Assembly: GCA_965603825.1 (NCBI GenBank)
Contig: CBFDEM010000011.1
Coordinates: forward strand, 744,001 to 808,000
Direction: 5' to 3'
From: Blepharisma stoltei ATCC 30299
Lineage: Eukaryota > Protista > Ciliophora
DNA length: 64,000 nucleotides
Positions within the stretch are counted from its first letter, which is position 1; each line of letters starts with the position of its first letter. Position numbers and translations under genes: made by a program. Under the pieces are notes generated by a model. That model made no database searches, had not been told where the DNA came from, and saw only the letters and a program-made list of their open reading frames with translations. Shown piece after piece: positions 1-64,000 of this stretch.

Positions 1-1113
1 AGATCCAAGCCTATCTCCAGCATCACATACAAGCTTTCTTATCAAATCACAAGTGGAGTGTCTCAAGTTCGCTTCTCTTGGTATTGACAAAATGTTTCTC
101 CAATGCAAGATTTTTTGACAAGTTATAGATGGCTCGTCTGAAAAGAAAGGAGGATACCCCACGACCATTTCAAATAAAATAACACCAACGCTTCACCAAT
201 CAACTGTTTCAGTATACCCTCCTCTTCCAAACACTTCTGGAGCTATATAGTCAGGAGTGCCTACAGTTGAGTAAGCCAGGGCTCGGTTTCTCTTATAGTC
301 TGTTCGCCTTTCCATATACTGCTTTGCTTTAGCTTCGTCTTCTAGCTTGTTTAAATTTGAATACAAATTATCCGTCTGGATATCACTTAATTTACAAAGC
401 CCAAAGTCAGATAGTTTTATATGGCCGTCTCTACCAATCAAGACATTATCTGGTTTGATATCTCTATGTATATAGTTTAGTTTGTGCACAGACTCTACAG
501 CTAAAACCATCTCAGCAATATAAAATTTGGCCTCATCTTGAGGAAGGATATCTCTTTTAATCAAAACAGTCATCAAATCACCCCCTTGCAGGTATTCCAT
601 TGCTAAATACAAGTATTTTTCATCTTGAAAAGAGTATTTCAGCTCAACAATCCATGGATTATTAGCTTTGGCTAATACATTTCTTTCAGCCCTCACATGC
701 TGGATTTGGTTTTTTCGGATCATTTCAGTTTTGTTCATTTTCTTCAAAGCGAGGATTTCTCCTGAAGATTTGTGACGGACAACTCTAACTTCTCCAAAGG
801 CGCCGCGGCCTATGATTGTGATCGGTTCAAAATCAAAAATGCTTGTACGTGCCCGCAAGCTCCGAAGTCGCTCAGCTTCTTTGTGCATGATTTCTTCTCT
901 AACCATTCTCTGCTCGGTTTCAGAAAGATTAAGCTCAACCATTCTTTTGTTTATTTCGTCCCAATATTCGCGATTTTCAGTATCTTCACGCTTTTTCTTG
1001 GAGTATTTTTCAGCGATGAAAGCTTTGGCGGCTTCGGCTTTTTCTCTTGCTGCTGCAGATATTTGAGGCTCTTCTCTTGTTTCAGCCCTTTTGGGCGTTC
1101 TTGGTTGGTCCAT
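1..1113 (-). CDS. NDR/LATS-family AGC Ser/Thr kinase (3' end runs off the window)
   Basis: NDR N-terminal regulatory region, GRGAFGEV, HRDIKPDN, DFG, AYSTVGTPDYIAPEV. The frame continues through TGA at 193-195 as DW[W]SVGVILFEMVVGYPPF, the canonical DWWS motif. Confidence 0.93.
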
Positions 1114-1334
1114 TTATATAAGAAAACTTAAGGAGACGACTATTTTGTTGTCTGATGAATTTTTGGTAAGAAAAATTTAAATTGATCAATGTAAAATTAT
1201 TTGTAAAAAATAGCTATAACCATTTTAACTGCTTCGGGAAAAGGACCTTTACTTAAAATATACAGACATTCTTGATTTATATAGTCTATATGAAGATTTA
1301 TATTATAATAATTCGCGTTTAGGAGTAGTTAATA

Positions 1335-1682
1335 TTATTTTTGTCCTTTATTGCTTTCTTCTGGCTCAATTTTCAATTCAGGGATCTTGAATCTCCAAGT
1401 TCCTTTCTTCAATGGCGACGCTATCTTCTCTTCTTTTACACCTTTCTTCCCCTTTCAAGTCAGAATTCCCCAAGCTTTTCCATGGCTCGGATCTTTCAAA
1501 TCCATCTTAGTAATTGTGTAATATGAGTTCGGAGGCCATGTAGACCTCCAAAAATGAAAGCCTACCCCTTTGCATCTATACTGACCAGCTAGTTCATAAA
1601 GATCCTTGTAATTTTTGGCTGGGTTTAAAACTTCTTCTTTTGTAAAGACTTTTATACCTCTAAAAATTTTTGATGCGAGCAT
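1335..1682 (-). CDS. Probable mitochondrial ribosomal protein mS34-like
   Basis: Reading TGA 1455-1457 as Trp gives HGKAWGILT[W]KGK...KKGTW, ending at TAA 1335-1337. The WPPNSYYTIT...HGKAWG pattern resembles the MRP-S34 family (from memory). Confidence 0.65.
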
Positions 1683-1750
1683 AAAAATTATGATTATTGC
1701 ATAATAATTATAAGGGCCCTGACGAGAGCGAAGTTTACAAATTATATAGA

Positions 1751-2380
1751 TTAGTGTTCTCCTCTTTGGATAAATCTCAAATCGTCAGCTAGCTCTCGTT
1801 GGTAGTTCGGATATCTCCAAGGTCTAAGTTCATAATGTCAAGCAGCTCTTGGGGTTTGTAAGTGGCTCATTAGTTTAGGCAATGGGGTTGGGGTTCCCAA
1901 AGCTACAGCTGAGCACATGCCAACTACAACAGCCCATTCAGGAGTGACAGGGGCGATTCCTAATTTGTTTAGTTCTTCTCAAGTCTTGATAAAAGTCTTC
2001 GAAAGGTCTACGCCTGGATTTTTTTCTAATTTGTCTAAAATTTGATGTGCCTAGATATTTGATACTTTAGTTGTGTTCTTATAAGCTATCACGTACCCAT
2101 GCGCTGCAATAATGTGTGTCGCTATATCTGCACCATGGTTAAATTGACAAGCTGAGTGGTAAATATAAAAGAAATCGTCCTAAATTTGGCATACCCATTG
2201 TTGATATTTAATGTGGAGCATCAGCTTTCTGTTATAATATCTCGTTAAGTCAGCTTTTTTTGTATCATAAGCTTCCTGAGGTGTAATATTCTTATTTCTA
2301 ACTGCTTTTTCCAGTTCAACAGCAGGGATAAAATCAAAAACTGAACCGATTTTTGTGCTAATCTTCCTTTTTAAAATCAT
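1751..2380 (-). CDS. Hypothetical protein (~199 aa), possibly mitochondrial; two 15-nt introns
   Basis: Removing introns 2180-2194 (GTATGCCAAATTTAG) and 2051-2065 (GTATCAAATATCTAG) gives a continuous frame with two TGA-Trp codons to TAA at 1751. The N-terminus is basic. Confidence 0.7.
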
Positions 2381-2410
2381 AAATTATAATTTATCTAGAA
2401 TTATACTTAA

Positions 2411-4861
2411 TTATCCTCTTCTTTCAGCAATTTTATTCAGCACTATTTTGTGGATTCTTAGCAAGTAATCACTGTAGCTGATTTCTCCAGACGTCACATC
2501 TTCCACCATGAACCTTCTTAAAATGAAATCATCCCCTTTCCCTTCAAAGAGCCAATGCAAGGATGGATAAGCTGATGGACTTCTTTTCCTGACCTCATCT
2601 ATAATAGCTAGCACTTTTGCTGACTCATCATTTCCATAGTCATTTAGAGCCCACAACTCAGGGTTTTCGCTCAATTCGTCAAACTGAGGGACGCCAAAAA
2701 CATTTTGCAAAAATTCTTGATCTGCGTTCCTTCCTATGTAAAGTAGCATAACTTCACCATTAAATAGTAAGTAGACTCCATTCGATTGAATATATTGCAA
2801 GGTGCACGGAACTAAGTTAGGGAGGATTAGGAACTCAGCATTATTTAGAGTTCCTGGCTGTTGAGGCTGGACTGAAATGTCGTGCAAACTATAAATGGAT
2901 GGATAAAAGTGCATTCTTGTTTGACGGATGTTCATACCTAATAGTGCGTGCACTGAAAAAAGCCTTGCATCAATTGGAACCCCACTTACTGCAAAAGCTG
3001 GAAGCTTCATAGCTGTGTTACTATAAAGAGGGACCATTCTTAAGGTCTCAGGTACCAAAATTTTGTTTACTTCTCCATCTCCAACAGTCATTCTATGTAT
3101 CGTAAGCATCGTTATCATGCTTGCATGCCATTTTTCTCTAACAGTCCCCACCGCTTCTTCATAAATCGAATAAGCGCTTTGTCTTGCAACAACATTCGCT
3201 ATTGCATCAGCATCTCCCCCTTTAAATATATTAGGGATCATTTTTGTGCTTTTCATGACTCCGTTGAAAATTCTTATAAGTCTTTGCCCATACTGGCTCG
3301 TATAAAGCATTGCGCATTGAACATGCAAATCAATATCTTCTTGCAATTTTGAGTCATGCTTAAGCATAATGACTATAGTTTTATCCGAATCAATGCAAGC
3401 CAGCTCCATTTCGACCGGTCCTTTTCTTTTGAATTTCCCAATATATTGATCAATTGCGATTCCATTGCTACATCTTGCCCTCATAACTGCTTGGAAGCCT
3501 TGTGTCCTTGTCAAAGTTCGGAAAATTTGATAATACATCCGTTCTCCATCAAAGCCTACATTGAAATTTGGATAATAATGCAAATCTCCTCCAGTTTGAG
3601 AACAAAGTGCAGCCAATGAAGGGGCATCAGCATACTGTCCTGAGCATAAGAAAATATCAATACAAATATCTTCAGATGTGCACTCTTGGGCTAAGGTAAC
3701 ATAATTTTCAAGTGGAGCGTACATGGTTTTCTCTTTATCTGTATTAAAAAGTTTAGGGTCTACTCTATTAGTCAGTTTTCCTTTTCCAACAGTGCCAAGC
3801 TGGGAAGTAAAGATGAGGACTCTCCCTCCTCTTCCTTTTAATAAATAATTTTTCATCGCGTCAGCTACTGCCCCAGCTGATAAATTCACTTTAGGAGGTT
3901 GTGTAAAGTCCCAAGCAAGCAGCCTATCCAATAGCCCATCCAGCTGTTCCCGCTGCTCAGCCACATTATAAGTAAGCCCAGCCACACTTTCAGGGATAAA
4001 AGGGTCGTCTACATCAGTTACCAAGATTTCTGAGACTTCTCCAGTAGATCCAATCTTATAGAACTGCATAGAAGTATCAAACGTCATCACTCCAATGCTG
4101 CATCTCTCAGGAAAAGAAACATAGTCCAGCACTCCTTTTATTGATGTCAGAATCTGCTGAGGGAGGCCTAAAGATATAGAATTCGCTGAGATATCAATGC
4201 AAAAGAAAAATAAAGGAGCCATCGGAGGCCGATTTGAGTAGTCTTCTGGAGCGATGAACTCATAAGTCCCAGCCCAAAGCTCAGGTTTGTTATTTCTATC
4301 GTTAAAATACTCCTCTGGTGAGTCTTGAACCAGCCCGCATATATTGCATATGCACTTTCTTCCTCCTTCCACAAATCGAAAATGAGGACTGACAAATGCC
4401 AAACATCGATTGCATCGGAATGGGATTTTATTAAGAATTGGGATTGGATCTTCTCCTGGGCAGATATCAGCGAGTGGGTGCCAAATTGCAGCAAGTGGCA
4501 GGCCTGTTGATTTTTGAGTGCTTTCATCTATTGCACATTGAGTGCATGTAAAACGGAGAAAGCGTGGGGAGGTGACAGCTTGCTCTTTTGCGATAATATT
4601 TTCTAAAATAGGAGGCGGAAGCTGTCCCATAGCGGTGAATTGACCTAAAAAGTCATCATATCTTTCTAAAGGTCTTGGAAGTGTTTCGGTGTGGACTTTT
4701 GCTTCTCTTGGCTGCTCAGCTTGAATCCTTCGTTCGGCCATTGTGTTAGGAAGTTGATTTTGTTGAGGGATATCAGGCTTCGAAGAGATTGGCTCAGCTT
4801 CTTGGTAGAGGGGCCTTTGCAAATGAGGCAAACGAGCTCTATGATCACCTTGAAGTGCCAT
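2411..4861 (-). CDS. SEC24: COPII coat subunit Sec24
   Basis: Zn finger RCNRC...CNIC, trunk/vWA domain (FFFCIDIS), GFQAVMRARCSNG beta-sandwich, helical and gelsolin-like C-terminus. Confidence 0.93.
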   Translation of the reverse strand: MALQGDHRARLPHLQRPLYQEAEPISSKPDIPQQNQLPNTMAERRIQAEQPREAKVHTETLPRPLERYDDFLGQFTAMGQLPPPILENIIAKEQAVTSPRFLRFTCTQCAIDESTQKSTGLPLAAIWHPLADICPGEDPIPILNKIPFRCNRCLAFVSPHFRFVEGGRKCICNICGLVQDSPEEYFNDRNNKPELWAGTYEFIAPEDYSNRPPMAPLFFFCIDISANSISLGLPQQILTSIKGVLDYVSFPERCSIGVMTFDTSMQFYKIGSTGEVSEILVTDVDDPFIPESVAGLTYNVAEQREQLDGLLDRLLAWDFTQPPKVNLSAGAVADAMKNYLLKGRGGRVLIFTSQLGTVGKGKLTNRVDPKLFNTDKEKTMYAPLENYVTLAQECTSEDICIDIFLCSGQYADAPSLAALCSQTGGDLHYYPNFNVGFDGERMYYQIFRTLTRTQGFQAVMRARCSNGIAIDQYIGKFKRKGPVEMELACIDSDKTIVIMLKHDSKLQEDIDLHVQCAMLYTSQYGQRLIRIFNGVMKSTKMIPNIFKGGDADAIANVVARQSAYSIYEEAVGTVREKWHASMITMLTIHRMTVGDGEVNKILVPETLRMVPLYSNTAMKLPAFAVSGVPIDARLFSVHALLGMNIRQTRMHFYPSIYSLHDISVQPQQPGTLNNAEFLILPNLVPCTLQYIQSNGVYLLFNGEVMLLYIGRNADQEFLQNVFGVPQFDELSENPELWALNDYGNDESAKVLAIIDEVRKRSPSAYPSLHWLFEGKGDDFILRRFMVEDVTSGEISYSDYLLRIHKIVLNKIAERRG

Positions 4862-5354
4862 ATTTTATAAATTTCCTAGTTGGAATACAAATCGAAAAAA
4901 TTGATTTGCGTGTTTCTCTCAAATTAATAAATAATAAAGATCATCAAAAATATATTAAAATTAATCCTATAAATTATATTCGTAAATTACAATAAAGGAA
5001 TCTTCAAGAGGTTTTAGCATATGCTGACAACATCTATTGTAGTCTTGAAATCAGAGTTTGAAGTTGAACTAATGCAGTTATTTGATTAAACAAATCCATC
5101 GATAATCAAACGAAAATTAAATAAAAAAATGAAGGTTGAGAAAAGTCTAGATCTCACGTTCAAGCTTCTGATTTAAAGATATATGAAAATGTAAATATCC
5201 GGTATATTTAGCATCACTTTTTTAGTATTAAAGACAAATCTAAAAAAGTAAATCATAGTCTCAAAAAAAAATTTAAAGGTTTTTTTTATATTAGACTTAA
5301 TTGAAGGGCAAGATAAGAAAAGAGCACTAATTAAGCAATAAATGATGATTATTT

Positions 5355-6404
5355 TTAAACTATTGGGTATACTGGTTGCATCTGGATACCGCAAATACCT
5401 TGTCCAGCAACGACTGCAATTCTGATATATCCAGCTTCACCCCAGGCGTCACCCCAAGAGTTCTTAACTTTCCAGTATGGAGGAGAGTTAACCTGGTTGT
5501 ACCCAACAATTAAGACTCCGTGGTCTAAAGCAGTTCCACAGTCTTTACTCACAATTCCTCCCTTATAATGTTGCCAAGCAGCTTGGTCAGCTTCAACAGC
5601 AACTGAGACTGGTTGCTGAGCGACTGCAGCGTAGAGTTGATCAGTGTTATCTGCTTGGACTGCCTTGTAGCCAGAAAGGGTAGCTGCAACTGCCTTTTCC
5701 TTAGTCTTGTTGCAAAGACCATACTTACCAGTGTAAGGGTAGTTTGCTTCAGTTGTAATTCCTCTGTTAGCAATGATGTATTTCATTGCAGCTGTCATAT
5801 CTCCTCCATTGCAGGATTCGTTTCCAAAGCTATATGAGCAATCCATAAGTTGTTGCTCTGATAGAGAAGTCAAGGTGTGGCCGGCCAAGAACCATGCACC
5901 TTCAGTAGACCCAGTAGTTGAGAATGACCAACAGCTTCCGCATTGCCCTTGGTTTTTAACTGCGGTAACAGCTCCTTTTTGGGTCCAGTCGACTTGGGTT
6001 GGGACAGCAGAGACGTCAAATTCAGCAACTTCAGCGTCGACAATTGGTTGGAATTTACGAGGAGTGTAAATCATCTTAAATTCAGCGAAGGTTAAGTCTG
6101 CGAACTCGTTGACTCCAAGGAAATAGGTATTTCCCTGGCCGTTGAAGACACGGACGTAGGCTGAGTTGTCTCTGAAAATCTTGAACTTGCGAGCGTATTC
6201 TTCTTCGCTAGCGTAGAGCTTGTTGTATTTGGCAATGAATTCAGAGAATTCTTGTTCCTCCATCTGGAGTTGGGTAATTGCTGGAGTTTGGGCTGGTCCT
6301 GATAGAACTGCAACGGTTGCCACAACTCCGACGATGGCCAATAGGCCAAAGACTGCCAAGAACCTTTTCTTGGATTTAGTTTCTACTGCGAAGTAACCTT
6401 CCAT
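5355..6404 (-). CDS. Papain-family (C1A) cathepsin L-like cysteine protease
   Basis: N-terminal hydrophobic anchor, I29 prodomain (NEFADLT), QGQCGSCWSF catalytic Cys, LDHGV His, KNSWG Asn. Confidence 0.95.
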   Translation of the reverse strand: MEGYFAVETKSKKRFLAVFGLLAIVGVVATVAVLSGPAQTPAITQLQMEEQEFSEFIAKYNKLYASEEEYARKFKIFRDNSAYVRVFNGQGNTYFLGVNEFADLTFAEFKMIYTPRKFQPIVDAEVAEFDVSAVPTQVDWTQKGAVTAVKNQGQCGSCWSFSTTGSTEGAWFLAGHTLTSLSEQQLMDCSYSFGNESCNGGDMTAAMKYIIANRGITTEANYPYTGKYGLCNKTKEKAVAATLSGYKAVQADNTDQLYAAVAQQPVSVAVEADQAAWQHYKGGIVSKDCGTALDHGVLIVGYNQVNSPPYWKVKNSWGDAWGEAGYIRIAVVAGQGICGIQMQPVYPIV

Positions 6405-7116
6405 TTTATTATAATTGTTTCCCCAGTTGTCATCAAGATTAGCACAACGAAGGGCTTTATGAAATTATTCACATAAAATTGGTAGAATTAATTATGGCAT
6501 TTTATCTTGTCGTTATAGGGATAAAAACAGTGGTTAAAAATGATTTTTAATATTTTGTGACTGTTAACGAACAAAAGACCTGCTTTAGTTTTTATAAAAG
6601 CTATATGATAATAATTTTAGGTGCAGAAAATTATCGAAGGTGTCTTGTTTAAATTAAAATTTTTAATTGATTTCTCAAAATATTCAGAAGCAAGTAATTA
6701 GAAAAATTATATATCTATGTGAGGGTTTAATTATTGAACTACTTATTCTGTGCATCAAAAATTAAAATAATCTAAATAAAACATTTGAAAAATTCCAAAA
6801 GTCGTATATGCATATCATATTTAAATCCTTTATAAAATTTCACTGAATAATAAACGAATTTTAAGCTTTTCAAGTGGCAATGATAATAATGAGTGTGTCC
6901 TTCGTATTAATTATTAAATTCTTATATCCGAAAAAGAAAAATATAAAAGTCTTAAACTATAATAATTCAAAGAAGCAAATCACTTTACATTGCTATAAAA
7001 AGGCTACTTAAATAAAAAGTCTAACAAATTTTTTCTTACGAATAATATAAAAAGTTAACAACAGCTTTTGGCAAATATATCAACTTATTACTTTGTTAAA
7101 ATAATTCAAATATACC

Positions 7117-7121
7117 AAAAA
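7117..7121 (-). terminator. Pol III oligo-T terminator
   Basis: TTTTT immediately after the terminal stem strand AAACCC on the minus strand. Confidence 0.6.
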
Positions 7122-7301
7122 GGGTTTAGATAACCTGTAGAAGCTGTGATCGGCAGAGCCTGAGCATGTGCTCCACAACTGCAGGATATCACCTGGCTGC
7201 GCTCTCAGCTCCTTTGGAGGAACTGAGTGAGGAACCTTACAAAGGTTACTGGTGTTAGGGTGAATGCGGCCAAGACCGGAGAGATGCGCTTGCCAACCCA
7301 T
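7117..7301 (-). ncRNA. Candidate telomerase RNA (Pol III-type transcript, ~185 nt)
   Basis: GC-rich island inside a 1.3-kb AT-rich intergenic gap. Template CACCCUAACACC (7262-7251) is 1.5x CCCTAACA. 5' GGGUU pairs with 3' AACCC, followed by TTTTT. Multiple hairpins and an upstream CCCATAAA element are present. Confidence 0.78.
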
Positions 7302-7307
7302 CTTTAA

Positions 7308-7319
7308 TTCCCGCGAAAA
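7308..7319. promoter_or_regulatory. E2F/DP-like site (TTCCCGCGAAAA)
   Basis: Overlapping inverted TTTSSCGC-like motifs in otherwise very AT-rich DNA, just upstream of the ncRNA candidate. Confidence 0.35.
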
Positions 7320-7350
7320 CTTAAATTTTTTGTTTTTTTGGTTAATTTTA

Positions 7351-7360
7351 TTTATGGGAA
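7351..7360 (-). promoter_or_regulatory. Putative upstream sequence element (USE/PSE) of a type-3 Pol III / snRNA-type promoter
   Basis: TTCCCATAAA lies about 50-60 nt upstream of the predicted 5' end. A CCCATA-core USE at this distance is described for ciliate snRNA and telomerase RNA genes (from memory). Confidence 0.6.
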
Positions 7361-7735
7361 CAATTTTTATTAGATTGATATATAGCGTTTATTGATATAC
7401 AAATGCTATTTTAAATCCAGCAAAAGATAAGATTTTATTTTATAACAAAAGTGATTTAGAGAGTAATTTTTATAATTTATTTTACGTAGAAAATATCAGC
7501 ACTTAATTCATGCAATTAGCTGTAAAATTGAAGATGAATTAATCGGTTCTAAAATTTTCTGGTTTAATCTCTTAGAGCTCTATGAGATTAAAAAATTCAA
7601 ATAGAAATATAATAGCTGCACATAATATATGGAACTTATTAGAAATTGTTCAATCCTAGCAAGGGAAAGGATTATGATGCAAGCGCAGTTATCACAATAA
7701 TTTCCTAAAAAATCATGCATAGTAAAATATTAAAT

Positions 7736-8945
7736 ATGCTCAGACTTGCAAGAAGGTTCTTCGCAGGAATTGCCCCCCAAGTCGAATATCCTATAGGAAT
7801 TAAAGACGTTCAGAACATTGACGAATATTTGGATGCATTAGAAAACATAGAAGAAGGGAAATTTCCAATCGTTGAGCAAAAACTCATTCAATGCTTGAGT
7901 ATTGCTGAAGAAAGAGGACTCTATGGTGAGCCGCCTTATAATATTCTCCTCAAAAGACTAGCCTTTATATTTAGGATTGAAAATAAGACTAGTATGTGCG
8001 AAAGGCTGCTGGAAGAGATCGTAAAAAATTTCAAAGAAAGAGAAAGCCTATATCCAAGCCAGCTTTCTTGCTCCTATGAAACTCTACTTATGCAGTATTT
8101 AGATACAAATATTGACAAAGGTATTGATTTAGCTAAGAAGCTATTAGAGGAAAAGCCTAGTCACATAAATGAAGAATTCGTCAAAAATATGTTAGCGATA
8201 GCTTACTTACTTAAAGGGGGAAACATATGAGAATCTAAAAAGCTTTTATCTTCTCTAATAGCAACAAATCCGCAGCAGCCTGAGCTCTATCATAATTTAG
8301 GCTGCGCTCAGTGGTGGCATCTTTTGTCATTTGAAAAACCAGAAACAATTACTATCAAAGAAGGAGAGACCTATGAGCAGTCTGAATATAGAGCTGCTGC
8401 AATGGAGTTTACAGATTCAGTAGCAAGCTTTCAAAGAGCCATTCAACATTTCGAAGGGCTGCCTGATATTTATAAAATTGACCCAAACAATAAGCTTGGT
8501 TTAAAATCATCAATTTGTGGAATCTCCCTTACAAATATCTCTGAAGTCCATCTTCAAAGCGCAAATCTAGAGGTAACTTAAAATTAGCCTGAAGGAAGCC
8601 ATAAAATGACTTAAATGTGCTTTAACGTTTTATGAAGAAGTTGATAAACAAAACGCTGGGAGATCTCTAGCGCTAACAGGAGTTTTCTTAAAATTCCAAA
8701 AAGAATATAATGAGGCAGAAAAAGTTTTAACTAAAGCGCTTGGGCTTGTGAACGGAGTAATAATAACATAGAGAGGTGACTATAATGAGATCTTTGTAAA
8801 TGAAGTTTATGCCTCAGTTCTAAAGAAGCTAAAAAAGGAAAAAGAAGCTGAAGAATTATTGGAAAAAGCAAATGGGTTGTCGAAGAATTTGACATATTGG
8901 GCAGCAAGAGCGGTCCATCTGCATATTCCAATGTGGACCCTTTAA
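7736..8945 (+). CDS. Helical-repeat (TPR-like) protein with mitochondrial-type presequence
   Basis: Starts MLRLARRFFA, with TGA-Trp at 8228 and YHNLGCA/AEKVLTKAL TPR-like helices. Intron 8757-8771 is clean. The intron starting at 8573 has an uncertain acceptor (8587 vs 8594). Confidence 0.6.
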
Positions 8946-8979
8946 CACATAATTAAGCTTATTTTAAGAGTATGGTTAA

Positions 8980-9627
8980 TTATGACCCATATTTTGGGCA
9001 AAGTCCTAGTCTGAATCCTATCTCTTTTAGATAATTATCTGCTAAGATAATTTGGTTGCCACCTTTTTCTTTCATTGCTTCTTCCAGGCTTTGGCTTCAG
9101 TCTATTCTTGTGTAATTTTTTTCATAATCTGCGTAGAATGCAGAGACATTTCTGTTTATTGACTCAGATATATCAACGCAATCTTTGAAATTATATGACT
9201 GCTTTGGAAGAATATCCGAGATTATTGAGTTGTTTTCTCTTTCCTGTGGAAACTCGCAAGGTTCCAAAATAAAAGAAACTCTAAACAGCTCAATATAAGA
9301 TGTAATCAAGTTTTCAATTATTTGGAGAGTTTCGCTTTCATGACCAGAAGCATCAAGAACTACAATGACCAGCTTTTTCTTGCTATTTGCAACATCTGCT
9401 TCTATGTTTGTAATTGATAATTGAGTATGAGGAACTTCAACTGAAATATTCGAAAAAAGATCAAAATCTGCAGGAGAGCTTGAGCAGAGAGATCTAAGTA
9501 AGGTGTCTGAGGTTTTCCATACAAGGTGGCCACAGCATCCTCTTGATATTAGTGAGTTGATTATGTAAGACTGAGGCAAAGCGAGGTTTGACCTGACCAG
9601 AATAATTAATGCTTTGGAGGCATACAT
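8980..9627 (-). CDS. Hypothetical protein (215 aa)
   Basis: ORF extended through TGA 9097-9099 to TAA 8980-8982. No family recognised. Confidence 0.6.
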
Positions 9628-9771
9628 TATTAAAACAGTAATAATTTTTCATTAAAAAGCTAGCTATGCAAATTATATAAAAATATTAATAAGCTTATAA
9701 AATATAGGTATATTATATAGCAAAAATGAATTTTTCTTATAAAATTGTTAAGATAGCTTAAGATTTTACAG

Positions 9772-10653
9772 TTATAGCGTTTTGGCTGTGACAGTAGGAA
9801 CGATGATCACAATGAGTATAATCAGCAGTGCGACTAATATGCAGCATTTTTTCCATCTTGCTTTTTGCTGATACCCCTTAGCTCCTTCTAGCGCTTTTTC
9901 CGCTTTTTTAACATAATCTGAAGCATTATCCACGTGCTTTTCTACACTATTCAAAAGTTCTCCTTGAGAGTGAACAAGTGCTGCAAGATCAAGAAACATC
10001 CTGTGCATGATATTTATATTTTGTTCAAGCATTTTGATGTCTTCAAGTCTGCTTTCTATATTATTTACCATCTGAATTATTTCAGAGTGAGCTCCTATCA
10101 TTTTCTTTTCAACCATCATTTGGGCTTGTCTCGGATCTTCTAAGCACTGTTCAATCACTTCATCAGAAATATTTTCGTCAACCATTCTAAGCTGATTTGC
10201 TGTTTTATTTCTAGCTGCTTCGGTGAACACATTTTGTGCCTTTTCTGCTTCTCCCAGGGCTTGCTGAAACTGCTTGATCAAGGTTGCATGCATCGTAGCT
10301 CGCATTCTTGTTTCTGTCTCACTGGCGTTCCCACGACCGTCTTCGATTGTTTTTGCTAGGGTTTCTGCAATGTCACGGACTGAGTTTAGTTCTCCGTTAT
10401 TAACATCGATTAATTCTTTGAGCTGCTTATTAGTTTTAACTTCTTGCTCTGGCTGGGTGCATTGGTTGAACTCATCTTTTAAAATTCTTATTTGCTCAGT
10501 ATTAGATCGGACTCGTTCAATAGATTTTTGGGCTTTACGAATTTGGAGCATAAATTGCATGTTTGGGCCTGATGATGGCTGAACATCTGAAAGTAAAATT
10601 TCATGAGAAGGGTTATTTGAAGCTCCTTTAAGTTCTTGAAGTCTATCTATCAT
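9772..10653 (-). CDS. Syntaxin (plasma-membrane-type Qa-SNARE)
   Basis: MIDRL N-peptide, Habc helices, SNARE motif MFLDLAALVHSQGELLNSVE, C-terminal TM. Confidence 0.92.
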   Translation of the reverse strand: MIDRLQELKGASNNPSHEILLSDVQPSSGPNMQFMLQIRKAQKSIERVRSNTEQIRILKDEFNQCTQPEQEVKTNKQLKELIDVNNGELNSVRDIAETLAKTIEDGRGNASETETRMRATMHATLIKQFQQALGEAEKAQNVFTEAARNKTANQLRMVDENISDEVIEQCLEDPRQAQMMVEKKMIGAHSEIIQMVNNIESRLEDIKMLEQNINIMHRMFLDLAALVHSQGELLNSVEKHVDNASDYVKKAEKALEGAKGYQQKARWKKCCILVALLIILIVIIVPTVTAKTL

Positions 10654-10869
10654 CTTCTCAGTATAAAAAATTATATTATTAAAAAATATTGTTTTGAAAT
10701 TTAGATATGATAAGGATACTTAATAAGCTTAACAGCTCATTTTTAGAATTTCTTGTCTTCAGCCTTGCAAAATAGGATAAGAACTGCGATAAAGAGAACT
10801 AAGAGATATCAAAAATAGATATTTTAAATTATAATAATGATATAATGCTTATTTGAATTATAATTAGCA

Positions 10870-11952
10870 TTAGCTTGCTTTCACCTTAAAAACTGGTATA
10901 TTTAAATATTCACTAATTTGATATACAACATTCCATACAAAAAAACTATATCTTCAAACAATGCATACTAAAAAGGCAACAACTGCAACAAAAACCGATT
11001 GCTTGTCCAAGATAAGCACTGCAGCTGCAAATATAAACTCTATAACTAATTCAGCTTGAAACCATTCGAATGTCATTTTGGACACGCTTGAAATAATTAG
11101 CTTTATGCATAATTCAGAAAATATCAGCCCATGCATGATCATTATTATTGGAGCATAATTCGCCATCATGCTTTTCGATGCTATAAGAACCATATTCATA
11201 TCCATAATAAACACAGGTATCAATGATTTAATGGTTTCTCTTTTCTTTTGAGAGTTCTTAAATACATTGAACAAAACAAAAATATTTGCTAAATTTGCAA
11301 TGCCCATATTAATATGAAGGACAATTTCAGCAACGGTAATACCGCCAATTATATTTGCCTGCCATATGCCAGGCCCAAAAATTGCTGTAATAACTAGCAC
11401 CATTATGGACATATATTGGGCTTCAGTGACGCCCCAATTCATAAATTGTGTTCTGCAGCAATGGGTATGGTATTCTTCTCACGTTATCAAAAAAAAGCTT
11501 GTTTGGGCCCCTATATACATATATATTGTATGCTTATTAAGACCTAGCGACATCCCTTGCAGTAAAGTAAGAGCAATAAACGAGGTTGTCAATGAGTCAC
11601 AGCCATGATCCAGTAGCATTCCTAGAGGAGATGATTGGTTAATTCTTCGTGATTGCTTCCCATCAATTGCGTCAAAAGTTTGATACATAAATATCATAAA
11701 TGCTGAGATAAATAGAATTATTGGAGGGATGGGCTCTTCAAATGTTGTGCCAAATGGTAGCATTAGAATGTACGATAAAATAATGCATATAAAGCCAAGC
11801 AATGTAATGAGATTTGGAGCAATTGATCTTGGCAAGAGTTCAGCAAACCAGCTCCAAAATGGATTAAGTTTATTATCTAGTCACGAGCTTCCTGAGGTGT
11901 TATATTTAGATTCTGTAAGATATTTTAAATTTTCTTGCTTGATAAATGCCAT
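10870..11952 (-). CDS. Choline/ethanolamine phosphotransferase (CDP-alcohol phosphatidyltransferase)
   Basis: APNLITLLG and DAIDGKQSRR...SSPLGMLLDHGCD signature. Single frame once TGA codons are read as Trp (e.g. FLIT[W]EEYHT). Confidence 0.9.
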
Positions 11953-12626
11953 TTATGATCAGATAAATTGGTATGAAAATAGAATATGGCAAAAAGGTTT
12001 ATCAGCCACATGTCAAGTTGGAGAACCAATCAGCATCATTTAATCAAACTAATATTAATTGAAGAAAAAATAGCTGCGAGAGAATGATTCTATTTAAGAA
12101 CTAATATTTTATCTATAAGCAGCTTATAATTAATATATATTAATATGATTAAGATATTTTAATTGCCTTCATAATTCACTATACTGAAAATAAGCAATTT
12201 AACTCATTATTTGTTTTTAGAAATTTAATCTCTATTCAAATTATCATAATCTGCATCTTGGTCTCCAAAAATATATTAAATTAAACGTGATTTATATGAA
12301 ATAACTTCATGCAGCGCTTGCTTATTTTTAAGCATGTAACGATATGCATTACCACTATTTTTGGCATTAATTTTATTTATTCATACTTGATCATATATCC
12401 TTTATTATCCAAATATTTATCTTTAGCACGCAAGCAGATTTATTAGTAATCTGCATTACATATCAAGTATATTTTATCAATTTTAATTTATCGAAAATAT
12501 ATCATATACTAAATATTAACACATTAATCAAAATAATAATTATTCAGTTAAAACTACTGGAAAACTTTTCACTGAAAATTCTTTAGAAACTTTATAAGCT
12601 ATCAGATAAATGGTGATAATTATAAA

Positions 12627-15053
12627 ATGGGTCTTCTGCGATCAGAGAAGATGGGTTATTACAACCTCATCATGCAAGCAGACATGGGTTGGAGAATCCT
12701 CAATCAGCTCGGAAAACTTTCAGTCCTCCAATTCGTTGACTTAAATGCTGACCAAACAGTCTTCAATCGTCGCTATGCATCATATATCCGTAGGTGTGAA
12801 GAAGCTGAAAGGAGAATTCGCTTCCTGATGCAAGAGCAAGAAAGATTCAAAATCCAGATCACTCCAGCCAAAGACATCAAGCTAGTATTAGACCAAATTG
12901 ACGAAGAACTTGACTCATCAAATACACCAGCACAAACTTACTTTGAAACATTGGAGGCTGACTTAGAGTCCTATGAAAAAAACTTAGGGATTCAGCTTAA
13001 AAACTACGAAGATTTCCAGACCAGCTGCAATGGTCTTATTGAAAAAAGACTGGTCTTGAAGCATGCAAAAGAAACTTTTGGAGAAGGAGGAATGGGATTT
13101 TCAATGTTCAAAAGACTTGCAGGGATTATTGATAAAGAAGATATGGTGAGATTTAAGAGAATGGTTTTTAGGGTCACCAGAGGAAATGCGTTGACTATTT
13201 TTCATGACATTGAAGAACCATTGAAAGATCCAAAAACTGATGAGCCGCTTGAAAAATCAGTGTTCTTCATTCTTTATCAAGGAGATGAGCAATCAATCAT
13301 CAGCAATAAGCTTGCAAGGATCTGCGATACAATTGGCATAAGACGTTATGACGTCCCAAGTGACCAAGAACAGCTTGCCACAGATTTCAGACAAAATGAA
13401 GACGAAATCAACACAAACAACGAAGTCGCACAGAGAACTAAAGAAAACATTATGGGACTCCTTCAGAAATTAGCCTCAACCAAGCACTCTGAAAACCCAT
13501 GCTCACTTATTGAAGAACAAAGACTGTTTATCATCAAAGAAAAAGCAATTTACCACAACCTCAACATGTTTACCATCCAGAACAACATTTTCTATGGAAA
13601 TTGTTGGTGTCCAAAGTCCCAAGAACAAAGTGTGATTGGCATATTAAACGAATTTGCAAGACAGCCAGGGTTCGCAAGTGGCCAACTTAGAGAAGTTGAA
13701 GGAGGCTTCCCAGAAGACCAAATCCCTCCTACCTACTTCAAGCTTAACGATTTTACAATTCCATTCCAAGAAATCGTTGATACTTATGGTGTTCCTGTCT
13801 ATCAAGAAGCTAATCCAGCTCTCTTTACTTGTGTCACGTTCCCATTCCTCTTTGGAATTATGTTCGGCGATGTGGGTCACGGCTCTCTTTTGACTTTATT
13901 CGCTCTTTACCTTATTTTCCAAAGACGCCAGATTGAAAGCTCAGGAAGCATGTTTAAAGCAGCAGTCCCAATCAGATACTTATTACTTATGATGGGGCTT
14001 TGTGCTATCTACTGTGGACTGATTTATAATGACTTCTTAGGGATTCCATTTGATTTCTTCGGAACAAGATGGTCGAAGAAAGATGGAGACGAACAATATA
14101 CCAAGGACTCAGTTTACCCATTCGGTATGGACCCTGTCTGGTACAGAGCTGACAACGAGCTTGTGTTCTTCAACAGCTTCAAAATGAAAATTTCAGTCGT
14201 TTTCGGCGTCACACAGATGATTTGTGGAAACTTCTTCAAAGGAGTAAACTCAATTCACTTCAAAAACCCTATAAACTTTATTTTCGAGTTTATTCCTCAG
14301 CTTCTCTTCATGGTCTGTTTCTTCGGCTACATGATTTTAATGGTTTTCATCAAATGGTGCACTGAATGGCACTACAACTGGAATGATAACGCACCTAACC
14401 TTATCACGATTTTGATGAATATGGCTTTAAAGATGGGGTCTTTAGGCGACTCAAAGCCTCTTTATGGAGATGATGGAGCTCAAGAAAGCATCCAGCTTAT
14501 TCTTTTACTGATAGCTGTCATATGTGTTCCTATTATGCTCATCCCTAAGCCTTTCATTCTTAAATGGCAGCATGAAAAAGCAGCTCAAGCAGGACATGGA
14601 GGAGCTCAGCAAGTCGGATACCAGCATTTTGAAGACGAAGAAGGGTCACAAGCTCCTAAACCTGGCACAGGACACAAGGAATTTGACTTCGGCGAAGAAT
14701 TTATCCATCAGATGATCGAAACTATTGAGTACGTATTAGGAGCTGTCAGTAACACTGCTTCGTATCTCAGATTGTGGGCTCTGTCCCTTGCACATGGACA
14801 ACTTTCTAAGGTCTTCTTTGATAAATGTTTGGCAGGGACAATTGAGACATCAAACCCTGTCTTGGTTGTTGTAGGGTTCTTTGTGTTTGCGAATGTGACT
14901 GTAGGAGTGCTGATGTGTATGGATGCTATGGAATGTTTCTTGCATGCACTGAGACTTCATTGGGTCGAATTCCAAAGCAAGTTCTATAAAGGAGAAGGGA
15001 TTAAGTTTGCACCATTCTCATTCTTGAAGGTGATCAATGATACTAAGAAATAA
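12627..15053 (+). CDS. V-type H+-ATPase V0 subunit a
   Basis: MGLLRSEKM start, PPTYF, FPFLFGIMFGDVGHG, SNTASYLRLWALSLAH, LHALRLHWVEFQSKFY. Confidence 0.97.
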   Translation: MGLLRSEKMGYYNLIMQADMGWRILNQLGKLSVLQFVDLNADQTVFNRRYASYIRRCEEAERRIRFLMQEQERFKIQITPAKDIKLVLDQIDEELDSSNTPAQTYFETLEADLESYEKNLGIQLKNYEDFQTSCNGLIEKRLVLKHAKETFGEGGMGFSMFKRLAGIIDKEDMVRFKRMVFRVTRGNALTIFHDIEEPLKDPKTDEPLEKSVFFILYQGDEQSIISNKLARICDTIGIRRYDVPSDQEQLATDFRQNEDEINTNNEVAQRTKENIMGLLQKLASTKHSENPCSLIEEQRLFIIKEKAIYHNLNMFTIQNNIFYGNCWCPKSQEQSVIGILNEFARQPGFASGQLREVEGGFPEDQIPPTYFKLNDFTIPFQEIVDTYGVPVYQEANPALFTCVTFPFLFGIMFGDVGHGSLLTLFALYLIFQRRQIESSGSMFKAAVPIRYLLLMMGLCAIYCGLIYNDFLGIPFDFFGTRWSKKDGDEQYTKDSVYPFGMDPVWYRADNELVFFNSFKMKISVVFGVTQMICGNFFKGVNSIHFKNPINFIFEFIPQLLFMVCFFGYMILMVFIKWCTEWHYNWNDNAPNLITILMNMALKMGSLGDSKPLYGDDGAQESIQLILLLIAVICVPIMLIPKPFILKWQHEKAAQAGHGGAQQVGYQHFEDEEGSQAPKPGTGHKEFDFGEEFIHQMIETIEYVLGAVSNTASYLRLWALSLAHGQLSKVFFDKCLAGTIETSNPVLVVVGFFVFANVTVGVLMCMDAMECFLHALRLHWVEFQSKFYKGEGIKFAPFSFLKVINDTKK

Positions 15054-15327
15054 ATAATAGATCGATCAACAATAATTTCTAGTTTCTCCTGTAAATAAAT
15101 ATAAATCAATTTAGGTGAATATCAAGATTTCCTTTCAAATTTGCCATATAGCTTAGATGTTTTTATGGATTATTATAATATTTTTAAACTAAGTTGGATT
15201 TTTCATTTTTCTCGATTGATTTAATTGAATTTTAATTAGACCTGAATTCTGCATAAATTAAGCACTTGCTATCTTAAGTCAAATCTTAATGAACTCTTAG
15301 CGCCATATTGAAATTTAACTGTCATTT

Positions 15328-17514
15328 ATGTCTCAAGAATCCGTAAAAGTTGTTATTCGAGTTCGCCCTTTGAACTCATCCGAAATTTCCAGAAAAAACT
15401 CAAATATAATTGAAGTCGACAAAGAACTTAACCAGTTAAGTATCCTTGATCCAAAATTAATATCAAAGCCGTTTGCCTTCGATGCTATTTATGACGAAAC
15501 TTACACTCAGCAGCAAATTTATGACGAAACTGCTTTTCCATTAGTGGAAAGTGTATTAAAAGGCTACAATGGCACAATTTTTGCATATGGCCAAACCGGT
15601 TGTGGAAAAACATTCACAATGGTTGGCGTTCCAGGAAATGAACAACTACAAGGGATCATTCCAAATTCTTTTTCCCACATATTTGGATGCATAGCAGAGT
15701 CCGGCTCTTCAAAATGCTTTCTTGTACGGTGCTCATATACAGAAATTTATAATGAAGAAATAAGAGACCTAATAAGCAACGACACAAATTTGAAGCTTGA
15801 GCTGAAAGAGTCAGCAGACAAAGGAATTTATGTCAAAAACTTGTCAATGCATCCAGTGAAGTCTGTTCAAGATATAGAGAAACTTATGGAATATGGGAAT
15901 AAGCACAGGATTACAAAAGAGACAAACATGAATGAGAGATCTTCAAGGTCTCATGCCATTTTTACTATTAATGTAGAAACCTCAGAAGAAGTAGATGGAA
16001 GAACACTGGTAAAAGCGGGAAAGCTAAATTTGGTGGATCTTGCAGGATCTGAGAGACAGAAAAAGACAGGAGCAGAGGGAGAAAGGCTTAAAGAAGGGAT
16101 AAAAATCAACTTATCTCTGCATGCATTAGGAAATGTGATTACCTCATTGGTGGATGGAAGCTCACATATTCCTTATAGAGACAGCAAGCTAACTATGCTG
16201 CTTCAGGATTCTTTAGGAGGGAATACAAAAACTGTTATGATTGCTGTCATTTCGCCTGCTGACTATAATTATGAAGAATCATTGAGCACTTTGAGATATG
16301 CTAGTAGAGCAAAATTTATAAAAAATAAACCCAAGGTAAATGAAGACCCAAAAGATGCGTTGCTGAGGTCTTATGCAGAAGAAATACAAAGGCTTAAAAA
16401 GCTATTGATGGAGCACCAGAGTGGGGAGCCAGTTGAAAAAATTATTGAAATCGAAAAGCCAGCTAAAACTAAAGAGTTGGCTCTTATTAGCACTGAAAAT
16501 GGTGCTGAAGGGCAATATGATCAGCCAGCTCGAAAATATTCAAGTGAACCATCAGGGCAATCTGAAGAAAGTGATGGAGAAAGATCTAATACAAATGAAA
16601 AAGATTCAGATTTGGATAAAACTTGTAATGAACAAAACCCAGAAGAAATTATTTCTGATCTTCAAAAGCAGTTAATTATTGGTGGAGAAGCAATAAATAA
16701 ATCAGAGCAGGAAAAGTTAAGAGCTATAAGACAGTATCGACTAAAACTAAAAAAGCAAAAGAAAAAAGAAAAGCAGCTAATTGAAGAACACAGAAAAATT
16801 GAAGAAGAAATGGTTTTAAAAGAAAAAAATTATCGATCAATGCAAGAAGAGCTTGAAGACCTGAGAAAAGTCGTGAAAAGGTTAAGAAGCATCTATGCAG
16901 CTTCATTATCAGAAATTTCTGATTTAACTCATGAGCATGAAACTGAAAAGCAAGAATTTTTAGAAGAAATTAGAGAAAAGGAAAAAGAAAACGAACTCTT
17001 ACATAAAATTTTTGAAAATCTGATGCCAGCAAAAGAGCTGAGAACAATAAAAAGTAAATCAACTTATGATGAAATAAATCATAAATGAAAAGTCCCTTCC
17101 TTTATTTTGCAGCAGAAGCAGCTGCTTTTCCCAAAACTGCCTCAAGCACAATTAAGAGAGCTTGTAGAAGAAAAATATATAGCATTTGATAATGATACTA
17201 AAAATCACTTAAGAAATGAATCAGCTGACCATGCCAAAAGACATACCAGCGTAAAAGATTCAAGAAACTTAAAACACAACCTCAAGATCCAAGATGAAGA
17301 CACAAAAAACTCTAAAAATTTCAGTACAATGCCTCTTATACCAATAGAAATGAAGCAATTAAGCAGCAGACTCCCAAGTATCGGAGATCCAAAAGAAGAG
17401 CCAAATCTTTTAAGAAAAAATAAATTCACCAAACAGCTTCTACAGCCAATTCAGAACCATGCAAGAAAACTTGCAGAATTAGAGCTCAAAAAGAGTGCTA
17501 TTGGTATCATTTAA
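15328..17514 (+). CDS. Kinesin-2 (KIF3/KIF17-like) motor
   Basis: GQTGCGKT P-loop, [28 protein letters not shown] kinesin-2 neck, coiled coil. In frame through TGA 17086-17088. Confidence 0.9.
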
Positions 17515-17649
17515 TTTAAACTTGTATTAATTTCCTATAATAAAATCTTAATTCTGATAAAAAATTTCACAACCTTAAAATGAGATTTTAAGCTCGATGT
17601 GGTCTTCAAGACAGAATAAATAATTTAATCATGCATATCAAATATTAAT

Positions 17650-18402
17650 ATGAAGAAGGAAAAGCTAAGATTAAGCCCGCTTACTCTGACAAAAAGCTCT
17701 TCAACAAACATAGACTCTTTGACCCTTTTATCCTCAAAAAATATAAGCAGCTTACCAGCTCTTCCCAGCAACTCATACAAAAAGAAAATTATTGACAAAA
17801 AATACAAAGGCGCATTGTCGTTTTATATTAAAAAAGAAGAAAACTATTCCTTATTGAAAACGAAATACAAAAGGCTGCATCATCCGAGTTCACCAAATTG
17901 TTCAAGTCCTATAAATCCCTTCAAGAAAATCCCGAAAGGGCTGAATTTATCTCCTATAGGCGGTGATTTTTATGCTAAGCACCGTAGAATTGATGAGGAT
18001 TTGATTAAAGACTTGTCGAAATGCTCATTAACTCCTAGTGAAAGGAAAAGCTTTCCTTCTTTAAAAGAAGGCTTAGAATTGTATGATAAGATTTTTTCAC
18101 TTGAAAGACCATCGAAAACATTAGAATTGAGACTGTCATTATCGCCTTCCACAAGCCCAACACTCAAAACTCCGTTCATCAATTTCGCTAATTCTGATAA
18201 ATATTTTACAACTATATCACCAAATAATTACACGATTAAAAGATTATATAAGGAAATAAAAATTCCTATTATGAATACTCCTAGAACCCCTTTGGCAAAG
18301 CTCAAAAGATACTCTTTTACAATTTTATCAGAGTGCTGAATCCAAGATGAAAAGTCTGATATTGAAAAAATACTTGAAACATTGAAAATAAATACAAATT
18401 AA
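17650..18402 (+). CDS. Hypothetical basic Ser/Pro-rich protein
   Basis: 229-aa ORF extended through TGA 18337-18339 to TAA 18400-18402. Confidence 0.6.
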
Positions 18403-18519
18403 TTTATTCACATCAGTTCTGTAGCAAGGCTAATTTAATTTAACTTAAGTTAATTGCTAGGAAAATTTAAGCATCAAAAATGGTTATTTATGCATATTGA
18501 ATTACATTGTGTCATTTGA

Positions 18520-19839
18520 TTATCGCAAGTCCAGATAAGATGGGAACATTGAGTTCTGTAAGCCGGATTCTGCAGTTTCTTTGCTGCTCGGGAACAAATT
18601 CCAAAACCTCAGAGTTTCATCGCCTGCACCCGTCACAATGGTCTGCCCATCTGGAGACATACATAAATATAAGACTCTGTAAGTATGTCCAGTAAGTGTA
18701 GCAACTTTTTGAAATCCTGGATATTGCCAAAGCACAATTTGGTTTTGTGAGTATCCATGAGTCGATACAAGCTCATTGCTGTTCTTCGAAAACATTAGGT
18801 TGCACACCTGTGAGCCTGTGTCGACATGATGCAATTCTTCATTAGTAAGTGTGTTCCAAAATCTGATTGTCCTATCAGCTGTTCCTCCTCCAGATGCCAA
18901 AAGTCCATGCTGGTGAGGGGACCAAGCAATTGCTTTTACAGCTGCCACATGCTGTTGGAATTTGATAATAGGCGACGGAGACTGCAAATTCCAAAGGATT
19001 AGTTTGTTGTCATTTCCTCCTGAACCTAGCTGTTGCTCATCAAATGACCATTTAAGTCCGCACACCTCTTGTTTATGCCCTATAAGTCTGCCAATATATT
19101 CTTCAGGAGACCTTACATCTCTATGAAGAATCTGCCTGTCCCTTGACCCTGTGGATAAGACTTTACTACTCCAAGCCATCGAGCCGACTCTTCCTGAGTG
19201 CCCAGAAAAAGTCCTAATAAGTTTTGTCCTATTTACGTCCCAAAGTAGCGAATTTCCTTGATTTGTACCTACAGTGATATAGTCTCCGTTTGGAGACCAA
19301 CAAACACTAGTAACAGAATCGCTAAGCCCTAAGTCGCATAACTTCGTCACTTTTGAAGTTGAGGCATTTCATAGGTAGACGCATGGCCCTAATCCCACAC
19401 TTAAAGTATTGTGCGATGACCAGTCTAGGAGGTTCAAGTAGAAGTCATCTTGGAGGGAAGGGGCGTCTAAGACTTTATAAGGAGACTTAGGGATACTTCT
19501 TTGAGATTTTAATGGGGAGTAAAGTTCTTCGCCTGAAAACCCTAGCTGAATATTTTCTTTCAAGTGTGTCTCTTGGGAGTATTTAAAAATACTGTTAGAA
19601 TTTAGAATGCTTTTGCTGTTCTGTAAGAGCTGGGTCTTTAGAAGTGCTGAATATCCAGCTTGCTGGTCCTCCGACACATTTCCGACGAAGCTTGGACTTT
19701 TGTCTTCTTTGACCATGTCGAAGCTTGTGAGGAGGTTGATAGACGAACGATTTGGTAAAAATCTGTCTGCACATTTTAAGCTGGATTGGCATGATAATTT
19801 CGGTGTGCATAGAGGCTTCATTGATAAATTAGGCTGCAT
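18520..19839 (-). CDS. FZR1: APC/C activator CDH1/Fizzy-related (CDC20 family WD40)
   Basis: C-box DRFLPNR, PYKVLDAPSLQDDFYLNLLDW, VYL[W]NA through TGA 19369, LASGGGTADR, C-terminal LR tail. Confidence 0.9.
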
Positions 19840-20005
19840 TGATTTTTTTTAATGTATAACGTTAAAATTATTGTTGAAAAATGCAAAAAATAAGTTAGCA
19901 TTCATAGGTATAAAAAATAAATTCACGATAGCAAAGCTAATAAAAAATACTTTAAACTATTAAAATTGAAAAAAAAATTATTTAAGGCTCTTTAATAAGG
20001 TTTAA

Positions 20006-20779
20006 TTACTTATTAGGTATATTAGGTATTATACGCAATAAGAAAAAGCCTGCCAAAAATGATATCAAAATCATTGCTAAAAAATTAAAAGGATTGCTCG
20101 ACTCTACTTCTATTTTAGGGATAACTGGCCGATATTGAAGATCTTTTATCATTCTATCCAGAGAAGATCTGTTGTCATTTCTTTTTTTCCCTCTTTGACT
20201 GATAGAAGGCACAGGCTTAAAATTTTGGCTTTTATCAGGAGTGAATTCAACTTCATGTCTTATGTCTCTTGGTTTTTCTTCAGCTGGAACTTTCCTTTGT
20301 TTTTCTATTTCATTAGTTTTGACCCAAGTAATCAATTTAGCTCTTAACGCAAAATTATTTAGAGCGATATTGTGGAGCTTATTGTTTTTCTCTTCGATTT
20401 CTTTTTTAAGGGTTAGATTTTCCTTTTCAAGTTCGTATTTGTTTTCTCTGCTTCCGAAATCACTTGCTAAAGGTCTTGGTTGATTTTTTAATTGTGTTTC
20501 TAAAACCTGAATTTCTCTTTCAAGCCCTGCAACTTGCCTTTCCAGCTCTGTCTTTTCGTTTTCAAGCTTATTATTTTTCTTCAATAAATCGTTATTTTCT
20601 TTTTTATAATCTAAGATTTCGTTTCTGAGATTCGCGATGGTGCTGTTGACAGATTTGCTTTGCTCGAACCACTCATCAGATTCTTGGCGAGTGGTTGGTT
20701 CATTTTCTTTAATTGGTCTAGGAAGTCATGGATCAGGTGCTTCAATTATTGGAGGGAATTTTGGGGATGTTCGTGCCAT
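20006..20779 (-). CDS. Coiled-coil protein with C-terminal transmembrane anchor
   Basis: ATG at 20779, one TGA-Trp, heptad-rich region, hydrophobic FLAMILISFLAGFFLL near the C-terminus. Confidence 0.65.
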
Positions 20780-20800
20780 TAATATTATTTCAATTATAAA

Positions 20801-21349
20801 CTAACTAAGAGACTGAATAGAATGCTGCTTCTTCAAATGTTGGGATAGCACATATTTGTTGTACAGCTGCTTGCCACAAACTTGGCATTTAACTCTAGTT
20901 GCCTTAGCATGAACCTGATTTATATGAAAATTGACGGCATACTTGTGCTTAAAACTTTTCCCACACACTTCACAAATTTCTTTATTTTTACCATCCGAAT
21001 GTCTTTTTCCTAGATGCTGGTTAAGTCCTTTGGTACCTTTGCATATTTTCAAGCACTTATAGCATTCTATAGGTTCAAAACTGGAATTATCCTCACATTC
21101 AGGCGAACTTGTCTGAATGTCACTGTCATCACTATACTGGTCTATTCCCATTTCAAAATTCAAGAAGCCAATCAGCTCTTTATCTAGGTCGAATTCAACG
21201 ATTATATGATCTCTCATTTCAGATAATGAGAAAAATGTTTTACTGCAGGTTGCGCATTTGAAAAGGATTCTGTTGTCATTCTGAATGTGAGTCGTAAAGT
21301 GATTGCTGCAAATCTGGGTGCTTAAACTGATGCTGTTTTGAAGGTCCAT
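20801..21349 (-). CDS. C2H2 zinc-finger protein
   Basis: Four CxxC...H(xxxxH) fingers. Confidence 0.8.
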   Translation of the reverse strand: MDLQNSISLSTQICSNHFTTHIQNDNRILFKCATCSKTFFSLSEMRDHIIVEFDLDKELIGFLNFEMGIDQYSDDSDIQTSSPECEDNSSFEPIECYKCLKICKGTKGLNQHLGKRHSDGKNKEICEVCGKSFKHKYAVNFHINQVHAKATRVKCQVCGKQLYNKYVLSQHLKKQHSIQSLS

Positions 21350-21970
21350 ATTGTGATAAATTGTTATGGCTAAAATTTTAAGATAAATGACGTTGCTTTA
21401 ATTTAGAATTTAATTTTTTTAAATAAATAGAATTTATCGAAAATTGAAAGTTTAGCACAAAATTTTGCTTTTTTTAAAATAATTAAAATACAATATAATA
21501 GCATAAAAAAGAAAACTTCAAATAAGTGAAAACAGCCAGATTGTAGATGAGCCTGGGAAGAAATAAATATCAGTACTAAGGTTGAGTGTAAAAAGTGCAT
21601 TTTAAGGTATATCAGCACAGTATTTTCATGTTGTATAGTCAAGAATAATTCAAGCACTGAAATGCATAGGCCATTTCTTATCAATGTTAATTTGAAATTT
21701 GGAGAATGTTTAAGGGGAAATATTTCACCTCACATCACAGCATAGGGAAAGAGTATTTAAATTTTTATTATATACTGCTATTGAAAGCATTTTAATGACA
21801 ATTTAATTTTTGAAGTTTAATAAGGACTCAAAATAATAAGAATTTGAGTTTTATAAGTTTACTAGAACAAAAATACAAGTTTGTATTATAATATTGATTT
21901 TATGCAATTACAAGATAATCTCAATAATATCAATTCATTTTTATATCTATCAAATTTAAGCAAAAATATT

Positions 21971-22564
21971 CTAATTAGAACATTCAGTTGAACTTGGATT
22001 CCCTTTACTCTGTGTACACTTATTAAGATGCTTCACTAGCGTGTGTTTATGCATCATCGTTGCATTGCAATTTGGACAAATCAGTCCACGCTTCTCATGA
22101 GCAGTCCTATAATGAGTCCTTAAATTAGACCTCGTTGTGTATTTTTTATAACAAAAAGGAGCAGGACATACCCATTCTTCACTCACAACTTTAACTGGCT
22201 TGCTTTCTTTTTCTTCTCACCAAGACTCAATCAAAAATTCCTTTACATCTTGACAGTTGTGTCTTTTAAAAGCATCTTCTCTCTGAAATAAAGCCCCACA
22301 TTTTTCACAAGATAAGGGCTCATGCTTCCTTGAGTTTAAGTGGCGATGCAGGTGTTCTTTTGTGGTAAATTCTTTTTTGCATTCTTCGCAAACATATGGC
22401 TTATGGTCTGTATGAACAGTCATATGACGGTCTAAAGCATATTTAGTGGATAACTTTTGGTCACAGACGCTGCAACTGAATAACTTAATTGAAGAATGTG
22501 TGAGGATGTGCCTATTTAGCTTGCCTTTGTGTATGAAGGCTCTTTGGCAAATAGGACACTCCAT
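21971..22564 (-). CDS. C2H2 zinc-finger protein (~6 fingers)
   Basis: Tandem fingers with an HTDHKPY linker. The two ORFs are in frame across TGA 22217-22219. Confidence 0.85.
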
Positions 22565-22597
22565 TAAGTATTAATCTTTTTAGAAGAAATGCAAGTT

Positions 22598-24469
22598 TTA
22601 ATCTATTTCTATAAGGTCGCCTTCGTTTAGGCTGTCTAAACTCTTAAGCCCACATATTTCTTCGAGGAAATCAGGGTCATTGCAGGCATTTGCAACAAAA
22701 TCGAAACCTTTTTCTAAGTACTCAGAAACTACAGTAGTTCCACATCCTGTGCATTTGGAAAAAGCAGTTCCATAGTAGTTCATTATTGAAAAGCCGCCAA
22801 AATTCCCTCTGAGCTGATGGGGCAAAATTCCAAGAGGAGTTTCAGAATTATGAGGCGCCTTATGCACTTCTGGATGATGCAAAAGAGATATAAGCAGCTC
22901 TACTGCAAATGAGCTGGCAAGAAATGAAAGCCCTGGCCTTGTGACTGTACACATTTGGTCAAGTGTTCTATCATTTGTACTGTTTCTTGGGCCTACTACA
23001 TCATTGCAAAAATAACAACCAAGTCTTTCTGAATTTTCCACAAATGGAGTCCCTCCATGCCTAACGACCACAAAGCTGTCAAATCCCAATCCTACAGAAA
23101 TGCATGTTTTATCCAGAGCAGTCGTAATTAGCGTTGGCACCCATCTTGACTCTCTTGTGTCGGTTAGCAGAAATACGATATCATGGGATCTTATAAGAGC
23201 TTCAAGTTTTTCAAATTGTTCTTTAACAAAAGCTTCCTTTCCAGCTATTGAATGGCCTGGCATAGGAATTTCAAGCTGAATCCCTTCAGCATCAACCCCT
23301 GGGTATATTCTTTTCAAGTTATCTGCGGCAGCTATTGCTTTAAGTTTAGCAAGTCTAGCATCTTCGAAATCAAATAAGCTTTGTCTGACAGGATTAGAGT
23401 GGGATACTTTTCCTGAGTCTACAAATGTAATTTTTTTAACGCCCCAAGCCATAAGATTTCTAGAGACTTGGCAGCCTAGAGTTCCAGACCCTAATAATAA
23501 GCATGATTTCTCAGAAATTATATCAAGGTTCAGCTCAGGGAGCATCCTCCATCTCATAAGCTTTAGGTTCAAATCAACTGCACTCTGAGCTAAAATCAAT
23601 GGGTCTAGCTGAGGTCTTAAATCAACAACTCTTGGTCCAAGCTTTCCTTTTGCGTTTAATTCCCACCCAAGAAACTTCACTTCATTAATTTCAGGCAAAG
23701 TTATTTGATAATACTGAGAATTTCCTAATGAGAAATTGTTTGGGTTGCTTGAAATTAGGTCTTTAATAGCGACAACGTCTATACTTCTTGAGTGAGATTG
23801 GGAAATATAAGATAAAATATTTCTTAAAGGGGCGCCAGGAAAATCATGCTTTGGTGCAGGATCTATAAAGCAAATAATGTCTGAGGGCCCATTTAACAGC
23901 TCATAGCCTTCATCATTTCGTTTTAATCCTAAAAATGCAGACAGATTTTCACCTCTTTGCAATTTTGCAGCTAAAGCTTCTTTTAGCTTATCTGCATCAA
24001 AATGGTCAGCTAAAGGATGTATAGAATATTCAACAGGCTCAAAGTTTATCATTGGGAACGCAATTCTATGTAGATTTTACCAATAATAAAACACATAAGA
24101 CTTCAAATCTGCGTAAACTATTAAAATAAAGGCATTTTGGTTGCCGTCTGTTAATACATTTTTACCTGCCTCAGCTAATAATTTTTCCCTGTCAGCATTT
24201 TTGAATTCTTCAAGAGTGTTGAATATTTTTAAGTAGCCGTTGGCTTTAATACTCCCATGAGGAATGTTACTTTCTATAGCAATCAATGAGTCTGGTACAA
24301 CATGGAATAAAGGAGGCAGATCTTGATGCTGAGAAGGAGAATAATACCCAAAAATACCAATAAAATCGTCTTGAAGCTTAATTTCTTCTAATTTTTTCTT
24401 CGCCAAAACTTGCCAAAACCCAACATCTATTGCACTTGTAAAGTTATAGAATTTCAGCTTGTTTGCCAT
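22598..24469 (-). CDS. ATG7: Autophagy E1-like enzyme ATG7; one 15-nt intron
   Basis: AVDLNLKLMRWR, GSGTLGC, SNPVRQSL, LGCYFCND, RTLDQMCTVTRPG. Intron 24066-24080 restores YY[W]IAFP. Confidence 0.95.
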
Positions 24470-24586
24470 AATATATTAGTAAAAGTTTTTGACCTTATAA
24501 AATAATTCCTTCACAAATTCTGAGTCTTAACAACTTATAGGCAATTTTTTTCCTTATTTATCAGAACTAAACGCGGCATTGTAAAA

Positions 24587-27115
24587 ATGTCAAGCTTGGG
24601 TGAGATCCTTGTGAATGCTCAGTCAAACGACACAAACATTCGACAGGCAGCTTTCGAAGCCCTGCAGCAATTAAAGCAAACAAACCCCACACAATATATC
24701 TTGAGCCTTTCCGCAGTTCTTGCCTCTCCGACTGATCCAAAACCATCAAGGCAGCTTGCAGGCCTTAATATTAAGAATGTGCTATCAAATCTCAATAACG
24801 AAGATTTCTTAGCTGATTTCTGGGATAAGGTTGACCCATCATTGAAAACAACAGTCCGCAATAACGTTCTGGGCACTCTTGCTAGTGATGACAAAGATAT
24901 CAGGTTGAGTGCTTCACAAGCTGTGGCGGCTGTCGCCAAAATCGATTTGGCCAAAGGAGAATGGACTGAAAGCATCCATATATTGGTTTCGAACGCCATT
25001 AATCCGAATGTAAGCTACAAGCTTGCTAGCTTAATGACCTTAGGATATATATGTGAAGGCGTCACTGCTGAAATAATCAAGCCTGAACTTTCTAACCAAA
25101 TCTTCAGCGCTATTGCAGCAAATATAACAGCCCAAGACACGACCAATGAAATTAAGCTTGTAGCGCTGACTGCTTTGTCTAATTCTTTGCAATTGGCGTC
25201 GAATATTATGCAGGTTAAAGAGGAGCGAGAATTTATATTAAACATGCTATATCAAGTAGCGGTATATCAAGATCTAGAGATCAGAAAAGCTTGTTTCCAA
25301 ATATTCTGTGAGCTGGTGGACCATTATTATGACTTCCTTCCTGCTCATCTATCAGAAATCGGGAACGTGACTTTGCAAGCTATCAAGCAAGACCAAATTG
25401 AAATTGCCATACTTGCTATAGAAGTATGGAACGAAATTGGAGATATTGAATGCAGCAGACAGGCAAAGCAAAATCCTGCACTTTCAGTGAGAGGATTCAT
25501 TATGACTGCAGCTCCAATCCTGATCCCAATTATTCTTGAAAACATCATAAGAGGGGATTTCGAAGAAGACGACTGGGACTTACACAAGTCATGCGGATTG
25601 CTTTTATCATTAGTAGCTCAGCTGACCAGCGATAAGTTTATTGATGCTCCCATACAATTTATTAAAGCAAATGTCAACTCTTCAGACTGGAAATGCAAGG
25701 CTAGTGCATGCATGGCTCTTGGGATGATTTTGGAAGGACCTTCAGCTATCAAGCTTAATGGATTGATTGTTGAAACTACTCCTCACGTATTGAGGCTGAT
25801 GGGAGATGAAAGTGTAGCTGTAAGAGAATCTGCAGCTTGGGCACTGTCAAGGATTTGTGACCTCCAATTTAAAGTCGTTACCACTTCTTATTTTGGGCAA
25901 ATTCTTAACGGAGCTGTTAATTCACTAAAAGACTTGCCTAAGATTGCCTGCAGCTGCTGTTGGACTCTTATTCATCTTATAGAGCATTCTGAAGAAAAGC
26001 AACTGTTTAAAGCTGAGATATTTGAGCCTCTTTTCCAAGCACTTCTTGAATCAGCTGGCCGAACTGGAGTTGTTTCTTCTGAAAATAATCTGCAAGTGGC
26101 ATCATTTTCAACATTATCTACACTATTAGAAAGGTCAGCAAATGACTGCATTCCAATTATTGAAAGAAAACTCCCAGACTTAATTAATATGCTAAAGCAT
26201 TGCTCATATTCTGAAGCCAACGAAAATATGCAAGCTTTGATTGCATCCAGTATCTCCTCAGCTTTAAGCAGAGTAAGGCCAGAATCTATGACTGAAGAAC
26301 TCTGCAAAAACTTCCTTGAAGCTCTTATACAATCTTTTACAGTCAGAAACTCTGTCTATGAAGAAGGAATCCAAGCAATCGGAAATTTTGCCCAGCTTTT
26401 AGAGTCAAGATTTTCCGGCTATTTGCAGATTCTTGCCCCTTATATTGCTTATGCTTTACAAAAGCAAGATATTGTAGGTCTATGCATGTCCGGAACAATG
26501 GTTATTGGTGACATTGCTAGAGCTTTAGGTGAAAACTCCAAGCCTCTTATCAATGATTTAGTCTTACCACTTGTGGGGAATTTGCAAAACGATCAAGCTT
26601 CTTCTTCAGTAAAGTTGAGAAGTATAGAATCCCTTGCTGATATAGCATCTAACTCCAAAGAAGCGTTTGTCCCTTATGTCCCTCAAGTTTTAGCTTTAAT
26701 TGAAGCTGCTGCAAATGCAAGCTTGACCATCATAAAAGAAGAAAATGACCCAGACATGTACGAGTACCTTGCAAGCATGAGAGACGCACTTTTACAGTTC
26801 TATGAAGGCTTTATTCAAGGACTTATAGCGGGAGGTCAGCTTGAAGTGTTGATTCCTTATACCCCTAATATTGTCAGGTATTCTTTGATTGTGACTCAAG
26901 ATTCATTTAAACCGAATCCTGTAAGATTAATTTAGAGCATGCATAGAACGGCGATTGGGATTATTGGAGATATTGCTGGAGCTTATAAAGATAGGGCAAG
27001 AGATTTCGTGAAAATACCTGAAGTTGTGAATTATGTCCAGAGATTCAAACAGTCCAGCAATTCTAGGGTAAGAGAAATTTCACTCTGGGCATTAAACTTG
27101 ATTAACTCTATTTAG
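24587..27115 (+). CDS. KPNB1: Importin subunit beta-1; one 15-nt intron
   Basis: IBN_N (RQLAGLNIKN), HEAT repeats, acidic loop EEDDW, ILEGPS. Intron 26921-26935 extends the frame to TAG 27113-27115. Confidence 0.88.
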
Positions 27116-27335
27116 TAAAGCCAATTTAATTAGGTAATTATTTCTCCAGAATTCAGATGAAAATATAAATATCGATTCATTTCTGATTATGGTTGAATTT
27201 AAGATTTAATGATGACGTTTTTATTATGTCTAATATACTATTTACGTTTTCAGATAATGCTTAATTTTCTCAATGCTTAAAAATCTAGAATTTCTGTTTC
27301 TACTTCAAAATGAGGAAAACTTCTTGTAGTAAAAT

Positions 27336-29999
27336 ATGGTAAGGCAGATCTTTGGAGTGCTGCTTTTGCTATTTATGATAATTTCTAATGTGCATTCTTA
27401 TGTAGACAGCTCACAATATGCTTCAAATGAAGAAAATGATATAAGTCTCTCTTCATATAGAAATGATGATATGGCTTTCAAAACTCACATCAGAAAACAT
27501 TCGTCAGGCAGTATGGAAGAAACAGCTGAAGATGATTCTGGGGATATTTTTATTGCAGATGGCACATGTGGAGAAGGATGCAGCCAATGTTCTTCTCCCA
27601 CGAATTGCACTCTTTGTGACGACCCAGGAGCTCAAATTAACAACCTAAATGGAACATGCAGCTGCATCGACAAAAATGCAACATTAACTGACTCTTCATG
27701 TGTTTGCACTCACGGAGACACTTGCACCTGCAACCCATTCTATTTTTTCAACAGCACAACTGGACTTTGTGATCCTTGCTCTCTTACTTGTTCAAAATGC
27801 AGCGAAAAAGCTGTTTGCGATGAGTGTGCAAATCCAAAGGAAATGAAAAATAATGGCAACGGGGTGTGCTCTTGCTCCGATCCAAACTCTTATTTTGATC
27901 ACTCAGAGCTTACTTGTCCGTGCAGTCCCGGGTTTTACAATAACACTGACGGCGTTTGCACTGCCTGTGGACTCGCGTGCAAAGCTTGCTCTGAAAAAGA
28001 ATGCACTGAATGCTATGATCCAGCTATGGAGCCTTCTGGGATTAATTGTACATGCACAGACCCAAATGCTGAAATTGACATAAAAACTGAAAAATGTGTA
28101 TGCAAAGAAGGATATTTCGAATATATAAAAAACGTTTGCGCAGCATGTGATAAGGGTTGCAAAAATTGTACTGGATATGATGAATGCACAGAATGCTACC
28201 AAAGCGATGATACTATGATTCTTGTTGAAGGGATTTGTGGGTGCATTGATGAAAATGCATATATTGATCCAGCAATACAAAAATGTGTATGTTTTCCAAC
28301 ATATTACAATAATACTGAGAATGGGATATGTGAGCTCTGTGGAGTAGGCTGCAATACATGCACAAGCGATACTGCTTGTTTGCTGTGTGTAAACTCAACA
28401 AGCCAAGATCTTAGCAAAGACACAGGGGGTTGCTATTGTAAGGATCTTACACAATGGATTGACAGATTTGATGATGAGCAGTGCCAAGCATGCCCTCCTG
28501 GACAGTATTCTAATGGAGACGGGCTGTCTTGCTCATTATGCAGCTTAGGTTGTGAAGCTTGCTCCACATTTGAGGTCTGCGATACTTGCTTTGACCAGCA
28601 AAACCAAACAAATATAAATGGGAAATGTTCTTGTTTAGATCCAAATGCATATTTTGATAATTTGGTAGATATATGTGCTTGCAATGATGGGTTTTATAAC
28701 AATGACGGAAAATGCGAACCATGCTCAATTGGATGTGTTACTTGCAAAAGTCCAACCTCATGCTCCGAATGCTGGGATATTGATAACATGCTAAACAAAA
28801 ATGATGGAACTTGTTTTTGTAAGACCTCAACTGATTACCCAGACCCAGACACTCATACTTGTACAGAATGCCCTGATGGACATTTTTCTAGAAACGATGG
28901 GTCTACCTGTGGAGTTTGTGGAGTTGGCTGTCAAAACTGCACCAGCACAACTGAATGCACTGGCTGCTATGACACAAACATGAACAATGTTAATGGAGTA
29001 TGCATCTGCCAAGATTTAAATGCATATATTGACACAAATACAAACCAATGCACTTGCAACCCTGGATATTATGTCAATCAAGACAATGGGGTCTGCATAG
29101 CATGCGGCTCTGGGTGTGCTCAATGCAATGATGATGGTTCTTGTAATACTTGTTTCGACCCAACTCATATGGCTGCTCAAGCAAATGGAACTTGTGTCTG
29201 CAAAGATGGAGATGCTTATTTTAATGACCAAAAAAATGTATGCGAGTGCATTCCAGGGTATTATACGTCACAAACTGGCTGCACTCCATGTGTTAGCGGT
29301 TGTGCAATTTGCAGCTCTCAAACCCAATGCACACAATGCTTTGATCAAGATAGAATGAAAATAGATGGAACTGGAGGATGTGAATGCACAGATCAAAATG
29401 CCCAATATAATGTTGGGAAAGAAAAATGTATATGCGTTAGTGGGATGTTTTATAGTGGGAATGAATGCACGAATTGTGAAGCTGTATGTGCGTCCTGCAG
29501 TGATTCAAATTCTTGTTTAACTTGTCAAGATTCATCAAATATGAATTTAAGTGATGGCCAATGCACTTGCAAGGATTCTCATGCTCATTTTGATGCTACA
29601 GCTAAAAAGTGCTTATGTGGAACTGGGTTTTATGAAAGCGATACAGGAAAGTGTTTATCTTGTGATTCTACATGTGCTAGTTGCAATGCTGTAAATAGTT
29701 GCCAAACATGTATTAATAGTGCAATTATGAAAAATAATGGAGATGGGACATGCTCATGCGATCATAAATATAAATGGGATGAAAAGAAAAATTCTTGTGT
29801 TAAGAAATCAAGTGGATCTTCATCGAGCGACTCAGGAAGTAGTTTGTGGTGGGTCTGGTTTCTGCTCTCACTATTTTTAGTTGGAGGAGCAGTTGGAGGA
29901 TATTATGGGTATAAATATTATAAGCGAAGAGCATGGATTAGACGCCAAAGAAGTGAAGGACAGCTATCAAGTGAATTGGATGAGAGACGCTTAAATTAA
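27336..29999 (+). CDS. Cysteine-rich EGF/furin-like repeat type I membrane (surface) protein
   Basis: Signal peptide, many ~48-aa CxxCxxGCxxC...CxxC...CxC repeats, Ser-rich stalk, TM WWVWFLLSLFLVGG, basic tail. Confidence 0.88.
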   Translation: MVRQIFGVLLLLFMIISNVHSYVDSSQYASNEENDISLSSYRNDDMAFKTHIRKHSSGSMEETAEDDSGDIFIADGTCGEGCSQCSSPTNCTLCDDPGAQINNLNGTCSCIDKNATLTDSSCVCTHGDTCTCNPFYFFNSTTGLCDPCSLTCSKCSEKAVCDECANPKEMKNNGNGVCSCSDPNSYFDHSELTCPCSPGFYNNTDGVCTACGLACKACSEKECTECYDPAMEPSGINCTCTDPNAEIDIKTEKCVCKEGYFEYIKNVCAACDKGCKNCTGYDECTECYQSDDTMILVEGICGCIDENAYIDPAIQKCVCFPTYYNNTENGICELCGVGCNTCTSDTACLLCVNSTSQDLSKDTGGCYCKDLTQWIDRFDDEQCQACPPGQYSNGDGLSCSLCSLGCEACSTFEVCDTCFDQQNQTNINGKCSCLDPNAYFDNLVDICACNDGFYNNDGKCEPCSIGCVTCKSPTSCSECWDIDNMLNKNDGTCFCKTSTDYPDPDTHTCTECPDGHFSRNDGSTCGVCGVGCQNCTSTTECTGCYDTNMNNVNGVCICQDLNAYIDTNTNQCTCNPGYYVNQDNGVCIACGSGCAQCNDDGSCNTCFDPTHMAAQANGTCVCKDGDAYFNDQKNVCECIPGYYTSQTGCTPCVSGCAICSSQTQCTQCFDQDRMKIDGTGGCECTDQNAQYNVGKEKCICVSGMFYSGNECTNCEAVCASCSDSNSCLTCQDSSNMNLSDGQCTCKDSHAHFDATAKKCLCGTGFYESDTGKCLSCDSTCASCNAVNSCQTCINSAIMKNNGDGTCSCDHKYKWDEKKNSCVKKSSGSSSSDSGSSLWWVWFLLSLFLVGGAVGGYYGYKYYKRRAWIRRQRSEGQLSSELDERRLN

Positions 30000-30283
30000 G
30001 ATAAATATTTAAGGAAATGATAATAATTTTTTTCCATTTATATAAAAATATTAATTCTAATAAAGGCAAATAAATATATAAAAGCGTTAAATAAGAGCAG
30101 ACCTATTCAAAATTATGCTTCCTAATAAAATTGATCTGAGCATAATTTAAAATTAACTGAAATGGAGTCTAATATTTTAAATTCACTATATTTCATAGAC
30201 TTTTTTGCTAATTAATTTAAACTAACCATTCATTATTCAATAGCAAAATTTAATATATTCTCAAACAAAATAAAATAACAATT

Positions 30284-31036
30284 ATGACCTCATCTATTTC
30301 AGATTTATCTAAGAAATGAAAACCGATCCGTCTTCGGAACCTCAATGAAGAAAGAGCTCTTATGAAAAAATTAGGAAAAAACCAAGAGTCAAGTGCTAGT
30401 GACTCTGCTATTTTTTCAGATGAAGCAGTCTCAAATCTTGCGAACTCTTTTATAAGCAATGAAAGCTTCATTAAATGCAAACTTCAGTCGCCAATTTATA
30501 AACGAAGAAGTGAGGCAAGTCTAGAATATAGCGGATTGATCATGGAGCTAGCATCAGCCGCAAATAAGTCATTATCCACAGTTCTAAAGAGAGAAAAAGA
30601 AGTTCATGCAGAGAATAAACTGTCAACTTCTGGCTCAGAAACAAGTTTGGTCATAAAAGAGTCTTCAATGAAAATCGCAAAGAAATCCGTAAATATCACT
30701 AAGCATGCTTCTATGTATAATATCCCTCAAAAATCACCCGATGTTTCCCCAATACGCCCTCTTCCAGAAACAAATGCAAAGTTATCTCACACAGAAAAAA
30801 AGGAAGTCCAGAAACCTTCTATTGAAAAAATTAAAATTAGCAAGCCTAATCTTATGAAATCCGAGAAGTTTGATATCATTTTTGCTGAAAAAATTTTGCC
30901 AGTGTTGCTTAAAAGTGCCAAAATAAGTCATAAAGAAAAAAATTCTGAAACCGTTGAAGCTAAAGGAACAAATAATGAAAAAGGTAAAACAAGTGAGATG
31001 ATTCGCAGGTCTAAATATACAAGAAAGAAAAAATAA
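30284..31036 (+). CDS. Hypothetical Lys/Ser-rich protein
   Basis: ATG at 30284 is in frame with the 30362 ORF through one TGA. Confidence 0.6.
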
Positions 31037-31544
31037 TTCAACTTAATTAAATATGAATTTTTATTTGAAACTTGCTTATATTCTTTGATATTATTGCATT
31101 ATTTTAATTTCCAATAATTTTATAAAATTTTCTGTATAATCATATAACAAATCAGTATATAACTTTTACTATTGCGATGAAGTCTAAAAGACATGCCAAA
31201 TACTGCAATATTAATATGAATTGCCTAGATAATATCCATTTTTGTTTATCAAATTGTTTGTGAAATGCATTTTGATTGCAGCTTTACTATTTATAGAGTC
31301 ATAAAATCGAAGTCTAACTCAAGATAAAGCGATAAAATTTTAATACTTGCTATTTCTTACTAGAGCAATACATATAACAATTAATTTCTTTTTTGCTATA
31401 CCAATATAATGGGAATCATCTATTTCTCTATATTTACTGATATCAATCAAAAATTTTAGATTTTTGTTGACAATTTATCCTTAACCATTTTATTGAAATT
31501 GCATTGATAATGGAGATTGTGAAAATGAAAATGGAAACAAAATT

Positions 31545-32744
31545 ATGTCAGGAGATAAGAAAAGATTGACATACACAACAATTAGACCATCATTCTTCGA
31601 TATTACTGAGCCGACAGCGCCTGTTCATAAATGCGAAATGAAAGGCTTTTATAACATGATGGTTTTACTTAGCAGCTATTATATTCTAATTTCATGCTAC
31701 GTAAAATTCATGTCAGAAGGCTCATTTTTCGAAGAAACTTTCTTTGACAACATGATAACTGATGGAAAATTCGTTATCTTGATCTGGCCAAGTGTATTTC
31801 TTTATTCTTGGCTGGCATTTTTCCACCAGCTCCTTATACTAGCAGGTCTTCCAAAAGCTATTTCCTTCATAGTTCAACACTCATCTCAAAGCTTAATGTT
31901 TTTGGTTTCAACTTACCTTGTTTTAACCCGAGACTGGGGCCTGCCTCAAACTTTATTCGTAACAGGACTTTGCTTTACGCATTTCATGAAGATGCACTCA
32001 TATACCCAAGTAAACAGAGACCTCAGAGAAGACTGGCTTAAGAACCCAAAAGACTCAGCCTATCCCAAGAATATTACAGCATATGACTACTTAATCTATT
32101 TAGTAAGACCAGTTTTAGTGTACCAGACCTCTTACCCATCCATTCCCAAATTCCGAATAAGTTACTTTCTAAAGAAGCTCACCTTGTTTTCTGTTCAGAT
32201 CGTCAGTTTGTATATATGTGTATCAGACCATATTCTTCCAATTGTCAAAGAGAGGAACCCATTCTTCACGTCCTGGATGAAACTTGTGATTCCATGTCTC
32301 GCCTCATACTGACTCTTGTTTTTCATTATTTTTGAACAAATTTTGAACTTATTTGCAGAGCTTTCTTTATTTGGAGATAGAGAATTTTACCAGGATTGGT
32401 GGAACTCGAATACTTGGGCTGATTTTTCAAGGAAGTGAAATAGACCTGTCCATCTTTTCTTATACAAGCATGTTTATCTTGAAGCTAAGGAAAGATGAAA
32501 ATTTACTGAGAAGAACTCGACGTACTTTACCTACTTTTTCTCAGCACTGTGCCATGAAATGGTGGTAGCGTTGGTTTGTAAAACAATAAGACCTTATTTG
32601 TCAATTCTTATGATGGCGCAGATTCCTTTGGTGCTGATTGCCAAAATCGGTGGAAGAGAGTTTGGACTTAACTTGTTTTGGACTGGGATTATTGGAGGAC
32701 CTTCCCTGCTGTGCACACTATATTCAATCTCCTCAATTTATTAG
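31545..32744 (+). CDS. MBOAT acyltransferase, DGAT1/sterol O-acyltransferase type
   Basis: FMKMHSY, LVYQTSYP, FGDREFYQDWWN, SRK[W]NRPVH, FSALCHE catalytic His. Single 1200-nt frame with TGA read as Trp. Confidence 0.9.
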
Positions 32745-32880
32745 AAAGATAAAATAATTATTTGATTAGCTGAAATGATAAGATGATTTTTCATATGATA
32801 AGAAATTTTTATTAGACTAGTTTTGAATACTTAAAACGCTGATTAAAGCAGCATAATATAAATAAAAGTAATTATCAATA

Positions 32881-33864
32881 ATGTATCAATTAAATGCTTA
32901 TTCATGTGGGTCTGGAAGTTCAGACCTTCTCTTTACAGGAGACAACCTAGATTATAAGGACTTCCAAATTGCAAGGATACCATGAAACTTAAAAGTTATT
33001 AAATTATCTGGAGTTGTTGGGATAGGAATTGACAATGAAGAACGAGCTTGATTTTGATCAGAAGGACTAAAGATAATGCTTAAGCCAAATGTGACTAAAA
33101 TTGCCTGTGGATGGACACACGTTTTGTTTATAAGTGAAGAAAAGGCTTATTCATATGGTCAGGGAGCATTTGGCCAGTTAGGTCTTGGCAATGTAAAGAG
33201 ATGCGCTAATCCTGAAAATTTGCAAATAAATGGATGCATAAATGTGGGCTGTGGATTCAGAACGTCATTCGTAATAACTAGAGAAGGGACTTTTTGCTTT
33301 GGAGAAAATAGAGGATACCAGCTAGGACTGCCTATTAAATCAAATATAAAAGAGCCAACTTTAAACCCACTGATAGAAATACCTGGAATAATTGAAGGAG
33401 GGAATAAGCATACTGCTTCATTAAACAAAGGCAGACTATTTGTTTGAGGCCAAAATAACTACGGGCAATTGGGAATTCTAGCAATGGAGTCTCAAGTCCC
33501 AACTCAAGTCAATTTTCATAAAGAAATTTCTCAAATTGGCTGTGGATGATATCACACAGCATTTTCAACAGTTGACAAAGAATTGTATATTACTGGAAGA
33601 GGAGACTTAGGTCAACAAGGTAATGGAGAAACTTCCAATAGCAATGAATTCAAGCTTATCATGAGTGACGTTGATGGTTTCTCGTGTGGAAGTGAACACA
33701 ATCTAGCCATTTCAAATGGAAGGGTTTTCAGCTGGGGCTGAAATGAGCACGGAAATTTAGGTATTGGGACACAAGAAAATCAAGTCGTACCATTGCAAGT
33801 TTCTATTGAGAATCCAATACGGGTTATATGTGGAGGTGCAATTAGTTACATTATTAGTTCTTAA
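32881..33864 (+). CDS. RCC1-repeat beta-propeller protein
   Basis: IACGWTH, GQGAFGQLGLG, V[W]GQNNYGQLG, IGCG[W]YH, SWG[W]NEHGNLG; six TGA-Trp codons. Confidence 0.88.
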
Positions 33865-33874
33865 AATTGCATAT

Positions 33875-35383
33875 TTACAGTAGCATACACCCTGAATTGC
33901 ATGTTCCTGCCCTTTCTTCAGTAAACATAATTTTTCGATTTAATTTTTGGACTTCGTCTTCTAGCTTTCCCAAAATCCTATATCTGTATCCAGGCTTCTC
34001 TATCCCAATAATAGTTTCTAGCAGCTCATCAGTTATAGGGTAATTTGAGTACATATGGGCAATCAGCATCTCCATATCATCATACCCGTTTTTCTCAAAT
34101 GAAGAATATAAATCTCCAAGCTTCAAATTGTCAAGCCAATCCAGCAGCTTTGTATTTATTTGTCTGAGTTGCGGAATTGAATAAGCACGCCTAATTTCTT
34201 TTCTTTTAGAATAAGCTTCTGTAAAAGATGTTTCCTCATGCAGAAATCGTGGTCGAATTCCAGCTTTCATTTCTAATTTCATAAGAATTCTGGCTCTATG
34301 CCCATGTTTTTTAATGCCAATTCTTGTTAAAACATCATGACTTATTGGAAGAGGTGTTCTCATCTGCTCAACTAAGCTATCAAGGTCATCAAATCCTGAT
34401 CTTTCGAATAAAATAAAATATTCTCTCAATCTGATCCTTTCAAGAAATCTAAATAATGATGTTGATTTTACCTTAGGGAACAAATCAATCTTTTCGCAAT
34501 ATTCTGAATTATCAACTAATGATAAGGTGGAAACTGTCGTATGGGATTTATAACGGTGGTGAGTCTTTTCTACAAATGAGTTCTGTGGAGACGCATGCTC
34601 AGAAGCACAGATGCTATTTCTCTTTTGCCTTATAGCTGTAGGGACTATTAACGAAACTGGATAATCATTAATCCTAGGTGTGGCATAAATGGCTGATAAG
34701 TTGCTTTTATCTTCTTCTGCAGGGCTAACTTCGGTAATATTAAAGAGACCCACTCCATCTTCATATGTGTAATCAGCTGCATAATCATTTAATATCTTTA
34801 TGACAGTTTTGTCTTTCGCTAATTCTATAGGACTAAATCCTGATTTATCCCTTATTTTCAAGCTTGCCCCAAAGCCAAGCAGTAAACTAATACAATCAAT
34901 TTGTGAATTTTCAGATGCAATATGCAAAGGTGATTGACCGGTAATTGGATTAATTTCGTTAGGATTGGCTCCTTTATTTAAGAGCATTTGGACGATTTTA
35001 TAGTCCCCTCTAAAAGTGGCTTGGTGCAATGGAGTTTCTCCTTCAAACGTTTTTAAGTTAGGGTTTGCATTGGAATCTAACAGCAACTTTAATAATGCGA
35101 ATTCTGAATTATCTGCAGCATTATGAAGTGGGGTTTCTCCTAAATTATTAGCGATGTTCGGATCTGCTCCTTGCTTGAGAAGATAAGCAGTAGCTTCGAC
35201 AGATCCACATAAAACTGCATGAGATAAAGGGGTGAGCCCAAGTTTCGTGTCTTTAAAATTCAATAATGAATTGCTATTTTTGAGGATTGATTCAATTTTG
35301 TGTATGTCTTGCTTCTGGGATGCATGGCAGAGATTATCAAACATTATATCTTGATCATTAAGATCTTGATTTTCTTTATTCAT
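33875..35383 (-). CDS. Ankyrin-repeat protein with two SAM domains and C-terminal CaaX
   Basis: GETPLH repeats; two L..I.L..Y...F...G(F/Y)DD...IGI..(H/P)G(H/Y)R.RIL SAM motifs; ends in CMLL. Confidence 0.85.
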   Translation of the reverse strand: MNKENQDLNDQDIMFDNLCHASQKQDIHKIESILKNSNSLLNFKDTKLGLTPLSHAVLCGSVEATAYLLKQGADPNIANNLGETPLHNAADNSEFALLKLLLDSNANPNLKTFEGETPLHQATFRGDYKIVQMLLNKGANPNEINPITGQSPLHIASENSQIDCISLLLGFGASLKIRDKSGFSPIELAKDKTVIKILNDYAADYTYEDGVGLFNITEVSPAEEDKSNLSAIYATPRINDYPVSLIVPTAIRQKRNSICASEHASPQNSFVEKTHHRYKSHTTVSTLSLVDNSEYCEKIDLFPKVKSTSLFRFLERIRLREYFILFERSGFDDLDSLVEQMRTPLPISHDVLTRIGIKKHGHRARILMKLEMKAGIRPRFLHEETSFTEAYSKRKEIRRAYSIPQLRQINTKLLDWLDNLKLGDLYSSFEKNGYDDMEMLIAHMYSNYPITDELLETIIGIEKPGYRYRILGKLEDEVQKLNRKIMFTEERAGTCNSGCMLL

Positions 35384-35534
35384 TTTATGTTTAAGTATAC
35401 CTATTTTAAAATATTGCTCCTAAAGAAATTAACGAATAAGATGCCTGGTATCAAAAGAAATAAAAATGAGAAAGTGAATATATAAAATTGAATTTTAACG
35501 AAAATTAAGTAACTCATTAGATAACTCACATACA

Positions 35535-36614
35535 TTAATACTCATAGAAAGTATCAATGGAAGACTCTTCTTCTCCTTTGCTATTTGTGTATCCTAGGAT
35601 ACTATTTGATATCCCTAATTTAGCCAGCAGTCCTTCTTGTGGCTTTTTTATGCTTACTTCAGCTTTTTTCTGAATAGGAGGCTTTTCAGCTAAAACTGGT
35701 CTTTCAATATTATTTACTTTTTCAGGGATATTTTGCTGGTTTTGGTCTTGCTCCAGCATTTTGATTTTCCCATTGATTAAGTTAAGCTTTGCATCAGTTT
35801 GCTCCATACACGAGCTGAGCCTACTTTCCAATTTAACGACTTTATTTTCTAACTCCTTCATAATCATAAATAACTGTTTCATACCCATGTTTGAATCTGC
35901 ATCATTATATTGTTTTGTTGTATACTCCAAGCATTGATCTTGGATATGAGCAGCTGAGCTACTTCCAGCTTTCCCTTTATAGAAAATATTTGACTCTTCA
36001 GCCGGATAAGTTTGCTTCCTCTCTGGAGTATCATATCTGAATACAGACTGCATTGTCTGCTTTGAGGAATCTTTCAATATGTTCCCAAAGTCATTAAGCA
36101 TTTCTTCTGGCTGCTTATAAATCTGGCTAGGTGCTTTAGGTAGAGGTCTTGATGAATTCTGTGTTTTCACCTCTTCCTCTACTTTTTTTGGCGTCCTAAT
36201 TGGTGATTTCGCTGTTTTCCTTTCGTCAAGCTGCTTAAATCTCAATAACTCTAGATGCTTTTCTTTAATAAGCCCTATCACATCTAAGCACATCAAAATT
36301 TTCCTCTCTGCATATCCTATTGCTAAAAACTGGCCTATAGTGAGCACAGGCCTATAATTAAACATCTGTCTCAATATCTTAAAAACAGTTTCCATGAAGC
36401 TATAGTCATTTTTCATATACAAGTCAAAACCTTGCTCTGTAAAATATTCAGATACCAATCTTGAGTACCCCAAAAGGCAAAAGTGAATTATGGGAAGAGA
36501 AGTAGAAGGATGGCCCTCAGTGAGTCCTTTCAAATTAATAGGTTCTGAGTACCTGATTGCTTTTAGTTCATTCCTAAGCTTTTCTCTGTTATTACTTAAA
36601 TCGCCTACAGACAT
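35535..36614 (-). CDS. CEP44: Centrosomal protein CEP44
   Basis: The N-terminal domain MSVGDL...LPII...KNDYSF...ILRQMFNYRPVLTIGQF...GYAERKI matches the CEP44 pattern (from memory), followed by coiled coil. Confidence 0.8.
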   Translation of the reverse strand: MSVGDLSNNREKLRNELKAIRYSEPINLKGLTEGHPSTSLPIIHFCLLGYSRLVSEYFTEQGFDLYMKNDYSFMETVFKILRQMFNYRPVLTIGQFLAIGYAERKILMCLDVIGLIKEKHLELLRFKQLDERKTAKSPIRTPKKVEEEVKTQNSSRPLPKAPSQIYKQPEEMLNDFGNILKDSSKQTMQSVFRYDTPERKQTYPAEESNIFYKGKAGSSSAAHIQDQCLEYTTKQYNDADSNMGMKQLFMIMKELENKVVKLESRLSSCMEQTDAKLNLINGKIKMLEQDQNQQNIPEKVNNIERPVLAEKPPIQKKAEVSIKKPQEGLLAKLGISNSILGYTNSKGEEESSIDTFYEY

Positions 36615-36640
36615 TTATAAATTTCAAAGAACTATAAGAA

Positions 36641-37291
36641 TTATGAGCAGCAGTTCTGGTTTATTGTATTCCTATTTTCTGTTGTCAAACTAACCTTTGG
36701 AGCAGGCTTAGAAACGAGAGGAGCTCCAAACGCTCTTCTTTGCTTCATCAATTCTCTAGCCATCGTCATAAAAGCTAAATCGACTTGGTACGCATTCTTT
36801 GCACTTGTTTCAATGTATGGTATTCCATATCTCTTGGCTTTGTCTTCAGCTTCTTCTATACTAACTTGAGAATCTCTCTCCATATCTGATTTGTTTCCGA
36901 CAAGCATCTTGATAGCGTTTTCATTTGCGTGACGATTGACTTCAGCCATCCACCCATCTGTGCTTTGAAAAGAATTATGGTCTGTTTTGTCAAAAACTAC
37001 CATAACTCCGTCAGCGCCTCTATAATAGGCAGTTGTGATTGTGCGAAATCGCTCTTGCCCTGCTGTATCCCACTACCTAGCACTTACAATCTGTAATTTA
37101 ACTGAGGTCTCTTCTAAGGCTAAAGTTCTGAATCTGAAATCGACACCAATTGTTGTGATATAGCTCTCTGTGAAAGAGTCATCTGCAAAACGAATCAATA
37201 AGCATGATTTCCCAACCCCAGAATCACCAATAATTACTAATTTGAAAAGATAGTCGCTAATTAAAACTTACTATTCCCTTCTCCCTCCCAT
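36641..37291 (-). CDS. Rab1-like GTPase, copy A (intact, canonical)
   Basis: Introns 37257-37271 and 37073-37087; [40 protein letters not shown]-terminus; 206 aa. Confidence 0.92.
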
Positions 37292-37342
37292 TTAATTACA
37301 ATAATATAACAAAATTGTAAAATCTTGTAAAACGATTTGTAT

Positions 37343-37503
37343 TATTTAGTTTCTTTACCTATGGATTAGCTTTTAGCATATTCTTTGCGAGCAGATTGAT
37401 CTATTTCTTTCCATTCTTTGGCTTTAACAGGGTTCTGAGTACCTGAATCCTTTTAGTTCATTCCTAAGCTTTTCCTGTTATTACTTAAATCGCCTACAGG
37501 CAT
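37343..37503 (-). pseudogene. Fused remnants: CEP44 5' end and RAP-gene 3' end
   Basis: Similar to about 36540-36614 and 43454-43542. Boundaries approximate. Confidence 0.7.
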
Positions 37504-37552
37504 TTATAAATTTCAAAGAACTATAAGAATTATGAGCAGCAGTTCTTGTTTA

Positions 37553-38175
37553 TTACATTTCTATCTCTGTTGTCAAACTAACCTTTGGAACTGGCTGAGA
37601 AACGAGATTGGTTCCAAACGCTTTTTTTTGCTTTATTAATTCTCTAGCGATCGTCTCGAAAGCTACATCGACAAATAATGAGCTCCTTGCACTTGTTTCA
37701 ATGTATGGGATGCCGTATCTCATGGCTTTCTCTTCAGCTTCTTCTCTAGTAATTTGATCATCGTGCCGATCTGATTTATTTCCGACCAGCATCTTGATGG
37801 CGCTTTTATTTGCGTGGCGATTCAATTCATCCATCCACCTATCAGTGTGAAGAAAGGAATCACGGTCTGTTTTGTCAAAAACTATCATGCACCCATCAGC
37901 GTCTCAATAATAGGCAGTTAGATATTGCGAAATCGCTCTTGCCCTGGTGTGTCCCACTACCTAGCACTTACAATCTCTAATTTAACTGAGGTCTCTCCTA
38001 AGTCTAAAGTTTTGAATCTGAAATCGACACGAATTGTTGTGAGGTAGCTCTCTCTGAAAGAATCATCTGCAAAACGAAACAATAAGCATGATTTTCCAAC
38101 CCTAGAGTCACCAATAATTACTAATTTGAAAAGGTATTCGCTAATTAAAACTTACTATTCCCTTCCCTCTTCCAT
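37553..38175 (-). pseudogene. Rab1-like copy B (frameshifted)
   Basis: Spliced length 593 nt; a 1-nt loss gives AAT ATC TAA after ERFR. P-loop [14 protein letters not shown], no C-terminal Cys. Confidence 0.8.
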
Positions 38176-38236
38176 TTAATTATATAAAAATACTGAATAA
38201 TTTAAAAAAATTTTAAAATCTTGTAAACGATTTGTA

Positions 38237-38712
38237 TTATTTAGCTTCTATGCCTGTGGCTAAGCTTTTAATATATTCTTTTCGAGTAGATTGATCATTT
38301 CTTTTCATTATTTGGCTTTAATAGTAATGCACCTTAAACAGCTTTTTTTCAAGCTGATCTTGATGACTTTAATAAGGTACTCTTTCCCGACTTCTTGGCC
38401 ATTTACATCTTAAATCATATTTTCATCAGGCGCATATAACACAACCATTTTATATTTCATCAAAATCACATCTGTTCGCCATTTTGTTATCGGATCTTCT
38501 TTTTCACCTTCGAGCTCTTTTTTAGGCTTTTTGTAATTCTCCTAAGCATTTAAAGAAATCATTTTTAAAATCTCTCCTTGGTCTTCTTTTATCCCATTTT
38601 TCATATTGATACGCAACAGCTTGCAAGTTTTCTTCAGTTGGACTTTCATTGAGTGCATTTAAAATAGCATGGACCCCCAATTATATGCAATCTGAGACTC
38701 TGTCATCTTAGA
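38237..38712 (-). pseudogene. 3' fragment of the SAP/RAP gene
   Basis: Copy of about 43454-43933 with small indels. Confidence 0.8.
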
Positions 38713-38754
38713 AGAATACCATTCGGAGAATGAGAAATTTGATTTAATAAGTAA

Positions 38755-39410
38755 GAATATATAAAATTGGTTTTAATGAAAATTAAGTTACTCATTAGAT
38801 AGCTCACATGCATTAATGCTCATAGGAAGTATCAATGGAAGACTCTTCTTCTCCTTTGCTATTTTGTGTCCTAGGATACTATTTGATATCCCTAATTTAT
38901 TTAGCAGTCCTTCTTGTTGCTTTTTTATGCTTACTTCAGCTTTTTTCTGAATAGGAGGCTTTTCAGCTAAAACTGGTCTTTCAATATTATTTACTTTTTC
39001 AGGGATATTTTGCTGGTTTTGGTCTTGCTCCAGCATTTTGATTTTCCCATTGATTAAGTTAAGCTTTGCATCAGTATCTCCATGTAAGAGCTAAGCCTTC
39101 TTTCCAGCTTAACGACTTTATTTTCTAACTCCTTCATAATTATAAATAACTATTTCATGCCCATATTTGAATCTGCATCATCATATTGTTTTGTTGTATA
39201 CTCCAAGCATTGATCTTGAATCAAAGCCTTGCTCTGTAAAATATTCAGATACCAATCTTGAGTACCCCAAAAGGCAAAAGTGAATTATGGGAAGAGAAGT
39301 AGAAGGATTCCCTCAGTGAGTCCTTTCAAATTAATAGGTTCTGAGTACCTAATTGCTTTTAGTTCATTCCTAAGCTTTTCTCTGTTATTACTTAAATCGA
39401 CTAAAGACAT
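38755..39410 (-). pseudogene. CEP44 remnant with ~480-bp internal deletion
   Basis: Matches 35480-35943 joined to 36422-36614, with frameshifts. Confidence 0.85.
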
Positions 39411-39467
39411 TTATAAATTTCAAAGAAATATAAGAATTATGAGCAGCAGTTATGGCTTATAGCATTT

Positions 39468-40085
39468 CTATATGTGTTGTCAAACTGACCAAGGAGCAGG
39501 CTGAGAGACGATATGGGTTCCAAGCGCTTTTCTTTGCTTTATTAATTCTCTAGCGATCGTCTCAAAAGCTAAATCGACTTGGTACGCGTTCTTTGCACTT
39601 GTTTCAATGTATGGGATTCCATATCTCTTGGCTTTCTCTTCAGCTTCTTCTCTAGTAACTTGATAACGATTTTCAATATCTGATTTGTTTCCGACCAGAA
39701 TCCTGATGGCGTTTTTATTTGCGTAGCGATCAACTTCATACATCCACATTTGTGTATTTTCAAAGGAATTACGGTGTGTTTTGTCAAAAACTATCATGAA
39801 TCCATCAGCGTCTCTATAATAAGAAGTTCTAGAATTGCGAAATCGCTCGTTCCCTCCTGTATCCCACTACCTAGCACTTACAATCTGTAATTTAACTGAG
39901 GTCTCTCCTAAGTCTAAAGTTCTGATTTTGAAATCGACACCAATTGTTGCCATGGAGATCTTATCGAAAGAGTCATCTGCAAAACGTAACAATAAGCATG
40001 ATTTCCCAACACAAGAGTCACCAACAATTACTAATTTGAAAAGATAGTCGCTAATTAAAACTTACTATTCCTTTCCCTCTTCCAT
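39468..40085 (-). CDS. Rab1-like copy C (open frame, divergent, no prenylation Cys)
   Basis: Same two introns; [16 protein letters not shown] late 1-nt loss makes the protein end PWSV[W]QHI-TAG. It may be a pseudogene. Confidence 0.6.
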
Positions 40086-40148
40086 TTAATTATATAAAAA
40101 TACTAAATAATTTAAAAATAATTGTAAAATCTTGTAAAACGATTTGCA

Positions 40149-40718
40149 TTATTTAGCTTCTGTACCTATGGCTAAGCTTTTAACATATTCTTTTCGAGCA
40201 AATTGATCCATTTCTTTCCATTCTTTGGCTTTAACAGTAATGCACCTTAAACCGCCTATTTTTTCGAGCTGATCTTGGATGACTTTAATAAGGTATGTTG
40301 TCCCTACTTCTTGGCCATTTTCATCAGGCGCATATAAGACAACAGTTTTATATTTCATCAAAATCACGTCTGCTCGTCATTTTGTTACCGGATCATCTTG
40401 TTCACCTTCGAGTTCTTTTTTAGCTTTCTGAGATTCTCCTAAGCATTTAAAGAAATCATATTTAAACTCTCTCCTTGATCATCTTTTATTCCATTTTTCA
40501 TATCGATACGCAACAGCTTGCAAGCTGTCTTCAGTTGGACTTTCATTGAGGGCATTTAAAATAGCATGGACCCTCCAATTATATGCAATGTGAGACTCTG
40601 TCATCTTAGAAACCTTTAAATCCAAAGCCTTCTGTTTGAGATCTGTGCTTGAAATTAGATTGGACATGCCTTGGCTCCAACACTGATTTTAGCAAGAATG
40701 GCTGGAAGCAAAACATAT
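40149..40718 (-). pseudogene. 3' fragment of the SAP/RAP gene (open 172-codon frame 40667-40149 under TGA=Trp)
   Basis: Copy of about 43454-44043. Confidence 0.7.
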
Positions 40719-40889
40719 AGTGAAACAGGAGAAGCTGGCCCACAAGGGCGATTCTTTGGTAAGTTCAAAGAACTAAGATAAGATAGCTTCTGACATCACC
40801 ATTTAGGAATTAAAAAAGTGGGGCTCTGTCAAAAGTATATACTAAAAAAAAGGAAAACGTAAAATCTGATTTAATAAGTAAGTAAGTAA

Positions 40890-41535
40890 GAATATATAAA
40901 ATTGAATTTTAAAAAAATTAAGTTGCTCATTCGATAGCCACATGCGATAATACTCATAAAAATATCAATGGAAGACTCTTCTTCTCCTTTGCTATTTTGT
41001 ATCCTATGGTATTATTTGATATCCCTACTTTAGCCAGCAGTCCTTCTTGTGGCTTTTTATCCTTATTTCAGCTTTTTTTTTTTCTGAATGGGAGCTTTTT
41101 ATCTAAAACTGGTCTTTCTATATTTCAGGGATATTTTGCTGACTTTGGTGTTGATCTAGCATTTTGATTTTCTCATTGATTAAGTTAAGTTTTGATCAGT
41201 TTGCTCAATGCATGCGCTAAGCCTACTTTCCAGCTTAACGACTTTATTTTCTAACTCCTTCATAATTATAAATAACTGTTTTATACCTATATTTGAATCT
41301 GCATCATTATATTGTTTTGTTGTATACTCCAAGCATTGATCTTGAATCAAAACCTTGCTCTGTAAAATATTCAGATACCAATCTTGAGTACCCCAAAAGG
41401 CAAAAGTGAATTATGGGAAGAGAAGTAGAAGGATTCCCTCAGTGAGTCCTTTCAAATTAATAGGTTCTGAGTACCTGATTGCTTTTAGTTCATTCCTAAG
41501 CTTTTCTCTGTTATTACTTAAATCGACTACAGGCA
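40890..41535 (-). pseudogene. CEP44 remnant
   Basis: Same internal deletion junction (gatcttg|aatcaaa) and several indels. Confidence 0.8.
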
Positions 41536-41552
41536 TTTAAGAAATATAAGAA

Positions 41553-42203
41553 TTATGAGCAGCAGTTATGGCTTATAGCATTTATATTTTCTGTTGTCAA
41601 ACTGATTTTCGGAGCAGGCTTAGAAACGAGAGGAGCTCCAAGCGCTTTTCTTTGCTTTATTAATTCTCTAGTGATCGTCTCGAATGCTAAATCGACTTGG
41701 TACGCGTTCTTTGCACTTGTTTCAATGTATGGGATTCCATAGCTCTTGGCTTTGTGTTCAGCTTCTTCTCTAGTAACTTGATCACGATTGTCCATATCTG
41801 ATTTGTTTCCAATCAGCACCTTGATTGCGTTTTTATTTGCGTAGCGATCAACTTCATGCATCCACATTTCTGTGTTTTCAAAGGAATTACAGTGTGTTTT
41901 GTCAAAAACTATCATGAATCAATCAGCGCCTCTAAAATAGGAAGTTTTTATTGCTTGAAATCGCTCTTGCCCTGCTGTATCCCACTACCTAGCGCTTACA
42001 ATTTGTAATTTAACTGAGGTTTCTCCTAAGGCTAAAGTTCTGATTTTGAAATTGACACCAATTGTTGAGTAGGAGATCTCTTCATAAGAGTCATCTGCAA
42101 AACGAATCAATAAGAATGATTTCCCAACCCCAGAGTCACCAGCAATTACTAATTTGAAAAATTAGTCGCTAATTAAAACTTACTAATCCTTTATCTCTTC
42201 CAT
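41553..42203 (-). pseudogene. Rab1-like copy D (premature TAA at codon 9)
   Basis: The spliced frame is full length and ends in CCS, but reads GAC TAA (42162-42164) where copy A has GAC TAT. Confidence 0.75.
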
Positions 42204-42261
42204 TTAATTATATAGAAATACACCATAATTTAGCAAAATTGTAAAATCTTGTAAAATGATG

Positions 42262-42725
42262 TTATCGGATCTTCTTTTTCACCTTCGAGCTCTTTTTTAG
42301 CTCTTTTAGATTTTAATCAGGGATATTTTTCTGGTTTTAGTCTTGCTCCAGTATTTTTATTTTCTCATTGATTAAGTTAAATTTAGCATCAGTTACTCCA
42401 TGCAAGAATTAAGCCTATTTTCCAACTTAACGAGTTTATTTTCTAACTCCTTCATAATTATAAACAGCTGCTTCATGTCATATTTGAATATACATCATCA
42501 TATTGTTTGGTGTATATTCCAAACATTGATCTTGAATCAAAGCCTTGCTCTGCAAGATATTCAGATACCATCTTGAGTATCCCAAAAGGCAAAAGTAAAT
42601 TATGGGAAGAGAAGTAGAAGGATTCCCTCAGTGAGTCCTTTCAAATTAATAGGTTCTGAGTACCTGATTGCTTTTAGTTCAATCCTAAGCTTTTCTCTGT
42701 TATTACTTAAATCGACTACAGACAT
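42262..42725 (-). pseudogene. RAP-gene and CEP44 remnants
   Basis: A short RAP-gene piece (tatcggatcttc...ttcgagctc) followed by CEP44 sequence carrying the shared deletion. Confidence 0.75.
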
Positions 42726-42751
42726 TTATAATTTTTAAAGAACTATAAGAA

Positions 42752-43402
42752 TTATAAGAAGCATTTCTGGCTTGTTGGATTTCTATTTTCTGTTGTCAAA
42801 CTGATCTTCGGAGCAGGTTGAGAGACGAGAGGGGTTCCAAACTCTTTTCTTTGCTTTATTAATTCTCTAATGATCGTCTCGAAAGCTTCATCGACATATA
42901 ATGAGCTCTTTGCACTTGTTTCAATGTATGGGATTCCATAGCTCATGGCTTTCCCTTTAGCTTCTTCTTTAGTAACTTGTTCATGATCGTAAAGATCTGA
43001 TTTGCTTCCTACTAGCATTTTGATAGTGCTTTTTTTTGCGTGACGATCAACTTCATACATCCACATTTCTGTGCTTTCAAAGGAACTACTGTCTGTTTTG
43101 TCAAAAACTATCATGAATCCATCAGCTTTATTAAAATAGGAAGTTGCGATATTACGAAATCGTGATTGCCCTGGTGTGTCAAACTACCTAACACTTACAA
43201 TCTGTAATTTAACTAAGGTCCCTCCTAAGTTTAGAGTTCTGCTATTGACATCGATACCAATTGTACTCTGGTAGATCTCTTTGAAAGATTGATCTAAAAA
43301 ACGAGTCGATAAGCATGATTTCCCAACGCCATAGTCACCAACAATTAGTAATTTGAAAAAGTAGTCGCTAATTAAAACTTACTAATCCCTTTCCCCTTCC
43401 AT
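42752..43402 (-). CDS. Rab1-like copy E (intact frame, highly divergent)
   Basis: Same two 15-nt introns, 206 aa; [25 protein letters not shown]; ends in QKCFL. Confidence 0.7.
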
Positions 43403-43453
43403 TTAATTATATAAAAATACTACAAAATTATAAATCTTGTAAAATGATTTGTG

Positions 43454-46400
43454 TTATTTAGTTTCTGTACCTATGCCTAAGCTTTTAACATATTCTTTTC
43501 GAGCAAATTGATCCATTTCTTTCCATTCTTTGGCTTTAACAGTAATGCACCTTAAACCGCCTATTTTTTCAAGCTGATCTTGGATGACTTTAATAAGGTA
43601 TGTTGTCCCTACTTCTTGGCCATTTTCATCATAAATCATATTTTCATCAGGCGCATATAAGACAACAGTTTTATATTTCATCAAAATCACATCTGCTCGC
43701 CATTTTGTTATCGGATCTTCTTTATCACCTTCGAGCTCTTTTTTAGCTTTCTGAGATTCTCCTAAGCATCTAAAGAAATCATATTTAAAATCTTTCCTTG
43801 AACTTCTTTTATCCCACTTTTCATATTGATACGCAACAGCTTGCAAGCTTTCTTCAGTTGGACTTTCATTGAGGGCATTTAAAATAGCATGGACCTTCCA
43901 ATTATATGCAATGTGAGACTCTGTCATCTTAGAAACCTTTAAAACTTCAAAGCCTTCAGTTTGAAATCTTGGCTTGAAATTAGATTGGACATATCTTGGC
44001 TCCAACACTGATTTTAGCAAGAATGGCTGGAAGCAAAACATATTTGATTTAGGGTTTAGCACTGGAGACTCTACTGGCTCTCCCGCATAAATTGCATGGA
44101 GGAATTTTTGAATCAAATGAGAGAGCGTATCTAGTTTATCAAGATTCAAAAATAGAAGGCTGGCAATTACTTCTTGAGGAGCTTCTGACCATAACTTGAG
44201 ACCATCAATTTTATTATAAACTTTATCAACAAACCTGTCATTATCTCCAACAACAGATAAATAATCCAGAATTTTTTTAATCACTTCAAATAATTCTTCT
44301 TTCTCTGTGGTATCTGAAAGTAATTTATCAAATTTTTGAGGCAAATCTTTGATAAAAATCCTTTTGCTTATCAAAGTTTCCAATATAGTTAGGGTATCAT
44401 AATTAATATCAATTGCCGATAAATTCATATGTTCTTTGATCTCTTCTTCTGATTCTATACCTCTGCTTTCACCAGATAAATTTGCATTGATTTTTTCAAG
44501 CTTTTCTTTGAACTCTTCGCTGATATCGTCTTCCTCTGCATGTTTATCGATAAATTGACATATTATTTTGACAAGAGCAGGATTTTCGTCATCAAGGCAA
44601 TTTGCTAAAAATATTGAAAGAGGCTCATATTGCAAATCGTGACTTACTAGCTTATTGAGCCAATTCACAAATTCCTTTATTACAGGTTTTGCAATAGGAG
44701 GATGTTTGTTTTGAATATAGCTTAAATTTTCAGTGAGACGAGCTGCTGTTTGATATTCTCCTATCTTTCCTAGCATAATAATAGTATTGATCAAAGGCTC
44801 CCCATATAAGTTCTGGTACCTTGTTTTTGTAATAAATTTATGCATATTTTGTGGAGGGACCTCAAATAAATTATATTGAATTGCGAACGAGTACTCTTTA
44901 AAGCTAGAAGCGAGGCTCAAAATTTCATTCCTTAAACTCCTGAGCTCAGTTTTGTCAATTTTTTTGGAGCGAGCGAGCTGACTGTGTACAGAAGATAAAT
45001 AAAAAATGGTTTCTGGGTTCGCAGAGCTTTTATCTAGTAATTCTAGTGACATCCAGATTGACTTTGAAATCATGCTTGGTGATAAATGCGCTTGGTATAC
45101 CCATATAAGCTTTGCATAAATGTCTACAGTAAAAGTTGTAGGACTACTTGTGAGGATATCCAAAGCTGGGATTGTGTTTGTAAGCATGCTCAAATAATAT
45201 TCATAAACCAATTTTTTGCATTCTGGGTTATCTTTCAAATGCTTTAGAAGCTCAAGGGCTACAGTTTTGATCTCTTCTTTAATAGGTGGTAATGAGGAGT
45301 CAACTTGATAATTAAAAATTGGCCTCTCCTTTACTAATTCAAGAATTTTCCATAGTAATTGCTCTCCAATTCTTTGATCGATACTTATTGGAGATTCTTG
45401 AAGCTTTTTTATTAATGTATTGATTAGATTCAATGAAAGATCGTTAATTCCTGCATCAACTTGGAGTGAACTTATTGCGAGAGCCATGAGACAATTAACT
45501 GTAATTTGCTCATGTGGAAGTTCTAAAAATTTAGCAATAAATTTTTCTAACTCTAATTTTGGAGGATATGGCTTGGCTTGCGACAAATTGTAAAAAAATT
45601 CAACAGTTTTCTGCAAAAGTCCTTCGTTTTGAATAAAATTTTCTGCAGCCTTAATTACTTCATTTAAGACGCTTAAAGATAAAAAATCATTTTTGTGTAA
45701 AATAAAGCATACTTCCATCATTAAGCTAAAATGGGTAGCCTTTTTTGATATTCAATTATCTAGCTGTCTTCTATTTATTTCAATCATTAATTGAGTAGGC
45801 ACCGGCACACGATAATTGTTTATGTTCGACACTGCAATGCATATATCATAGAATCTGCCATTTTTGAATTTATCATGTATAAGTGGTAATATCTTACTTA
45901 TACTTGAATTAAGATTACGATTTGACTTTTCAAAAGGTGGTAGATTTTTGAGAAGCAATAATAATTCCTGCTCAGTATAATGACTGAAATCTGAAGTATT
46001 TATTAATTTTTCAACAAAAGCATTACTAATTTGATCATAAACAACTTGAGGATAATCGAAGTTATCTCTGCCTAAATATCTCATAAAAGCTAAATCCATC
46101 ATGTCTAAGTCATTGATTGAATTTATTAAATGCCGAACTATAGCATGAGTTCAACTCCTAGAAGTTGCTTCAACTTCATTTAAGCTATAGCTAACTTCGT
46201 TAATTGTTAAGATTGCTCTTACAATTTTAATCGTTCTTCTGGCATCTAAAGATGAAATTGGTATTTTTTGTAAAAACTCCTTAAATTTGTTGCGATCTAT
46301 GGATTGCAAGATTCCAAGATTGTATAAAGATACCTGGAGAATATCTGATAATCCATCTATTAATTTTCACAATTTGTCGTCATATATTTTATTTTCTTCA

Positions 46401-46813
46401 GTCATTTCAAGGTATGTAATGATATCTTTAAAATCAATTTCCTCATTCAATTTTTGTATGTTTAAAACTTTTTGAGAATAAGGATCTGGATGGCCATTTA
46501 AGTGTTTTGGCTTATTTAGATCAATTGAGAAAGATTGGGTATTATAATTTAATGCATCGTCAATAAGAGATTGGCTAGGTATTTTTCTTTTTCTGGTAAT
46601 GCTTTTAGATGGTTCTTGCTGAGAAGATTGATTTTCCATGGTGCTTTCTGACTTGCTACTTTCATTAAGATTATTTTCATATTTCATCATTCTTTCGATT
46701 AACTGATCTTTTAAGCCATAGACTGGAAGATTTCTTGACTTTAATTCCATTCTCAGCTGATTGACCGTAAAGGCTTTTCACTTCTCTATGGAAAAAAGTC
46801 TTTTGATTATCAT
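43454..46813 (-). CDS. Large (1119 aa) helical protein with N-terminal SAP domain and C-terminal RAP-like domain, probably mitochondrial
   Basis: One frame through four TGA codons. MIIKRLFS presequence; SAP motif TVNQLRMELKSRNLPVYGLKDQLIERM; C-terminal LEKIGGLRCITVKAKEWKEM...KEYV resembles RAP. Confidence 0.7.
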
Positions 46814-47079
46814 TTTTATTTATCAAATATACCATAAAGCCATTTGCTTAACTATAGTAAGAACTTTATGAATTTTGCTATGGTTTTAAGTTTTTATTAG
46901 CGAAATCGTATAATTTTCCTTAATGAACTCTAAGCTAAATTTAGCTATATTCACTCTTTGAATTAAAAACTTAGCAATATGCATTTCTTATTACCATTGA
47001 GCTGAGAAAGATTACAATTTCTTAAAAGGCAGCATTTTTCTATTGATATTTACCTCCTTTTTCATTTCTTCAAATAAAA

Positions 47080-47982
47080 ATGTCATTTCTTATTGATAGA
47101 TTTAAAAATTCTGATTTTGATGAAGTAGCAAATGAAAAAGAAAATGAGAGTAAACTTCCTCATATGAATGAGGAACCAATAAATCCATCCAAAAACCTCA
47201 GAAAAAAGCTGAATTTAAATGATACCGTTTATTCTGATTATGGCTCTTGCATAAAATCGCTTTTAATAGCTAAAGAAACTGAATACGACACTTCAGATTG
47301 CTTGGCAAATCATCGTATAACTGAGGATCAACGCAGCAAAATGGTCGATTGAATTGCAGAAGTCATTCACATTTTCAATTGCTCAATTGAAACTTTCTTT
47401 TTAGCAGTAAAGATAATGGATCGCTATTTTAAACTGCTAAAGCGGACGGTTGGTATTGAAGAACTTCACGTAATTGGAGCAGCCAGCATATACATTGCAT
47501 CGAAATTTCAAGACATAGTTCCATTGACCATGAATACTTTATATTCAAAAGTTGTTCATTGTATCTTGCCAACAAGCTACATAAAAAAGGTCGAAAGAGA
47601 TATTCTTCATACCTTGAATTATCAGCTAGATTTTCCGACTGTATTAGAATTTTTATACCCCCATTTAATAGGCCAAAATGACGAATTTTCAAAAACAGCC
47701 ATCGTAATCTCCGAATTATCTCAGCTCAGCTACGAGTTATCATCCCTAAAGCCTTCTCATCTTGCATTAGCAATTTATATCCTTGCCCGACAAGTCATTC
47801 TAAAGCATGAACAAATTTATATCCGAGGCCCTGTGCTTGAAGCCCTTAACGAACTGAAAAAGTTCCTCATTGACTACTGCTTCAACTGCAACGAAATGGT
47901 GTCAATCTTGACCAACTACAACGCAAAAATAAATTTAAACACAGGCAAACTGCTTGAGTTTAAAGACGAATCCTTCATGTAA
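47080..47982 (+). CDS. Cyclin (A/B-type cyclin box)
   Basis: RSKMVD[W]IAEV...ETFFLAVKIMDRY...IASKFQD...ERDILHTLNYQL; the TGA sits at the conserved cyclin-box Trp. Confidence 0.9.
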
Positions 47983-48091
47983 AATTACATTAGATAATTC
48001 TTTCCTATTAACCCCTCAAATTTTAGTTTAAATAAAAGATTAATTGATTTTTGATTGGGCCATATCTATTATTTCTAATATGGAATTGTAA

Positions 48092-49297
48092 ATGTCAAGC
48101 CAAGACGACATTTATGAAAAAGATAACAATCTCGTCGAAATCATTTGCGAACTTATTGAGACAGAAAATCTCTCAGGACTGTTTGGCACCCTTAAAGAAC
48201 TCGAAGAGCTCAGCCATGAACAGTTTGTGTTCTTGACGCTTACAGCTTTTAAACGACTTCTGTGGAATCAAAGGATAGACGAGGCCCTCCACATATTCGA
48301 CCTGTTTCCTTTTTTATGCTTTTGCGACACTTATATTGAACAAATGATCGTCGATTACCTTTTTGAAGTCGCCAGCCGTGGAGAAATCAAACTCCTTAAG
48401 CAAATAATTGATTCTTTTGGGACACCAGTCAACGTATTAAACTCATCAAAATGCAATTTGTTCGAGCAAGCTTCTTATGCAGGACAATATGAAATGATGA
48501 GGGTTTTGAAAGAAGAATTCGGCTTGACAAGTGACGAAAGCTGTTTATTGGAAAGAGCGGCCAAACTTGATAGGGCAGATATTCTCGAATACCTTTGAAG
48601 AGAGGTAGGGATTAATCCTGGCCGTGGGGAAATGCTGATCAAGGCAGCGGTAAAAGGAGAGTCGATCGAATCGTTGAGTTTTATTAGATTTGGTATGGGA
48701 ATTACAGATTACAGAGAACAAGCAACGCTTGAGCTTGCACTGAGAAATGCAGCGATTCAGGGCTCAATTGAAGTGCTCGAATTTCTTATCACATATTTTC
48801 GAATGCTTTTTAATCCGAAAAAAATATTGCCTTGAGGGGAAACTGAGCCAGCTCCAAAGTCTTGCTTGGTAAACACCTTTGTACGAGCGGCACATAACGG
48901 AAACGCGGAATTTTGCAGGTATTGCTTTTATATTGTAAAACTTGATTTTGCGACAAATGATCCGAATAGCGAATGGGCGAGCTACTTGAGACTTTTGCAA
49001 ATTGCTGTTAAAAAAGGTGACTTAATTTTACTGAGATGTCTGATTGAGGAGCTGGGGATTGATATGAAGCTGCTGCCAGATTTTCAGCAAGACAGCCTTA
49101 TTTTTACTATTTTAAAAAGGCCAGGAGACAAAAAAACAAAGAAAATCTTATTGGATTATGCATTTGACTTTGAAAGTAAGGAGAATATAAAGTGTTTTAA
49201 GTGCATGCTTGATCCTGATGAGTTGAAATTATTAGCAAAAGTCAAGCACATGAAAAATAGTGGATATTGATACAAAAAATTGAAAAACGATATGTAA
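48092..49297 (+). CDS. Degenerate ankyrin-like repeat protein
   Basis: Repeated A(A/S)xxGxxExLxxL motifs. Three ORFs join in one frame through TGA codons to TAA 49295-49297. Confidence 0.7.
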
Positions 49298-49650
49298 GAA
49301 TAATTATTATATATTTATTGTAATTCTTTTGTGCTTGTAAATATAGTTATATTTATGAGAAATTACACCTGACTTAGATTTTAATAGATAAGTCCTAATT
49401 ATCATTTTTGTGTGTTAATTAGAAAAGAGCATTTGGGCTATTTTGGATATATAGAAGAGATTCTTTATCAACGAAATATATTAAAAATATAAAATCATAC
49501 TTTAGGATTTATAGTAAAAGTTTTAATAAAAAACATATCAACCTAAGAAAAGATCATTTAAAGCTAAAATATATTAAGAAAAGTTCTTAGATAATATTTC
49601 TCTAATCTCAAATTAACTTAAAATTTACCTGTAACTTTAATTGCTAAAAT

Positions 49651-50133
49651 ATGGAAGGAATGAGTATACAAGATTTTCTTGAGGCTTCAAGGACTCCTAT
49701 GCATGAGATTGAACCAAACCTATATTTAGGAAGCTTAGACGCTGCAGAAAATGAGAAACTTTTAAAATCTTCTGGAATCAAATATGTTGTCCAGGCACTG
49801 GAAAGGCCGAGCACATATAGATTTGATAATCTAACGTACTATTATGTTCAGATTGATGATCTAGCTAGAGAAAATATGATGCAGCATTTGCCTGGAGCAT
49901 TAAATTTCATACATTCCAACTTGCAAAGGGGTGACAAAGTATTGGTTCATTGTGCTGCTGGTGTTTCACGAAGCGCAACAATTGTAATTGCTTATATAAT
50001 GGCTAAGTATAATATCCCATTTGAAGAAGCTTATGCAATTGTGAGATCGAAAAGAGGATGCGTTTTCCCAAATGATGGCTTTAGGAGACAACTTAGAAGT
50101 GCAGGCCCAGAAGAGCTTAGAAAATTCCTTTAA
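49651..50133 (+). CDS. Atypical dual-specificity protein phosphatase
   Basis: VLVHCAAGVSRSATIVIAYIM, PNDGF, LYLGS. Confidence 0.93.
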   Translation: MEGMSIQDFLEASRTPMHEIEPNLYLGSLDAAENEKLLKSSGIKYVVQALERPSTYRFDNLTYYYVQIDDLARENMMQHLPGALNFIHSNLQRGDKVLVHCAAGVSRSATIVIAYIMAKYNIPFEEAYAIVRSKRGCVFPNDGFRRQLRSAGPEELRKFL

Positions 50134-50212
50134 TTTTAGTTGATTTGTGGTTTTATTGAAAAATAATAAAACAACACATTATAATTAAATTATATCTCTT
50201 ATTAATTTCTCA

Positions 50213-51139
50213 TTACATTAATTTAGTCAAACATTTCCAAAGATTAAAACTCAGTCTTACTTGGGCCATTCTCATTTTTCTTTTCTCTCTGATCTCCATC
50301 ATTCTTTGTATATCTGTAAAAAGAATTTTCGTTGGCTTTTTTACTTGGAATGTTTTCTCGCATTGCATCTTAAATTTCGAAAAAATATCTTTTACTTGTT
50401 TAAGTGGGACTGGGCTCGGACTTTCTGAATAGACAAATGATGACCCGTTGTTTTTCCTCATTCTGTCTGTCAAAGGAGGTTTCGGGGACGGTCGAGTTAA
50501 AGATCTTCCAAAAGTTTTATCTGCAGGAACTTTTTTGCTTAATGACGAATTCCTTACTTTGGGAGAACTCGCTTCGTGGAATTTTTTTAGTTTTTCGCTG
50601 AGCAAGCTCAATTTTGATGGGGAATCGCCAAACATAAACAATGAAGATTTTGAATTTCGTGTAGTTGATGGTCTGAATAATGCAGCCGCATTACTTTTAC
50701 TATCTTGATCGCCCACAAAATGCTCAAAATTAAGCTTGGGAATCTTCTTTTCGATAAGTGACTTTGAAGTTTTTTTGACTGGTGCAATTGTTTCGAAATC
50801 GACTCTGTATCTGATATGACATGAATTCTTTATGTGCGAAAAGAACAACTGGTACTCGTCGTTGCCGCCTTTCCTAGATTTGAAGCATTGCTGAGCTATT
50901 AATTTTAATAATTTCTCGAATTGAAGATAATTAAGCTTTGCTGAAGATTCAGTACCGATTGGGACTCCAGATGAATAAATTACTATTTTCCTTATGCTCT
51001 GTGAAGTTAAAAGGTCTGGAAAAATTCTTGCTGAGCTGCAGAATTTCAAAATATCATTAAACCCAAGTTCTTTATTTTGCTGGTGAGAATCGAAAATTTT
51101 TTGAAGCTGGCCTCGGTTGATATCAAATAATTCGGACAT
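50213..51139 (-). CDS. Hypothetical basic protein
   Basis: 308-aa ORF from ATG to TAA; no family recognised with confidence. Confidence 0.65.
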   Translation of the reverse strand: MSELFDINRGQLQKIFDSHQQNKELGFNDILKFCSSARIFPDLLTSQSIRKIVIYSSGVPIGTESSAKLNYLQFEKLLKLIAQQCFKSRKGGNDEYQLFFSHIKNSCHIRYRVDFETIAPVKKTSKSLIEKKIPKLNFEHFVGDQDSKSNAAALFRPSTTRNSKSSLFMFGDSPSKLSLLSEKLKKFHEASSPKVRNSSLSKKVPADKTFGRSLTRPSPKPPLTDRMRKNNGSSFVYSESPSPVPLKQVKDIFSKFKMQCEKTFQVKKPTKILFTDIQRMMEIREKRKMRMAQVRLSFNLWKCLTKLM

Positions 51140-51405
51140 TTTGAATATTATTTCATAATTAGCATGAAAAAGTGCTTTATAAGTTGAATATATTTTATGG
51201 CTATATATGAGTAATACAAGAATAAATTTAATTTTAAAGTAGTAATTTTAATAGTTGCAATTTTATTACTTCTCCAAAATTTCTAAAAAAAATTTCAGCC
51301 TATTTTAGCGTTTCTAGCATCTCTCACTATCTTTAATTTTATTTAGAAGCATCTTAGCATCATTGATTGTAGAGCAATGCAAGTTTAATTAATAAATTAC
51401 AAATC

Positions 51406-52500
51406 ATGGGCAATGCTCAAGAAAAACCGAATCACCAAGAAGTGGACAACCCAATTCTATCCAGATACCATTTCAATTTTATCAATATCATTGGACGTGG
51501 AGGCTTTGGCAGGGTTTGAAAAGTCGAACTAAAAAAATCCAAGAAATTTTACGCCATGAAGGAAATGCTCAAGTTGAGAGTCGTCAGCAAACGCAGCGTT
51601 TCTTCTGTGATGAATGAGAGACGACTTCTCTCAATGATAAAGCACCCGTTTATAGTGAATATGCAGTATGCTTTCCAAGATAGAGAAAACCTTTATCTTG
51701 CTATGGACCTCATGACAGGTGGAGATCTCCGATATCACCTCTCACAAAACAAGAGGTTCACCGAAGAACAGACCAAGTTTTTTGTCGCCTGCATTATAAC
51801 AGGCCTGGAATATCTCCATATAAATGGAATTATACATAGAGATATAAAGCCAGAAAATTTAGTTTTCGATCATAAAGGATATTTAAGAATAACAGACTTT
51901 GGGATTTCTAAAGTGATAGCACCGGAAAATTATAGGGATACCTCAGGAACACCTGGATATATGGCTCCTGAGGTCATGTGCAGGCAAAATCATGGGATGG
52001 CTGTCGATTACTTTGCAGTTGGAGTCATGGGATATGAATTTATGACTGGCAGAAGGCCGTATTTGGGCAGAAATAGAAAAGAAATTAAAGAACAAATTTT
52101 GGCCAGACAAGTTCAGCTTAAAAAATCTGATGTCCCGCCTGGATGGTCTATGGAAGCTGCAGATTTTATTAATAAACTACTGCAGAGAAAAGCTCAGAAC
52201 AGGCTGGGCAATAAAGGACCTTCAGAAGTCAAGAACCACGCATGACTAAGAGATTTTCAATGGAAAAAGCTACTTGAAAAATCCCTTGATGCCCCGTTTT
52301 TGCCTCCAAGGCAAGAGAACTATGATGCAAGAATTTTCAGCGATTTTAAAGATGAAATTGACGAATCACTCGTGCAAGAATCTATTCAAGGGCTTTTTGC
52401 TGGGTATCAGTTTGATTCCCATCTCTTGAATAGCAAAGATGATGAGTCAACGGTGCAAATCAAAAACTCTGGCAAAAGCTCAAGAAGACTGGCATCATAG
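51406..52500 (+). CDS. AGC-group Ser/Thr kinase, possible N-myristoylation
   Basis: MGNAQ start, GRGGFGRV[W]K, HRDIKPEN, DFG, GTPGYMAPE, KNHA[W]L...APF. Confidence 0.9.
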
Positions 52501-52606
52501 ATTAATTAGTGTATATTTAACACTTATAAGCAATGTTTATTATTATACATTTAGGTGCTGGGCTCAGCATATATAAGAAATGAAAAAGTTTTATTATTAA
52601 TTTAAA

Positions 52607-53524
52607 ATGATCAGTGGAGCTCAAAGATGCTTTTCAACAGTTCCTAATCTTCTTTATGTAGGCTTAGGGGAAATGGGGTATCGCATTGCAGGGACTCTCA
52701 GCAAAACCTACCCTATGACTGTTTGAAATCGCACCAATGAGAAAGCTGTAAGCCACGCTAGCGAATATGGAACTACAGCTCTAGCAGGGCCGAATCCTTT
52801 TGCCCATGACATTTCGCATATTGATGTGATTTTATCTTGCCTGCCGACTTCAAATGAAGTTAAAATTTTTGCTGATCATTTGATAGCAAGCCAAAGCCAG
52901 TTGAAGCAAGGCCTGCTGTGGTTAGATAACACTTCTGGTGTGCCTCATCAATCAAGGCAAATAGCTGAACTGTTGCAGCAAAGATCAGTGCAGTTCTTAG
53001 ATGTCCCAATCAGTGGAGGACGCAAAGGTGCCACAAATGCTACATTAACCATTATGGTAGGAGGACCAAAACCAGATTACGAAAGAATATTGCCAATCCT
53101 ACAAAAAATGGGCAAAAATATAGCTCACATAGGTGATGTAGGATCTGCTCATGCAGTGAAGGGTCTAAACAACTTATTATATGGCTGCAATATTTTACTA
53201 GCAATGAAAGTTGCTCAGACTTTGGAAAAAGAAGGAATTGACCCTGATGTAGCCTTAAAAGCTATGATGACTTCTTCAGGAGGCTCAAATTCAATGCTAA
53301 GAGTTCATGAGTATGTAACCCACAACAGAACAATTGATTACAGTTTCAAAGCCAATGCATTAGTAAAAGATATGGACATTGGGCTTTCTATGGTTACGCC
53401 TAGGAGTGAAGATGATCCAGCTATTAAGATGTTCACAAACATAAGAGACATCTACTTCAAAATGGCAACTGAAAAGGGTTGGAGCACTGCTGAAGTATTT
53501 GACACGTTTCCATATATTGAATAA
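52607..53524 (+). CDS. Beta-hydroxyacid dehydrogenase (3-hydroxyisobutyrate dehydrogenase family)
   Basis: GLGEMG, V[W]NRT, CLPT, DVPISGG, TLTIMVGG, AVKGLNN catalytic Lys, KDM. Confidence 0.9.
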
Positions 53525-53564
53525 AATTAAAAATTTTAGGTTTCGTTTAATAATGTATATATAA

Positions 53565-54413
53565 ATGAATCATAGTGCCGATCCTTATGTCTATTTGTCC
53601 TATGAGAATCGAGACGTATTGACTGGCCAATGCTTATTAGATTTACTTGGGTTTCCAGAGCTGAATAGAACAGCTCTGATTGGACTTAAGCATTCAATAG
53701 CAAATCAAAGATGCCATCTATCATCAGGCTTTCAGCAACAAGAAGAAGACGCTTTTTACAGGCTACCTTTACTTCACAGCCTAACATGTCCTGCAAGAGC
53801 CTATTTCAGAGAGTTTAACTCAGTTTTCCAGCTTAATAGAAAAATTAAGCTCGCTGGTTGTGCAGTAATAATGAGCGCTGATTCAAAAGTTCTTCTCACC
53901 AGGAGAACTGAAACCTTAAGCCTTTTCCCAAAAAATTGGGTTTTTCCTGGAGGCCGTCTGGAGATGGGAGAAAGTCTTGAATATTGTGCTATTAGAGAAG
54001 CTGCTGAAGAAACGGGAATTGATTTTGAAATTTCTGAAAGCCATTTTAAATATCGGGGCACAACAGTAGCTGTAACTCCTTTATTCATATATGAAAGTTC
54101 ATTTCCTTGCATTGGACCTCCAAAAGCTCAACATTTGATTGTGTTTTTCACGATAAATTTAAATTTTTCATCAAACGAGATTGGTTTGTCGCTCCAGAGG
54201 TCAGAGGTTGACTATGCAGTATGAATATCGAAAGAAGATTATGAAAATATAAATAGAGGTATAGATTTTACAATGCCTGGACTTCACTATACACATGAAA
54301 ACGCTCATATATCAAGCCATCAATTATTAGGAATTGCCCCAAATCAAATTGGCGAAGGGGTTGCAGAAGGCCACAAGCACGCATTAGATATGATTTATCA
54401 GCAAAACCACTAG
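53565..54413 (+). CDS. Nudix hydrolase (NUDT17-like)
   Basis: Nudix box GGRLEMGESLEYCAIREAAEETG, VLLTRR, EVDYAV[W]; ends at TAG 54411-54413. Confidence 0.85.
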
Positions 54414-54424
54414 AATTATTAAGT

Positions 54425-55066
54425 TTAAATTGAAAAACGATTTTGTTCGTAGCTGGCAAGCAACGGTTCATCCCACCGCCTCTTTTCAGCTCTGCGGATA
54501 ATTTGCTTTCTGATTGTGAGCAATAGTGTAACTCCCAAAGCAAAAATCAGTATAAGCTGAATGGTTATGCTTAAGCCAAAACCATCCTCATTTGTGTTTT
54601 CTTTTCCTGTACAAAAGTGCTCTTGGCAATTATTCTTGCACAGTTCGCCACTTTCGATCCCAATGCATAGCAAGTTACAGCTTTTAGTGCATTCTGCACT
54701 AGTTGTGGTGACCTCTATAATTTGTCCTTTCTTTTGCTCAACAAGGAGGTCTTCACAGCCGGAATATACTGCGCACTGATATTTGTCTTCTCCTTTTTGT
54801 GCAAGTTGGAGACAAATCTCAAGCGAAGTGACATCACAGCCAAGCTCACGTTCGGCCCATAACTTTTCGTCTTGCTTAATTTTAGGTAGAGAATATTGGT
54901 TGCCTTTGGCAACAAACTCTTCTAATGGTGGAGGCAGCGGAGATTCGCACTGGCACGAGTCATAGCAGCTTTTGCCTTTGTTTTGTTTTGTGCATTTACT
55001 TTGACAGTCTTGATCGCAGGCGAATGCTACAATCAAAAATGTGAGAAAAATCCATTCGCGTTTCAT
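54425..55066 (-). CDS. Small Cys-rich single-pass membrane protein
   Basis: Signal peptide, CxxxCxxxC motifs, C-terminal TM, EPLL dileucine-like tail. Confidence 0.7.
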   Translation of the reverse strand: MKREWIFLTFLIVAFACDQDCQSKCTKQNKGKSCYDSCQCESPLPPPLEEFVAKGNQYSLPKIKQDEKLWAERELGCDVTSLEICLQLAQKGEDKYQCAVYSGCEDLLVEQKKGQIIEVTTTSAECTKSCNLLCIGIESGELCKNNCQEHFCTGKENTNEDGFGLSITIQLILIFALGVTLLLTIRKQIIRRAEKRRWDEPLLASYEQNRFSI

Positions 55067-55153
55067 TAATTTGTCGTAAAATTATAAGCCATTTCTTTAT
55101 CTTAATTCTAAACTGAAAAAGATTATTGAAAATATTATATTGATTAAAGAAAT

Positions 55154-56482
55154 TTATGTCGAGTGTTGGAGCTCTAAGTATAAACTGCCGAGTTTTTCGA
55201 TGTTTTTATGGATAAGCATTTTTAGGGAGCGTATATAAGGTTCAGTGTTGCTTTTGCCTGGATTTGTAGGTTGGTGTTCTCTTAAGTAATTCCAGATAAT
55301 TAAAAGGAACTCTTTTATGCTAGAATTAGGGATTAAGTGTAAATAGTTAGAAATTGACCCTGCCAGTGATGGAACCCAGCCAAGCTCAGCTAGAAGTTTA
55401 AGTAACAGCATTGTATTTGGCAAATCTTGTCTAGATTGATTATACATACCAATCAAATTTGCCAAAATGCTCAGCAGCAAATCAATCATCTGCAAAGCAA
55501 GCTTATTCCCTCCTCCTACAATCAGTGAAACAATTTTCAGTGTATATGTATCCGAAAGCACTTGCTTTCTAATAAAAAGCGTATCCCAATTAGAATTTGA
55601 TAAGTTTGGCAGCACTTCGCTATAATGCTGTATTAAAATCTGCACCTTTTCTGAAGGCGTATCAGTTTCTTTTGAAATTGAATAAACAGACTGAGGAGGC
55701 GCTCTGTAATTAAAATCAAATTTCGAATGCAGAAAATAAAATTTATCTCTAATTCCTGATTCTTCAACTTCTCCTTCTTCTGGAGATTTCATCAAATCTT
55801 TAAGCAATAAACATGCAATACTCGGCACATCTCGATCAGATCCATTGGCAACATACCCAAATGGCAGTGCATGGGCAAGTAAATTAGAGCTGGCATATTG
55901 GAAGCATTGATATTGCTTACAAAGAGTCACCATTGGCGCTGATAGTTTTTCACATAACAATTTTACTCTTAAATCTTCTTCGCCAAGGCCGAGTTTTGAA
56001 GTAAACCGAACGATCCTTAATAAGACTTCAGCGAGATCAAGCTCATCAACATGCAAATTTGTACACCATAAGTCAATAAATTTGATAAATTGCAAAGCAA
56101 GCTTTGTGGCTTGGGTTGCTGGGAGAGTTATTAAGGAATTAAGGTGCATGAATAAGTTTGCTCGGAGTTCATATAGATGATAGAGTGTAAAGCAGCAGCC
56201 GTCTTGGATTTCTGCAATACTTACGTGGGTAAGATTAAGTAAAGCAAGCTCATGAGTTGTTGGGTTGAACGAATTAAGGACGTTCGTGATTGCTTGAATT
56301 CAGGCAACCGGACTAATCAGCTCCATTCGTTTTTTTACCCTGTGGAATATTGAACTTGAAAAATTAGGCCCTTCTATGATTTCTTGAAAGATAGCGACTC
56401 ATAGCTCAGTTTCTGTCGGAAAACTCTTAGAAAGTGCTTTAGGCGAGTATGATTTCACAAAATTTTCTAGTTCCTCAGTCAT
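55154..56482 (-). CDS. Helical protein, C-terminus resembles Integrator subunit 5
   Basis: Frame extended to ATG 56482 through two TGA codons. LLIIWNYLREHQP...LIHKNIEKLG recalls the INTS5 C-terminus (from memory only). Confidence 0.5.
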
Positions 56483-56512
56483 TATTATTATGCTAATTAC
56501 AAGAATTAAAAT

Positions 56513-58363
56513 ATGATCGTAGGAAACAGAAAAGACTTGCTTTCCTCTTTATCCCTTTCAAATATTTCAAATAATACCCCAAAGACTCTTAGACTAACTC
56601 CCCTTTTCCACCAACAAAATTCTGAATCAACATTACGTGATACAACGGTTAGTCGAGGACGTACATCCCGAGCCGATCTGCAAGGCCTTTCAACGACAGA
56701 TCGCATTTCACATAGAAATTCTAAAAGCGTCAACTTGCAAGTGTCCCCTGATGTAGCTGCTGAAGTAGTAAAAAAATATATCTTGCCAATGTTCGAAATT
56801 GATGCAAGAAATTCTAAAGATTCTGCAAGATCGAAAACTTTTGGAATCCCAAGGACTGAGAGGTCAAGGCAAAATTCTGCTTTTGACGGGCCTGTATATG
56901 CAGAATTAAAGCTGAGTGAAAAGCTGAATCAAGAAATTAAGTCATTAAGAGAAGAACTTGAGCACCAAATTCAATGCGTTAAAAGAGCTGAGCAAGAGAA
57001 AGAATTGATTAAAAATGAATTTGGCCATGTAAAAGAAGCACTATTTAGAAGTGAAGCGAACTATGCAGCTTTAAATTTGGAACTTATAGAGATCAGTAAG
57101 CAGCTTCAAGAAGTGGAGCAGTGTCATAGTGTTCTTAAAGAGCAGGCGCAGCAATATCAAAAGCAAAACAGCGAGCTTGATACAAAAGCAATTGAACTTG
57201 GAAGGCAGCTTCATGATGAAATGGCTGTGAACGATAAACTGAAAAATATTGCGTTACAATTGCATCATGGCAACTCTTTGCTAGTAATGCAAAGTGAAAT
57301 AATGGGTGAAAGATTGAAAGGACTCTTCGAGTCTTTTGAGTTTCTTACCAAGGCTCAAAGCACTGAGGCAAAATTAGCTGAAGAGTATACAATTTTCAGT
57401 GCATGAGGCAAAGAAATTGCAAACGGCTATATTAGCTTATATAGTGAACTTAGAGATGTAACAATTAACCGAGACGAACTTTTTAAGGACTCTGTTGAGC
57501 TTGCCGAGTTGAAAAGCGAGCTTCAAGGCCAACGAGACAAAATATACAAATCATTCAAAGACAGAGTATCCTATCTTGAGCAGGAACTATCAAAAACCCA
57601 GGAAGAAAGCGTAACCATAAAGCAAGAATTTTCAACTCTCGAAAAGAAATTTGCAGATATCTCAAATGAATACAACCGTATGAGGCAGAGGCTAAAGCAA
57701 TTCAAATTCCAATCAGAGCTTGAAGAAAAATTTTGCAAAAATTGCCAAAAACCTTATATTGAGTCTGAAAATTTTAACTGATCTTGCAAAACTCACAAAA
57801 GCAAGTTCAGTGGAGATCTCTATTGATGCTGCGGCAGAGCTGGTAAAGATGCTCCAGGCTGTGTCTCTTCTAAGCATATCTCAAAAGATGACGAGGAAAT
57901 TGAAATAGTTAATGAAATCTCCAGACTTTCTAACCGCTGCACAGTAATTTTTATATAGAGCTGCAGAACACTTGGCCATTTTGCACATGAATGCCCAAGA
58001 GATCCTAACGCAAGGACAAAATATGAGCCGAAAGATGAGCTTGAACGAATTTTAGATGTCGCAAAAAATAAGAAAAAATCTCACGTGTTAGAGAATGATA
58101 TCCAAGACAGGATGATGAGCTTAATTAAAGAAAATATGCTTGAAAGAGAAGCGACAGATTATGAAATTACAGAAGAGAGCCTAGAAAATATAGACTATGC
58201 AGGAAGATCATTTAAAGATTTGTTGAAGATCAAAAAAGATTTACCATTTGATTCATATGTAAATAGAGTCAGTCTTGAAACAGAACAGTTAGAAGAAGAT
58301 AAGAGTCTTCACCGGAGCTTGAAGACGATGAAAACATTTAAACGGAAGTCGATTGATCAATAA
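56513..58363 (+). CDS. Coiled-coil protein with Cys/His zinc-binding module and CCHC zinc knuckle; one 15-nt intron
   Basis: CKNCQK...ENFN[W]SCKTH...Y[W]CCG...GC...H. Removing intron 57944-57958 creates CTSCRTLGHFAHECP. Confidence 0.8.
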
Positions 58364-58439
58364 TTAAGTAATGCCATTTTTTTAAAAGTTGCTTGAATTG
58401 GTCAGTAAATGATTTAAAAATATATTAGCTATTATAAAG

Positions 58440-59300
58440 ATGGTTTCAAATGAGTCTGAGATTCAACAAGTGTTCACTGACATAGGTGAGTTTATGGAGG
58501 AAAATAGAGAGTCTGTGCTTGAAAATATACCCCTCACAAATTCTGATGACTTGAGCTATACCCATGAAGATGTAGACTTCTTTATTCCGTCTAGCGAAAG
58601 TGAGGAAGAAAAAAGGCTGGAAAGCTTTGATATGCTTCAATGCTCTCTTCTGCAAACTGATAGCATTGTTAAACTTGGATCAGAAATTTCTGATGATTCT
58701 GTTTTGGAACAAGATAAATATGAGTTAAATGGAAGAGGCAGTTATAGCAATCAAAGTGCACAGACGAAAACTGTGGAGCCTGTTTTAACCATTTCTAATG
58801 CTTTGCTGGAGAGTATAAGGGAAATCGTAAAAGCTGAGTTATACTTAGAGAAAAGTGCCTATGAGTCAAAAATTCAGGCTGGAGTTGAATGCGAAATTTG
58901 TAAAGCTGATCCAATTATTGGAGTGATATACCATTGCCAAGTATGTGACTACTTCCTATGCCAAGCGTGCGAAGACAATGTTGATCATAGCCATCCTCTT
59001 ATTAAAATTAAGTTCACAGCTAATAAAACAAAGCCAAGAGCTAGCTCAAGCCTTGTTATCGAACCATTAAAAAAGCCCATAATCCAGCCCCAGCAAGAAA
59101 GTCGAAAAATTACGTATCTTCCAATCGATGTTGATTACTCAGGAGCCATGTTCAAAAGACCTACTGGTAAGCAACTCAAAAAATTGATAGCCGATCTTAA
59201 ATTACGAGGTTTTACGAATACCCATAAATGCATGTCAGCTCTTGCTAAATCAAAATATGATATCAAGTGCTCTGCTGAAATTCTATTAAAAGGAAAGTAA
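58440..59300 (+). CDS. ZZ-type zinc finger protein with C-terminal UBA-like domain
   Basis: CEICKADPIIGVIYHCQVCDYFLCQACE...HSHPL; LKLRGFTN...AL...YDI...A.IL UBA-like end. Confidence 0.75.
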   Translation: MVSNESEIQQVFTDIGEFMEENRESVLENIPLTNSDDLSYTHEDVDFFIPSSESEEEKRLESFDMLQCSLLQTDSIVKLGSEISDDSVLEQDKYELNGRGSYSNQSAQTKTVEPVLTISNALLESIREIVKAELYLEKSAYESKIQAGVECEICKADPIIGVIYHCQVCDYFLCQACEDNVDHSHPLIKIKFTANKTKPRASSSLVIEPLKKPIIQPQQESRKITYLPIDVDYSGAMFKRPTGKQLKKLIADLKLRGFTNTHKCMSALAKSKYDIKCSAEILLKGK

Positions 59301-59359
59301 AATAAACGTAATAGATTTAAAATATTTTATATTAAAATATAAAAAGAGATAAGTTGCAA

Positions 59360-61373
59360 ATGATCGAGGAAACCTTTGAATCAACATTGTAAGCTCTATT
59401 AAGAGTGCCGGATATAGATTTTCTTAAATATGTATATGAAGAAATCGAGCAAGGATCTGAAATTGAGCGAGTTTATGATCAAATCGAAAAGCCAATCACA
59501 TTAGAAAAGGTCAAGAAAATATTGAAAGAACTGTCCATAGCCTTTACTTATGATTTTGCTCAAGCACATACATATTTTCAAAAGAAAACAAATAAAAATG
59601 ACCCTGATGATATAATTGACCCCAATAATATTCGTTTTGAGTCATTCAAAAGACGATTAGGAAATTATATACTAGAAAAAGCGTATGATATTACAGGTTA
59701 TGAAGGTGGAGTGGCTCAGCTTATAGAAGATACACGTCATCAGCCTACAGAGAAGTTTTCTATCCAAGAGTCTACTAAAGAAGGCAGCTTTATTGATGAA
59801 GATGTTCCTCAAACTAATCAAAATGAAGCTGCTCTACCAAAAAGGGAAAGCAAAAATACTTGAATAAGCAAAAAGCTAGAAGAGCATAAAAAGGAAATTG
59901 AGGAGGTTTTTAATACAAATTTTAATCAGCTACAAGGATTGATGGACATAAGGGTATGCAAAGAAATTGTGCAAAACATTTTTGAGATAACCAAGGTCGA
60001 TGTTGCTGAAAAAGAAATAAAAAAGATTTTTAGATATATGGACAAGCAATATCCACCTAAGAAATGCGATGAAAATGAGCTTCTTGAGCTTAGGCCAGAA
60101 GCTATTGAAGAACTTGCAAAATTAGGTATTGATCCTTCTTTGGTTTTCCCTAAAATAAGTTTAGATGAAATTTTAGATATTATAGAAACTTGAGCAGAAA
60201 CAAGTGTTGAGCCTATACAAGACGATAATATCTTAAAAATAAACAAAACTATTAAAGAATATACTGAAATATGCCGACTGATGGCAATTAACGACCAAAA
60301 CACCAAACCAATTGAAATTTTAATTTCAAACTTAGAAAAAGAATTGAAAGATTATAAAGCAAATAAAGAAAAAATTGCAGAAAAGGAGGTTCTAGGCAAG
60401 CAAAAAGACAATTTAAAAGGAATCTTCCAATTTTATTCTCAAGTCAAAATGCTCGGAAAATCTTCAACTTTTGAAGAAATCAAAGATAATCAGTCAGTCT
60501 TGACCTTGCCCAGATTCATACAATTTTGTATAGATTTCAATCTAATTGGCATCCCATCACAGCAATGCCGCTTCATCTCAAAAGATGAAGTGAAAATTGT
60601 TTTCAAAAGAGTTTCAGTAAGCAGCAGAATTATGAAAGAATCACATTTTTTCGTAAGAGTTATATTAGGATGCTTTAGATAAGCTGGCTGCAATTTTTTA
60701 TAATAAAAAATATGATGAAACTTATCAAACGAATTTTGCAAATCAATCGCTTTCAGTTAAAAGAAAATTACTTTATGAATATCTTGGCGTTAATAACACT
60801 GAAGAGCTAAAGAAAAAAGGGATAATTATTAAGCCAAAGCCAAAAATAACGGATAAAAAGAAAGACAAAAGAAGATCAAAGTCAAAAGCAATTAGTAAAA
60901 CTCCTAAATCTGAAATACAAAAACCAATAATTTCAATCGAAGCAAAAGAAATGACATCTTCACGAAGGTCATTAGAAGAGATTCCAGCTGAAAATAAAAA
61001 AATAAGTCTCATCAAAACTAATGAAAATGAAGCTGACCATGCTAAAACAGAAGCTCAAAAAATCTTAAAGCCAGTGCAAAGCACAAAAGTGATAAAACCT
61101 CCACCCCTAATTAATTTAGAAACCACCAAAATCACATGAAACGACTTGCACAACATGGACATAAAAGAAATAAACACAGAAGATTCCCTCACCGATCTTA
61201 TTTACAGTGAAAAACAAAAACAGAAGCTAAAAAACAAAAATTCCAGTCAAAAAAATATTTTTCAGAATATGCAAGAAATCAACGAGGCCTTAAAACTTCA
61301 TGACACCAAGCTCGAAAAAGGCCTTAAAATTGTAGAGAAAGCCAAAGCCAGTATTGCTTTATCCCGTCTTTAA
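59360..61373 (+). CDS. Hypothetical protein (~660 aa); 15-nt and 16-nt introns
   Basis: Introns 59389-59403 and 60653-60668 plus three TGA-Trp codons join five ORF pieces. Confidence 0.7.
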
Positions 61374-61421
61374 TTTCAAAATAATGTTTTATTTAACTAC
61401 TTCCAATACTAATTTGCATAA

Positions 61422-62936
61422 ATGGAGACAGATCATCGATCAAGAGGTCTTTTAAGTGTAGCTGACGTTATGGGGACTTCAGACCCATCTTCCAGGAAAA
61501 CTAAAATAGTCTGCACCATGGGCCCTGCCTGTTGGGAAATTGATAACCTAGTTAAGATGTTGGATCTTGGTATGAATATCGCAAGACTCAACTTTTCCCA
61601 TGGCGACCACAAAGGCCACGCAGAAACTGTCAGAAGAATTCGTGAAGCCTGCAAACAGCGCCCTGAAAAGGTCTGCGCTATCATGCTTGATACCAAAGGC
61701 CCAGAAATCAGAACAGGAGAGCTAGAAGGGCACGGAACCGTCCAATTAAACGCTGGCCAAGAATTAACGATCACGACAGATTACACTTTTCTAGGCAATC
61801 ATGATATGATAGCTTGCAGCTACCCAGATTTGCCAACTTCTGTCAAAATTGGAGGCACTGTGCTTATTGCTGATGGCTCTATTGTCACTGAAGTCACTGA
61901 AATTGGGGACACTTGGGTCAAAGTGTTGGTCAAAAATAACGCCAAGGTCGGAGAAAAGAAAAACATGTGCTTGCCTGGGTGTATTGTAAATTTGCCAACG
62001 ATTACTGAAAAAGATGAAGACGATTTAGAGAATTTCGCACTGAAATATAACGTAGACTTCATTGCTGCAAGCTTTGTGAGAAAACCTTCTGATGTAGAGA
62101 CTATTAGAGATATTTTAGGACCTAGAGGTGCCCATATAAAAATCATCAGCAAAATTGAGAACCATGAAGGGCTTGAGAACTTTGAAGAAATTTTAAAAGC
62201 AACTGACGGGATTATGGTAGCAAGAGGAGACTTAGGTATGGAAATCCCAGCTGAAAAAGTATTTTTGGCTCAAAAAATGATGATTCAGAAATGCAAAATT
62301 TATGGAAAATCGGTGATTACAGCTACTCAAATGCTGGAATCAATGATCAACAACCCAAGACCTACTCGTGCTGAAGCTAGTGATGTAGGAAATGCTGTAT
62401 TGGACGGAACTGACGCCGTCATGCTTTCAGGAGAAACAGCAAACGGCCAATTTAATCTCAACGCTATTGAAATCATGGCCAAAATCTGCGTAGAAGCTGA
62501 AAGATGCATTGATTACTCCCAAGAGTTCTATAAAATCAGAGAATCAATCCCTTGGAGTCTCAGCACAACTGAAGCCGTCTGTTGTGCAGCTGTCAGAACT
62601 GCCCTTGACCTCAATGTACATTTAATTATTGCAGTTACAGACACCGGCTCCACCCCTCTTCAAATCGCCAAATTCAACCCTCCAATGCCTATTCTTTGTG
62701 TGAGTATGAGCCAAGCTACTATCAACCAAATGACTATTGTCAGAGGTGGACTCACCCTCAAAGTCCCATCATACGAAGGCACTGACAACTTATTAAGATA
62801 TGCCATCGAAGTGGCCAAATCCAGAAACCTGGTCAAGTCAGGAGACACTGTTATCGCTATTCACGGCAAATCTGAAGCTGACGTTAACAGAGCCAACATC
62901 ATGAAGATTTTAGTGGTCGACGAAGCAGATGACTAA
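61422..62936 (+). CDS. PK: Pyruvate kinase
   Basis: RKTKIVCTMGP, ARLNFSHG, LDTKGPEIRTG, IISKIEN, MVARGDLG, ATQMLESM, PTRAEASDV. Confidence 0.98.
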   Translation: METDHRSRGLLSVADVMGTSDPSSRKTKIVCTMGPACWEIDNLVKMLDLGMNIARLNFSHGDHKGHAETVRRIREACKQRPEKVCAIMLDTKGPEIRTGELEGHGTVQLNAGQELTITTDYTFLGNHDMIACSYPDLPTSVKIGGTVLIADGSIVTEVTEIGDTWVKVLVKNNAKVGEKKNMCLPGCIVNLPTITEKDEDDLENFALKYNVDFIAASFVRKPSDVETIRDILGPRGAHIKIISKIENHEGLENFEEILKATDGIMVARGDLGMEIPAEKVFLAQKMMIQKCKIYGKSVITATQMLESMINNPRPTRAEASDVGNAVLDGTDAVMLSGETANGQFNLNAIEIMAKICVEAERCIDYSQEFYKIRESIPWSLSTTEAVCCAAVRTALDLNVHLIIAVTDTGSTPLQIAKFNPPMPILCVSMSQATINQMTIVRGGLTLKVPSYEGTDNLLRYAIEVAKSRNLVKSGDTVIAIHGKSEADVNRANIMKILVVDEADD

Positions 62937-63047
62937 TAGCCTCGCCTAAATTTAATTTGCCTTCAAAATTCTCGTTTTTCTGTTTTTAAAAAAATCTTTT
63001 AGGATTCAGCTGGAAAGCCATTTTCTATCACGAATTTAAATTAAAAA

Positions 63048-63056
63048 CGCGGGAAA
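63048..63056 (-). promoter_or_regulatory. E2F consensus site TTTCCCGCG at the DP gene start
   Basis: cgcgggaaa overlaps the A of the ATG at 63056. Confidence 0.4.
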
Positions 63057-64000
63057 TGGAGCGAAATATTCCTCTTCACATCGAAAGATTAATATATGAG
63101 CTAAACCATAGCTCGAAAACTGAGCAAGTTCTTTTGAACGGTTCTAGCCTGATCTCACAGGATGTCACACTTATGCAGGTTTATTTGCAATTGGGCTACA
63201 GTCTGCAAACAAATCAGTTTGTCAGTTCGCCTACATCTCAACAGGCATTATGCCTGATCTCACAGGAGTATGGGGTTCCTCTCCATCAGCCTAATATTGA
63301 CAGCTTTTTGGCGAATACGCCAGCAAAACAGGCAGACCCTGACACGGAATTAAGACATGAAATGATGAAGACTTTTTATGAGCAGGGAATTGATGAAATT
63401 GCCGCGGGAGCTGAAATAGGCTTAGAAGTGGCCTCGGAGCCGCCTCATGCAAGCATGTGGGACTGTTTTAGTGTTTTGCCTAAGGCAGTGCAATTTTCTA
63501 CACCAAAACCTAGGAGAGCCCACCAAAGTCCGAGCACACAGGCCACCTGGCTTTTTACACCACTATCTTATAACTCGACCCCTTTTTCCGAATGTGACTC
63601 AGACATGGGCACCCCGAGGTCCACAAAAGGTCTAAAATACCTTACAACCCTCGTAAAACAATTAGTTTGCAAACAGCAGCCTACTTCTTTCAAAGAAGTT
63701 GCCCTTAAACTTATTGATGAATTAATCACGTCTGAAGGGGCTGATAGAATTAAAGAAGAAAAAAATGTCAGAAGACGCGTCTATGACGCAATCAATGTAT
63801 TAATAGCTGCAGGAGTTCTAGAAAGAAATGGCAGTACAGTAAACTGAAAAGAAGAATGGAGTGCGCTGGAGATTGATGAAAAAAGAAATGAATTGGAAAA
63901 AAGGAGAAAAGAAGTTGAAGCAAAAAGAAATGAGTTTAAAGAAATACTCAACAAGTATCTGGCGATACAGAATCTTATTTATAGAAATACAAATAACCCA
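63056..64000 (+). CDS. E2F/DP-family transcription factor, DP type (3' end runs off the window)
   Basis: KGLKYLT...V...TSFKEVA..L...EKNVRRRVYDAINVLIAAG winged helix, then VN[W] through TGA 63845, coiled coil and NLIYRN. Confidence 0.88.

Follow-up and report, generated by a model that had tools for sequence, protein, structure and literature searches.

Telomerase RNAs of heterotrich ciliates have hitherto been predicted only in silico, from a USE (RTCCCWTA) combined with a template (Fajkus et al., 2021; PMC8287931). The accessible text of that study names assemblies of Stentor coeruleus, S. roeselii and Condylostoma magnum, with seven more heterotrichs from SRA; it describes the candidates as lacking homology to RF00025, and its RNA validation as covering Viridiplantae candidates. 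Blepharisma stoltei lies outside the three assemblies, and Blepharisma is likely among the seven SRA species. According to its supplement, the B. stoltei genome paper of 2023 found no compelling TERC in Blepharisma or Stentor and could not delimit the ends of the repeat because the telomerase RNA was missing; Fajkus et al. (2021) is not cited in that supplement (PMC9942806). No report of a B. stoltei telomerase RNA was found in the literature searched, most subscription journals lying outside it. The telomerase RNAs of Intramacronucleata (RF00025; Tetrahymena, Paramecium and spirotrichs) are short Pol III transcripts ending in oligo(U), with a template of about 1.5 repeats, a hairpin just 5' of the template, a core-closing helix and a long 3' stem, all features shared with the B. 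stoltei RNA as predicted below (PMC4993307).

The window analysed here, a stretch of 64,000 nucleotides of B. stoltei DNA, contains on its minus strand a segment (7299–7117) that, judging from its sequence, is almost certainly the single telomerase RNA gene of this species, with templating and TERT binding as predicted functions. This identity, proposed in an earlier note on the same DNA, is supported by a template matching the telomere repeat, a promoter laid out like those of the U6 and SRP RNA genes, uniqueness under a strict USE, presence in a single copy, conservation exceeding that of neighbouring coding DNA in three relatives, and discrete, stand-alone contigs in two samples (X8 and X21). 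In size and layout the RNA is in line with the heterotrich predictions of 2021, as given in the accessible text (PMC8287931). Counted against it are the failure to locate TERT in an insensitive search with four Pfam models and the pseudoknot, which in its classical form can be drawn with a first stem of only 3 bp. The homologues compared are from close relatives, none of them with a different telomere repeat.

The RNA is not categorically new, heterotrich telomerase RNAs having been predicted in 2021, and very probably it belongs by homology to that set, with which it is compared by description only (PMC8287931, available text). Both come from the class Heterotrichea, with the repeat CCCTAACA in Stentor and B. 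americanum; the B. stoltei USE, TTCCCATA, is of the same type as RTCCCWTA, with one mismatch at R; both resemble other ciliate telomerase RNAs in size and template topology, and RF00025 is blind to both. The boundary element is described there as lacking or poorly supported, whereas B. stoltei has a 4-bp hairpin with some substitution support. The pseudoknot is perfectly paired in the published candidates, as described, whereas the B. stoltei form competes with a 10-bp hairpin.

Compared with Intramacronucleata, the B. stoltei RNA has an extra stem joining its 5' and 3' ends, an 8-nt repeat (CCCTAACA) and a 3' domain predicted to be branched, in contrast to the simple stem-loop of helix IV (PMC4993307). 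In its predicted working it is a ciliate-type telomerase RNA that lies outside RF00025 by score: this model (Telomerase-cil; gathering threshold 52 bits) gave no match in the window or the genome at E up to 10, as expected in the earlier note, which held that covariance models of other ciliates would probably miss the locus. It had also named a strong Rfam match to another family as a refutation, and none was obtained for the window in either gathering or E-value mode. ARAGORN and a bacterial promoter scan returned nothing relevant. The Pol III telomerase RNAs of plants (bryophyte, liverwort) are much longer, and the likeness is one of architecture only.

The heterotrich branch split from that of Tetrahymena over a billion years ago. 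If correctly identified, the locus would supply the telomerase RNA missing from a culturable model for which some 47,000 alternative telomere addition sites have been mapped. The published bias of junction permutations would become readable against a real template, and the RNA could be knocked down or its template mutated. Transcript-level and substitution evidence would be added to the heterotrich family.

The GC-rich island and its telomeric 12-mer

The predicted RNA of about 183 nt (7117–7299, minus strand; +1 placed at 7299 or 7298 by the U6 and SRP offsets) coincides with an island of 52% GC, while the remainder of the 1,310-nt gap around it (6405–7714) has 24%. The earlier note had described a GC-rich island of about 185 nt standing alone in a 1.3-kb AT-rich gap, and the elements it quoted all lie on the minus strand where it placed them: CACCCTAACACC at 7262–7251, TTCCCATAAA at 7360–7351, GGGTT at 7299–7295, AACCC at 7126–7122 and TTTTT at 7121–7117. 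The island folds better than its shuffles (z = -2.56) and is present once in the whole 41,464,486-base (41.46 Mb), 64-contig macronuclear assembly.

The telomere repeat of this assembly is CCCTAACA, as the earlier note had assumed, with about 30,000 triple-repeat matches against 0 for the control; among those listed, the matches occur from contig position 2 onward. The perfect 12-nt permutation of the repeat, equal to 1.5 repeats, was confirmed at 7262–7251, where CACCCTAACACC is the only telomere-permutation match of at least 9 nt in the 64-kb window, both strands considered. Chance alone would yield about 0.035 such 12-nt permutations per window and about 23 per genome, so that the 12-mer by itself proves little and has to be judged by its context. 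A search of JGI metagenomes with a 20-mer around the template returned one chance match only, within a bacterial gene (L032).

This context was assessed by scanning the genome for TCCCWTA followed within 60–150 nt by CCCTAACA or AACACCC, a combination that catches all telomeric stretches of at least 11 nt. The strict-USE scans of 41.5 Mb gave 21 loci, all examined; at least 11 telomeric bases were found only at 7299–7117, the runner-up having 10 nt. This locus also has the highest GC content of body among the 21 (0.53), with an AT-rich promoter before it. The relaxed scan (CCCWTA) gave, beyond the telomeres and the 7299–7117 locus, seven interior 9-mer sites; two were scored, both with 9 nt, and uniqueness is complete for the strict USE only, the other five lying outside the scoring.

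These counts bear on a different reading, in which the island encodes another, undescribed Pol III small RNA, its 12-nt telomere match is due to chance and the true telomerase RNA lies elsewhere. The 23 or so 12-mers expected per genome speak for it, and so does RNase MRP, a structured RNA without a USE, because a telomerase RNA of that kind would escape the strict filter. However, only 0.007 12-mers are expected 60–150 nt downstream of the 297 TTCCCATAAA sites of the genome. USE-driven RNA genes are few, and the probability that one of them has a 12-mer at the template position by chance is far below 1%. The match covers exactly 1.5 repeats, is mostly unpaired and conserved, and has a hairpin on its 5' side, and no second strict-USE locus has at least 11 template bases. 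A chance match is thus improbable, and the telomerase RNA reading is preferred.

Promoter and terminator

The USE of the type-3 promoter assigned to the locus, TCCCATAAA (7359–7351), is a 9-mer found identically at -61 of the U6 gene. In both genes ATTTAAG follows 33 nt past the USE start; at the candidate RNA gene this TATA-like box occupies 7326–7320, at Pol III-type spacing, and GGG stands at offset 60. The SRP RNA gene has TCCCTTAAT and, at the U6 offset, ATTTAAG; a G-run stands at its offset 60. The USE takes the form TCCCTTAA at the SRP and U2 genes. The U2 genes are Pol II transcripts; in both of them the USE lies at -56 with a nearer AT-rich box, and ATTTAAG at the U6/SRP offset is absent. 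Since the layout of the candidate locus is common to U6 and SRP and differs from that of U2, the locus is assigned, on the motifs and their spacing, a B. stoltei Pol III type-3 promoter. CCCATAA-N25-ATTTAAG occurs at three genome sites, namely the candidate locus, U6 and one AT-rich site without an RNA-like body.

The earlier note had placed the USE at about -55; the element is present but begins at -60/-61, and -55 corresponds to its centre. The comparison with U6, U2, SRP and MRP genes that it had proposed gave a divided outcome, with U6 and SRP sharing the layout, U2 having the USE with a different box and offset, and MRP having none. For the RNase MRP RNA match (L039, G000:C31:54778-54979, minus strand; 106 bits), no TCCCWTA was present within 120 nt upstream, so the USE is not universal among the structured RNAs of this genome; the MRP gene may use a different promoter or begin further upstream.

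The oligo(T) terminator (7121–7117) is the first run of at least four T in the transcript. This T4 comes 177 nt from the transcript start and is part of a T5, in agreement with an RNA of 150–200 nt. TTTTT directly follows AACCC, as the earlier note had observed.

As a separate observation, TCCCWTAA with ATTTAAG 33 nt on marks heterotrich Pol III genes (U6, L008; SRP, L094; and the candidate RNA), and the two U2 genes (L009 and L010) depart from this grammar in the position of the USE (-56) and the closer AT-rich box. The grammar could be used for finding further Pol III RNAs.

Predicted structure and use of the template

The fold was predicted from the window sequence alone, and the substitutions in L040, a contig of a more distant relative, were scored on that fold; with two sequences the statistics are weak. 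The pairing of GGGUU (7299–7295) with AACCC (7126–7122) proposed in the earlier note was recovered with pair probabilities of 0.5–0.97, as a terminal stem that encloses the entire RNA, the template core having a separate helix. The 5' arm of the terminal stem is invariant in L040 and gives no covariation. The core-closing helix pairs 7294–7286 with 7202–7195 (probability 0.97) and is likely the counterpart of ciliate helix I / P1c. It is predicted in both B. stoltei and L040 and is invariant; its internal loop is the site of a 1-nt deletion common to three relatives.

A 4-bp hairpin (7278–7267), predicted in the two species, ends 4 nt 5' of the template and is a candidate template boundary element similar to helix II. 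Its closing pair changes from U-G to C-G in L040 with the stem kept, and its loop is CUUG in B. stoltei, UUUG in L040 and UUCG in samples X13 and X21. On the 3' side of the template, a conserved segment (7241–7203) occupies the expected position of the pseudoknot and contains a 10-bp helix (7227–7218 with 7213–7204); in L040 it shows a single change in its 39 nt, U-G to C-G within this helix. An H-type pseudoknot with stems of 3 bp and 7 bp and loops of 7 nt can be drawn in both species and competes with the 10-bp hairpin.

Two other pairings in this region were rejected: the hairpin 7250–7230 of the MFE structure, three pairs of which break in L040, and a 6-bp pairing of 7245–7240 with 7216–7211. 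With the MFE helix rejected, the template is left free together with the ten bases that follow it. The mean unpaired probability is 0.73 for the template vs 0.37 elsewhere.

The 3' domain (7190–7129) is predicted to form a long interrupted stem ending in a three-way junction with hairpins 7173–7162 and 7160–7152, and may be regarded as the positional counterpart of ciliate helix IV. In L040 one pair of this domain shows a compensatory change (U-A to C-G), three are preserved after a change on one side, and one is broken. The junction arms are predicted with probabilities of 0.7–0.94 and are invariant, so their support is thermodynamic only. A telomerase RNA with a true 3' three-way junction, a short 4-bp arm and a 5'/3' terminal stem closing it is a tentative and rather unlikely form of this molecule. 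If it were real, an early-branching ciliate would have kept a plant-like or CR4/5-like distal domain, and reduction, not convergent invention, would account for the simple helix IV of Tetrahymena.

Over the fold as a whole, the rejected helix aside, L040 shows one compensatory change, five pair-preserving changes and one broken pair. With that helix excluded, 12 substitutions break 1 pair vs 3.9 expected (P ~0.05, post hoc); with it included, the pair-breaking statistic gives P = 0.22.

In the proposed mechanism, RNA polymerase III would transcribe an RNA of about 183 nt from the U6/SRP-type promoter (USE and ATTTAAG), with polymerase, strand and exact ends as predicted here, and a La-type protein would bind its oligo(U) end. 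The core-closing helix would enclose the boundary hairpin, the single-stranded template and the conserved helix or pseudoknot, with the long 3' domain next, an arrangement that is predicted and has partial substitution support. TERT would bind the RNA at the boundary hairpin. The template CACCCUAACACC (7262–7251) comprises an 8-nt templating part (7262–7255) and a 4-nt alignment part, CACC (7254–7251). The telomere 3' GGTG would pair with this CACC, and the eight next bases (7255–7262) would be copied, adding TTAGGGTG. The boundary hairpin would then halt copying, and the new GGTG end would realign for the next round. The steps of alignment, copying and realignment are modelled on the established telomerase cycle. 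In the predicted register, new G-strands would terminate at TTAGGGTG, with GGTG serving for realignment.

The commonest permutation at B. stoltei telomere addition junctions is given as CTAACACC in the accessible text of the genome paper (PMC9942806). This octamer equals the last eight bases of the template, and the dinucleotides common at junctions fall on the CUAA in the centre of the template. These data are compatible with the proposed register; other registers would contain them too.

The 12-mer could also belong to a telomere-related guide or decoy RNA, the C-rich sequence pairing with telomeric DNA or G-rich transcripts without serving as a template. The pseudoknot, which is not clear-cut, leaves some room for this, as does the outcome of the TERT search: with four Pfam models, TERT was not located in the genome by a six-frame search that ignored introns, was insensitive and left its controls silent. 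PF12009, PF21399 and PF17984 gave nothing real, with one weak match in an apparently prenyltransferase-like frame, and the eight weak RVT_1 matches have no TERT motifs. As the controls were silent, nothing about TERT absence follows; the result probably reflects search insensitivity (tiny introns, divergence). A guide, however, would have no use for a permuted 1.5-repeat with the 4-nt terminal repeat that realignment requires, telomerase-type telomeres require a template RNA, and the genome offers no better candidate. A guide or decoy function is therefore very improbable, and the telomerase RNA reading is retained.

The same search showed that the RVT_1 reverse transcriptase is present in many copies in the somatic genome (38 places), several apparently near-identical, with equal scores and a 496-aa frame. 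They presumably correspond to the non-LTR retroelements already known in B. stoltei.

Transcript contigs, conservation and genomic neighbourhood

Run X8, from the same species, contains a stand-alone 176-nt contig that corresponds exactly to 7125–7300 with empty flanks; the contig reveals neither strand nor ends. From the depth of the neighbouring cathepsin gene (about 24,000) vs that of the spacer (0), X8 is taken, as a guess, to be an RNA-like run. Sample X21 (2015, under another organism label, its run type guessed) has a stand-alone 165-nt contig covering 7125–7289 with three differences. Of the minus-strand transcript of about 185 nt that the earlier note had predicted, the transcript-like contig that covers exactly the island is thus in evidence, while strand is not readable from contigs. 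Both contigs break off at the same base, 7125, three short of where the terminal stem ends; the cause may lie in the assembly or in heterogeneous 3' ends.

DNA contigs of two relatives, X13 (59.9 kb) and X15 (5.2 kb), keep the order cathepsin, island and next gene. Besides the 120–170 nt upstream of the cathepsin gene, their spacer can be aligned only at 7117/7113–7359, from terminator to USE; conservation stops exactly at 7359 on the USE side and at 7117/7113 on the other. Over about 245 nt, the islands differ from that of B. stoltei by one gap and by 5 and 7 substitutions (97–98% identity), whereas adjoining gene pieces are about 90% identical. Among the changes listed for the three samples other than L040, none affects the template.

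L040 is a Logan contig reached via an orthologue (56% amino-acid identity) of the gene at 7715, and appears to read UGA as Trp. The RNA homologue lies at 2619–2375, divergent from that orthologue with one other gene intervening. It is 91% identical to the B. stoltei RNA, whereas orthologous coding DNA of the same run is 65–75% identical and the spacers are unalignable. CCCATAA, ATTTAAG and a T4 are all kept. The template 12-mer, for which the earlier note had expected conservation in homologues, is identical at 12/12 positions; since all homologues are close and 91% of all positions are invariant anyway, this invariance says little by itself. The syntenic search for template conservation and covariation that it had suggested succeeded in L040, with the intact template and the single compensatory change, but the other synteny contigs gave no homologue. 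Synteny via cathepsin and Sec24 recovered no RNA homologue in L033, the paralogous block L034 or the more distant L035–L038, and synteny via the gene at 7715 led to L040 only, L041–L046 being negative. No Stentor telomerase RNA locus was recovered by synteny. In L033, from the species of L040, the orthologous cathepsin gene lacks the RNA element, and the link to cathepsin is not kept there.

The island might, finally, encode no RNA: it could hold a small ORF, act as a cis-element for a gene next to it or be the remnant of an internal telomere addition. Short frames do overlap it (97 aa on the minus strand and 80 aa on the plus strand, with UGA as Trp), and alternative telomere addition sites number in the tens of thousands in B. 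stoltei (bioRxiv 10.1101/2021.12.14.471607). However, the 1-nt deletion, shared by all three DNA homologues and lying near the 5' end, shifts the minus frame just past its ATG, and neither short frame is kept in L040, so the small-ORF reading was rejected. The contig of the island is separate from both neighbouring mRNAs, the orthologous cathepsin (L033) and the paralogous block (L034) are without such an element, and promoter-linked conservation across species is not expected of an internal telomere scar. The non-RNA reading is already largely refuted and extremely improbable, which leaves the telomerase RNA gene as the preferred reading.

The island is flanked by a gene for a papain-family cysteine protease (cathepsin; 5355–6404, minus strand; Pfam PF00112 and PF08246) and by a divergently transcribed gene (7715–8581, plus strand) that served as a synteny marker. 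The latter has a frame open only with UGA as Trp, and its 390-aa database model begins at ORF residue 8. Its function is unknown; ciliate-like homologues form 25 clusters, some with faint TPR matches. In Stentor coeruleus, about 3.5 kb separate a POT1/TEBP-like gene (L038, 15917–17395) from the Sec24 homologue, with no telomerase RNA homologue at that locus. Within B. stoltei, the Sec24–syntaxin region of the window (2411–10653) is matched by a paralogous block (L034; 80% and 90% amino-acid identity), in which the kelch, UBC and L51_S25 genes are kept, cathepsin and the RNA gene are absent, and gene content is reciprocal. This pair of blocks points to an old duplication, either segmental or of the whole genome.
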